DNA of 64,000 nt, from contig NKIB01012576.1 of assembly GCA_002256025.1 (NCBI GenBank), positions 1 through 64,000 of the forward strand, read 5' to 3'. Both the position numbers and the translations under genes were made by a program. Origin of the DNA: Asterionella formosa (lineage: Eukaryota). The notes below the pieces were generated by a model that was not told where the DNA came from, did not search any database, and saw nothing but the letters and a program-made list of their open reading frames with translations. Shown here piece by piece: positions 1 through 64,000 of the stretch. The number at the start of each line of letters is the position of its first letter. The first letter of the stretch is position 1.

Positions 1-310
1 AAGGATAGGGACTCATGGTATGTGGTGCTGAATGGCGCAGAGGAGGCGCAGAACGATGGGAGGAGGATGCGATGAATTCTGGCGACGAAGAGAAGTAAAC
101 CGGGAAGTCGTGGGCCGAGGGAAGGGAATACCCAGTGGGGACCGATGAAGCGGAAGGGCGCCCGTGTGCAGCAGAGATAGCGGCGGGATATGGATGGGCG
201 GTACCCCCATGATGGTGCGGTGGCGCTGTAGGCCATGAGGGCGTGGTTTCACCAATAAATGTGGCAGGGAGAGGGGCAAGATTGGTGTCGGTCGGCGATG
301 GGGATCGCAT
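1..310 (-). CDS. Putative Gag N-terminus of an LTR retrotransposon running off the left edge of the window
   Basis: ATG at 310 on the minus strand lies about 35 nt after the putative LTR end. The frame stays open to base 1 (MRSPSPTDTNLAPLPATFIGETTPSW..., Pro/Ser-rich). No diagnostic Gag motif is reached. Confidence 0.4.
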   Translation of the reverse strand, partial: MRSPSPTDTNLAPLPATFIGETTPSWPTAPPHHHGGTAHPYPAAISAAHGRPSASSVPTGYSLPSAHDFPVYFSSSPEFIASSSHRSAPPLRHSAPHTMSPYP

Positions 311-343
311 TGCTCTCCCAGGGATCAAGAGGGATCAATAACC

Positions 344-519
344 TGTGGAGGAGAGATGGGTGACGAGTTCGTGCAATCGGGTTGAGGACAACGTAATTAC
401 AAGTAACTGAGGGTTTAATTAGATTATCTATTTCTGTTGTGTATCGGATATACCGGGATCTGCGCACTTACGTGGATATTAGTAGAGTATACTGAAGTAA
501 CTGGTATGCAGTACTAACA
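344..519 (-). mobile_element. Putative 5' LTR (about 176 bp) of a Ty1/copia-like element
   Basis: The minus strand reads TGTTAGTAC...CTCCACA, i.e. TG...CA ends. It is followed at once by GGTTATTGATCCC, which resembles the copia GGTTATGGGCCC-type PBS, and then by an open frame. The partner LTR is outside the window. Confidence 0.45.
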
Positions 520-1487
520 ACTGGTATTACTGGTACGAGATACCGTAACCTACGTAAGGCAATCTTGGCACGAGTACCAGGCAGCAGACGTACGACTGGT
601 GTCAAGAACTAGACTACCGTACTACCGGTAGGTATATGTACATTTTGGTCCTCCTGTACATGATAACAGTACCTGGTACTAGGGAGGTATCTTGTACACT
701 GGTCTAGCTGGGTGCCAGCTACATACGACCAAGTACTTACTACCGGTAGGTATAGCATAACTAACAGGTACACCGAGTAGTCTACCGGTGTGGTTACTAG
801 TTACTGGTACATGCATATGTTTGGCAAAGTCTGCCGGAATTCTACCACCGGGTCGAAACAGCCAATTGCTTGTTCTCCCGTGGTGCTGTGTTGGTGCCAT
901 GATTCTTGAATTGCGTGTTCAGTGCAGTAGTATGTACAACATGTGTAGCTCTCTAGTATACTAAAACAATATTCATCGAATTATTTATTGAAGAGAATGT
1001 ATATTCATACGACTCACATCTACATGTACTGTTGTAGCTAATGATATGAAGAACATTTTTTATGTCGTAGAAAGAAGCACATACCGGGTATATACCGGTA
1101 GTATTGGTACATCACTTGAATCAGTTTCCTCACGAGCGATCCTTTTGCCTTCGCCTTCACTATTTAATTAGTATGGTACCTGGTAGTTAGTACCGGTAGG
1201 GTGCTCCAGCATCGCTCGTAATAATGGTTCTCTTTGCTGTTGGTGTGCTCCTCCCTCCTGCCTGATCGTTGTTGACATTTACATAATATTCTTTTTTGTA
1301 GTGAAAGTTGTCGACTACCGGTCGACTGATAAAATATACAAGCCGGATCAACATATTACAAGCTAAACCCACCATCACTATTACTTACCCTTGCTACGAC
1401 TCGATTTTCAGCCAGAACACCAACTTCGAAAATTTTAAAATCGGAGAAAGCCAAAGCTTGTCTATCGAACAGCCATCGTCATCAGCA

Positions 1488-3674
1488 ATGGAAAGTTCGA
1501 GAGTCTCGTCTAGCAGGTTATGCCACTCCCTGGCAGAATCCGTGACTGCTGGTCAATCGAAGCGTGGTGACTTTCCGTTGATGCGAGCAAAGGCTGCCCT
1601 ACTGGTGATCGACGTTCAAGATTACCTGTCGAACCCATCGACTATGCAGGAAGAACAAGACTACTTTCATACTACTGCCCTCCCTCGAACAATCAACAAT
1701 CTGCAGAAACTCCTGTCAATATTTCGAGAAATGCGAGATTCGCAGGAACAAGGTTGTGAAGTTATTTTTACCTTTCTTGAAGCGCGAACCAACGATTGTC
1801 GCGATGTTTCGTTGGACTACAAGTTATCTGGTCCAAGGCTGTCATCCCTTCCCAACTCTGCTACCGCCCCCGCCTTGTTTTTGTCTGATCTGATGCCCCG
1901 AACGAAGGATGGAAAAGGCGATATCCTCGTACCCAAGACCTCGTGTTCTGTATTTGTATCCACTAATCTTCACTACTTACTGCAGAACCTTCACGTGGAG
2001 CAACTCATTGTTACTGGTCAACTAACAGACCAGTGCGTGGAGAGTGCAGTTCGAGATGCAGCCGACTTTGGATACTTTGTAACGGTGATTGAGGACGCGT
2101 GCGCTGCAATTAGCATGTCATCACATCAAAAGGGACTCTATGGTATGAAAGGCTTTTGTCGGATTCTGAGCACTTCTGAAGTTATGGAGGAGCTCATGAA
2201 TTCACCCAAGGAAGTATTCGTTAGAATGATGCCATTTGAGCATACACAACATTCCGCGCTTTTAGAACCTGAAGGCGTGGAACACTGCTGCAACGAAACG
2301 CAGAGTTCTCTTGCCATCCTTCCCGTTACATCCCCGCTTGATATCTTAAATTCACAAAATGATCTTGTAAATTCCATGTTGACGGCACTAAAATTTGGAG
2401 GTATCAAGTTTATTCGCTTCATGGCGGTTGACGCCTACAATTCCATTCGTTGTAAGGTCGTTCCTTTGGATCAATGTGAAGCAGGAACAACTGTTGCAAT
2501 TGCCAAAGTTTGCTTTGCTGGGCTGCCACCGTTTGGTGATATTGTCCTACCAGATACTGGCTTGGACGCCAAAGGTGTATTGATTGTTTCTCCAGATTAT
2601 GGGACATTGCGAATTTTACCGTATGCCAACAAGACTGCTGTTGTATTTGGAACTGCACACGATGTACCATCACGTCAACTGAGCAACATATGCACGAGAG
2701 GTTTGCTTGCTAGGGTCCTGGAAACTGCGGAAACTAATCATGGCATCACTTTTAACGTTGGAGCTGAACTGGAATTCACCCTGTTCTCGATTGCTACTCG
2801 AAGGCCAGTGGATAATTCCATGTTTGCAAACTCAACAACATTAAACCAGCAAGAAGCCTTTATTGCAGACTGTTATGATCAACTTCGGCAGCAGGCGATT
2901 GATATTGAACAATTGCACGCCGAAAGTGGACCTGGACAATTGGAACTTGTTATCAAATACCAGACAAACCCTTTGCTTTTGGTTGATCAAGTGGTGTTGG
3001 CACGCGAGACAATATATCAAGTTGCCCGCAAGCATGATTGTATTGCCACTTTCCTTCCGAAAACGTTCGTTGATAAAGCAGGTAGTGGTCTCCACCTTCA
3101 TCTTTCGTTTGGGCAAACAAGGACCCCAAATGCTTTCCCTTGTCCGTCTTCACCTCTCTCTATCTCACGAGATGGCCAGTCATTTATGGAGGGCATCCTG
3201 CGACATCTCAAAGGGCTTCTGGCAATTTCATTGGGATCAAGCAATAGCTTTCGACGAGTCGGGCCAGGATGTTGGACTGGTCATCAAGTTGCTTGGAGTA
3301 TCGAAGACAAAGAAGTGCCGCTTCGTGTTTGCATGGATGTAACGAATGGAACTCTTACAAACGTGGAATTTAAACTGTCTGATTCGACTTCAAATCTTTA
3401 TTTATCCTTGGCGTGCATCCTAGGAAGTGGCTTGGAAGGAATTGTGAAGCAGGTGAAGTTAAGACCATCGTTGAATGATTCTTCTCCTGACAGTACCGAA
3501 GGACTTCCAAATTCGTTCTGCAAAGCCTTGTCCTGTTTGGAGGAAGATTCGTTTCTCACTGAGACCATCATGGGTAGGGATTTGAGTCGAGCCTATCTGG
3601 CAGTCCGCCGTGCGGAAGTGGTACACGCTTCTCATAACACTATTGAGCAAGAGGTTGCCGAAGCCCTCTTGTAA
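1488..3674 (+). CDS. Isochorismatase-like cysteine hydrolase fused to a glutamine synthetase I-like (FluG/NodGS/PuuA-type gamma-glutamyl ligase) domain
   Basis: The N-domain has the D-K-C triad motifs LLVIDVQ, PKTSCSVF and GQLTDQCVESAVRDA. The C-domain has GAELEF, HAESGPGQLEL, GSGLHLHLS, NSFRRVGPGCW and NVEFKLSD. First in-frame ATG is at 1488; the ORF is single and uninterrupted. Confidence 0.9.
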   Translation: MESSRVSSSRLCHSLAESVTAGQSKRGDFPLMRAKAALLVIDVQDYLSNPSTMQEEQDYFHTTALPRTINNLQKLLSIFREMRDSQEQGCEVIFTFLEARTNDCRDVSLDYKLSGPRLSSLPNSATAPALFLSDLMPRTKDGKGDILVPKTSCSVFVSTNLHYLLQNLHVEQLIVTGQLTDQCVESAVRDAADFGYFVTVIEDACAAISMSSHQKGLYGMKGFCRILSTSEVMEELMNSPKEVFVRMMPFEHTQHSALLEPEGVEHCCNETQSSLAILPVTSPLDILNSQNDLVNSMLTALKFGGIKFIRFMAVDAYNSIRCKVVPLDQCEAGTTVAIAKVCFAGLPPFGDIVLPDTGLDAKGVLIVSPDYGTLRILPYANKTAVVFGTAHDVPSRQLSNICTRGLLARVLETAETNHGITFNVGAELEFTLFSIATRRPVDNSMFANSTTLNQQEAFIADCYDQLRQQAIDIEQLHAESGPGQLELVIKYQTNPLLLVDQVVLARETIYQVARKHDCIATFLPKTFVDKAGSGLHLHLSFGQTRTPNAFPCPSSPLSISRDGQSFMEGILRHLKGLLAISLGSSNSFRRVGPGCWTGHQVAWSIEDKEVPLRVCMDVTNGTLTNVEFKLSDSTSNLYLSLACILGSGLEGIVKQVKLRPSLNDSSPDSTEGLPNSFCKALSCLEEDSFLTETIMGRDLSRAYLAVRRAEVVHASHNTIEQEVAEALL

Positions 3675-4434
3675 GTCTGTATATTGTATTTTCATATATG
3701 TAAAAAACGATTAAGGCTGTCAATTGTACAGATCGCTGGAATACTATAATTTGGCAATGCCAAAAGCGAAGTCAATACTTGAGACACTCTTGTGATCGGC
3801 GATTTCGGGCTGTTGACGTTCGATACCGCGTTCTCAAGAATTTCTGCGATGAGAACTCTATTGTTGCAGACAAATTCGTAGAGAACCCTCTCCTTTAGTA
3901 CAAAGTTGTGCTACACTCATTGCTTGGTTTGGAGGCGACTATCAAGAAGTTGTGCACGTGTCCATGGATTGATTAAAATAGGATTTACGCTGTCGAGCTA
4001 GCGAGATGTTGATTATGTACTCTCAAGTTGCTTGCTATGACCATCAAAAACTACTATAGTTTTATTTCGCTCATTGACTGGGAAGAGGGCAACTGAGGGA
4101 CCAGTAGGATGGATTTAGCGACAACTAAGAAGAAACTCCGTGACGAGTAAATGCCGAGGCCCCACTATTGTTAGCATGTACTCGGAGGAGACTGCAGCGA
4201 CCACGGCGTTATATAAATTGGTGATATAGGAATAAACTGGTCATCGAAGTTATGCATCTAGGTACCGGTAGCTAGGGTCAGTTCCTATTTTAGTCGGTGT
4301 CACGGAACGGACTATAAGACGACACGACATTTTAAAACGAAGAAGTTAGTCGCGAACCATGGACTTGCCGGACTGTCCATCTGTCAAGGACAACCCGCTC
4401 GAATACAGATGATTCTTTTCTTACATATGTTTTA

Positions 4435-4568
4435 GGAATATGATATTTCGATATTTCATCCCCCTAACCCTAACCCTAACCCTAGACTCTTCCAATCTAG
4501 CTAGCATCTGAACTTAAGGTTTAGGGGTTAGAGTTAGGGTTAGTTAGGGGGACGAAATATCATTTTCC
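4435..4568. mobile_element. Small inverted-repeat (MITE-like) element with telomeric CCCTAA/TTAGGG arms, copy 1
   Basis: Left arm GGAATATGATATTTCGATATTTCATCCCCCTAACCCTAACCCTAACCCTA; right arm GTTAGGGTTAGTTAGGGGGACGAAATATCATTTTCC. A related copy lies at 61920-62077. Confidence 0.65.
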
Positions 4569-5231
4569 TTGTTCTTTTATTGGTAGTTTCATTTTATATT
4601 ATGATACCGGTATTATAGGACATTTCGCAACGCAGTGCAGCCCTTGACTCTCGAGGCGAAGTTCGTCGTACCTCACTTTAGGCTTTTTTCAATGTTGTGA
4701 TTTGTGAGGTACATCATACAAGGCGAATGTGTTCTTCCTGGTTCGTTGCATGAAAGCGAAGCGAATGCTCCACAGTAATCTATACAATTTTATACATGCA
4801 TAAATACTGAATATTTCTGTATACAACCGAAAGCGACACAATTGACAACAATCCTTGTGTATCATCATATACTATCTGTTTTTATTACTTGAAGGTACCA
4901 GGTACCAGGTAAAGAACGAACGATACGTGTTTGCAACAATCACAACTTGGACTGTCAATGAAGAACTGTATACGAATGCCGACATCAGCAAAGCGAATTT
5001 CGGTGTCATACCGGCACTGGTCCTGCGTAGTTAGTAGCTTGTATGTACCGGTATATAGATGTATTCTACATCAAAATTGTACGTACTTATACGTTTAACG
5101 AAGAATGATACAGCCATGAATGCCGGTATATGTAGAACCTGAGAATAATACATAAAAACCCTTTGCGCCTGCCATGCCAATCTTGCCAAATTAATTTTCC
5201 ATGTAAGTTAGAGCACAAATTTAACACAAGT

Positions 5232-5717
5232 ATGGACTCTTCGCCCCAATACATCCTGCCACAATACATTCATCAAATGTCATCGCTACTCCCTGAAGGC
5301 ATCGGCTTTGCCACAACGATACTAGATGCATCGACATCGTCGAGCGACAACGAGTCGTTGCATCCCTCACGTTTTCCGCGTGAGACGATGAAACGGAAAG
5401 ATGTGCTCCTCTTTATTCGAGTACTCCTTGACCACCTCGAGTTACACGACCCCCAACTTGGCCAAGTTGTTAGGAGCGTGATATCTCAAACCATTAGAGA
5501 GAATAGGGAAGGCAACCCTCACTACCAGCAACTTGCCCGCTCAGTTCAAGTTCGCGTTCGCGCGTTTGTTGGGGAATGGCACTGGCGTCAAGTATCCTAC
5601 ATTATCTACTATCGGAAGAAAGTATTCAGAATGATGACCAGAAACATTGAAAATAATATAACAACGACCTACTTGGGCTTCAATCCCTTGCAACAAGACG
5701 GGTACGACAAGTTCTAA
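5232..5717 (+). CDS. Hypothetical protein resembling a diatom-specific helical family (FxRVLLxxL...NRxGxPxY...VGExxW)
   Basis: First in-frame ATG is at 5232. The segment LLFIRVLLDHLELHDPQL...IRENREGNPHY...VRAFVGEWHWRQ resembles a motif recurrent in diatom hypothetical proteins (from recall). Confidence 0.6.
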   Translation: MDSSPQYILPQYIHQMSSLLPEGIGFATTILDASTSSSDNESLHPSRFPRETMKRKDVLLFIRVLLDHLELHDPQLGQVVRSVISQTIRENREGNPHYQQLARSVQVRVRAFVGEWHWRQVSYIIYYRKKVFRMMTRNIENNITTTYLGFNPLQQDGYDKF

Positions 5718-5859
5718 TTACCGTTATGGATTGAATGGGGTGGACAAAACTGAGTGTGTGACCTTTAATTGGTATCGCAAGTATGAGAGACCTATGATTC
5801 TAAATGGTAGCACTTGAACATAAATAAACTGAGAACCATGTATAATTATACCATTTTCG

Positions 5860-6340
5860 TCCCAATCGTCTATGTTAAGTTGCTAGAACGTCACCCACAT
5901 TTACGTAACAAAACAATTCGTAAAGCCAAAGTTAGTCAAGATGTTAAGAGTGACTATACGTCCTGAATCAAAGACCACAGTAACGAAGGTAGAGTGTGAA
6001 CTTTTGAAGTGGGCCTAAAAATTCATTTACAAGGGCGAGGCAACAACCCTCGTTTGACTCAAAAGTCTCATTATGGTCTTGCTTGTGATATCATTGTTGA
6101 GGAATGGCGCGGATGGTCTGAAGTTTCCCACGTACTCTACGATCGAAGAAATTTTTCTTCAGCGTCATGACCAGAAACATTGAAAAAACTGTGGGCTTTG
6201 ATTCATTTTGCACTGAGAGGAGTTTTATGGCAACTTCCAATCACATTTGTGGGTTGAATGAAGTCGACAGCATGGGGAGATATATTAACCACTGGGTGTT
6301 GAGTCATGAGATCTCTCTAATGATTCAAAAATGTAAGCTA
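5860..6340 (+). pseudogene. Decayed tandem duplicate of the 5232-5717 gene
   Basis: 6095-6190 (GTTGAGGAATGG...ATGACCAGAAACATTGAAAA) parallels 5568-5655, and 3' flank similarity continues to about 6330. Indels and stops break the frame; boundaries are approximate. Confidence 0.6.
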
Positions 6341-6426
6341 ATTAGGACTCCTTGCAAACATACGTAATTTTTGTCACAATCGTTTGTGTTTATATCTTAC
6401 TAAGTCGTCCGGATAAAGGTATAGAT

Positions 6427-8488
6427 TTAAGGAGAAAAGCCAGTGGTAAAAGCCTCTGCGATTTCGTGCAACTTCGTCAAGGCGTTTGGAGTGAGGGTGT
6501 ATCCCGAATCGATGATCTCAGTAAGGACGGCAGAGTGGGAACTCTTGACGTGAGCTAAGAAAGCCTTTTCGAAGGCTTGAACATGCTCGACGTCAATGCG
6601 ATCACAATATCCTTTGACTCCGATAAAGAGCGAGGCAACAACCTCTTCAGGCTCATAAGGCTCGTACTGTCCTTGCTTGAGGAGTTCATAAAGACGAACT
6701 CCACGGTTCAACTGTTGCTGGGTGGCAGGATCCAAATCAGATCCAAACTTAGCGAAGGCAGCGACCTCACGGTACTGGGCGAGCTCGAGCTTCATGGTAC
6801 CGGCCACAGCCTTAGTGGCCTTGTATTGTGCTGCGGATCCGACACGAGACACGGAAAGACCAACGGAAATGGCGGGGCGCTGGCCCTGGTAGAAGAGCTC
6901 TGATTCCAAAAAGATCTGTCCATCAGTAATGGAAATAACGTTGGTAGGAATGTAAGCGGACACATCTCCAGCCTGAGTCTCAATGACGGGGAGAGCAGTC
7001 AAGGAACCTCCTCCGTTGCTACGGTGCATCTTGGCAGCACGTTCCAAAAGGCGTGAGTGGAGGTAGAAAACGTCACCAGGGTAGGCCTCACGACCAGGAG
7101 GACGACGAAGCAAAAGTGACATCTGACGGTAAGCGACAGCCTGCTTGGAAAGATCGTCGTAAAAGATCACAGCGTGCTTTCCATTGTCACGGAAGTACTC
7201 TCCCATGGCAGCACCAGTGTAAGGAGCGAGAAACTGAAGAGGGGCAGAATCGGAGGCAGTGGCAGCAACGATAATGCAGTTACTCATGGCTCCCTTCTCT
7301 TCAAGCTGTCCAACAAGCTGTGCAATGGTGGATCGCTTTTGTCCGACGCCAACGTAGATACAAGCAAGGGGTTCCTTCTTAGTTTTTTGGTTAATGATGG
7401 TATCAATGGCAATGGCGGTCTTTCCAGTCTGACGATCACCAATGATCAATTCACGCTGACCACGTCCAATGGGGATCAAGGCATCAACGGCCTTGAGCCC
7501 GGTAAGCATGGGCTCGGACACTGATTCTCTGGGAATAATTCCCGGTGCCTTTACCTCAGCACGGGATCGTGCGCATCCGTCAAGGGAAGCACCGCCATCA
7601 ATAGGCTGTCCAATGCCATCAACGACGCGTCCGAGGAGCTCCTTTCCGACAGGAACATCCACAATGGCCCCGGTGCGCTGAACGGAGTCTCCCTCGAGAA
7701 TGTCGCGATCATCACCGAAAATCACAACTCCGACATTGTCCTCTTCCAAGTTGAGAGCCATACCGCGTAGACCGCAGGCAAAGACAACCATCTCTCCTGC
7801 CTGCACGTTGGTAAGTCCATAGACACGGGCGATACCATCCCCGACAGAGATGACAGCCCCGGTCTCGGCATACTTGGCCGTAGTGTCTTCGGCTCCCGCA
7901 GCCGCAGAGATCTTGGCTTCAAGGTAGCTGGTGAGTTCCAGGGTCTGACTCGCCATGCCGCGGACGGCAGAATGGCGAGCAACCTTTGGCGGAGGGGAGG
8001 GGGGAAGGGAGCCAATGAGTTAGTGATAATCACAAAAAGCAACAAAGAGCTGTAAATATTCATTGGAATACGGAATTTCACCTCCGGGACAATCGACAAA
8101 AAGTACACCCAGGGAAAATGCTGCGCTGCGACATGTGTGTGTACTTGCTTTCTTTCTGCGTGAGGCGGCCTTCCTTGCGTCTCCTCTGCCCCTGCCCCGT
8201 TGTTGAAAGACTACATGCAAGAAATATATGAATGCTCAACAAACGCTGACGACATTACCCACTCTCTAACCGAATCTTGAGCGCTGAAAGATACAGATTT
8301 CCCGGTTCCGTTCGACGGAATCCTGGGAGCCAACTAATCCTCCGATCCGTCAGGGGCTCAATTCGTCTATTGCATGCGCTTTCGTTTCATTCCTTCACTC
8401 TTCGACCAACCGCAAGGGGACTACATACCTTTGGAACGGCAAGTGCCGCTCTTTTGGCGAAAGTACGGGCAGCAATTCGAAGCGCCAT
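6427..8488 (-). CDS. atp1: Mitochondrial F1Fo ATP synthase subunit alpha, nucleus-encoded; exons 8488-8429 and 7983-6427
   Basis: Contains Walker [32 protein letters not shown] and [14 protein letters not shown]. Exon 1 encodes [20 protein letters not shown] and ends at a GTATGT donor. A CTAAC branch point and AAAG acceptor give a phase-0 join to [13 protein letters not shown], forming an Arg/Ala-rich mitochondrial presequence. Confidence 0.95.
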
Positions 8489-9196
8489 TGTCACGTCGTT
8501 GAATTTTGATCACAAGCCGGTACTGTTTTGCACTGCAATTTTGCTGGGTTGGTACTGAGAGGAACAGTGGGAAACGGCGACAGCGCATGGGTACGTATGA
8601 TATGTATGTAAACTGACTGCCGGTATGGCAATGGTTTGCGGTCTGTCCGAACACCAGAAATCACTATTGGTGCTCAATCGGCCTACCGGTCGTACAGGAG
8701 GGTTGATGATGACGACAGAGTGACGAATGCAACTGCCTCTGTGCATATGATACATACATTATGCTGGTACCAGTACCTGAGGTACCTGGTACCAGGTACC
8801 AGTAATATTACACACAGGGGTATTATGTACTCCTCACATGCCAGTATACATACAATACAGTTAGCCAACGTACGTGTTCGTATCATAACAACCCACATGC
8901 AAATCAATGTGGTACGGTATATTTTGTCAACAACAGCATCATCAATAGTGATGACGATGCAGTAAACGATGCAGTAAACAAGCGAGCATTATACATAATA
9001 CTAATAACAAGGATGAGCCACCTCACTTTTTCCATCCCACTCTGTTTTCAAGATTTTCATCATCAATTCAATTTTCCCTGGCAGCAGAATTTCCGTTTGA
9101 ACTAACGGTATTGCGGTGTGACAACAACGAGACAAGGAACGAGCCGAGACACTATCTAGTTACACTGTTCAATCTATGCGTTCTAAAATCATCATC

Positions 9197-10237
9197 ATGT
9201 TCCAGAGTAAGCTTGTTCTTGCTGTACTGGGCACGTCGCTGGCTGGTGCATTGGCCTTTGAGTCTGTCGCTGGAAAGAATTCGTTTTCATTCGCATTGCC
9301 CCTTACACGCAGCAAGGCCGGCGTGGTATGTTTCATGTCAGCAGACACTGATCAGACCGCAGCAGTTACTACCGGCATTGTGACCAATACCTTGAGAGTT
9401 CCCGTTACTTTTGATGAAATGATCCGGGAAACAACCAAAGCCATGACGGACGCATATGAAAAGGGCATTACCCGTCAAATGTTGCGTCTACTCATGCCTC
9501 GAGACCCTACAAGTCAGGATCTTGGAATGATGTTTGAGGGTGATGCTGACTTTACCACCAGTGACCTTATATTGTATCCAGTAGACGAGTCCTGGCAAGG
9601 TGGTATTATGCAGCTTTATCGTGCTGCTGCTCCCACTTGCCAAGCCATTCTGAAACGCTTTTCCAAAAACGAAGGGGGTATTCCTCCGAGAATGGTGGAA
9701 GACAGATCAATTGATGAGTCTGGTGTTGATGGAATTGGCCTTTGGATGTCTCAAAATGTTTCTCCCGCAGACGATGTCAGTTGCTTTGTTCAACCTACGC
9801 AGGAAACTATAGATGCCATTGAACGCATTTCATCGCAAGCAGGAAAACGACTGGTGTCGATACTCAATCCCCAATGGCGAAATGTGGACGATGCACTTGA
9901 TACGGCTAGTAAGGAAAGTGGATTTTTGGGCAGCTTGGCATCGTTTTTGGGTGGCAAGGGCAATTCGCTCAAGCGCCTTGATGACCTAGGGTATCAAAAT
10001 GTTTTCACTGTTGAAGGATACGTTTGCAAGGGAGGTAACATTCGACTGGTCAAGAGATTTGATTCTGACTGGGCGGTATTTGCGGAAAATGATAGCGCAA
10101 CGGACTATATTAAAGTGGGAACGAGTAAGAATCGTCCAACCTACCAGGATTGTGACAAAATGCTTGAAGATATGGGGATTGGTGTCAAATACGCTCGAGA
10201 CATTGGTTTAGCTCCCAAGTTTGAAAGGCGAGACTAA
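9197..10237 (+). CDS. Plastid-targeted DUF1995-like protein
   Basis: Signal peptide MFQSKLVLAVLGTSLAGALA followed by F (ASAFAP-like). The mature part has DESWQGGIMQL, ILNPQW and the C-terminal RPTY pattern typical of DUF1995 proteins. Confidence 0.7.
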   Translation: MFQSKLVLAVLGTSLAGALAFESVAGKNSFSFALPLTRSKAGVVCFMSADTDQTAAVTTGIVTNTLRVPVTFDEMIRETTKAMTDAYEKGITRQMLRLLMPRDPTSQDLGMMFEGDADFTTSDLILYPVDESWQGGIMQLYRAAAPTCQAILKRFSKNEGGIPPRMVEDRSIDESGVDGIGLWMSQNVSPADDVSCFVQPTQETIDAIERISSQAGKRLVSILNPQWRNVDDALDTASKESGFLGSLASFLGGKGNSLKRLDDLGYQNVFTVEGYVCKGGNIRLVKRFDSDWAVFAENDSATDYIKVGTSKNRPTYQDCDKMLEDMGIGVKYARDIGLAPKFERRD

Positions 10238-10477
10238 AACCCCCGTCCGAGCAAAGATAAAATTCATATTCATATTGATTACTTTAATGTATTTTTTCTT
10301 GTTCACATTTTCGTCATCAATTTACAACATGGATTTCGTCGCTCCACAAGAGCAGACATTCGACACGTGATGGTGCACCTACATGATTTGGGCACTGCAG
10401 CACAGTTTGTAGGTAAAAGATTGCATCCTCGAATGGAGGGATTCAAAAATACAAAAGGGAATCTTGATTTCCAACCA

Positions 10478-12481
10478 CTAGAGGTCAACAGTATCGCGAG
10501 TAGCATACACTCTCGTGGCATTCGACGGAAACCGAGTTGGTGAACCAGGGGGTTTGCCGACTGGAATAAAGGATGGTCCGCCCTGTCTCCTTAGCTCGCA
10601 AGTCTCACAAAGTGCGCTTGTACATGTGTGGACATTCGTCGCACTGCGGTACACTCCCAGTGAGGAGGATCCATGCAGTCCAGCGACCGGGTGACAGCGA
10701 GGTTTATGTTCCTTCTCAAGAACAGATAAGTCATTCACTATAGATTGAGTTTCAAAACCTTCATGAGGATGGAAGCCAGACCAGCCCGACATGACAGAGT
10801 CATCTTCACCAATTACACGGACATTTCTTGTTTTGACATGGCCCGGACCTTCCGTAGAGTCATGTGTGGACACCGCATCCAGATCAAAGGACTCGTCGTC
10901 ATCATGGCTCGTGTACTTGAGCCCTCCTCTAGATTCTGATGGATCGCTGTTCTTTCGATGGCGCACCAAGAGTAAGAGGACAACTATGAGTCCCACTCCT
11001 GCTATGGCTACAATTGCCGTCGCGCCCCCTGAAATTCCACCAGTAGTGGCAGTGGACCCACCACCAGTGGCACCCGAGGCGCCCGAATCATTATCTGCAG
11101 TGACTGTTACGGCTGTCATATTCACAAATCCAGGAATACCAGCAAACGTGCCGTCCGCATTAGCTTTATCAATGAGTGCCACGAGGCGAGATTCAAAGCT
11201 ACTTGTGTCGTCACCAATGTAGTAGATATCTGTGGGAATGAGAGTTGGATAACATGTGCTGTTGGCGCTCTCAGTATTGCAGGGCGAGGCTGTAAGATGA
11301 AAAGCGTATGAGGGACGCGTAATGAACAAAAAATTAAAAGCATTTTTTCGCCTGTGCCACTTACCAGTTGAATCGCTTTCGGGAGTGAAAAACAACTGAT
11401 TTATTATATATGTCATAGTGTCCACCAACATTCTCCGTGAAGGACACCCTGCCATTTCAGGGGCTACTTGTTCTTGTAAGATTTGACGAACACCTTCGGT
11501 GACATTCGAAAACGAAGCGCTTTTGTCAACCACCAGTGCAAATTTAACCTCATAGTTTACAATGTTGCCATCCTGGGTAGCATTCCCGGAGGCAATCGCC
11601 AAACAGTCAATGCCAGCTTCATTCGATAACGAACTGGGACTAATCGATGAGCTGAGAGGAACCGATGGAGTCATGGCGAGCAGGGACGAAGGAGCGAGCG
11701 ATGGATACACTGAAACTGTCGGAGCTGGTACTCTCGTGGTAGGTGCTAGGAACATACTTGGTGGTGGGGTTACAACTGGACTGACTGTTACTGACGGCAT
11801 CGGGATAGGAGGTGGAGTTACAGCTGGACTGACTGTTACTGACGGTATCGGGATAGGTGGTGGAGTTACAACTGGAGAGGCTGTTACTACCGGCATCATA
11901 ATGGGTGCCGAAACCGGAGGAGGTGTTACTGCCGGTATAACAAACGGTTGAGGCGTTGGAACTGGAGGTTTGGCTTCCACTGGTGAGGGCGTTGCAAAGC
12001 CAACTGGAGGGCGGATCGGCACTGGCGGTTGCATGCTGGGTTGAGACCCTCCGGGCCCAACTGGAGGGCGGATCAGCACTGGTGGTTGCATGCTGGGTTG
12101 AGACCCTCCGGGCCCAACTGGAGGGCGGATCAGCACTGGTGGTTGCATGCTGGGTTGAGACCCTCCGGGCCCAACTGGAGGGCGGATCGGCACTGGTGGT
12201 GGCATACTGGGTTGAGACCCTCCGGGCCCAACTGGTGGATAGAATGGGACTGGAGGTTTGTTAGAGTTGGGCATAGGTGAGGACTTCGGGCTTTTGCCAG
12301 TACCTGTATTAGAGTAACCTGCAGCAGCCGGAAGATGAATAGTATCTTCCAATCGTCGGTTCGACAGCCATGATTCCCTCACTCCACGCTCAGTATTAGC
12401 CGACGCTACCAGAGTCGCCATTGTCAGAATCAAGACGATGATCCCTATGCCTGAAATTGAAGGTGCCTTTGTAGTCATCAT
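10478..12481 (-). CDS. Pro-rich type I membrane/cell-surface protein with RxL motifs; probable 75-nt in-frame intron at 11290-11364
   Basis: N-terminal hydrophobic signal, RRL and RRML motifs, Pro/Thr repeats, a Cys-bounded globular region, TM segment AIVAIAGVGLIVVLLLLV followed by RHRK, and a cytoplasmic HxCxSxxCxxC motif. The intron reads GTAAGT...TTACAG. Confidence 0.8.
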   Translation of the reverse strand: MMTTKAPSISGIGIIVLILTMATLVASANTERGVRESWLSNRRLEDTIHLPAAAGYSNTGTGKSPKSSPMPNSNKPPVPFYPPVGPGGSQPSMPPPVPIRPPVGPGGSQPSMQPPVLIRPPVGPGGSQPSMQPPVLIRPPVGPGGSQPSMQPPVPIRPPVGFATPSPVEAKPPVPTPQPFVIPAVTPPPVSAPIMMPVVTASPVVTPPPIPIPSVTVSPAVTPPPIPMPSVTVSPVVTPPPSMFLAPTTRVPAPTVSVYPSLAPSSLLAMTPSVPLSSSISPSSLSNEAGIDCLAIASGNATQDGNIVNYEVKFALVVDKSASFSNVTEGVRQILQEQVAPEMAGCPSRRMLVDTMTYIINQLFFTPESDSTGKWHRRKNAFNFLFITRPSYAFHLTASPCNTESANSTCYPTLIPTDIYYIGDDTSSFESRLVALIDKANADGTFAGIPGFVNMTAVTVTADNDSGASGATGGGSTATTGGISGGATAIVAIAGVGLIVVLLLLVRHRKNSDPSESRGGLKYTSHDDDESFDLDAVSTHDSTEGPGHVKTRNVRVIGEDDSVMSGWSGFHPHEGFETQSIVNDLSVLEKEHKPRCHPVAGLHGSSSLGVYRSATNVHTCTSALCETCELRRQGGPSFIPVGKPPGSPTRFPSNATRVYATRDTVDL
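12000..12237. repeat. Coding minisatellite, 57-nt unit x about 4.2 (PPVGPGGSQPSMQPPVLIR)
   Basis: Near-identical head-to-tail units start at 12000, 12057, 12114, 12171 and 12228. A 39-nt repeat (VTVSPxVTPPPIP) lies at about 11760-11880. Confidence 0.95.
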
Positions 12482-13326
12482 TGTCCTGTATACTGTAGTC
12501 TTTCTGAAGAACGATCAATCTTGACACTAACACTGGCAGCAATGGCTCTGTATGCACAATGTTGAATGTGAATATCGAACTTTCTTGCGGGGTTGTTTAA
12601 TTCGAATAAATTGTAAGTGAGCGCACCAATGCTTCGCGTTTGTAGTTACAAAACAGAAACGTTGCGAGGCACGCTTGCAGGGAAATGAATTTCGTCTCGT
12701 CTCGCGTCTCCGTTGTTGAAATCACTTTGCTTGGTTGGCTCATTACTGACGAACTTGCTGCCGATTTTGGGCACCTTTTGGCGTTTACTGCACGAGGCAT
12801 TGTGTATGCTTTGCTAACTCTGATGAATTTTCCCACCGAAACAAATGCCGGCTGGCGTATTGAGGATGAAATATCGCTTCAAATGAAAACTCGAGCGAGG
12901 CGGCCAACGTATCCTTCATCCATACATCGGCATGAGGAACATTTAATTATATTCGATTACGAATTTCAAATACTGAAATCAAATCAGAGCTGATTTGAAT
13001 TTTTATTATTCCCGCCATAAATAACATATTATTGTTATGTATAATAAACGAATGCGATTAATGTTATATATAAATGAGACAACCAAAAATACAATTCTCG
13101 TTTTGCAAACGTTTACTAATGTGGGCAGATGCATATTGGCCACGCGCTCACGAGTTTCGTCCATCCTACGGCACATCCGTAGAAGGTATTGCACATACAG
13201 GACGCGCGCGACTTTCAATAGCCTCCTGGTAACCTAGTACCGGCACGTACTCCAACTTGTAACAGGTACTCTGAGTACTCCGGGCATGTGATTCAATTCA
13301 CAAACGCCCATCCATACAAAGCAGCC

Positions 13327-13698
13327 CTACAACAAAATCAAAATCACCATTGCCAACCCTCCCAACGCCGTAGTGCCAATCAAAAAACGTCCACCACTAG
13401 ATGTAAAACTCTTGGCAGCCACTGGAGCATGCGACGAAATGGGTGCCATGCCATTTGCAGAAATGGGACTACCAGTCACAGAATCAGATGGTAGGAAGGT
13501 TGCAGTAGAATCGTCTCCAACTGGTGCAGCCGAGACATTTGGAACAGAACTCATGGCGACGGGAGCTGGAGTTGCGACGGGAGAGGAGGATGCTACAACA
13601 GGTGCTGCAGGGAAAGCGAATGTAGGGGTCGACACTGGAGGGATCTGAGCAAGGGAGGCATTCGCCAAGATTGCAATGAAAAGGAAAATAGAACGCAT
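13327..13698 (-). CDS. Small secreted Ser/Pro/Ala/Thr-rich protein, GPI-anchor-like
   Basis: Signal peptide MRSIFLFIAILANASLA, a low-complexity core, a small-residue omega-like TSSGG and a hydrophobic C-terminal tail LGGLAMVILILL. Confidence 0.75.
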   Translation of the reverse strand: MRSIFLFIAILANASLAQIPPVSTPTFAFPAAPVVASSSPVATPAPVAMSSVPNVSAAPVGDDSTATFLPSDSVTGSPISANGMAPISSHAPVAAKSFTSSGGRFLIGTTALGGLAMVILILL

Positions 13699-14485
13699 CG
13701 TTACTGAATTGGATGAAACGTTGAGCTTTTGCAGATTTATGAGAAGTAGTCCAGTTTCCCACTTCCTATATTAATTGGTCTATCGCTTTCCATGTCCAGT
13801 CTAGAGTTGGTCCTAGTTCTATTCCTGTCAAGTTCGTCCCGCCAGAAAATTCTCTTATATTCTTACCAAAATCTGTCTCTCTGAATTTGCACCAGAATAC
13901 TCTGGGTTTTCTGTTTTACCCCTGCATTTACAGGGACCATGGAGTTTGTGGTATCTTTTCCAATGCGTACAATATCAGACGGAATACACCAGTCACGTCA
14001 CTAAGTATGTCCTGGGCGGAGATCGCAGATGCTTGTTTCGTCAAGAATTTTGAGTCGTGTCGTACTCAGTGTCAGGTGTAGATTAATCATAGCTTAGCCC
14101 TGCTCTAAATTGCCACCTGATATGCCTTGACTCTCTGAGCTCCCTTTAGACTATGAGTGCTATCGAACGGAGAGGAGTGAGGGAGTTGAGATCTGCGCTT
14201 TGCCGTTGTTGCTGGATTATTTACAATCGATTCGGATTACAGTGTAGAATTTCACAGTAACCGTTGACCCAGTTCCGGATTACAGTTGAAACGACCCAAT
14301 ATGACTGCCTATGGCGTATGAAGCAATGACAAAATGGGACTCCTCGCACGCTAGAAATTGAGTTAAAAGTGAATTAAACTTGTCGGATTTATACTTGACT
14401 ATATATGTGCACACATATACTTCTAGACTTCTAGTAGACACACAAATATAGATACTTAAAAAAGTAACTAATAGACGTTGAACCT

Positions 14486-15895
14486 CTACATCGATCCCTC
14501 TTGAAAACTTCGCGTTGGAAAAACAGTTTGGTCTGAACGCACCACCCACCGTAGTTTGCAGCAAGAGCTTCGTGGATTGTCTCTCCGTTCCTCTGAAGTT
14601 GGCCGCACCACATCGCGACTCCAACTTGAATAAATACCATTTTTAAACCCTGTCTTGAATGCACTTTTGACCCGCCGATCTTCTCCGCTGTGAAAGGTCA
14701 AAATTACGGCACGGCCACCGGCAGTTAACAAGTGAGGCAAATCGTCCAACAGCGCCTCGAGTGACTCGAATTCCGAATTTACTTCAATACGAATCGCTTG
14801 CATTACTCGAGCAACGGTGGAGTCCAACTCTTTTTTAACTTTTGCCGAATCACGCCGCGGTGGGTCGTCATCACTTTGTTTCTTTGGAGGAGGTGGTGCT
14901 ATCAGTGGTCGGACTGCATCTCGGACAACATTCGCCAATTCCAGGGTAGTGGATGGAATCTTTGTAGTCGACATGTTCTTCTTTTTTGACGAGATTCCCA
15001 GCACAGCTTGAGCGATAATTGCAGCGTGTTGTTCATCACTATTCTCTTCTAGCATTTTAGTGAATTGCTTGACGGTGAGGCGCGAAAGTAGATCATAGGC
15101 ACTCTCGGTGGTACTATTGCAATAATTTCCTGACATTCGCATGTCCAGAGGCCCCTCTCTTTTGTAGGTGAATCCCCGTGCGGCATCGTCAATTTGCATG
15201 GAGCTGAGACCTAAATCAGCCAAGAGTGCCGTTACTTTCCCACTGCCACCGCCATTTGACTCGAGGTACGACCGCACCTCCCGAAAATTGCGATTTACAG
15301 TTGTGACCGGGTTGGCTTCAGGCGGTTCTTCGCGTTCATGAACCATCTGGTTCAAGCGTTCTGTTGCCTTTGCTATCTCAATGGGATCTTTGTCAAAGCA
15401 TATCATTTTGCTGTCCTTGTTTCCGTCATCCAACAGTTGCCTCAACACTTGAGAAGAGTGACCGCCGTAACCTAGGGTGCAATCAACAAAGAACGTAGGT
15501 CCATCACGATGAGTATCAAGTATGCCCAAATGGTGCAGGCATTCGTTCAATAGAATAGGAACGTGCCGTCCAGCCGGTGTCATGCCTTTGCTCAACACTT
15601 TTTGTACAGTTTCTTCATCCCCAGCCAACTCCTTGTATTTGTCACCGAAATTGCGTGGGTATTTCCCGTTGTAACGAATTCGTCGCTGCGATGGGGCCTC
15701 GTTGGCTGTGATAGGTGCGTCATGTACAATGTCGGAGTACGGATCATCAAATATATTATCCAACGGTGATTTTATGGCACACAAACGACCAACAAACTGC
15801 TCATGGCGACGATTGTTGTTCCTTACAACAACGAAAGGTCCCAGAACTGGCAGCGACACGGTCGATGGATGTGCGATGAAAGCTTGCACTATCAT
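14486..15895 (-). CDS. rsmH: RsmH/MraW-family SSU rRNA m4C methyltransferase (organellar)
   Basis: Motifs HVPILLNE, VDCTLGYGGHS, DLGLSSMQIDDAARGF, GPLDMRM, QAIRIEVNSE, LTFHSGEDRRVK and NPRSSCCKLR. The N-terminal extension suggests organelle targeting; the true start is uncertain. Confidence 0.92.
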   Translation of the reverse strand: MIVQAFIAHPSTVSLPVLGPFVVVRNNNRRHEQFVGRLCAIKSPLDNIFDDPYSDIVHDAPITANEAPSQRRIRYNGKYPRNFGDKYKELAGDEETVQKVLSKGMTPAGRHVPILLNECLHHLGILDTHRDGPTFFVDCTLGYGGHSSQVLRQLLDDGNKDSKMICFDKDPIEIAKATERLNQMVHEREEPPEANPVTTVNRNFREVRSYLESNGGGSGKVTALLADLGLSSMQIDDAARGFTYKREGPLDMRMSGNYCNSTTESAYDLLSRLTVKQFTKMLEENSDEQHAAIIAQAVLGISSKKKNMSTTKIPSTTLELANVVRDAVRPLIAPPPPKKQSDDDPPRRDSAKVKKELDSTVARVMQAIRIEVNSEFESLEALLDDLPHLLTAGGRAVILTFHSGEDRRVKSAFKTGFKNGIYSSWSRDVVRPTSEERRDNPRSSCCKLRWVVRSDQTVFPTRSFQEGSM

Positions 15896-16854
15896 GGTAA
15901 GATACGAAGAGGAGCAATGACGATGTGGGCTCAGTTGGTCGTCTAAGTGATTAACATTCCTTCATATGAGCATGTCATGTCAATGTTACAGCAGCCGGTA
16001 TGCCAACTTCCATTCAGAAATTATGATTAGGAGCATGTTGTGTGTGGTGGTAACACTTCGCGCTTCGTGAAGTCTGCAGAAACGCACATTTAGGTATGCA
16101 GTACACCGTAGGAGTACCCGTAGACTACTGGTACTAGTTGTCTAATCATCCATTCTCCTTTTTTGCTTTGATTGACGGGCGGTACCAGTTGCTTTTCATG
16201 GCTGGCTGGACAGGCTGGATGATGCTGATAATTCTTGTGGTGACTGTCCGCGCGAAATTTGCATGATATATCTTTCAACACCACATGATCACCATCATGC
16301 AACAGGCAGATAATCATGAACAAATGCAGCCATGCATTGCATTGAACATTGCATGCCTACATAAGTTCATGGTGACTGAGATCCTCCTTTATCATCATGC
16401 CGTGATCATCCAACCATTGCATGGATATACATCGATGACATCATTGTGGTATGCATTTAGGGTATATTAGTCTACTGGTGGTACCAGGTAGTCTACATGA
16501 TCACCTAGGTCTACACCACAAGTTACTACATAGACCCTGGACACCTCATAAAGTACACTTTCAACAAGCAGAAGGAATCATTTTGCATGGGATAACCATC
16601 ATGAGAGTACCTGTATGCATGAGAATGTAGTTCCAAGAGTATGGTATACTGGTAAATATAGTTCCAAGATCATCTCCAATTCTTCATGTTTCCAATTGAT
16701 TGAATTGAATTACTGGTGATTGATTTGAGATGTTCGAACAGTGATGCATCGAGTTCCTGGCATGTTACCTAGAATATGCATAAATTCAACCTCTCAATAT
16801 CAAGCAAAATACTCTTGTATGTGAAAGGCCTGACTATACTCTCTATCTATCTGT

Positions 16855-17664
16855 CTAGTTCAGCCAGAGTTTTCCGGCAGCGGCTTCACCAGCCTTCAGC
16901 TTTTTCCATGCCTCGTTGGTCTCCGCGATCACTTCTTTGGCAGTGGCAGCATTAAGGTACTTCTCGTCAAATCCAAATCCATTCAGAGGCTTGTCATCAG
17001 GGGTCTTGTACCAACGGAACCATTCTCTGACGCCATCTTTGATAGCAGCAGGGACATCATCAATATCGTTGTATTCCGAAAACAGAGGATCATCCTTGGA
17101 AATAGCAAGAAGCTTCCAGTCAAGCTCACCATCATCAATCATGGCCAAGACACCAAGGACCTTCACTTCAGTGACCGATCCCATGGCGAGAGCAGCCGAT
17201 CCAATTTCGACAACATCAATAGGATCATTGTCACCAAAGCACTTGAGTTCAGGGTGCTCAACATTAGGGTCCTCCCATGTCTGAGGAAGACAACCATAGT
17301 TCCAAAAGATAGGACCATGGTAGTCTCGGAGCTTTCCCTTCTTCTCATCCTGAGCGATGGGGTTGTTGGCCTCCTTGGTAGCAACTTCCATCTTTGGCTT
17401 GGTCATCTTAGGGATCTCGACAACCATATTGTACAAGCCATTAGAAGCCGCAAGGGGAATGTCATGCCAAGGTGAAATGTTACCAGCTTCTCCTTTGAAG
17501 AAGAGACGGAACGACTCGGTGGCAACTTCTCCTTTTTGCTCGGTCGAGACACCAAAGAGAGCAGCAGCAGCGAAGGATCTAGCGCGACCGAACGATGCAG
17601 GTGCCCAAGCGGAAATAGCCGGAGTAGAAAGAGCTAAGAGCGTCAAGGGAGTCGAGAGCTTCAT
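16855..17664 (-). CDS. ppa: Soluble inorganic pyrophosphatase (family I), plastid-targeted
   Basis: Motifs ISPWHDIPL, NYGCLPQTWEDP, GDNDPIDVVEIG, IDDGELDWK and WFRWYK. The start at 17664 gives the signal MKLSTPLTLLALSTPAISA followed by WAP (ASAFAP variant). Confidence 0.93.
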   Translation of the reverse strand: MKLSTPLTLLALSTPAISAWAPASFGRARSFAAAALFGVSTEQKGEVATESFRLFFKGEAGNISPWHDIPLAASNGLYNMVVEIPKMTKPKMEVATKEANNPIAQDEKKGKLRDYHGPIFWNYGCLPQTWEDPNVEHPELKCFGDNDPIDVVEIGSAALAMGSVTEVKVLGVLAMIDDGELDWKLLAISKDDPLFSEYNDIDDVPAAIKDGVREWFRWYKTPDDKPLNGFGFDEKYLNAATAKEVIAETNEAWKKLKAGEAAAGKLWLN

Positions 17665-18413
17665 GTTGTGTCTTGTTATTGGGGTTGACGAGGATCGAAA
17701 CGACGATTGTAAGAGTCGTCGGCTTGTAGCGCGCATCGGTTGATGCCCTGCCTTTTTCAAAAGTAGGATATCACCATTTATTACGTGGCTGCAAAAGGGC
17801 AACCAAGTGCGTTGCGATCCCTTCAACTTCGACCTGGTCACCGTGTCTGTCTTGCCTTTTGCCGTACATGCTGGATACAGGATGATGGGTGCCTGGCTGC
17901 TGGGGTCCACAAAAAAGATATAACAGCACCGGTAGTACGGTACACCAAGTAGTCTGCTTGACTAGCACAGAGTGCTTACCGGTACCTGGTACCGGTACTA
18001 CTACTGGTAGGTACCAGGTACCAGGAACGGTACCGGTAGGCAGACTTAAAAAATTATGCTGTGCGTCTGGAAAGACTTAAGCTGACGTCATCAGTAGGGA
18101 TCCGTTCAGCCTAAGGGCCGTTCCTATCATTATTTTTCGTGTATTACGGAATTTGAATTTTTTTGAAAATGTATCAGCAACAGTTACTCGATTTGAACTG
18201 AATTTCATTCATTCCAAAAGTGTCACTGTATCACTAATTTGTGATCACATTGTATCATGGAGTAACATTGATCTTCAACAACGGCAACTGGCTGGCGACG
18301 ATCATGTGTATACCCCTCCAGAATATAATGATGGTCTTGATATCAAGCAGCAACATAATATATATTTACCGGTAAACTATATATTGTATTAGTAACACAC
18401 CATTGCATGAATC

Positions 18414-19739
18414 ATGCTGTCGCCATTTGATTTACTTGATGATAATGATGATGACAGCAGTGATCTTGATTTCTTCTTCCTCTGTCATTTAGCTAAGAAA
18501 GCAAGCAGAGGAAAAAGAACACTCATCCAAACGACAAAGGCGACGCTGTAAACGGCAGCTTCAGTCATCCGAACGATGACGACAACGAAGGCACAAGTGG
18601 CACCACGAAAGAATCTCCTGGTAATCACATGTCAAGAAACTCAATCACGAGATTGCTTTCGAGAAGACATACAGAATGTCACACAGAGCATTCAAAAAAC
18701 TCACCTCCATGCTGGAAATTCAGATTGCAGGGAATTATTCCAAATGTGGCACTTCTGAGCCCATAATTCCCGAAATTGTGGTAGCCATTGGTTTGCGATG
18801 GCTGGCTGGTGGCAGTTACATCGACATTCGTCATGCCTACGGTTGTAGCGTTGCTTCACTTTATCGATGTCGTGATTTGTTCATCGATGCTGTACTAAAC
18901 TGTGAAGAACTCGAAATTATTTTTCCAAAAGAAAAAGAAGAATTTATCAAATTGGCTTCCAGCTTTGAATGCAAAAGCTCAGAGGGCATGATGAGAGGAT
19001 GTGTTGGTGCTATTGACAGCTTCCTAGCCACCATCAACCGCCCGACTATAGTTGAAAGTGGCAACAACCCTGGTTCATTTTTTTCCGGTCACTACATGAC
19101 TTATGGAATCAACGTCCAGGCTGTTTGTGATGCTGACTCAAGATTTATTTATTTTGGTGTGATTGCACCGGGAAAATGCAGTGACCAAGTAGCTTTTGAA
19201 CGAACTTCCATTTTCGATCGAGTTGCAGCATTCTACACAGGTTTTTTTCTGGTCGGCGATGCAGCTTACACATTGTCTGATGTTATGCTTGTTCCCTTTG
19301 TTGGCTCACAACGTGATGATCCAACACAGGATACATTTAACTTTTCCTTTCACCACAGCTGAGGATAAGAATAGAAATGGCATTTGGTCTTCTTCAGATA
19401 AAATGGTGTGTTCTGAAAAAAAACCTGTCGACAAGCTTGAAAACATCTGCACGCATTCTTGATTCATGTGCTCGACTTCATAAATATGTGATTAATGAGA
19501 AGATAATTGATAACGAGATTATGGATGATAATCAAATACTTACAGAGATAATTCCAGTCAGTTTGTCACCCCTTGGTTGGGGCTACTTGCCAACTGTGGA
19601 ACCATTGTGTATATTGCCTGGAAGCTCTGTGATGCGAGATGTGGTGATTCTTACCAGATTGCAAACCTTGGGCTTGCAACGACCTCCTGTGAATATAGAG
19701 AGGAGAAGGAAAGAATTACATGAAATAAATTTAATGTAG
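18414..19739 (+). pseudogene. Harbinger DDE transposase (DDE_Tnp_4-like), disrupted
   Basis: Motifs GCVGAIDS, NVQAVCDA, GDAAY and (frameshifted) LRIRIEMAFG. Premature TAA near 18620 and a frameshift near 19345. Confidence 0.88.
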
Positions 19740-19769
19740 ACAAATATATATTTTATTCATTAGTTGGAT

Positions 19770-21572
19770 TTAATCTGATGTTTCACCTTCTGAAAGCAGA
19801 TGAAAATAGTGATCCCGCTTTCTCTTGCATATCTTAATTTCTAGTCGAGCCTGAACTACATCAGAATTATTGGAGTCATACCCATGATTCTCCAACTCTT
19901 CCAAATCCTTCCGAGCATTCTTGAGACGACTTTTATAGAGATCCAGAACATCTAGGATTTCTTTCTCGCGTCTTGGTGCTGCTGACGACTGAAGCACTTG
20001 AAGTTTCACTGCATTTACTCCTCGTTCAAAACACTCTAATGCATTTGCCATTTGTACCATAAAAGAGGAATGATGGGACAAATTGGATGAAGTAGATGAA
20101 AATTTTCCTTTCTTCGAGCCAACAGTCTTTGATGATAAGGATGAAGATTTGGCACTATCAGTACTTTCACGGAATGATGATTTTGGAAGCAATGGAACAG
20201 CGAAATTGAGAAGGTGAGGAACTTGGCACAACCATAAATGGTAGTAATATATATAAGGTCGGCTTCCAACAAAATTAACAAAGTCGTCATGACTTCCTGA
20301 CTTTTTGTTGTTCCTGTATGCAATTTGGTAATGATAGTTAATGTACCCCATTGCCGTAGAAAATTCGACAGAGGACAGAGTATCATACGTCTTTGGGTAA
20401 CAACTGTCTATTCCCATTTGTTCCCAATAAGGATCTTGTGAAAATGCAAGATTATTGCTGTCATCATCTTCATCATCAAGGAATGTAGTTATGAGTCTAT
20501 CGAAAATGATTTGTGCCTGAATTTCCTTGTATCCAGTTCAGCCATAGTTGGAGGCTGACCAAGCATCAACACATCACTTCTGTGTTGCTCACACATGTAC
20601 ACATTAATGACACGAAAATATGTGTTAGCACATGTAACACTGCTTGGAGGAGTTGATTTTGCTACTGTAGCCTTTTTCTTTTTTGTTGCCTTCTTTGCAA
20701 CAGGAGGAGGAAGAGGTAATGACTTGTCATCGTCATCACTGCTATTTTGCGAATTAAGAACATAGTCAGGGTAGTTGTCTGCTTCATCTGGCTTCCCTTT
20801 CTGTGAACAATCAGAGTCCATATCAACATTGCCACAACTCTTTTCTTCATTTTTAATAATAGATTCATCATTGTTCCTGTTGTTGTTGTGGATGCCAATC
20901 ACTTCATTATAAGTGATCATAGTAGAGGGGGGGTATAGTTGACCAACCAGCCAGTAGTCTCTTTTCAGTAAACGGACAATTAGAGAATTAAGGAAATAGT
21001 GGAGTCCTTCTTGCCATTCCTGTACCCTGACACTTTAAATCTCACGAAAATTTTTCGAAGTACCTTGACAGATATATGTTTTATATCAATTCCTTTTATA
21101 TGAATCAATCCCAGCCCACTTTCATCCAGAATAAAGTCATCTGGTACTATGAGCAAGTTGACGAACTCATCAATATTGGCTAGACAACCGGGAAGGGTTT
21201 CCTCTTTTCAGGGGGACCTATCTCGTTAATGTCAAGAAGTGTACCAGCAGTTGCAGGTACACTATTTTCGGATGGATCCATTTTGTCAATGTCGAGTGTA
21301 CCAGCAGTTTGAGGTATTTTCATTTCAGGTGGAGTACCCATCTCGTCAACGTCGAGTGTGTCAGCAGTTGGAGGTATTTTCATTTCAGGTGGAGGACCCA
21401 TCTCATCAATGTCGGTTGGACCAGCAGTAGATGACTCGGTTGGATCAGCAGTAGACAACTCAACAATATCTTCGACTTCCTCATCAGCTACAACGCATTG
21501 ATTCTCTTCCGAATCAATGCCAATAGAGGCAGCATCAGAAGTTTCAGCCGTACCCACTACTTTGCTGCTCAT
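19770..21572 (-). pseudogene. Harbinger accessory (DNA-binding partner) gene, fragmented
   Basis: ORF pieces 21572-21180, 20920-20489 and 20417-19770 lie inside the TIRs, convergent on the transposase. Includes YFRVINV...TMAELD and 60-nt tandem repeats at about 21240-21420. Confidence 0.65.
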
Positions 21573-24500
21573 TGCGCCAATTAATCGAGATAAAGTCGAT
21601 GTTGGAAGATTGGTATAGAGATGAGCGGATTACTGATTCTTGTTTGACTCACGAAGCTGAAAGGTAATGTATACAGAGTACCGTATATATATAACAAAAA
21701 ATAGTTGGCGCAATATTTAATAGTGTTGTGCTTGCGTATTTACAGTTATTTTATCAGTGCCAACGGGCGTGATACACAGTGATCAACGGCTGTATCAGTG
21801 ATACAGCATTGTTCAGGGGGCCAAAAACTGTACACCGATGATACAGTGGTGATCAGACCAAAAAAACCGTTGGTGATACACAAAAAAAACCAAACCGCCA
21901 TTTTTGTATCATATTTCGGCGATGATACACCAATGACAACAAATAACAGAATGATAAGAACGGCCCTAAGAAAGAATTGAGGATGAGAACGAGCGAATGC
22001 ATGACAATGCATAATTACCATCTCAAGCACCAGCCAAACAAAGCAGATGAGCAATTCTTGTCATCACACACTCACCACCTGGTGCTGTGAGAAGGTCACC
22101 ATGATATGAGTGGTGCCATCCCAGCCAAGTACACATGTGTACGAGAAGGCATGCAGCCACTGAGAAGGGTGCAGCATGTGACTAGAAATATAAATTTATA
22201 TTCTGTTTAAACATGCTCTATTTTTATAATATTGATTTGTAGAAGCAATTCCATAGCATCAATGTTAAATGGCTCAAATCGTAATTTACGATTCGATTTT
22301 TCATGCTGAAGCTAGTAGTAGAACTACAATCGACATGAATCACTATACAAGCTAAAGGAAATGATTCTAGAGTGCATCTATTTACTGTTCTACAATGTTA
22401 TAATATCATATAGTATAGAATGCATTCCTATATTGTTTTTGAGGACTGCTACAAACAAATCTACTCCTGGCCTTGAAAATCTTCCATCAAATGGAATGAA
22501 GCCATTCTGGCATTCCTCTTGCTCTTCTTTCTCATCATCATGGAATATTCACTGTCAACCAACAACAAGAGCACTTACCAATTTTGTTTTGTTTTACATT
22601 GGTGCTCCCTAACAAGCGAAATGAGCTATTGAATCAACTGAGAAGAAAGGAATTGTTTAGCTTACTTACATACCACATTCATTCATTAGCTTAAACATAC
22701 TCCATCCTTCGAAGGCGCAATGTGTCAAAGCCACAATGCTTTTCGTTGTTGCATAAACTTTTCCTTGTCATATACTACTACAATATTTCTTTTCACGAAG
22801 CAGGCATGGATTGTTAACATGCCAGAGCGATTTCAAATATATTTGCCATGTATATAGTTATAACATTTGTAAGTATATAAATATATCAAGTGTCAGACAT
22901 TTATAAAATTCAAAGGCACTCTCAATATGACACATCTGCTATTACCCATGATCATTTTCACATATACATTATTCGAAAATATTCAATGCATGATATGTTC
23001 ATTGTTTTCCACGACTTCGTGTACCGGTACTGTTTCTGAAACTTTTTTGTATCAATATTTTATACGTCAGTTGTATCTAATTATTTAGGCCATTCAATTG
23101 GCGGCAGTCATACCCCATTTGTATCAATATTTATACCGAAGGTTTTCATAACAAGGTTCATGGAAACAAGCGACATGTGGCATATACTGCCAGTATGGAA
23201 CAATGAAGCAAGTACCAAAATGAGTTCGCAAAGAAAAAGCGAATCGGCGATTATCCAAAGGAACCCAATTGGCAACAGGGAGTTTGTGGGGGTACTACGC
23301 CATTGTCCACAGAGGCAGCAGCTACACAGGATCCCCTCATTGATACTGAAAGCGATGATGACGTTTCTTCTTCAGTTGTTGATAGTACAAGAAAAATTGC
23401 TCCTGTTAATAATACTATTAATAACTTCAGGATGTAGATGGACGACATGGTTCCATATCATGTATGTTCTAATAGTATGAACCAACAAGTACATGACAAA
23501 CTAAGGGAAAAACACTTTGCACTTGCCAAAGATTATTATTAATTGGTTAATAATTCAGTTCAAAACTCGTCCATATGTGGTTATTGCAGACCTACTTTCA
23601 AAGAATGTCACTCAGAAAATTCATGACACTCATGCAACCCACATTAGGAATGGGACTATGGATTTTTGGTTTCGAGATCAGGGATGGTGGTAAAAAAAAG
23701 TAATCCAACGAGTTGAGAATCAATTTTTTTAGTGATTAGAAACCTAGACCCAAGACATGCAACACTTATTGACAAATGAGTGGAGATGTTTACTTATTGA
23801 CTAGTGAATGAGATTCTCACTTTTTGTCAAATGAATAAGTGATGCTCACTTATTCTCAAATCAATATGCTTACTTTCTAATTGTCAAAGTAAGCAAGATC
23901 TTTTTGACGGGATCAAGGAAAGTGTGAGAAGTCTTGTTCAGGATTACATGAGTAATCAGGCAAGAACAAGCAAGACTAGATAGACTATTAACAGAAAGCT
24001 CACAATATTTCAAAGTGTCAAGTGAAAATACATTTTCAGCTTTAGTGATCTTAAAAGTAAGATCTGTGATATTTCAACTAGACAATTTAACAGCTCCAAG
24101 CACGTTACAATCATTCTTGTGTGTTTGATGCTTGTTTTACTATTTCTATACATATTACCGTTATTCTGGCTGTCATGGTAAAATATGCAATTTTAATGCC
24201 AAAAAATTCGATATGCCCCATATAGCCCCTTAATAAAAATTACTTAGAAGTACCCAAGTGGCCAGACAATAGCTGGAGCAGGAAATGCCTTAAAGGTCTG
24301 GTAGTGCATGTCTTTTCTATTACAATTCACTCCCAATGATTTTTCCCATGCCTGCTGGATAAGATAGGCCAGCTTTCGATGAAAATGATATTCCTTAAGT
24401 AATTTAGGATATGTTGCTCTTATCGACCGATGACAATTTGCAGGTACAAACTCTGAACACCACATGGATTTGCTGCCTGATCAACAATATCAGCAAAGAA

Positions 24501-24985
24501 CCGTCTACTTACTTTGGAATTCAAATAGGAATTATTCTAAATTTAGAACTTGCTGACAATGACTAGAACTTGCTGAATTAAAGTAGAAGTTACTGAGCAA
24601 TTTGTTCACTCTCTAACCAAACAGTCTTCCAGTTCCTGAATACTTTTACCTGTAGAAGTAGATTAACACAATTTCAATGAACAGAAGACAACATGGATTT
24701 AATGAATGATAATTTAATGGCATAGAAAGTTACATAAGAGAGTTCCAGCCTAACCCTTCCAGTAGACATGGGATGAATCATTGGGAGTGAGTCAGGTGCA
24801 AGAATGAACTATCGGTATGCCAATATTTCTACTCTACATACAGTAATGAGAATTCTTTTGCTTATTCTGTTACAAAAAAAATCACACGTGATGCTTTCAT
24901 ATGCTGTTTATAAATCAATTCCAATCTGCTCATAAGTTTGAAACAGTCTTTATAGAAAAAGAACATCTGAGAAGACAAAACTCAA

Positions 24986-25355
24986 ATGAATATTAGAAAC
25001 ACAATCATTGGTGTAGCATTGGCCCTAATCTTGGCTCAAGCTACTGCAAAACCAAAGTTGGTAAGTTCATTATTATACTTTATTCCTTTTTTACTATCAG
25101 TTTGCGAAAACAAGAACTAACATTCTTTGCGGTTTTCTTGTCTAGCCCATGAGCAAGCCAACCGTCAAGCCAACTAGGTTTCCCACCTTCTGGCCCACAA
25201 GCAAACCAACCAGCAAGCCAACCAAGTTTCCAACCATCAAGCCAACGGAAAAGCCAACTAGGTTTCCTACCATCAAGCCTGAGAGCAAGCCAACTAGGTC
25301 ACCTACCATCCAGCCCACAAACCCCAGCTCGCTTCAAAGTTTGTTTTTGGGTTAG
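24986..25355 (+). CDS. Short or truncated secreted KPT/PT-repeat protein; exons 24986-25060 and 25146-25355
   Basis: Signal peptide MNIRNTIIGVALALILAQATA, a phase-0 GTAAGT...TCTAG intron, then KPTxxPT repeats. The stop codon falls inside the telomeric tract. Confidence 0.65.
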
Positions 25356-25373
25356 GGTTAGGGTTAGGGTTAG
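25349..25373 (+). repeat. Interstitial telomeric repeat (GGGTTA)4
   Basis: GGGTTAGGGTTAGGGTTAGGGTTAG read directly. Confidence 0.95.
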
Positions 25374-25761
25374 AGAAATGTGCACTACCAGACCTTCCTG
25401 TGAACCATAGGTGTTGGGTACTTAGGAGTACCTCCTAGGCTGCCAGTATCTGATACTCTTACTATACCATTAGGTTTCTATTTGAGAATTTCTTCAGGAA
25501 GTGCTGGAGATGGTGAACAATTCGTTAATTGTAAGGGGAAGTCTGGATGTGAGGTGAGATGGCCAGTGAGTCTGGTGGAGAGTGCAAGTTACATGATTGT
25601 TGTATGCTTAAAGCTCAATTAATTGGGACTTCAGTATAATGAACTTTGTGAATACTCTGGATTAATTGCCATCATTATTCTTGGTAGGTTGCTGGTGCCT
25701 AGTTAATAGATAAATTGTTGCATGCAAAAGCTATGCATATTTAGTCTGAAAACATTCTTGT

Positions 25762-26859
25762 TCAAGTCCTGCATAATACCGCCAAATAACCTTCCTGGGC
25801 TTCCTTGCTTGAGCCGGCATCTGCTGGTAAACATACAACCCTCAACCCAAACGCCAAAGCAGTCAATTCGATAGTGTCCGGAAGGGATCGCTTAACCATT
25901 ACTGGATTGGCTTTGTTTTGAGCAATTACGTGAGATGCTCCCTGTGCATGCATGATCACTATTGTTCCATTTGGTCGAAGCAGCGTTGCCGCTTTCTGCA
26001 GCGCTCCAATGAGATCTGGAAGGTCGTGAATTGAGGAGCAAAAGATGATACCGTCAAACCCTCCAGCATTCTCATACTCTTCAAGAAAGTCAGAAACAAT
26101 AAAATCAACTCCTTTGTGAAACTTCTGGGCATTATAAATCATCTCAGAGGACAAGTCAACTCCGACGATTTGAGAAGGATTAACGCCAAGTCCAGTAAGG
26201 TGTGGAACCAAAATACCTGGACCACAACCCACATCTAAACAACGTCCATTCACTCCAGCGACTTTAACTGCGTCAGCGATGTACCTACATGCATTGTCAA
26301 CCCTAGTTTCGATTTCCTTGGGCATATTCCCAATTATTGATCTCACTGCTTTTGCTTCAGCAGATGCGTCCCATGTCAGCTTCTGGAACAATTTCTGCAT
26401 ATCATTACCTCCTAGTCCGTGCGTTTCATAAATCTTCCGTAATTCGTCTTTTGCTCGCCGAGCTCCTTCCATGTCTTGCTGCGGTATTGATGTTTGGTCC
26501 AAAACTGAAATTTTGGAAAAGTGCGCATTCCATTGCTCCGTTTGTTTATAAAGTTGAGCAGCCATTTGCAAATGAGGCGGTAATTCACTCATGGCCTTGT
26601 TGATTCTCTCCTCTGTTCCGAGTGCAATATCACCACCATACTTTTCGACAAGTTTCTCTTGCGCTTTCTTCGCATCACTAGACTTTACTTTGTTTTTGCC
26701 AGTAGGCTTCGAAAGGCGTTTTCCAAATCCGGCATGCAGAACGTGTTTGTTATTTGTTGTCCTGATCATTCGTTCTGCGCATTGCTGGAACAGAAAGGAC
26801 CTAACAAGGGGGGCATCGATGGCTAGAAGGGTTACGCTACAAAGGACCAACGCTTTCAT
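25762..26859 (-). CDS. Class I SAM-dependent methyltransferase, probably plastid-targeted
   Basis: Motif I CLDVGCGPG plus VGVDLSSEMI, FDGIIFCSSIHD and LLRPNG. The start at 26859 gives the signal MKALVLCSVTLLAIDAPLVRS followed by F. Confidence 0.85.
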   Translation of the reverse strand: MKALVLCSVTLLAIDAPLVRSFLFQQCAERMIRTTNNKHVLHAGFGKRLSKPTGKNKVKSSDAKKAQEKLVEKYGGDIALGTEERINKAMSELPPHLQMAAQLYKQTEQWNAHFSKISVLDQTSIPQQDMEGARRAKDELRKIYETHGLGGNDMQKLFQKLTWDASAEAKAVRSIIGNMPKEIETRVDNACRYIADAVKVAGVNGRCLDVGCGPGILVPHLTGLGVNPSQIVGVDLSSEMIYNAQKFHKGVDFIVSDFLEEYENAGGFDGIIFCSSIHDLPDLIGALQKAATLLRPNGTIVIMHAQGASHVIAQNKANPVMVKRSLPDTIELTALAFGLRVVCLPADAGSSKEAQEGYLAVLCRT

Positions 26860-28129
26860 GTGGTCGATTGTAACTCGCAACACTTGTGTAATCGGTTTCA
26901 CCGCCTTCACATAAATTGTTGTTACCTGGTACTTGTACCAGAGGCACAAATGTTGAACCCCTTTATCGGTGGAACAATTTGACGCAAATTATATTATGTA
27001 CGCGTTAAATATTTGTGTGGTTGTAAAGCTGACTCCTTTGTCGGTTCCTTTTGTGTTTCTCTATTCCAAAAGAAAGGTGAATGCCATGATTACTACCAGG
27101 TACCAGGTACCGTAGTCTTCGCTTTTGCCGGCCCTACGTCACAGTCAGAAACACCGCTGGTAGAATACGAGACAGAAATACTATTCCTAATTCGCTGATC
27201 ACACTTCGTCGAGGGCAATTGCTTTCGAAACTTGTCTCCGTTACAATGAAGACCTGCCCCTCCATTTAAGTGCATTGGTTTGGTGCAATTCCCAATAGCC
27301 AAGATACAAGTTCCAAAAAATGCCGGCCCTATGATACTCTCTCGAAGAAGATACGTAAGAGCTGTAGATCAACATGATGATGAATTTTATTTCATCATTG
27401 ATCACTGTAAAGATCTTGTTTAAAAAGGAGACGAACGAGGTGAATAGAGGATGATCTATGTAGTTGAGGAGAGCGAAACGAGATAGAGTCGATGAGAGGT
27501 GACTACAGTTGTGATTGTTCTGGTCTGACGTTGACCCGTCTGACGTGTTGTATTTGGTATGTACGTATTCATGTATGAGGAGAATTAGATAGTCCCCCCC
27601 CAGATGGAGCACTTCTCGTAACGGATACTGTAGGATTCGGAAAATAATAGCGTCGTAAAAAAACTCTCTCAATTTTGACTTTTAACTGGTAACCATTTCG
27701 TCTGGCGGTTCTCCAGCTCGGGCAATAGGCACCCACAGAGTGGTTACCGGTTAAAAGCAGTAACCGGTATGTTGACAAAGTTAGAAATCGTCACCAAAAC
27801 GTCATCGTCAGCATTTGCGAAAAAGGGCAATTTGAAATTTATAAGTAATTTAAAAATGCGTCTTATTAGCGTATGATCAATCCGAGTTCTATTGTAGTTC
27901 ATCAATGCAAACAACGACGACTGTATGACAGACCTGTTGTGGGGAAATAAGGGAAGTTTCCATTGCTTGACCAAAGTATTAAGCTTCATTGAAGACTTAG
28001 TAAATGATGGGTAGTATTCTCCTGACCTTCATGTTGATGAAGTGCATTGCATCGCATCGCATCGCATCGTTGTAACATGGATGAAACAACGTTGTTGAAG
28101 TGTTAAAGAATCGAGGACCTAGCTAGGCA

Positions 28130-28860
28130 GTAGTCCTTGGAATGTGGATTATTGCGGCCACCACGGTTGGAATGATATTGTCCACCTCTATTGTTACCAC
28201 GTGATTGGTTGTCCTGCCAGCCGCGCTGGTTATTATAGCAACCGCTTTGAACACATCCACGCCTGCCCCCCCCCCCCAGGAGTCAACATTACTGATATTG
28301 CGGTATTTTACAGCAGCTTGGAGGTCAGATTTAGTGTTGTCATTATCCATAATGAGGTATTTGAGCACCTGCATGTTTGGGTGTGCGTTTTATACCTTCA
28401 AGGAATTTCCTGACCTGTGTGAATCCATCTAGAGGTATATTGAGCTCCTCCATCCTTTCAATGTTCAACATATTATGTATAGTAAACTATTGATCGAAGG
28501 AGAATTATGATCATTGATCTTTGTAGAATGCTTGTTCAATCCAAGTATTGGCCTCCTCCTTACTACGATTATTTTTAGAGTCTTGGCCATCCATCATAGC
28601 GACCATTGTCTTCTATGCTGTATAACCATCTGATGTAGACCTATGCCTGTCAACAATTGCTTCCGTAGTGCCACCACTGGCTGGTCTAACTGACCAATGT
28701 CTGGTACTAGAGGTCATAGTTGTTGGCTTGATAAATTGTGCTGTATAATGGAGTAGATTTAATGAGGTTTGATGCATTATTATCTATGACATCCTCACTG
28801 TCAATCTCCATTTCATCTTCATCCTGTGTGAGCCAGAGGAAAGGTACACCATTCATATTT
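28130..28860 (-). pseudogene. Decayed copia (CoDi-type) gag
   Basis: Minus-strand fragments NGVPFLWL, LIKSTPLYSTIYQANNY, DGYTA..MMDGQDSKNNR, QVRKFLEGI, RNISNV and an RGG-rich tail. Many stops and frameshifts. Confidence 0.65.
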
Positions 28861-29159
28861 CTTTTTTTTCGCTAGGTATGTGAAAAGCTCTCGTTTTTTC
28901 TCCAGTGTTATTTGAGGAAAAATACCGGTATGAAATTACCTACTGGTATATATATATATCGAATCAAATGAATCAAAATAATATGGCACCAGAAAAAACA
29001 GAACTCGAAAACAATCTGCATTGCCAGTAAAACCCATAATTCAATTAAAACTTTTAGGAATGATTACAATCGATTTCTGCAACATCGTTGTTGTTCATAT
29101 CTACGGCCTATTTGGTCCCTGACGTATCCTTACACCAGGATACAAGAAAGTTATCAAAG

Positions 29160-31505
29160 ACATGATCGGGACGCAATTTCAACAGTTTTAATTGAATTGG
29201 CCAGACAGGAAGCGCCGTAATATCAAAACCAACAACAGGCGGACCATGGAGAGTCAGGAGACAAGTTTTGAGGGTACCAGACCACCCAGAGTCTGAAGAA
29301 GTCGCAAAAGGCGCAAAATGAGAGGCAAAGGAAAGTTTACCAAGAATGTTCAGGCCAAGGGCAAGTTTCAAGCCAAGGGCTGAAGGAGAAATAATGCTTC
29401 TCACACCAACAAGAAGTCTGTTAATGACTACAACTACTACCTCAGATTGGCAAAGCAGGCATCTGACTATGAGACTACTACTGAGTACCTCATCAACTAC
29501 ATCAAAAAAGTGTTCAACTATGGTAATGAAATAGGAACCGTGCTCGAGTTATTAGAACCAATGAGCACAGCATCGGCAGCATGGAAGCCAAGAATTCATA
29601 TGTCTGCAAAAAATCGGCAATATGAGATTGAATTCAAGGCTGATTATGACGCCTACAGTAAAAGGGTACAGACTTTTGAAAATAACAATACCAAGGAGTA
29701 GGCGTTGCTCTGGGAAAGATGCAACAAGGCTATTGAAAGACAAGATTGAAGCAAGATCGGCTTATATAGTAAAATCAAAAATAATCCAATAACCTTGCTT
29801 ATTGCAATTAAAGAACACGCATTAAATTACAACTTGTTGCAAACCTCTGCCAGTTGTGGATGACTACATCGAAATTCCCAAAGAGCTTATTTAAGCTCAA
29901 CTCGAAGTTACTACTATTTGCATTGATGGAATGAAAGTGAATGGACAATCCTTTCTTACAACAATGTCGCAAAAGAATATGTATAAGACAGCACTATTGG
30001 TCAAAAGTCAGACAGCATATGTCTATCAAGATGCTTTGACTCAGGTATTCTGTGTTTATAATACTGGAGGATTCAGAATTATGAGAATCCACAGCAACAA
30101 CAAGTTTCGAACTTTGATGGAACCACTTTCCAATGAATTTCAAGTCACTCTGAATTATTCAACCCCACAAGAACATGTTCCCAAAGCAGAACAAAACAAT
30201 TGTGTGATCAAAGAACGCGTATGCACAGGCAGGTTATCACCAATTACCTACTATCAAGCATTTGCCGGAGCTGATGATTAAGATTCTATTCACAGAATCT
30301 GCAAAGAAATTTAATTTCTTCCCAGCAAAGAATGGGGTATCCCCATATTACAGTCCTCGTATGATTCTACATCAACGAAACCTGGTGGACTATGCTCGAC
30401 ATTGCTAGTATGCATTTGGCACTTATGTCCAAGCACAAGAAGAACCTTTGTTTTTAAACACCAATGCACCACACAGCCTAGATTTCATTTATCTACGCAA
30501 CAATGACAGTGTGAAAGGAGGTCATGAGTTACTACACCTACCTACAAATTCATTGATCACTAGACGTACAGTTACTCCCCCCCCCTACCAGTCAGCCTGC
30601 GGTAAGTGGCGGCCACTTACCGCAGCAATCATAAATCAAGAAGTACATGCCCTTGTTGCGCAGGAAAATATACCAGACGGTCTCAGGATATCGAATCGAA
30701 CGGGACAACTATTTTTTGATAGCTAGTGCTTGGATTGTAGGAGTGGATTATGACAATGAAGCTTTTGAAGATGCACAAGATGGAGATTATGATGATGAAC
30801 AAGCTAGTGATGACGAAAGTAATAATGAACTGCTCAGAGAAGACTATGATGAAAATGGCTCTTGATGTATTATATGAAGCAGAACAGTTCAAACTAGACA
30901 ATATCCAAGAGGATTACCCTAAACCTGAGGGCAACCAACAACGAAAATAACGTTGAAATGAATGCTGATGAAATCCAAGATAAGGATGAAAACCTGTAAA
31001 TGAAACTGAAAATGAAGAGGCAATGTTAGAAGAAGAAGTCAATAGAAGCACTGAGGATGACACAAACCCAAATGTTAGAACTAAAAGGTCTGAAAGGGTC
31101 TCAAGACCACCAACAAAACTAACTATGGTCCAACATCATTTGCTTACTAAAGCACACTGTCAAGAAGAATACACCACTAATAATGCGAAAGTGATCGCAA
31201 TATAAATGTGTTATATTCACTTCGTTCAGTCATACAGCTTAACAAAAGGCCTCAAGGAATTTGGCCAGAAAGGAAGAGATGCTGCCTATAAGGAAATGAA
31301 ACAACTACACGATAGAGTTGTATTTGAACTGATTAGGGTTGAAGACCTGACTGAGCTCGAAAAGCGACCCACAATGGAAAGCCTAATTTTTGGGTTGAAA
31401 AGAGAGATATGAGTTTTACAGGCAGATCTTGTGGCAATGGCAGGTTCTTAATGTGAATACATGGAAAGAGATGAGGCAGCTAGTCCCACCACTATGACTG
31501 AATCT
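29160..31505 (+). mobile_element. Decayed, internally deleted Ty1/copia fragment (gag, integrase, RT start)
   Basis: Gag YLINYIKKVFNYGNEIG; integrase IHSNNKF...EHVPKAEQNNCVIKER and GGHELLHLPT; RT start GLKEFGQKGRDAAYKEMKQLHDR...AASPTTMTES. It is cut off at a DNA-transposon TIR at 31506. Confidence 0.8.
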
Positions 31506-33520
31506 CGTCTGCAAATAAAAACTATCATGAAGATAGGATCAAGGGTATTGTAGGCTCTGTGGCACAGGATTTTTGCATACATGATAGTTTTTGGATCAAA
31601 AATATGATCAATGTATCATATAATTATGATCATGCAGTAAACTTTTACCGAGCTTGAAGGATGATGATACTATCATAGTTATAATACCATTGCATCATAT
31701 AATTAGTTAAACATGGTACTATGATGTGTATACTTTGGTCATGCATCTATATTAGCATGATTGTAATTCTCATCGATATCACTGTCTAAAATAGGATGAA
31801 ATGGATCGAAATTTAGAACTATATTTAGCTAAGAATGGTTCTATGATTCTATGATATCTTAAGTGGCTACAGAATGTTCTACAATACTCTCATCGCAATG
31901 ATTGGTGCTTCAGCTGCTTTCGCTTCCACCTTCCCCCCAATCCAATTCTGAAGGTTGTTGTACTGGTTGCCTTGCCGTTGTTCCCCTGCTTTGTTCCATT
32001 TACTCCTGAGGGTTGTTCTGAGTTTGCATTCACGCATTTTCCTATTACTATTGAATCCGTTTCGTTGTTCCAATCACCATCCATATGAACAAAGAGAAGC
32101 AATTCATTTTTAGCTGTTCATGTTTTGCTTACACAACAACATGCATTTCGCTTCTATCTTCACTTACCAAAAATTGAGGAAATAAATGATGCATATTTCT
32201 GTGAAATAATGTGTCAGTTGAAGATTGAATATGAAAGTATCGATCAATAAATGGGCTTCAATGCTTTTGTTGTTTGTAACTTACAAAAACTGTTTGTCTA
32301 CCATTATCCTGAAAGAAGCAACACACATGAGTCAGTTTTTCTAATAGTTGTGGATTGATCCAAAGATGGCTGATAGCACTTACCGATTTCTTTTGTCCAC
32401 ATCGATGGTTGGCCAGCCACCAAATCGAAAAGGAGCTATTGAATCACTGAAAGGGGATAAGTCATTCCGTATTTGTAATCCCAACAATTGCTTGATCATC
32501 CTGGCATTTGCTCTTGACAAACCGTGATACTATGCACAGCTTGTTGATTCCACCCTTCTCCATCATATTGACCCCTTCTTAGCCGCATTTTTTGTTTTTT
32601 GTTGTATTGTCACTTCAGTTTTTCGCATCATGTGTTGCTTGAGATCCTTCATTTCAGGAAGTGTATGCATGACAAGGAACATAAAAGGCATTTGCTCTTG
32701 ACTTACCATCATCAATTGATTCTGCCCTTCCTCTCTGTACTCACTTCTTCTAAGACGCAAGTATCATTGTGTTGTATTATCACTTTCGTTTTCCATGTCA
32801 TCATGTGTGATGATCCTTCATTTCAGGAGCAGAGTGCATGCATGACAAGGAACATGAAAACATGATTTCAAATGTTTCAGCCATGAATGCATCTATATAA
32901 AGATTTGTAAGTTTAAATGTATATATAGTTGAACATTTGCATAGTTTTAAACGTGCTCATTATACAGCACATCCTGTGTATACTAATATCAATTTTGATA
33001 TTGAAGGCTGCGTGAAGTGTATTATACCATGCAAAGAAGTGTGCGGAATCAAGCATGATGAGTCCATAGTTTTCCACGACCTGTTGAATTTTTCTAATTT
33101 GTTATGTGTCAATTCTTTTACTGTACCTACAAGTCAGTGGCTGATTTAATTAAGCCCCTTAATAAACAGGAGTCATCACCAATTTTTCAAATGGTCGAAA
33201 TCATACATTTATGTGTATAGACATATTGACCAAAATTCATATGACCTACCGGTAGTACTGTATACTTACTGTGTATTACTTCTTCTATCATGGGAGTACC
33301 ACAATAGTGCAGCGGAAAACTGAATATGCTCATGTGTTAAGGATCATTTGATCATATTTTTAAGATCAATTTATCCTGATTCCTGAAAATAAATTTTGAT
33401 CTTTCATTGTCTCATCAACGACACCATTTATCATATGATCAATATGTTATGATCAAAAGTATAAGATGAACAAATCGGATTTTTTTGATTAAAATTTATT
33501 GATTAACGATCATAGTTTAT
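31506..33520. mobile_element. DNA transposon relic sharing its TIR with 52182-54090
   Basis: Begins CGTCTGCAAATAAAAACTATCATGAAGATAGGATCAAGGGTATTGTA, nearly identical to 52182-52228. GATCAT-rich subterminal regions at about 31580-31800 and 33340-33515. The right TIR was not found, so the end is approximate. Confidence 0.6.
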
Positions 33521-33745
33521 ACCTGAGCAGTTGCTCATGCATGCAACCCCTTCCCCCTCTTTATACAGTATGGAAGTGATTACCCCCTACCCCAAGCTAC
33601 CAAATTTTTATGTCTTGTACGAATTATCGCAGCATGCATGCATACTACATGATGACTCCTACTGGCATATGCAATGCGGAAATGATGACCACCAGACTAC
33701 CTATCCTATAGGTCCTGTAGAATTATCGCAACATGGCTGCATATC

Positions 33746-33940
33746 TAATGAAAGGGCGGGAGAAGTCATCCATGCACCTGTATGATATGAAATATGGAAA
33801 TGATCAAATATAGTCTACAAAAGGAGCAGTGCATCATATATGCCCTGTTAATGAAAGGGAGTAGTCATCCATGCACCTGTATATGAATATGGAAATGATC
33901 AAATATACACAAGGAGCAGTGCATCATATATGCCCTGTTA
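33746..33940. repeat. Imperfect tandem duplication of a 90-105 bp unit
   Basis: AATGAAAGGG...GTCATCCATGCACCTGTA...GGAAATGATCAAATATA...GCAGTGCATCATATATGCCCTGTTA occurs twice in a row. Confidence 0.85.
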
Positions 33941-34068
33941 TTTCAATTCCTATGAAATCTCTTGATCTGTTCTGCTCATTTTCGCCACAATCGTTTTCAT
34001 TGTCTGTTTCACTGGACAGCATTCGAATTGATTGTGCTTCAAACAAAGAAATGATCAAAGTCCACCCC

Positions 34069-34278
34069 ATTGCAGAATGGTGAGTCTCAAAACTATGTAT
34101 CATCCAGGCTATTAAAATGGGACCATCTTTTGTGCACCCTTGTTGTGTTTGTACATTGACTTGGCAACTGTCAGCCAAGAGCAGCCATGGTATGCCACCA
34201 TATATTGTCTATACGAATTTTCGAATGTGTTCAGCTATGATGACTTTTACTCCTACACACTATCTCACCACCCTTGTC
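34069..34278 (-). repeat. Dispersed copy of a Tc1/IS630-like transposase C-terminus (matches 52236-52448)
   Basis: About 210 bp of high identity to 52236-52448; the minus strand encodes ...IRKF...HSFETHHSA. Confidence 0.85.
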
Positions 34279-34279
34279 T

Positions 34280-34445
34280 TAAAAATTAGCTTGGATATGA
34301 GAATTGCAAAAATATTTCATGCTTTGGTCATGCAAGGAATGTTCATTTGTAAGCAAGGAAGACAGGACATTCAACCAGGTATTACATTTCTGGCAACCTG
34401 AAGTACCAAGCCAAATGAAGGCAATTGGGTAAAATTAGTCAAAAT
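34280..34445 (+). pseudogene. Copia RT C-terminal fragment
   Basis: FHALVMQGMFICKQGRQDIQPGITFLAT*STKPNEGNWVKL is equivalent to the ARxDI..AVxFL..RV..P...DWxKL region of copia RT. Confidence 0.65.
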
Positions 34446-34731
34446 TAAAGCAACTCAGAATGACAACTGGCTATAGTATAAATGTGTTCCTGCAACACCA
34501 AGTAATTGTCACCTATCGCTTTTTCACGGATCACAATACAGTGATAGAATCACTCTGATTGGTTACTATTTTCACTGTTTTTGTCTGTTCCTCTTGATCT
34601 CTTCTTTTTGCTCTTTCAGACTATCAGAGGCTGTTGGTTTGATAAACTGTAAAGAGCATGTTTAGTAAGGAGAGAAACGAGGTGAATAAAGGATGATCTA
34701 GTTGAGGAGAGCGAAATGAGATAGAGTCGAT

Positions 34732-35042
34732 TGTTGCAAAATCTATTTTCCCCGACATACCATAGGCCCTGAACCTATGATTGTTTCAAGAATCGGTTAT
34801 ATTTGATTGAGTTGAAGGTAAGAAGAAAGTCGGATCAAACTTCGTTCTTACTAACTGGATTGTTTCGAGATAATGATCTTGAAACAAGTCTTATCTACTT
34901 CTGTATGATGGTTGGTGTACCTCTACGCACCACATCAGACCAAGTAAGTGGTACTGTTGAATCTTCTCTCCTTGTAACTAGTGTGCCAGTAACGGTACCC
35001 GGAGTTCCTGTCCCACAGTCATCAGGTCGCCATTTTTCAACA
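34732..35042 (-). repeat. 3' LTR of the young copia element
   Basis: Direct repeat of 40032-40342. Confidence 0.97.
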
Positions 35043-38000
35043 CGCTCCTCGGCCAATGGCAGTGGGTTCATGGTCAGGGTGTCGATGTGTTTGTACCCTA
35101 GGATCACGTCACGGAATTTTCGAAAAAGGGCTCCTTGCAATGGTTTTGTAAAAAAATCCGCTAGCATCCGCAAAGTTGGGCAGTGTCGTATGGTAATTTT
35201 GTTGTCCTTGATGCGGTCCTTAATCCAGAAATAACGTAAGTCAATATGCCTAGATTTAGGTCCTGCCGACATTGTTCCATTCTTCTCAAGCTTGATGGCA
35301 CTCTCGTTATCCTGTTCAAGGAAATTTTCAACAATCATATGTCCTTGTGCCATGAGGAACATCTTCACCCAGATGGCGTTAGGCAAATAATCACTAGCTC
35401 CCACAAGTTCTGCCTCCGTCGAGCTTTTTGTATTGAGCTTTTGCTTACTTGACTTACATATGATGCCTCCAGTCCCAAAGGACATCACTCCTCCTGTGTG
35501 GCTCTTCATGTCGGGATGTACTGCATATGATGCATCCACCCAGGATCTCATTCTTCCCATATCATCTGCACCTAATGTGTATTCGAGGTCCATGGACCCT
35601 CTGATATATTCCAGCAGACGTTTGAGTTTCGCTTGGTCCTGTGTGGTGCTTTTGGATACCCTTGTGCACAGGAAACCAACAGCCAATAGTATGTCCATCC
35701 TTGCCCTTATAGACACATACAGGAGCTTTGCCACTATTTTGTGGAAAGATTCGGCCTCTTGCTTACAAAGTACTAGCTTGGCTCCATCATCAACGTCAAA
35801 CAGATTCTTTCTAGCTGGTGTAGCAACAAACCTCATGATCTCTAGGCCTGATTCTATGATTGCCTCTATAAGGTACTCCTTCATCGTAATTACAGCGGTG
35901 CGTTCATTAGTGTATCGTATGTTCATTCCTAGAAACACATGTTCCTTCCCTCTGGTCACTGTCATTTTGTCGAAACGTTTCTCGATTTTTTTTTATGATC
36001 ATGGTTACTACTGCAGGTTCCACATGGGAAATCTTGTTGTCGTCAATGTACCATGCAATTGTACACTGACTTCCATCAATTATACAGTTCGCGATGCATG
36101 GGTCATAGGGATTAAGTACAAAACCCATTTTGTTTAGGGTGTTGTTAAACAGATCGTACCAGAGCAGAGCCGATTTTACACATCCGTAAATCGCTTTCAC
36201 TAACCGGACATAGAGCACCTTAACACCTTTTTCCACAGCTATGATCCTCTTGTGCAGTGGGTTCATCTCACACAGTATGGCAACTGCATCGTCCATGAAC
36301 TTCATCACCACGAAATCGTCCATGTCTGCCTTCAGGTATGCCCCCGTCATGTCTGCGGTGGCCACGTCCCTTCCTTCATGCGCGTCCACAATTATAGACA
36401 GCATGAGTGCATCGGTGGACACTGTTGGTGATGCAGTCTCAGACTTGTCATACAACATGTGCTGTGTTTGTCCATCTGCTACAGTTCGCCCTTTAAGTCG
36501 TCCATCTCGTTTCTCTTTGATCAGGTTAATCGCCCTAAGGGCGCCCTATTTTGTTCTTTGGTCAGGGACAACGGATTCATGGACTCGTACACATTCAGAT
36601 CCTCCAACTGTGCAAACTCCGCCATCAGTGCTTCCTCGGCTACCCTTCCATGTTTCTTTATCCCTGCTTTTGCCGTCATCTGCGTCATGATATGCCCAAA
36701 AACGAGGGCCCTTATGCTCTCGTCGCTCAAAGGTGATCTCGTGCACATGGCTCCGTGCTGTATGAACTGCATTGGCGGGTAGTAGGACTTACTGTTATGT
36801 GGGTTGTCCATGGACTCCTCAAATGACTGGGCGGCCTTATTGCCTCCACGATCCCGAAGGTTGTATGTTCTGGTGGGAGAGGTTTGCTGCATTCCCAGCC
36901 ACTCGGTTGTTGTGGTCGTTGCCGCCTTCTTCGCGTTGCGCTCCTACAACTACCACCTGTTCTCCTTGTTCGTATCCTACATTTTCGTGGTAGGTGATGT
37001 CTTCTTCGTATTCGCTTTCTTCGTCGAGTTCGTCTTCTTCTTCGTGTTCGATGTCCAGGGCTCCTAGGTTGCCTTGGTCGAAGTTTGTGTCATCACATTC
37101 TTCAGTTTCGAGACCATCACCAACGAGAACATGAGGTTCGGTCTCATTTCCCTCAATCACGATGTGCGCTTCTTGGTCCACTGCGTCATTCTCAGGCTCG
37201 GAGGCATTGGCAAGCAGATCGGCGATTTCTTCTTCGTCGATGGGTGCGAAAATGTCGGCCTCAAAAGGATTGTCCTCAGTCGGTGTATTGCCAGGCTCAG
37301 TGTAGTCGCGGTCATATTCATCATCGTCAATGGCCTGGTCGGGGCGCCATTCAACAACAAGACCACGCTCCTGTATGGGGTGTTGCCCATCGTGTAGGGC
37401 AATGGCCTCGACGCAGGCGATGGCGGTGTCAGTGATGGGTAGCAGGGTCCATTGGTGTCTGGAAATCTTGGCTCCGGTGGCAAGCGACATGAAATAGTAG
37501 TCGCCTTGCGCGTTGCCGGTGGGGTTGAGAGATATGGCCCCTAAAGATTGGGAACGTGGGGTGTTTGAGGGGTCGTTGTCTTCGAATACTTGTACGTATG
37601 AGCCAAATTCTAGTCGCGTGTTGTTGTAGTCGGGGTTGGCAGCACCAGCGATGATACAAGCTGGGCTAAGCGTATCTGAAACCCCGTTCTTGTGTGGGAA
37701 TTGGTTCAAACATCGCACAACATCGGCGACCATGTGGGTTATCATTAGTTTTGGCAGGCGCTTGAAAGGTAGCCCGTGAACGCAAGCACGGATTCGCTCC
37801 TTAATGGTGCGAGTAGAGCGTTCGATTTCGCCAACATGACTGTCAGTGGGCACGATGTTCATTTCGATAGGACGGATGTCTTCACGAATGCAATCGAATT
37901 CATTATCTGCATGTATATCGCGTACTGTTAAACCGCGTGATTGATACATCTGTATGGCGGCTTGAGTTTCACGAAGAATGGTGGAAGACCGGCGGTCTGG

Positions 38001-39983
38001 GACCGGGCTTACGGTCCGGAAACCAATTCCACGTGATATCGTGTGGTGGAATATGAGCCCTTGCACAAAAAAGAAATCTACACACAGTGTAATGTTGTGG
38101 TGATGCTTCAGGATGGGTGCTGGTATGGGCACGGCAATGAAGGTTGGAGCGCGTGGTGTAGCTTCGGACCGGGTCATTTTTCCTTTGAGGACAGCAATGT
38201 CGGGGCCATAGATAAGGAGTGCTCGTTTGGCATCGTCTGGTGTCACCGGACAGTTCCGAATGAGGTTCTTTCTGAGGATCGATTGGAACTCGATCTCATC
38301 AGGCCGCCCAATTTTTCTGTAAAGATCCCTAGCTTCATCAGCCAATTTGATTTCCCGATGCGAAAACATTGTTTTTTGTTGTGCTACTGTGTAGACCATG
38401 GTGCACGCGTTGACACAGTTACTAGTAGCGTTAGGGTTGAAAATATAGAGTCCGGAAGGGTGTCCAATAAACTTCATGACCGGTCCGTCAAGTCGGTGTA
38501 CAAATATGGTTGGTTCCTTAGATGTATCCATGGATACCTTGCATACTTTGCGCACATCGGCAAGTGACAAAATGTTGGCATTGGAATCGGGGTTGTACCA
38601 CACCTGTCCAAGGTTTGGGAAGTCACCAATCATGTTGGAATCCTGGTGTCCCCCATTTGTCAGTGCGCGGAGTACATGTGGACTGCTTCTAATGTTCTGT
38701 AGCATTTGCGGGTTCTTGAACACAGAGATTGTGGATTGCGAGTCCAGAAGTATCCAGTTAGGGTCGATATTTGTCTCATTTGCTTGGGCAAGCATGTACG
38801 CATGTTGCACCAATGTTGTGCCAGTGTTCGTCGTTCCTTGTGTCTCAGGGCAGTCGCTTGCATAGTGCCCAATGTTCTGGCAGTTGTAACATATGACGTC
38901 GTCATGTGTCACTCCGTTGATGCCGGCGGTCGCTCCTCGTTGTGTGAAGGTCATGGCACTGGCCTCAGGGCTACCAGCGGGTTGACTGGGGGTTGGGTTT
39001 CTGGCACGTGTGTTTTCGGGGGTCCTGTAGTTCACAAGTAGGCTGTAGGCTGATGCAATGTCGGTCGGGTAATCATCCTTCCCCATTGTGTACTGATTGG
39101 AGAGACCAACGATGAGTGTGCCATATCTGGTTGCATCAGCACCACGGATTAAAGCAATTGCAAGGGTTCTATCACGTGCAATGGCCTTCCGCTCATCAAT
39201 GCTGCATATGGTTCCGTCGTCCGCAGCCATCGGGACCAATTTGTGATTTTCGGCAACCGTTCCGCCATGGTACTCAATGGTGTCAGCGCAACCTTTTAGG
39301 GTCTCAAGGTAAGCGTCAGCTGTTTGCCATTGTTGCTGTCGGCAGGTTAGGAAACTGGTTCTTGCATCGAGGAGTGATATAAACCCATTGCGCTTCTCGT
39401 CAAACTGCAACGTAATGGCCTTGATCTGCTTGAGCAACCAGAAACAATCATTGTCTACAGTCTTGGCCTTGTAATCATCAAGTGACTTTACTTTGGCCTT
39501 CATGGCCTCGCTACACTGCCCCCAAATCACGGCATGGATTGTGGCTAGGTTGCTTCTGAGGGTGTGGGTACGCTTCACGTACTCCTTGACTTCCTCCGCC
39601 CAAATGTTTTCGGCTGTTTTACTTGGGTCCTTCCCTGGGTCCATTGGCATGGAGACTGTTGGGGCCTCCATTTTGTCGGCAAATAGTGTGGCAAGGTCTT
39701 CCGAGTACTTGAGGGACTTCTTGACATATCCTTCCAAAGCCTCAAGCGTTTTGCTGTATTGACGACGGTCACTCTGTTCTTCGTAGCACTCAAAAACTTG
39801 ACCGTTCATGTCATCGTCGGTGGTGCTGCGGAAGTTGGTGCGTGCTGGTCCTGGTCCACGGCCTCTGCGTCCTCCTCGTCGTCCCCTTCCGCGACCTCTG
39901 CTGCCGTTGGTCCGCTGCGATCCAGTGGTGCCGTTCGGTGGCGCTGTAATGGCATTCTGTGCTGCTTCGCTGGCGCTGATCAT
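34895..39983 (-). pseudogene. gag-pol polyprotein split by about three frameshifts
   Basis: Zn knuckle CYNCQNIGHYASDC, protease LLDSQS, integrase CVDFFF/HADNEF/EIER, RT WYIDD, RNase H WVDASYA/STEAEL/QDNESAI/ADFFTKPL. The pieces are 39983-36837, 36892-36521, about 36520-35990 and about 35990-34895. Confidence 0.92.
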
Positions 39984-40031
39984 TCTGCTCCTTTATTTGA
40001 GTTTTGTTATATATATTTTATCTCGAAACAA

Positions 40032-40342
40032 TGTTGCAAAATCTATTTTCCCCGACATACCATAGGCCCTGAACCTATGATTGTTTCAAGAATCGGTTAT
40101 ATTTGATTGAGTTGAAGGTAAGAAGAAAGTCGGATCAAACTTCGTTCTTACTAACTGGATTGTTTCGAGATAATGATCTTGAAACAAGTCTTATCTACTT
40201 CTGTATGATGGTTGGTGTACCTCTACGCACCACCTCAGACCAAGTAAGTGGTACTGTCGAATCTTCTCTCCTTGTAACTAGTGTGCCAGTAACGGTACCC
40301 GGAGTTCCTGTCCCACAGTCATCAGGTCGCCATTTTTCAACA
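40032..40342 (-). repeat. 5' LTR of the young copia element
   Basis: Direct repeat of 34732-35042; the gag ATG lies 49 nt downstream at 39983. Confidence 0.97.
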
Positions 40343-40757
40343 TCGATAAAACGTAAAATTATAAAGAAAAGTGAAAAGTTTCTAAGCAGTTGTCTATAGT
40401 TGTGACTGTTCTGGTCAGATATTGACCCATCTGACACGTTGTATTGGCCTTATACGTATTCATGTATGATGCAAATTACATATCACTGCCTTTTTCTGAA
40501 AGGTTGTTAGTTCATTGCTCTGCTTTACCTAACTGTATGCTTCACAAGACTATTTTGATTAAAACTACATTCCAAACTCCGGTTAATCGACTGGGATGTA
40601 CCCCGCACTATGATCTGTGTAGGGATATAAATTTATCTGGGATTAGGACGCGCCCAGGTGATGTCGTTTTCAAAAACGGGGTCATAAACGCAGAACAGGG
40701 GGAGTGCAACAATTATAAATTGTCTCTTCAAAACGTTTCCTCCTTCAATAGCGAATT

Positions 40758-41207
40758 CTACAACATGGGAAGGCCCCACGTTTTTCGCGTCAACACCCCG
40801 TTTCCAAGATCGATCACGTAAGAAGGCGGATTTACATGGATGCTGGGTTTGGATGACTTCACTGAGTAAATCCTCTCCGACATTGATTTGGATTTTGTGT
40901 TTTGTGCGGTTGCCTCTCGATCTGCAGCCGTAAATCCTTCACATGCGAAATACAAATCACAGGTGTCTAACAAGAATTCATATTCTATGGGAGTAGGTGG
41001 AGGGGCACCGGAGCCTTCAACTGGGATAACTAAGCATGGCTCGTTCCTTGAGTGAGGGTTTCGTAGACGAGAGACAGTTGGTTTGTCGGGAGGGACATTA
41101 TCGAACTCCGGTAGCTCTTCATGACGATCACTCGCACGTGTGAGTGGCGAGTCATGTTCAGAAAATCCTTTTGTTACCAGAGAGCCGGACATGGGCACTG
41201 GGTCCAT
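40758..41207 (-). CDS. Hypothetical protein (possibly a first exon)
   Basis: ATG-initiated ORF of about 149 aa in CpG-retaining sequence, divergent from the 42068 gene. No recognised motif. Confidence 0.3.
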   Translation of the reverse strand: MDPVPMSGSLVTKGFSEHDSPLTRASDRHEELPEFDNVPPDKPTVSRLRNPHSRNEPCLVIPVEGSGAPPPTPIEYEFLLDTCDLYFACEGFTAADREATAQNTKSKSMSERIYSVKSSKPSIHVNPPSYVIDLGNGVLTRKTWGLPML

Positions 41208-42067
41208 TGTTGAGATGATCGCTGGGGACGAAAAATTACAGGTCAAGTGTTTCTTTCCGAGCACTTTGATGGCTTGTCGCCTGCTTCTATGAATATATAT
41301 CGGGAACTTCGAACTACCGGTATTTGTAAGCAATGCTAAATCGGATACAATTTTCCTACGTTCTTGTTAACACGACCAAGTTCATCAGACCGTGTATATT
41401 AGCAATAGCTTGTGATGGTTTGGCCAAGAAGAATATCATTGATTCTCGACAAAATGGACGTGAGTCAACCAATGAAACGAGGAGTGAGGTGCTCCATCGT
41501 CAGACAAAAGCATTATTAGATAACGGTTACTAGCGGCCCGATATCATTCCGATTGTTTTTTGCAAGAATAACATACCAGTACTATACAGTCTACGTACCC
41601 GTATTATGTACCGGTATGAATATTCCTCGGAGTCAGAAATAAAAGTGCTGTACATACAGGACATACTGTGTTCTCATTTTCATTAAACTGTAACGGGAGG
41701 TAACGGTAATATCCCTTGTGCGTTAAATCCTCACGATACATATGAAGGCACCGCCGGGCCGGCCAACTTAGAACAACATCAATGCATCCATGCATATGGA
41801 GTTGTATATTCCTTCTTTTATATGAGGAGCTTTTGCTGATGACCTCATAAGATACCTGGATATGTATCATTATGTACTCATTAATTTAAACACATCCCGC
41901 TAATCGGGATTGATGTACAGTACATACAGGATCGATCCCCACCCAGTAGTGTGCATCCTTTGAAAAAAACCAATTGCTCCACAATTACGATCCGCATTGA
42001 TACACATTGCTTATCAGTTGTTATCTTCTTCTCTTTCAAGAGCCTAGTCAAACCTCCATCTCTCATT

Positions 42068-43768
42068 ATGCCTGGCTGGCTCAAGAATAAATTGTCAAAA
42101 GCAACAGAACCCGTCGCGGCAAACGCCGATGATGAGCTCGAGCCAACTGTTACTTCCTGGAAAGCTGCAGGTCTCAAATGCAATGCGCTTGCGCTCGATA
42201 CTGTAGAGCTTTGTCGTGGAACAGAAGTAATGGGGGATAATATGCTGAGTATTGGAACTGAACTTCAGGAGACACTTAGTGGCTTTCAGGGGGCAGTGGA
42301 TGCTTCAGCCTTTGCAACAATTCAGAATCTGTTGAGTGGTGACAAGGTGCACAATGCTTTGGGTTTGGCCAGGGATATGAAAACTAAGGCGATAGAATGT
42401 GTGTCAAAATCAGTAGAAATGATCCAAGTTATGGAAGATGCGATAGAGAAGCTGCCAGACCCAATCGAAAAGGCAATCAGGAATGTGATGAAAGCTAAGC
42501 CTCACAGCAAGGCTTCCAAGAAAACCTTGGAATCAGTTTCGAATTTGGACAAAGATATCGAAGATGTTGCGACATGCATTACTTCAATTAAGGAAATGAA
42601 TTTATTTACAGCCTTGGAAGTTGGTCTCAAAGCATTTGAAAACTTCAAGAACAAAGCCAAAGTATCCAGAGACTTGTTTTGTGAAATCCGAGGATACTCG
42701 CAGACAGTAGTCGACATTACAAATGCTTTTAACGACCTTGATGTTGTCACTTTAATACGCAAGGTCAAGGAAATGTGGAAGTGTATCAAGCTAACAGGCT
42801 TGATGAGAAAACTTGCTGAAGGTCTAGGCAAGCTCATTGGTATTGTGATTGATTTGTTTGAAGAAACGTCAGGAAGAGTTGCTGGTCTCTGGAAGGCCCT
42901 TGCATTTGCAAAAGATTGCATGATGGACTGTGCCTTTCATGTAAAGGAGGCAAAAGCTCTGTGCTCTGATGCAGCAAAGAAGAGCTCCACCCTAGTAAAT
43001 GAGTCTCGTGCCATCAAGTGCCAACTTGAAGATATGGGTGCACTAAATGCTTCATCGCTCCGGGCATTTCGTGACTTGGCGGATGGGGTTGAAATTCGAA
43101 GTGCAATCGCCATAGCTGAAATAATGGAAGGCCTAGTCGTGAAATGTGCAGAGAAGGCTGCGTCAATGGTTGATCGAGTGCAGGAAGGCTTTGCAAACCT
43201 GCCTCCAATCGTGACTGATGGAATCCCCCCAGATGCTGGGGAAGAAGAAAATGATCCAAAGCCAGCTAATGTTGAAAGAGGGATTTCGGATTTGGAGGCT
43301 TGTAGAGTGTCCATTGAAGGTGCTGATATGTTCCACGCGCTGACATCTGGGGCACGCGGCTTCTCCGAGGTCTCTATCCAAGTTGACTCTTGCACGCAGT
43401 TGCTTGGCTTGATTGAAGGTTTTGCACAATCGTGTCTTGATGCAATCGAATCTTTTATGGGAGTATGGGATATTGAAAGTGCCAGGGCAAAGATCATCAA
43501 ACTTCTTCGTCTCGGGAACTTGGGTAAAATGATGAAGCAAGTTGCAAATCAAGTCAAGAGACTAGTTTTTGCGGTAATTGCATTGCTGAAGACTGCAGTC
43601 AACAAGTTTTCAGACATGAATGTGAATGATCTCAAAGGCAATATTGGCAAGAACTTGAATCAGGTATTAGGTTTTGTGAAAAATGTTGACATTGAAGGCC
43701 TGAATAAGCTCAATTTTGTTGAAGTGAATGAGAGCGCTGATTCTTGGTTAAGGAATAGTTGCTGCTGA
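42068..43768 (+). CDS. Uncharacterised all-alpha/coiled-coil protein made of two tandem ~250-aa repeats
   Basis: 566-aa ATG-initiated ORF. The halves align by eye (ALGLARDMKTKAIECVSKS..EKLPDPI vs AIAIAEIMEGLVVKCAEKA..ANLPPIV; NLDKDIEDVATC vs NVERGISDLEAC). Confidence 0.8.
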   Translation: MPGWLKNKLSKATEPVAANADDELEPTVTSWKAAGLKCNALALDTVELCRGTEVMGDNMLSIGTELQETLSGFQGAVDASAFATIQNLLSGDKVHNALGLARDMKTKAIECVSKSVEMIQVMEDAIEKLPDPIEKAIRNVMKAKPHSKASKKTLESVSNLDKDIEDVATCITSIKEMNLFTALEVGLKAFENFKNKAKVSRDLFCEIRGYSQTVVDITNAFNDLDVVTLIRKVKEMWKCIKLTGLMRKLAEGLGKLIGIVIDLFEETSGRVAGLWKALAFAKDCMMDCAFHVKEAKALCSDAAKKSSTLVNESRAIKCQLEDMGALNASSLRAFRDLADGVEIRSAIAIAEIMEGLVVKCAEKAASMVDRVQEGFANLPPIVTDGIPPDAGEEENDPKPANVERGISDLEACRVSIEGADMFHALTSGARGFSEVSIQVDSCTQLLGLIEGFAQSCLDAIESFMGVWDIESARAKIIKLLRLGNLGKMMKQVANQVKRLVFAVIALLKTAVNKFSDMNVNDLKGNIGKNLNQVLGFVKNVDIEGLNKLNFVEVNESADSWLRNSCC

Positions 43769-43878
43769 ACAAGAACACCTTTGAAAAAATCAAACACCAA
43801 GATTGAAGGAACTCACAGAGAAGACTAATTATTTGCTACGTATTCATCTAGCTAATAATTATCATCTACGAAGCATGC

Positions 43879-45069
43879 CTAGTCGCTGTGATCTATGTCG
43901 CCGGAAGAAGTGGTGGCAGCAGAAGCTCCTTGTTCACGTGCTTCTCGCTTTGCTTTTCTCGCCAAGCGTTTTGCTTCAATTTCTTCGGGTGTGTCCTTGC
44001 TTTGACTCCTCCCTCGCTTGTCCCCATTGTTGGATGATTCAATTGTTCCTTTGCGCCTTCGGCCTTTATTGAAGGAGCCATTGTTGCGCCTGCGATCTTT
44101 CATAATCATCCTTTCCCGTCGAATCCAATCCTCTTCCTCAGAGGGCATTGCCGGAAATGCCTCTGGGGGTGAATGTAAAATGATACTCTCCCCCATCTCT
44201 GAAAACATTCCCAACCGGATTGAAGCAACACGTAGAAATTGGTCGTCGTCTCCCTTTCTTTCCAGTAGATATATCTCACCTACTCGAAAAGTCAGATCAG
44301 TTGGCCACCACTGCTCGATTTCACGTTGAGCTTGAGTTGACTCATCTAGATTGGGAAAGTGCGAGATTGTCATGTGAGGAGTGAACACTCCGTTTTTTTT
44401 CTGGTCGTCACATTCTGGGAATTGTTCTTGAAGGAGAGACTGTAGCTCAATCAGTGGCTCCACATGACTTGTGCACTCATCACGACGACTAGTTGGATAG
44501 AACCATAGAACTCCTCGCTTCACACCTCCAAAACACCCGAGCTTATCAAGAGTGACATAAAATGGTTCACATTTGTTTGTTGCTGCTCGGAGTCTATCAA
44601 CGATATCATCTCGAATGGATAGTGAGTTTGATTGACTGCAGTCATCCTTCGGTTTGATATCTATGAATGGATATAGTAGATTGACATGCGGCGGCCATCG
44701 AAAAAGTCCCGGATCTTTCATCTGCATCCTCGCCTCTGTAATATTTTGCCATGCCTCGACTTGTGAGGGGTGAGGGACCATGCAGACGGTCAAGGTATGG
44801 TGTTTTCGTGGCGCGGGAGTCACTCTGTTTCTCGATTCGTGTTCCAATCCAAGCGCAGCACTATCCAAAGCTGATCCTTCATCACTTCGTTCCATGATTT
44901 TGGATTTCCTCTGGCAAAACCGAGGTCTTGTCGCCTTATCCCGTCGTACACCCCACAAGCTGGGATTGGAGTTATTGATTCCTGTTTGTTGTGATTGTCT
45001 CGACGCACATTCCATAAGTGAGTTAAACCTTGTCACAAGAAACAAAAATGTTGTAGCACCAATCCTCAT
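43879..45069 (-). CDS. 2H phosphoesterase (2'-5' RNA ligase/LENG9-like) with a basic C-terminal tail
   Basis: Two His motifs, RWPPHVNLLYPF and FTPHMTISHF, plus FRVGEIYLLER. The start codon is uncertain. Confidence 0.82.
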   Translation of the reverse strand: MRIGATTFLFLVTRFNSLMECASRQSQQTGINNSNPSLWGVRRDKATRPRFCQRKSKIMERSDEGSALDSAALGLEHESRNRVTPAPRKHHTLTVCMVPHPSQVEAWQNITEARMQMKDPGLFRWPPHVNLLYPFIDIKPKDDCSQSNSLSIRDDIVDRLRAATNKCEPFYVTLDKLGCFGGVKRGVLWFYPTSRRDECTSHVEPLIELQSLLQEQFPECDDQKKNGVFTPHMTISHFPNLDESTQAQREIEQWWPTDLTFRVGEIYLLERKGDDDQFLRVASIRLGMFSEMGESIILHSPPEAFPAMPSEEEDWIRRERMIMKDRRRNNGSFNKGRRRKGTIESSNNGDKRGRSQSKDTPEEIEAKRLARKAKREAREQGASAATTSSGDIDHSD

Positions 45070-46186
45070 TTCCCATGAAACACTTTGCAATAGATAGTCA
45101 AATGTTTTTCTTGGGCATTTGCGATAAATCAAGAAATTTCCTTTTCATTTTTGAATTGAACAGCATTGTAATGGAATGCATGCAACCTAGCACGACATAA
45201 TATTCATGATATGGAGGAACAACACTACCGGTACCGGTATTGGGTATGCATACCGGTACATATTGGCTACCTGGTACCAGGTACCAGGTACCGTTGACAG
45301 GACATTGTATGGTGATGTAAAAGAATGGCAGCAACTAAGCAAATACTGGTAGCGAAACTGATAGCAAATTGGTTTCGCCCTCCTTTTTTCAGCAGAATCA
45401 GACGAAGTTCCAGCCGAAACCAATTCAAAACATAGCTACCGGATCCCTGCTACCGTATATGCTGGTATATAATTACAGAATCGGAAAGTATGCATTTACC
45501 GCTACCTGGTATTCTGTTTTGTCTTTATATACCGGTACCGGTAGCTCCATTTTGAAGTGGCTGACGATCGATAAATAGAAATACAGGTATATTTTTCGTT
45601 CTTCATATTTTACCACCACATGCATGGTTTTGTGGTACAGGTCTCTGTACCATTACGACAGTACTGGTAGACCACCTGGTACCAGGGTACTCAAATCCCA
45701 CGTAGTCTATATTTACAGGTTACAATAGCTTATCACCCACCTTGAAAGTTTTGTACCCGGTACTAGGAGGCAAACAATCAACTCGTACAAGGTACCAGGT
45801 ACCAGGTACCAGTACCCAGATCGCATACCTAGGTGCGGATCTTCATGAAGGACAGCTGTGGTCACAGCTGATGCAACTGCTGTACTCCGAGAATTGCACT
45901 GGTAGCTGGTACCAGGTAGACTATGGTACCAAGTACCAATCCCGGTATTTTACACATTTGATGGACGTTTCAAAACAGATGTACGGCACGAGTAGGACAA
46001 ACAACAGTTGCCTCATCCCTTCGTTAAGCCATTATGTATGTTCTTCTGTTGTTTTAAAAGGACTGGACCAATCCTGCGTTATCGCAGAAGGGAACATCGG
46101 TGATATTGAATGTTCTAAAACTTCGTCGGGTGTTGACTCAACTGTGTATATCGTTCATTTTTTTGCTTTTATAGTTGAGCTGCATC

Positions 46187-46873
46187 ATGGCCTTCGATTT
46201 CCGTAGCTCGTCGCCGATTGAAATAGGGGAAGTTGCCCCCTCCGTCGCTGGCTCCGATGTTTCCGACGAAGCACGCCTCCCTCTACAATGGGTCTTTCAC
46301 GGCCTGACTTTGTGGCTGGAATTCGAGGAGTTTGAATCAGACCTTCACAACGCTATTCAACATGCTTCTGACAAATATGGGACCGAAGTCATTCCTCAAC
46401 CTCACGCCACTGCCATTTACGGCATGACGCATCTCAGCGAGCAAGATGCCAGTCGTAAGCTTCACGAGCTGCCTTCTCGTCTCACGAATGGCTGGCCACG
46501 CATGGACCGACCCGTCGGTATCAAGCAGGACATTGCCCAAGAAGGCAGACCTGGTCAGGTTTGTACCATTGCTTGGGCTGAGTTGACCCTTGCGACGAAT
46601 GAGAAACACGAGGCGGTGTTGGATCAGGTGTACGAATTGTTTGATATGGGACCACGAAAGGGACCATGGACGCCGCATTTGTCGTTGGCGTATGACAATC
46701 CCGATGACACCACATTGTCACTTGGTGACTTTCTACATTACGTAGCGGATCATCCAACTCTGCTACGCCCCCGTAAAGTTACGGCCTTGTCCTTGTGGAA
46801 CACAGAAGGGAAAATGGCAGATTGGAAATGTCTTGATAGGGTGCATTTTGATAGAGTACCAGTAGGGGTTTAG
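46187..46873 (+). CDS. 2H phosphoesterase, cyclic phosphodiesterase (CPDase)-like
   Basis: Motifs PQPHATAIY and WTPHLSLAY, and C-terminal LSLWNTEG...W. A pyrimidine-rich ...TTTATAG at 46174 suggests a possible upstream exon. Confidence 0.82.
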   Translation: MAFDFRSSSPIEIGEVAPSVAGSDVSDEARLPLQWVFHGLTLWLEFEEFESDLHNAIQHASDKYGTEVIPQPHATAIYGMTHLSEQDASRKLHELPSRLTNGWPRMDRPVGIKQDIAQEGRPGQVCTIAWAELTLATNEKHEAVLDQVYELFDMGPRKGPWTPHLSLAYDNPDDTTLSLGDFLHYVADHPTLLRPRKVTALSLWNTEGKMADWKCLDRVHFDRVPVGV

Positions 46874-47034
46874 ATACAGTCTTCTTCTTTCTCAAGGATT
46901 GAGAATACCCCTTTGAGCATTATTTTATATTCTTGTGGACACTGCAACAATAGAACATTTTCGAAAAGGGAACAGTAAGGAATAGAAACAATTTTTGAAA
47001 CGGATGAAACTGTCACCTATTAAAACTATCGATA

Positions 47035-48432
47035 TTATACTACCTTCTTCTCAAGAACACTCGTGGTATCCAGTGACGCCGCAGTCACTTCTGTACCCGA
47101 ACCATCATTCCTTACAACTTTCCCTTCCTCAGAATGTTTCATTTGGAAACCTGAATTGAGAACCAACCTCTCGTAATACCATGCCACTATTATAAACACA
47201 AAGGAATACAACCCCAGCACTGCGGCCAGCGGTGCCTGTACTGGATGGACGTATGCCAAACTACCACCAAGAATTGGTCCCAACATCCCTGCCGCACTTT
47301 CTGCAGCTGCCAAGATCCCAAACAATGATCCAATCTCATCAGATGACGCCAAATGGCTTGTATCTGCCGTCAAGATAGTATTGACCAACCCCAGGGAAGT
47401 TACAATCATACCAAACAAGAGATACACAACAAGGAGCGAGTCTGTTTGGAATGCAACATACCGACCAACCCCCAATGTAACACAGGCTGCCAGAATCATT
47501 TGCACACGTTGTTTTGGCGACGAGTTCCCCCCTAGTCTCTGCAAAAGTAATTTAGCCAAAATGCCTTGACTCAGGGCGTAGGTTAGTCCAATAAATGACA
47601 TGAATTTGCCATGGTCAGATGGACCAAAGTCAAATCGACGTTTTAGTGACGTTGTCCAAATGGTTTGGAAAATATGAAAGGCCAGACTCATGGAAACCCG
47701 AATAAGTATGAATAGTATTCCTGAAGGAGAGCGGGCAGCCCGGACGTTCAAAATCGAAAGCACACCTGACGGTGGTGTTGCCGATTGTTGCTTTTTAATT
47801 TGGGCAATGCCCGGCGGAAGTTTATATATAAGTACTCCAGACAAGACAATCGCGATTATGCCCGCTGCATTGGCCTGCTCATATGTGTTCAAAACAGTCG
47901 CTCCAGCCAATGGTCCGGCCATGAATGCCAGCCCTACCGCCATGCCCAACATACCAACCGACGACGCGCGTTCAGCAGGGGTCGAAGTGCCCACAGCATC
48001 GTGGTAGTCGGAAAAAAGGGCCTTGAAAATATCAAAATTTTGCTGCAGAAGGGCACCTGGAATCATGCTCAACCACATGCCAGTGATGGAGTAGGTGTTT
48101 GCGGCAATTAGCATGCCAGCCAGCGAAGCAAGCGATCCAGCCCAGAGACAATAGGTTCGGGAGTTGGTGGAAATGTCTGACAATCGACCCATGAGGGCGG
48201 AACCGATCAATGACAGGAGCGATCGTGTCGACATGAGGCTTCCATAACAGAGAGCGTCGCAGCCCAAAGCATCTCGTCTTGATTGTAAGTGAGGCATGGT
48301 TAAGCTAAATGACATGATCAGCAACGCCACGGAGAGACTCCCGTACATAGTGCCAAGCCGAAGTTGATCTTTAGCAGCCATTGTTTTGGGGTTCTGCTTC
48401 TCAGGAGCGCACATCATGTTGGCTGGATTCAT
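47035..48432 (-). CDS. MFS transporter (DHA1/tetracycline-efflux or SLC22A18-like)
   Basis: About 12 hydrophobic segments, motif A GRLSD and antiporter motif C GLAFMAGPLAG. Confidence 0.88.
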   Translation of the reverse strand: MNPANMMCAPEKQNPKTMAAKDQLRLGTMYGSLSVALLIMSFSLTMPHLQSRRDALGCDALCYGSLMSTRSLLSLIGSALMGRLSDISTNSRTYCLWAGSLASLAGMLIAANTYSITGMWLSMIPGALLQQNFDIFKALFSDYHDAVGTSTPAERASSVGMLGMAVGLAFMAGPLAGATVLNTYEQANAAGIIAIVLSGVLIYKLPPGIAQIKKQQSATPPSGVLSILNVRAARSPSGILFILIRVSMSLAFHIFQTIWTTSLKRRFDFGPSDHGKFMSFIGLTYALSQGILAKLLLQRLGGNSSPKQRVQMILAACVTLGVGRYVAFQTDSLLVVYLLFGMIVTSLGLVNTILTADTSHLASSDEIGSLFGILAAAESAAGMLGPILGGSLAYVHPVQAPLAAVLGLYSFVFIIVAWYYERLVLNSGFQMKHSEEGKVVRNDGSGTEVTAASLDTTSVLEKKVV

Positions 48433-49072
48433 TGTGGGACCCAAGAAAGAGTAATAATCAATTGTTGTCGTCGGACAATTACTGACTGTGCCTGTGTCTC
48501 ACATCATGACACAGCAAAATAACATGATCGTCAGAATCAAAAGTGAACCTCATCCTCCCACTCTTGGTATTTTTATGGCTATATTTATGCAATAAAACCA
48601 CATGTACCACAACGAGTACGGATACCGGTATACGATATGTAGGGTAAAACCACAATAAGTGTCCCGCGTAGGACTGCTCCGAGTAACATACTGGCATATG
48701 TGTTCAATATGCATGATAAATAATACCGGTAGACTAGGTGATAGCGGTATAGGTACCCTGGTACGGTAATTTACGAGGGACAAATATGCATGTTGGCTGG
48801 TCGATTCGGATAGAAAGAAACGCTTTGGGTACACGATGATATCCATAGTTTTACCTTTTCGTTCATCTACTACAACTTTAAAAAATTCTTGGTTTTCGAA
48901 CTTAACACTGTTCGTTACTAATCATATTTTATGTATTTTTACCCTTGGAATTTGCCCTTTTCGTTGCATTGGAAATATATAGTTGGCCGCACCTAACATT
49001 TATTCGTATGATTGAGCTTGGGCCATGAAATCTTTCTTCAAACATATATTGGTAATTGGTAGTAGTAGTTCA

Positions 49073-50487
49073 TCAATCGCAGTTTTTCGCATCAGCGATC
49101 ATGCTTGCTTTCGTGTTGGAATCAATGAGCCCCAGAATCATTACATTCATGGCGTTTGCTTTAACACATAGCACATAAGCCTTCGTTTCTCGGTCGCTGT
49201 CAGGACATGAGTAGTACTCCTCCTTACATTCCATAGCCACAATCTGTGCGCCACTGCATCCTTGCCATTCATTCGGATCATGTGTAGACTTAAAAACGTT
49301 GTCCCCCACAACTGTTCTAGGGCAATGATCATTCCCATTCTTGATTCCGTCTTTATCCGAATCTTGCAAAAAATCTTTTACGCCACCAATTGGATCATTT
49401 GGACAAATAGGACTAATGACGATGTTATCAAAGCCGCTGGACTTCGTATCGAGTGAGTTCACTTGTGTTTGAAATTCCAGATCGACCGTGCCGCCCGAGG
49501 TAAACGAAGTCTTCCTCACGGTTATCTCGACATGATGAATCTGATCAGAATGGTCAAGAGAGAAGCATTCGGGATTTTCAATAGGGTCACTTGTGTATTT
49601 CCACGTTACACCTGAGATGGGATGATCCCCGGGCGGTCCAGTGACTGTGCCCTCATCAACATGTTCATCGAACAAACCCAAATCAATGACAATGTTATTA
49701 ATTTTTACAACAAGTTTGTCATTGTAGTATACACCGTTTCGCCACTTGTCGATTTCGTAAAAGTCGAAATTCACAACCACTCCCGATGAGTCTTTGGGAA
49801 GGCTCGTGTACGTTTTCAACGCAGAATCTCCCTTGGAGAATCGTCCAAGGAAAATAGAGTAGAATAGAATTCGCAAGTATCATCCAATCTGCTCGTCTCC
49901 CATCCACTCATACTTCCTCTCTCGAAATCATCCCCGTAGTTGATACGTCTGTCGGCACATGTCCTCGCTATTGTCCATCATGATGTGTAAAGAATGATGA
50001 GACGGAAACCGAGCGACAGAGTCCAATAATAAAGGACGATTTTAAAAAAGCGACAAATAGAAAGAAGAAAAAATTTGGGTGAGTGAAATCTGCTGACCTA
50101 TGATCGGGCACATACATCAGTGTGAGGGGTCGAAAAAAGAAATAATAGGCATGCATGTCGCCCGGAAACTCCTTCTTGCTTTGTGCTGGATACCGATAAT
50201 TATATATATACCAGTATGTGGGTCCAGATAATAAAATGTATGTACCTGGTACCCCGACCGGTATATGTTCAACATGTCAAGCAGGCATGCATTGCGATTT
50301 TTCGGTATAAATGTCTGTATGTGTGTATAAATCATTAAGTGCACCGTCATCCAAGGAGCAAACCTCACCATACCCGATTGACAAGTGAGGCTGAACACAT
50401 CAAACGCGACAAGTTGTTCCCGGCTTTCCATTCACGCTTACCTGTGGCGAAAGGGAGAAGAAAAAGAAGGGCGTAGTGAAGATTCAT
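49073..50487 (-). CDS. Spliced secreted protein with a beta-rich domain and a thrombospondin-3-like Ca-binding motif; possible frameshift near 49865
   Basis: Exon 1 MNLHYALLFLLPFAT ends at a GTAAGC donor (50441). DDFERGSMSGW...FLGRF...FDFYEIDKW and DSDKDGIKNGNDHCP follow. The internal exon structure is uncertain. Confidence 0.55.
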
Positions 50488-52181
50488 GATGATGCTGAAG
50501 TGTGGAATAACTTGAAGGTTGCTTTATGCTGTTCGAGAGTGCTTATGGTTTTTCAAACTGTTCTGATTTTGTGAGACGAAGGATGGGGTGAGAATGGCAT
50601 GATTTGTTCATGTTTGTTACATAGCTTCTCATCACCCTGTCACTACGATTGACCAACTAGTTCTTGGTATGAATGTTTTAAGCAAAAATTGGTCCTGTGA
50701 AGGTGCATTCTTCGTATAGGGACCAAAGCGAACGCTAGTCATCACAAGGAGGGTCGCGCTTGAGTTGGTTCACCTTGGTTAGATGGAGTTCTTACAAGTC
50801 TCTGAATGGGTAACAAGCTCAATTGACATTTGCTACTGACACCTATACTGTGAATGCTGAATTCGTCATATTCTCGTTGCTACTTCTTGCTGGCTGATGG
50901 TACGATTAACCACCATCGAGCTGGTTGGCAGGTTCCAAAAAAAAGTGCGATCAAATAGTAGTAAGCTGCTACGGAATACTAATTACTAGGTAATTATGAG
51001 CATTGGGAAAGGAACACGATTGACAGCTGATGTTCTCCGTCTGTCCTCGACAACGATATTTCTGGAAGGGATGATTGAGAAGACATCAAATGAAATGGCT
51101 ACTTGACATTCTCCATTACATGAATGCAACAGTGTTTGCGTATTGTTGATAGTATATGTATCTGTACTGACGAACAAAAACGTAGCAAGTGATAGCGCTG
51201 CAGTGCAAACAGCTAGACTGCTTTCTGCTGATTCCACTCTTCATTTTTATCGTTCTTTTTGTACCCGTAGACGTGATGAGTTGCACAACCACTTTACCGG
51301 ACACTGAGCGAGTTCGGTGTGTGTCATATGTACCAGGTATCGACATACGACAAAGTTTAAACAGGTATAACATAACGGTATATCATATACTGTCGGATTA
51401 ACTGGAACCACAGCGATAAACAAACATGGAAATGGTACCTTTAAAAATTTCATATACTATTCCTCTATACTGTACTATCATTACTCAAGCATGCTCATGG
51501 ACAAATGCTTTTCTTTCTTGCGAAGAAGCAAAACAAAGTCTGCAACCTTAGTTGACTAGGGATGGTGATTTGTATGTACTGATGGTTACCAAATCTCTTA
51601 ATTGGACAAATTTTGATGCCATCTCATCAGGCCCATGAACCGATATTCCTATATGGTCCATTTACAAGCAACCCCTAAATTTTCTGGGGTCAAAATTAGG
51701 TCGCCCAAGGAAAAGTATCCATCTGTGTTTCCTTTTTTGCCAATTACTCTATCCAGAGTAATGACATCAAGAATTCCATGGTGAGTCTGCAAGTCCAACT
51801 CTGCTGCAACTGATGCTGAAGCCAAAACAGTGTACCACTTCAGAATATCACCCCATTTGATCCTGGCAATACCCATAATAATGATGTCCTAGTTGCAGTT
51901 TACCCTCCTGAAAATTATTTACCTGTTCACTTCCCTCTCCCCCTCCATAAAGCATCCTTGCTAGGCTGAGTGCCCATGAGTGACATATTCTTAGTGGAAC
52001 GGCCAAGTGAACCAGTTTCCCTCTGGTTTCATGTAATATAGTAATTCATGAAATGCTGGTGTGATGCAATATCTAGAGCAGGTCACATGAGGGTTCCTCC
52101 AATACTTTAAGAGGATGTGTTAAACAGTCTGAAAGTTCAGTATTGTGGCTTGATGTCATGCATAAGATCCGAACCTGACTT

Positions 52182-54090
52182 TGTCTGCAAATTAAAACTA
52201 TCATGAATATAGGATCAAGGGTATTGTACGCTACTATTGCAGAATGGTGAGTCTCAAAACTATGTATCAGCCAGGCAATTAAAATGGGACCATCTTTTGT
52301 GCACCCTTGTTGTGTTTGTACATTGACTTGGCAACTGTCAGCCAAGAGCAGCCATGGTAGTATGTCACCATATACTGTCTATACGAATTTTCGAATGCAT
52401 TCAGCTATGATAACTTTTGCGCCTAAGCAGTATCTCACCACCCTTGTCATAGATTTCTCTTTATCCTTTGACTGCACAGGCCCAGGCTACTCAATGCCTT
52501 CATTTGCAAGTTCAGCCAAGCACGTTGGCATCAAGAAAACCTCAACCCCGATTTTCCTCACATGCTCCGCCAATCGACTTCTTCAATGATGAAGAAAGAA
52601 TTGAGGTAGCTATATTGACGTCAGATGGGGCAGGCTTGTGTATAGATTGATGATGCCGAAAGCACTGCTTCCTTTTCCGGTAGGTACCAATTTGTCAACA
52701 TTGTTTGAGTCAATCCATTCTTGTTCCCGCAAGACCAGCAGCAATTATCACTTTACTTTTCCTCCTAAGAACCTTCATTCTCTTTTACAACAATTTTCCT
52801 GATGCTTGCAGAGAATTTTTAGTTCCCTTTTGATTTTTCCACTGTTTTTGATCCCTTGGTAATTCAAGTCAAGAAACAAGTGACTCATTGAGATTTCTGG
52901 AGGTTTTGGTCATTTGCACCACCATACAGCAACAGTCAACTGATCATGGCGGCTGTTTTCCATTTTCTGTACCAAGAAAGTGACATTCAAGAAGGGTCTG
53001 GGATCATTGGGGAGAAAAATTAGTAGGCTTCTCTGTGTTTGCCCCCGCCTGTTTGTCATTCTACCATTGCTTCCTCTCAATTAATACTAGTAAAATGAAA
53101 ACCGTAATTAGATGAAATGTTACTTCCGGTTTCTAATATTTTACATTGTTGCACTACTGAAACTTGAAATCATAAATGGGCATTCAACCTGTGTGTCTTG
53201 CATTTTTGCAGTATAGAGTGGCTGGTGGGCGATAGGTCACAGTGTCTGGCTTTTCATGAACATCTACAAAGTAGTGCATTTGTCGAGGTTTGTGTCTAAA
53301 CCCAACTGCTGCCTGCCATCCATTGAACCATTCCAGATACATCAAAGAATACAGTCGCCTCCTGTCTTCAAATTTAAGGAACTAGTACGATGACGAAGGA
53401 AATCTAATGAGACAAGAAAATTTCAAAACCAGAATCACTCTGTTATTATAAATAGACAGTCTCTTGCTTCTTTGTGCATATCGCCTGCTATGCTGCATTT
53501 CAATTCTAACTGTATTATTTTATCGTTAGAGAAACGATGTAACATAGAAGTAGATTATGCTGTTCTATAATGGATGTTATTTAGCTATGATAGAGGTTGC
53601 AACACTGATCAATGCTCTGGTGACAGACCGGAAATTTTCGTCTTGTGTGATGAGCCATTTCGTTTTCATTGGATTTCTTTCTTTTCAAGCTCTAAACGGA
53701 TTGCATACGAACATACTGTACACTGTAGGTGATAATTCATCGAAGACATATGATGACTTGACAGACAAATGAAGATTTTATCACAAACACTTGTTCCTCT
53801 CGACATGGCTGCTTTGTCGTTGTTGCAAGAATCAGAGTGAGGACTGGAGAGGATGATGAGCCAAACCACAATACTTGAGCTGGTACGACATTATCCTACC
53901 AATAATTTTAAATAAAGAAACCTAACAGAAACAATACATAGAATAATTAAATTTCCATAGTCAAAAGGGTTCCTATTTAAATTATGAGGGCATTTATCAA
54001 AATTACTAGATGATATAACGAAAAATTATGATCAGATGATCATAATCCTATGATGCATCATAGGAATATGATGGTTTTTATTTGCAGACG
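52182..54090 (-). mobile_element. Decayed Tc1/mariner-IS630-like DNA transposon
   Basis: About 23-bp TIR (C/T)GTCTGCAAAT(A/T)AAAAC(C/T)ATCAT at both ends. Minus-strand remnants LVLREQEWIDSNNVDK, GVEVFLMPTCLAELANEGIE*-WACA and IRKF...FETHHSA. Confidence 0.8.
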
Positions 54091-56264
54091 TTATTGTCAC
54101 TGTATAAGTGCATTGGTGGAGGAGACGAAATGAATAAGCCATCATTTCAATCCTTGCTTTGCATTATTGGATCACAGGCAACTACATTGTTGTGGCCATG
54201 CCTGTAGACCTTCAGAGTGAATATTGACTTGGTGCCATGGTGAATCTTCCAGCATATATACTAGGGAACATGAATTCCGATGTTTTCTTTTGTGGCTTGG
54301 CAAAGAATGACTCTCAGAGCAAAGGTTCCAAATTCAATTCTGCGGATCTCTCAGAGTAAACGTTCCATATTTTTAGTACTTTGGAGGTCACATGAGCCTC
54401 TCTCATTGAGCCATTCATTATTGACGGGTTCATAAAACAAGCTTATAGCTGCATCAGTGTGATACAGCAAGCAGTAGTGCACTGAACAATGATTATGATG
54501 TGATGTGTGTGTTGTTTCATTTTTCTGCTGCTTGCTGTGCAATGCTGAGCCTTGCTTGGTGCTGAAATAGCTCATGCACACGACATGATACTTAGGTAAT
54601 TTGCATCAAATTTCAAAAATGGAGATTCCATCCTGAAAACCACTATCTGTCTAAAATGCCAAAAGAAAGCAACTAGCAGAAAAAAGGTTGTTTGTTGGGT
54701 ATTACCCTTAAATGATCAAACTTCACTCCAAGTTCAACCTAAAAGTACTAGGTATACTGTGCTAAATTATAAACTGAGAATGAGCTTAAGTTCAGACTTT
54801 GGCCGAAATACCGGCCTACTGTCTGAACATTCTACTTTATCAGCATAAGTGTCCGGCAGATGTCGGAAGATGCAGCATTTACCAAATGGATAACCAACAG
54901 AAGGAAATATGAGAGGAGTTCTTCTGGCATGAATCGATTCTTCGTTGATCTATCTAATACTAGCTATATCAGAGTTTCTTCTCGTACTTGATATAATCTG
55001 TGTTTGGGTTGGATTTAGCACTATGGAGGAACTTGCCATGCACTGAAGATCAGATTGGAATAGAATGCATCATGACTTGTTATTTCCATCCTCACTTGGG
55101 TGGGTTTGGTCCAAACATTGAGTCCTTGCTCATAAACAGTCTATTGGTAAATAATTATTCTTCCAAAAAGCACCATTTGGTTCTTCCAGAACTTTCTCAG
55201 ATGAAAGGTTGGCTTGTATGTTAGTACTAGTACATTTGATAATTATTTGGGTGATGAAAGTAATAATCCAGCATCCCAGCATCCATGAACATTACTGTTG
55301 TGTGTAATGACAGCTCAAATGATCCGGACTAATAGACAACACATACACGTTGACCTCAAATGGTAGCATCCAAATGTCTGCTTGAGTCCTTCATCAACAT
55401 TTGTCATGGAAGCTTTCATCAATGCTGTCCTATCCCATTTTAACACCCCTATTGAATGGAATTGAATGGTCCCTACCAGTAGAGTGTTTTGTTGTCATAA
55501 ACAGCTGCAAGGAGCAATTTCAGTACCTCTAGTAAGGGTACTACATAATCCTTGGTTAAATATTGGACGTTCAAGTTACCACAGGTGCTTTGAATCTAAA
55601 TTAGGTGTATGTGTACGACTAAACACCGGGTTCCTACCATATGTGTTATGCACACCGTGAATTTACAGTACCTGGTACGGAGTACCAGGTACCTTCCTTA
55701 CCTTTCACAAGGAAAACAAGATGCGATAAAACACGGTTTTTGCTACCAGGAAAATAGTGCTAAACTTCTCTCGATCTCTTATATATTGTACATCTTTACA
55801 GCGAATACCGTTTTTCAGATTTCTGCAACCGTTATACCCGATAGCTGAAATTAAATACCAGTATGTATACTACCGGTTAATACCTAGCAGGAAATTCCGG
55901 GTCCTCCGAGTACCCGGTAGTTAGCAAGTAAGTAAGTAATCAAATGAACGCCCATGCTCATAGTGCCTGATTAATTGTACCAGGTACATGGTACCTACAT
56001 ACGGTTATTAATGTGATACCAGAATATCCGCTCTTCTTTTAGTTTTTTCAGGGTGGAGTACTAAATATGATTCATTTTTTCCCTTGTACGACCCACTTGC
56101 TTGTATACATCTTGCGCATCATCATGCACCACATGTATACCGGTAATTCCGATAACATGAAAATTTATGTCAATAGACAGTATTTGATGTATATTTGATC
56201 GCAAGATCCGCAAGAGTCCATTCTAGCCCAGCTTCGACTCTGTGCTGAAAGACATCCCACCATC

Positions 56265-57145
56265 ATGCCATCTGATGAATTGTCAGTTGAATCCGATGCA
56301 CCGTCGTCAAGTGTTGCCTTAAGTTCGAACACAATGGCCCGTCACGTTGAGATTGGACGAACAGTCAAAGTGAAGCAACTTCGGGACGATGCGGTTGCTG
56401 TTCTAGAAGAGATGCTTGCCACCAAGATGGAAGAAGTCGGCATCTTGCAAGAGCAACTTGCCCTTCTGTCGAAACAACACGTGCGCGAAGCAGCAATGGT
56501 GGATCCCTATGGCGATTCTGGTATTTTCACGGGGCAAATTAATAATGAGAAGCCTCACGGCAAAGGTACGTCGTCACATCCATTGCCAGCAAGTTCTGTT
56601 CTGCTTGGCGTCTGTTATCTTATTCTGTGTCGCCCATCGCCATACATCACACAACAGGAACTATGAAATACGAAGACGGCCGCATCTTCGTTGGAGAATG
56701 GTCGGAAGGCCGCTGGCACGGGATGGGCCGAGCATCCTTTTCCAATGGCGATTCCTACGACGGCCAGTATAAATACGATCAGCGTCACGGTGAAGGTTGT
56801 TACCGCTGGCATGATGGTCGCGTCTACACGGGTGGGTTTTACGGAGACAAGCGTCACGGCAAGGGGCGGTACGTGTGGCCTGATGGCGCCAAATACGAAG
56901 GTGAATTCAAAGATGGGCAGCATGATGGTGTGGGAACCTATAGGTTTGCGGATGGCAGTGTGTACGCAGGAAACTGGCGTCAGGGACAATATCATGGTGT
57001 TGGCACTTGCACCTGGTCGGATGGACGGATCTATACAGGTGAATGGCATATGGGACAAGCACATGGGCGAGGAAAAGAGACAAACCCAGATGGAACTATT
57101 CGTCATGATGGGGTGTGGTCGTATGACACACCAGTGAGAAAGTAA
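56265..57145 (+). CDS. MORN-repeat protein; exons 56265-56565 and 56658-57145
   Basis: About seven YxGxW/F...HGxG repeats. A 92-nt GTACGT...CAACAG intron joins PHGK-G-TMKY in frame. Short N-terminal coiled coil. Confidence 0.9.
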
Positions 57146-57750
57146 GGAATTTTTCATTGATTGGAATTTTCTGGGGTGCAGTTATTGTGACTAACACCCG
57201 AATTTAACTATTATATTCACAGAGCTATTGGAGCAAAGTTAAGCTTTATTGCTGGTAGGAAACCGTATTAAGGTTTGAAGTGGTTTTCAATTTATCTTGT
57301 CATATTTCAGTGTTGCAGCTGGTTGAATTTTTGATTTGATGAAACTGCAAGTTGTGTTAAATACTCTCTTTCTCTGTTAGTGCCATGATAATGTTAGACC
57401 AAATCTCTAATGCCAGAAATGATGAACAAGTATTGACTAGGCTGTCCCTTGAGATATTAAGTATTCATTTTCCTTTGAACTGGTGATATTCACTATTATC
57501 GAGTCATGTTGACTCAAATGGAATTGACACTTGAACCCATACTTATGTTGTGTCAAATCCTTATTTTGTTGCTGGCTTTAGTCATTGGACAGCTCAAAAC
57601 AAAAACAAAATTTATTTTATTTTATAGTATGTCACTTTTGACAAAGTTGATATTTGTGGAGGTTGTGAAATCGAACTTGCGCTCCCCAGAGGGGACCTGC
57701 ATGTTGTCGGCCTCACCCCCTGGAACCCTAGGGACCACATAAACAAATCA

Positions 57751-57816
57751 GGTGGAGAATGCAGGAATTGAACCCATCACCTCAGAAAGGTGTGCTTACT
57801 ACCACTCAGCCATTCA
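57751..57816 (-). pseudogene. Degenerate tRNA-derived sequence (tRNA pseudogene or SINE head)
   Basis: The minus strand has A-box-like TGGCTGAGTGG, B-box GGTTCAATTCC and 3' ATTCTCCACC. The acceptor and anticodon stems do not pair properly. Confidence 0.45.
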
Positions 57817-60800
57817 ATTGGACTGGTCAATACATGTACGGTATATGTATTGAATGGTATATACCAGTAGCTTGTCTAATATACCAGTAGCTAGTCCAAT
57901 CATAGTTATTACCTCTTTGAAGCTTTGATTGCATCATTCAGCTCTTGAAATGGTGCATCATTGCGTGCTGCTCTGTCGCATTCTTCACTATTTGCTTGAG
58001 ACTGTTGTGGCATCATCACCAACAGATTATTCCACTGAGCAAGCCAGAGTACTGCTTCTTTGAGAGGCATCAGTATTAGAATAGAGGTTGCAATTAGCTA
58101 GCTATTCATGTTGACGAGCAGCTTCCAAATCATGATTATATTCAGCGCAGGTTTGCTTCCAGGGAATATGAGAAGTTTTCTGACAGGGCCACAGGGTATT
58201 TCCACATCCTTGAATGAGATATGGAGGATGACTTGTGTTAATTATTGCACAAGGTTATCATTTCATTCAGAATGTGTGTGGTTCAAAAACATTGCAGGCT
58301 AAGGAAATGTCTGGTAACTTTCTCTGGTATAAGTGGCAAGAAATTCGAAAGAAAGTGCACAACAGAATATTCTTTAATAGTCAGCATCTGCCTCAGGATT
58401 TACAGAAGAAGCCAAGTGGGAAATAAATTGCACTTCGGAATATATAATATCAGCATAGCTAGGAGTCAAAATGGCCCTGGAGAAATCTCAAGAATTGATG
58501 CAATTGTTTTCGTCCAGAGGAAGTACCAATTTTCAAATGATGAAATGCTGCAGTTAGCTAACATGAATATCAATTGCAGAAGGAATGTTGGAAGCTTTTG
58601 AAAGGCAATTTATTGGATTTTCTTGCTATGAAAAGGATAGAAGAAACATGGATGGAAGTATAACATTTAATTAAAAAATGCCTTGACAGTGCTGGCATCA
58701 ACTTGTTTCGAGGTGGAATGGACTGGAATTGGAGCTGTGACAACAGGCTCGGATAAAATATGTGTGGCGGTAGCTACTTGATGAAAAGATGTATATCTGA
58801 TGGTAGATTAGGAGTCAAGAGAGGAGACACTTAAGTTGGTTTTAGCAGTAGAGAGATCAGTAGAAATAGTTGTTCCTGTCATCATGCTTTAGTGTCTGAT
58901 TGAGCAATGGCAGGGAGTGCGGGCTGCAGCAATAAAGAACAGATTGAGGTGGTCTTTCCGGAGAATATGGGAGATTTGGAAGAATTAGAAAGGGAGAGTA
59001 AGGTCAGGAATAAATGTGGCTTTGAAGAAAAATTCACAGAAAGAAGGGTGCATACTAATAGATAGGCACCAAAATGCATTTTCACAGGAGGGCATGCAAG
59101 TGCTGATTCGGCTGATTTTTGTGGAGGGACCAGCAGGAGGTCTGTCAGAGGAAGTTGAGCAGGAGTAGGAGAGGAAGAGGAGTTGGTGGAGGGGGCAGCA
59201 GCATCCAAAACTGACATGTTGAATTAGGAGGATGTCAGTACTATGTAGCAGAACTACAGACTGCCACTTAGCATGGTTATCCATCTGTTCTACCCTGGAT
59301 TACATATTCATAGTACTAGGGAGAATAAATGGAGCTGGTTAGCAGAGAAATATTACAACGTACCCCAGGTAAGCAAAGTCATTCAATAGTGAACAGGCAC
59401 AGTATGGTGGAAATAGTTTATGACCAATACATACTGGTATGTATGTTGAGCAACCTATGGATTAATACCGGACAGCCAACAGCTACCTGTTACCAGCCAG
59501 CAGTAAAACCAACATGGTATGAAATTAATTATATAGCACACATTTGTAGAATTAAACATTTGGCAAACGTTTCTCTCTGTGTCCGGCGATGAATGGATTC
59601 GTAGTGATTTGCGCTGCATCTGTATATATCATGTTTCCACTTTCCTTTACTACTCCGGTATACCCCGGAAAGTTCATTGTTGTATCATAAGATGTTGAAA
59701 GAATTGTATACCGGTATATACCATGTACATATGGCTGGCTGCATCAAAGAAATTATTATAAAATTAGCCCACGTAGATCTGGTACAAAATATTATATAGC
59801 AATATCAGTTATGGCCGCCATCAGTGACCTTGCCATACATGATGCTTGGTTGCCGGTTGGTCAATTCAGGGAATATCTTAATGAAAAGTACTGTTATGCC
59901 AATGATATACAATTCAATACTAATAGATTGATAAGTTAGTTAAAGAAGTTGTTTCCAAACCAATTTTTGGACCCCAATGAATTCAAGTTTTCTAGAGGCA
60001 AGAAGGTGATCATGCTATTCCTACATGAGAATCAAACAAAGAGCAAAGTAGACAAAGATTACATCTATGTTACAGAAAATTCAGTAATAGCGATTACTAT
60101 GCTCCTTACTTATATGAATTGATCTGCATGGGAGGATAAATTTATCCCTTTGAAGAAGCAACTAAGAAGGAGTGGAAGTTGGGGTTGTGATGATCAAAAT
60201 TGTCGTTATGGTCACAGGGCTGTGACATCACCTAGTAGTACTTCACCTTGAACCTGAGATAAAGAAGTTGCTCTACTTACTACTTTTAATTCCACCAGTG
60301 CAAGCGCTATGACTAGTGTAGGAGAGCGAAGAACGGAAATCACCAAACTGGAGAAGAACAACTAGAGATGGAGGCAGAGGAAAGAAGGAGCAACTACTAA
60401 ATTAGTATGCTAGAGGAGGAGGGAATTAAGGGATGTGAATGTTCAACATAAGTAGATACTGATTCATTGTACCAATTCGAAGACTTGGGACTGAGCAACA
60501 ACATCCAGTGAGACAAGAACTCATCATTTGAGACTTGTCCCCCTGAAATCACCCATAACCATACCTATAGCAACAGCAACATCCAGCAAAAGCAAAAACA
60601 TATTTGTACTCCACTGAAGCCAAGAAACTGTGCTCATTTGAATTCACCATGCCTTCAATCAACAACCAAATCTAAATCCTCAAGCAAATAAATGTTGCCA
60701 GCTCTGGATACCCCGCCCACCAATTGATTCTGAATCTCAAGCACCAACAAAAAAGCCAATAAGACAACATCACCCATCCCCGCAAGTGGACAATCCACAA

Positions 60801-61919
60801 CAGAAGTGCCAATACATTGCTTATTCACTCCAAAAACATGAACACAAGACCTGGGAATGTTGTTGCACTATCACCTTCAAGTGATTAACAAACCAAAAAC
60901 TCACACTGGCCACACATGCACACATTGTCTCCAAATGATTCCGCAATTTTCGAAAACACGGCTTCGATGCATATCCAAATGAGAGTAAATTCCAAAGATT
61001 GGAAGCATGGATTTACAAAAGAATCGAGATTGGAGGACTACACATTGAATGGAAATCAGTAAGAATTTGGATTCATCCCAAAGCAAAGAATTTCTTTGAA
61101 GTCGTTCAGCATGGGAACTGTCTTGATTTTGAGGAAGAGAAGACATTATTGCAGTCAATGGGAAGGAAGGGAAATGGGAGTACTTGCTGACACCGAAATG
61201 TCACTGCTAACTTGCATGAGAGGGAATCGATTCGGTTAGCTATTCTTGGGGTTGCGCCAAGAATTTCTAGCGTTGGGTTGCTCTGACCATGAAGAAGAGG
61301 AACGAGAACTTCAGGTCTGTGGTGCAAGAGAGCATCATGGTGTCAAGGGACAAAAGTGTTAGCAGCAAAAATAATTTTTAAGGCAAGCAAGACAATATAT
61401 ACTATGTGCATACTTCAAGATTTGGGAAGATCTTGACAAGCTAATGGCAAGATGACAGGAGGGCTGCCAAAGTTGACACAACAACCCATGAAGCGGACCC
61501 CATCAGCGTTGAGAAGCTTGTCAGCAGATTCAAAACTCACCGCTGTGCCCTTGATTTCGATACAACTTTCTGCCAGGCAACCTGTGTCTATGATCGAATG
61601 TAGCGAACAACAAAGCAACGAAGCAAACAAGAAACAAGCAGCAAAATCAGCAAACATGAACAAGAACAACAACAGATTGATGTTACATACCGGTACTACC
61701 TTTTGCAGGGAAATTAGCGGAGTGCAATATGTATACCGGTATTTCAAAGAATTTGCATCAATTTTTTGTGCGTCACAATATTTACTCTTAATTATTATAT
61801 GCAAAAGAAAATCTATACTAATGCCTACGCATTCTACTATATTGATCTTCAGGTTGCAGCCAACCTTATTATGTGACAAGATCACAAAACATATGACACC
61901 ATAAACATATTTTATGCCG

Positions 61920-62077
61920 GGAAAATGATATTTCGTCCCACTAACCCTACACATAGGCTCCTCAATGGTATCATCGGAGGATGAGGGTTGGGTTTAGGGT
62001 TTAGGGTTAAGGTTAGAGCTAGGGCTACCTGTATGCATAACATAGGGGGACGAAATATAGAAAAGATATCTTTTTCC
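61920..62077. mobile_element. Small inverted-repeat element with telomere-like repeats, copy 2 (opposite orientation)
   Basis: GGAAAATGATATTTCGTCCCACTAACCCTA...GGGTTTAGGGTTTAGGGTTAAGGTTAG...TAGGGGGACGAAATATAGAAAAGATATCTTTTTCC. Confidence 0.65.
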
Positions 62078-62148
62078 AATACGCACTGGTATAGATACTA
62101 CCTGTTTACCTGGTAACAGGTATCTGCTACCGGCAGCATTAAAAAAAA

Positions 62149-62316
62149 GGGTACCAAGGTAGAGTACCGGTACTTGGTACCAGGTACCAGGTACCAGGCT
62201 ACCAGGTACCGTTATGTCAAGAGTATGGTACCAGGTACCTGGTACCAGGTACCTGGTACCAGGTACTAGTACCAGTCAAAAACTGGTACCTGGTACCTGG
62301 TACCAGCTACCAGTAC
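62149..62316. repeat. Palindromic GGTACCW heptamer array upstream of a gene
   Basis: Runs such as GGTACCAGGTACCTGGTACCAGGTACCTGGTACCAGGTAC. Similar arrays lie at about 4893, 8766, 17980, 27093, 45270, 45790 and 55670. Confidence 0.85.
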
Positions 62317-62491
62317 ATATTACATGTCGCTCTGTGATCATGCTCTATACATACCGGCATATCGGTATTACCGGTATGTAGTTCTCTTTCTATCAGCCAT
62401 CAGAGACGTAAAATCATGGCCTTACTATTGGTTGAGCGCTAATTTGCTAAATCAAGTCATTTATTTTTGAAAGAGCTGTCCATTTCTCATA

Positions 62492-63586
62492 ATGAATGTC
62501 CAGTTCACCCTCGTCGTTTTGTCATTGGCAGTTTCCCATGCCAATTCAATGCCCATGATTCGCCCGTCACGTCGTCAGATACTCGCAACAGCCGCTGTTG
62601 CCTACATTGGCACACCGGAAGTAGCTCGAGCTGATAGCATGGAGTTATCTCTAAATGGTCCCTTGGTGCCGGGATTATCTTCACCTCGACTCGTGAGTAT
62701 TGGGGAAAGCGCCTGGTCTCCTCCTCCTCTCGCCAGCGATCTAGGGAACACTCGCATCTTGGCCAAAGAATTGAACCCAACCCAGCAAATGCCATTTGGA
62801 GACCAAGAACTTTACTATGCACCATTTCTCTTTGGGGCGTGGAACGTCACTGCAACTTTGAAAAGAAAGGTGTACCCCTACGGAACTAGTTTTCTTCCTT
62901 CGAAATCTCTCATAGAGGGATCGCCCCGAAACAGAATGGAACAAGTTGGTGATTCAACCTGTTATGAACTTCATTATTTTAGCACCCTGGCAAATGATTT
63001 TCAAAATAAATTGACTGTCAATTTGGGTCTGGGAGTGCCAAAATCAAAAATTATTGCTGACCGGGCATTCGATGCCATTTCCATTTCAATGGCGTACAAA
63101 CACTTTACCCCTGTCCAAGAAGTAGACTGGAATCCCAGCAAAGATCCCACACACCTCTCAATTTCCTTTGGTGCAGCTCCTCTTGCTGAGGACATGAGAC
63201 CACTTGGGAAACGACGGGGTGAAGTTTACATTGTTGCAAGACAGACAGAGACTGTATCAGATACCATCTTTGCTTGTTCTGAGAGGAGTCGTTCTGTAAT
63301 TCTGTCCACTGGAGCTGTGGTCGTAAGCGATACAGAGGGAATCACAGAATATCACAAGAACGATGATAACCACATTACAGCTACTTCTAGAATAGCTGTC
63401 TACTTGACCCCTAACCCAAATTCACGTGAAGGAGTTTTGTGGCAGCAAGTTGGAGGGAAGGCAGTTGCATTTTTTGATTATGACATTCAGATGGAAAGAA
63501 TTCTTGAAAGTTTCACATTGGAAAATGGAGCAAAGGTTGAAAAGGCTTGTGTCAAAACTCCAAAAGATTACATGCAATGCGAATAA
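62492..63586 (+). CDS. Probable thylakoid-lumen protein (DUF6816-like) with a tripartite presequence
   Basis: Signal peptide MNVQFTLVVLSLAVSHANS, Tat motif SRRQIL, hydrophobic stretch and ARA cleavage site. The mature part has YAPFLFGAWNVTATL and IADRAF. Confidence 0.7.
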   Translation: MNVQFTLVVLSLAVSHANSMPMIRPSRRQILATAAVAYIGTPEVARADSMELSLNGPLVPGLSSPRLVSIGESAWSPPPLASDLGNTRILAKELNPTQQMPFGDQELYYAPFLFGAWNVTATLKRKVYPYGTSFLPSKSLIEGSPRNRMEQVGDSTCYELHYFSTLANDFQNKLTVNLGLGVPKSKIIADRAFDAISISMAYKHFTPVQEVDWNPSKDPTHLSISFGAAPLAEDMRPLGKRRGEVYIVARQTETVSDTIFACSERSRSVILSTGAVVVSDTEGITEYHKNDDNHITATSRIAVYLTPNPNSREGVLWQQVGGKAVAFFDYDIQMERILESFTLENGAKVEKACVKTPKDYMQCE

Positions 63587-64000
63587 ATATTATTCTTAGT
63601 CCTGGTGTCTGAAAGCCCAATGACCAATTTAAAGCCTTCTTTACTGATGCAAAGTTGTATCTTTCTTGATCTGATTCAAACACTTATCAAGAGGGTACAT
63701 CTGAATGCCAGCTAAATTTCATTCTGCAATTTTAAGGACAAAAATCAATGAAACCTAGAACTTGGAGCCAATCATATGCACTTGTTGTTTGCATTTTGTT
63801 GCCAGTATTGCAAAAATGAATTTCAAAAACATTAAACCTCAATAGATTCCTTTTTAAGGTTTCATGGCATGCATTCTAAAATATGCCAATAATAGTTGTT
63901 TGAGCTTGTTTAGCCTTGACCTCTGCACCACATACCACGTAAAGGGAATCAGTATATTGCTTCACTGTGTTGCCTTTTGCTGCTGATTACACGACATTTA

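Follow-up and report, generated by a model that had tools for sequence, protein, structure and literature searches.

A diatom Ty1/copia retrotransposon family with a primer-binding site complementary to its own LTR: comparative evidence for probable Tf1-like self-priming

In the retrotransposon Tf1, the first 11 bases pair with the primer-binding site (PBS) and the RNase H cut falls between bases 11 and 12, according to the available part of the source (PMC7175516). Proof of such self-priming is confined to the Tf1 group of gypsy elements, as far as the accessible portions of this literature go. Among Ty1/copia elements, an earlier proposal of self-priming concerned Houba and Osr-1, and a prediction exists for the TAR lineage of plants; as a criterion, the accessible part of that study asks for 10 nt or more of the LTR to complement the sequence that lies 0-5 nt past the 5' LTR (PMC6317226). 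The mechanism itself is therefore not new, nor, given this prediction for plants, is it unprecedented for copia elements. The fungal GalEa copia elements have no tRNA PBS and carry a local palindrome at the PBS position, for which no complementary LTR sequence was found (PMC5445492). From diatoms, the CoDi copia elements including Blackbeard have been described (Maumus et al., 2009; PMC2806351). An initial annotation of the locus presented here cited a proposal of self-priming for Blackbeard; this attribution finds no support in the main text of that study, where the words 'priming', 'tRNA' and 'self' each occur 0 times. Our literature search found no paper reporting self-priming for diatom copia elements.

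We analyzed a stretch of 64,000 nt from the diatom Asterionella formosa (contig NKIB01012576.1, positions 1 to 64,000; hereafter the window), which contains a Ty1/copia element with both LTRs at 34732-40342 on the minus strand (Table 1). Judged from its sequence, the element belongs to a copia family of diatoms that is large and apparently transcribed, with a PBS that pairs with the putative 5' end of its own RNA. We posit that this family probably primes reverse transcription with its own RNA, in the form known from Tf1. The initial annotation had proposed self-priming for this copia element, and the comparative evidence supports its interpretation, as the architecture recurs with matched double changes in 40 related loci.

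As in Tf1 and Tf2 of Schizosaccharomyces pombe and in Tf1/sushi elements, so far as the available sources describe them, the PBS beside the 5' LTR complements what would be the start of the element's own transcript, and no tRNA-type site is apparent. Unlike Tf1/sushi elements, which have a gypsy reverse transcriptase and an integrase behind reverse transcriptase and RNase H, the diatom element belongs to another superfamily, with an RVT_2 reverse transcriptase and the integrase fold before it. The duplex comprises 14-17 nt in the diatom family versus 11 in Tf1 (as given in the accessible part of the Tf1 literature), the pairing usually includes the last LTR base, and a stem-loop is present at the U3/R junction. 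Furthermore, Tf1 self-priming is experimentally proven, whereas the diatom family is described here from sequence. With the plant TAR lineage (Houba, Osr-1) the element shares the superfamily and the computational self-primer signature (PMC6317226, available part), although the TAR hosts are land plants and the likeness is one of published signature; the accessible part of the TAR study mentions neither covariation nor a motif at the start site. GalEa resembles the diatom family as a copia element without a tRNA PBS and with a conserved structure at the PBS position, but the GalEa site is a local palindrome, while the partner in the diatom family lies in the LTR, 71-177 nt upstream. The CoDi elements, Blackbeard included, have diatom hosts, the copia superfamily and TG/CA LTR ends in common with the family described here, of which named relatives occur in Fragilaria crotonensis.

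Table 1. Features of the Ty1/copia element in the 64,000-nt window.
Feature	Position	Strand	Remarks	Basis
Target-site duplication ATCGA, upstream copy	40343..40347	(-)	sense ...TATCGA before TGTTG	
5' LTR	40032..40342	(-)	311 nt, TGTTG...CAACA	alignment of the LTR pair, 2 mismatches/311
Stem-loop across the U3/R junction	40160..40187	(-)	pairing of TCA and the first arm bases with a near-copy of the PBS in U3	predicted fold
Initiator-like TCATT	40172..40176	(-)	putative transcription start, 40174/40173	
Putative self-primer, LTR arm TTATCTCGAAACAAT	40159..40173	(-)	putative nt 1-15 (or 2-16) of the transcript; perfect complement of the PBS	
Predicted R hairpin	40118..40151	(-)	lies in the loop that the primer/PBS helix closes	200-nt leader, MFE and centroid folds
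U5 hairpin	40059..40081	(-)	core CATAGG-7 nt-CCTATG, 40061-40079	U5 segment z -3.33
Primer-binding site (PBS)	40018..40031	(-)	sense TTGTTTCGAGATAA, adjoins the LTR; pairing extends to the final A of the LTR (40032)	
gag (CCHC knuckle), protease region and integrase frame	36837..39992	(-)	1051 codons; first ATG 39983..39981	
Reverse transcriptase (RVT_2) and RNase H region	34895..36943	(-)	two frames, three frame changes; last frame enters the 3' LTR	
Candidate polypurine tract	35043..35054	(-)	sense GGCCGAGGAGCG, purine-rich, adjoins the 3' LTR	inference from sequence
3' LTR	34732..35042	(-)	311 nt, TGTTG...CAACA	alignment of the LTR pair
Self-primer arm copy within the 3' LTR	34859..34873	(-)	also complementary to the PBS	
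Target-site duplication ATCGA, downstream copy	34727..34731	(-)	sense CAACA, then ATCGA	

The assignment to the copia superfamily is based on coding region and insertion structure. The reverse transcriptase matched PF07727 (RVT_2) with an E-value of 4.8e-12 in the window; the full-length relatives P0002, P0003 and P0024 gave E-values from 1e-16 to 1e-19. At the sequence level, the integrase gave no Pfam match even at E-values up to 1, and a PDB profile search likewise yielded none. For the 1051-aa frame, an AlphaFold model computed with 19 aligned relatives reached a mean pLDDT of 63 and of about 90 in a core at residues 625-790, and with this core the model matched the integrases of HIV-1, RSV and PFV in Foldseek (E about 3e-8, probability 1.00). 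Because the frame with the integrase fold ends before the reverse transcriptase, the gene order is that of Ty1/copia. The element has TG..CA LTR ends and a 5-bp target duplication (ATCGA/ATCGA), and with this duplication, RVT_2 and an integrase fold upstream of the reverse transcriptase, it is copia-type.

The edges of the 5' LTR are also visible in the contigs of run X2, which part from the window sequence precisely at 40032 and 40342. The frame changes in pol lie near 36.87-36.90 kb, 36.53-36.55 kb and 35.96-35.99 kb. Contigs of run X1, an RNA library, are 95-99% alike to the element and show indels at the same places, with 34 nt skipped at 36868/36903, an additional base behind 36548 and one base missing at 35986. 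The three changes are due either to genuine decay in this young copy or to indels introduced by the assembly, and because of them the copy in the window could move only with proteins from other copies. The description of the element as young in the initial annotation thus stands with regard to its LTRs, which differ at just 2 positions, but the copy is not intact, unless the three pol frame breaks are assembly errors. Taken as it is, the element is a recent Ty1/copia insertion in a diatom genome with a reading frame that is now broken. About 0.7 kb past its 3' LTR, at 33600-34060, lies a degenerate tandem array with the direct-repeat families D3, D5, D7, D8, D12 and D14 at a spacing of approximately 90-99 nt.

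The 15-nt inverted repeat reported in the initial annotation is exact: the plus strand reads TTATCTCGAAACAAT at 40018-40032 and is the perfect reverse complement of 40159-40173, and likewise of 34859-34873 in the 3' LTR. As the 5' LTR ends at 40032, the second arm begins at the last A of this LTR and occupies with its other 14 nt the exact position of a PBS. Allowing for up to two mismatches, the 15-mer occurs three times in the window, compared with a mean of 0.16 in shuffled sequences, and three occurrences were reached in 0/100 shuffles. By our own arithmetic, about 3e-7 perfect 15-nt complements of one fixed 15-mer are expected in a 311-nt LTR. The LTR-edge PBS is complementary to the site in the 5' LTR at 15/15 nt, which falls within the published operational definition of a self-primer, a complement of 10 nt or more to the stretch that begins 0-5 nt past the 5' LTR, as worded in the available part of the TAR study (PMC6317226). 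A tRNA-type TGG is absent behind the 5' LTR, in line with the annotation, and ARAGORN predicted no tRNA genes in the 64,000 nt of the window.

Relatives of the element are numerous. A protein search yielded 253 of them, many being full-length polyproteins of 1600-1800 aa, and the best 120 of the 253 were metagenome proteins or proteins named from Fragilaria crotonensis. An alignment of 19 relatives was used in one scan of metagenome contigs, which recovered 80 loci with 34-70% amino-acid identity. ARAGORN found one tRNA-Met on 18 long loci of this set. A tRNA-Met gene is located at 4422-4493 of the metagenome contig L049, some hundreds of bases past the estimated 3' end of the related element. 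Contigs at least 90% alike to the window element occur in RNA libraries of freshwater samples and extend across the whole element, with DNA carry-over as a possible source. The four RNA-library runs that were compared consist of assembled contigs, in which the starts and ends of molecules are not visible, and missing contig cover in the flanks of the element carries no weight as evidence.

The 80 loci and the window element, together 445,699 nt, were scanned for perfect inverted repeats with loops of 30-400 nt, and 59 repeats of at least 12 nt were obtained. In 42 of them the second arm lies directly behind the LTR end ..AAC(A), with loops of 71-177 nt; these come from 41 sequences, that is, 40 loci and the window, with L068 contributing two. 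All 41 repeats of 14-17 nt, found in 40 sequences, sit at the LTR edge, where one further repeat has 12 nt (L033). The remaining 17 repeats measure only 12-13 nt and are situated elsewhere, without the context of an LTR end. The same layout of arm and PBS with one mismatch is present in L050 and L075, and L004, L024 and L027 have the LTR end with a PBS of the family type on contigs holding only 41-77 nt of LTR, too short to reach the arm. Neither a recognizable junction nor a pair was seen in L035, a truncated match, and L066, whose LTR-like repeats are 73% alike, although both contigs reach far enough upstream. No arm/PBS pair was found in the other 33 loci; five of them (L007, L009, L038, L046 and L080) have no LTR end on the contig, and of the rest most are fragments with a match starting inside the polyprotein. 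The contig of L068 holds two copies that are 92% alike (277-437 and 5623-5780), each with a perfect arm/PBS pair, and a C/T difference between the arms of the two copies is matched by G/A in the PBS.

For the analysis of covariation, 37 leaders were aligned, consisting of the window element, 34 loci with a perfect pair, L050 and L075. The alignment leaves out L001, L028, L039, L042, L060 and L069, each with arms identical to a retained row, as well as the second copy on L068. The helix between LTR arm and PBS is the only structure that RNAalifold returned for these leaders, with changes on both sides in 12 of its 14 pairs. Across the 15-pair helix, standard pairs make up 97.5% of 554 cells versus 66.8% in column shuffles, 161 cells are changed on both sides versus 43, and the covariation score is 0.769 versus 0.179; none of these three values was reached in 500 shuffles. 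When the partners were slid by 1-3 columns, which keeps the relatedness of the sequences, pairing fell to 41-52%. Two further measures in the 37 leaders were not separated from the shuffles, namely the pairs with a change on both sides (12 of 15 versus 10.6, reached by 44/500) and the number of pair types. The 14-nt PBS itself has 33 distinct sequences among the 37 leaders, with a TGG start in 0/37. The initial annotation had suggested looking for compensatory changes between the arms across family members; in 40 related loci the arms do stay complementary, with matched double changes.

The sequence in front of the arm points to the likely start of the RNA. As described in the initial annotation, TCATT directly precedes the LTR arm on the sense strand at 40176..40172, and TAGATAAG at 40197..40190 starts 23 nt upstream of the A of TCATT. 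The arm is preceded by CA in 37/37 leaders and by TCA in at least 90%, and the next base is T or C, followed mostly by T. Whatever the sequence of the arm, its match to the PBS goes no further than this TCA motif in any of the 37 leaders. TCAH+1W has been proposed as an initiator-like motif of diatoms (PMC4686930), and TCATTCC with +1 at the A is the oomycete initiator (PMC4368664), both as stated in the available parts of these sources. The leader motif TCA(T/C)(T/A) fits both, which is why we place the start at 40174/40173; the RNA likely begins there, as the annotation had predicted.

For the 200 nt from this putative start, the predicted fold contains a 15-bp arm/PBS helix closing two hairpins (-46.1 kcal/mol, z -3.46). 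One is the U5 hairpin with the core CATAGG-7 nt-CCTATG, which the initial annotation had pointed out and which lies within a 10-bp stem of the predicted fold. At the level of the family, RNAalifold returned 0 pairs for this hairpin in a MAFFT alignment of 27 U5 ends, and single-sequence folds of U5 had z below -2 in 3/37. By eye, a small U5 hairpin can be seen in most relatives with a shifting register, and we claim it for the window element only. U5 also contains, at 40080-40091 on the minus strand, 12 nt that repeat part of the primer arm with one C-to-T change and could pair with the PBS via one G-U; this candidate was dropped, being missing in the nearest relatives L001 and L002.

A further stem-loop is predicted across the U3/R junction. 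Junction windows of 65 nt had z below -2 in 25/34 sequences (mean -3.4) versus 7/136 same-locus controls (Mann-Whitney p 4e-12), with TCA paired in 29/34. The end of U3 can form base pairs with TCA and the beginning of the arm in the majority of relatives, frequently around a second small hairpin, and the U3 partner often bears a GAATGA-like motif. Because the paired sequences differ between relatives, what is conserved is a structure. With this stem-loop as a second conserved partner, the primer arm may serve a structure other than, or besides, priming.

If the Tf1 form of self-priming applies, the following course can be proposed. Transcription would begin at the initiator-like TCA/TT of the 5' LTR, at about 40174/40173. 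The first 14-15 nt of the RNA (40173..40159) would fold onto the 14 nt behind the LTR (40031..40018) and close a 126-nt loop of R and U5; the complementarity is observed and the fold is predicted. Tf1 RNA folds back on itself and its primer is released by RNase H, as the accessible part of the source describes (PMC7175516), and by analogy the RNase H of the diatom element would cut behind the duplex, before a conserved CC, whereupon reverse transcriptase would extend the freed 3' end into U5. Plus-strand synthesis would then copy the retained primer, so that the PBS is rewritten from the 5' arm in each cycle. Such rewriting, by analogy with Tf1, may be why the arms remain perfectly matched despite the drift of their sequence. 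More speculatively, the U3/R stem-loop may hide the arm copy of the 3' LTR and leave only the 5' copy free to prime, because the upstream half of the stem-loop would be missing at the 5' end of an RNA starting at TCA and present before the R copy at the 3' end.

Other readings of the arm and the PBS have to be weighed together with priming by the 5' end of the RNA. We consider it distinctly unlikely that the RNA starts upstream of the U3/R stem-loop, in which case self-priming would use an internal arm and the stem-loop would be a switch between a masked state (arm with U3 copy) and a priming state (arm with PBS). The conservation of a stem-loop over TCA and the start of the arm (25/34 versus 7/136 with z below -2, TCA paired in 29/34) speaks for such a switch, and its covariation in sequence indicates a nucleic-acid structure and not a protein-binding site. 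However, the complementarity to the PBS stops at TCA in every leader regardless of the arm sequence, TCA(T/C)(T/A) fits known start-site motifs, and the stem-loop would be transcribed anyway, within the 3' LTR. Quite improbable, in our view, is a role of the inverted repeat in another step, such as RNA circularization, packaging, dimerization or strand transfer, with a different molecule as the true primer. Long-range 5' pairings with such roles do exist in retroelements, but here the second arm begins in every case at the LTR edge, which is set by the 3' end of the primer, and no other conserved sequence is found at the site, with its 33 distinct PBSs in 37 leaders.

If a host tRNA, or an internal fragment of one, served as primer, the family would behave like most copia elements and follow the rule of the superfamily, and both tRNA-Met and half tRNAs have been reported for plant copia lineages, according to the accessible part of the source (PMC6317226). 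For the diatom family such a primer is very improbable, as none of the 37 PBSs starts with TGG and the PBS varies among relatives in step with the LTR arm. The longest PBS complement to the one tRNA-Met compared, which stems from a relative's contig, is 7 nt. Chance complementarity within an AT-rich LTR could draw on the perfect 14-16-nt inverted repeats that also occur elsewhere in the 16-kb region around the element. Its probability is negligible, and it is refuted by the family scan and the covariation counts, with a specific position kept in 40 relatives of different sequence and an observed count reached in 0/100 shuffles. Since the PBS changes in step with the LTR of the same element across 40 related loci, a conserved host tRNA primer and chance are both excluded.

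Should the family indeed prime with the 5' end of its own RNA, it would constitute a second copia lineage of this kind, large and transcribed and with strong covariation of primer and PBS, and tRNA-independent priming would be widespread. It would then have arisen more than once or be very old. The U3/R-junction stem-loop is new here, and neither the diatom lineage nor covariation of this strength was found in the literature searched. In a more far-reaching scenario, possible but doubtful, a copia lineage present throughout the diatoms acquired self-priming of the Tf1 type on its own, separately from the gypsy Tf1/sushi elements and from the plant TAR lineage. It would have gained in addition a device described for neither of these, a stem-loop that masks the 3' primer copy, and a freely drifting primer/PBS pair, by which sub-families may escape small-RNA silencing of a fixed tRNA-type PBS. 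In mammals, silencing by tRNA fragments targets the tRNA PBS, as reported in the available part of the source (PMC12853362), and independence from tRNA could matter for the silencing of such elements by their hosts. For annotators of diatom genomes, the layout provides a simple rule by which the PBS and the U3/R boundary of such elements can be located, and both start site and RNA structure are testable in transformable organisms.

Outside the element, two long open frames of the window, at 41885-43768 on the plus strand (627 codons) and at 10478-12514 on the minus strand (678 codons), had no Pfam match. GGTACC-based repeats, both direct and inverted, cluster at 45220-45925, among them a perfect pair of 16 nt at a distance of 288 nt. 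At 1305-3674 on the plus strand, a single open frame joins an isochorismatase domain (residues 97-291) and a glutamine synthetase catalytic domain (residues 462-784).
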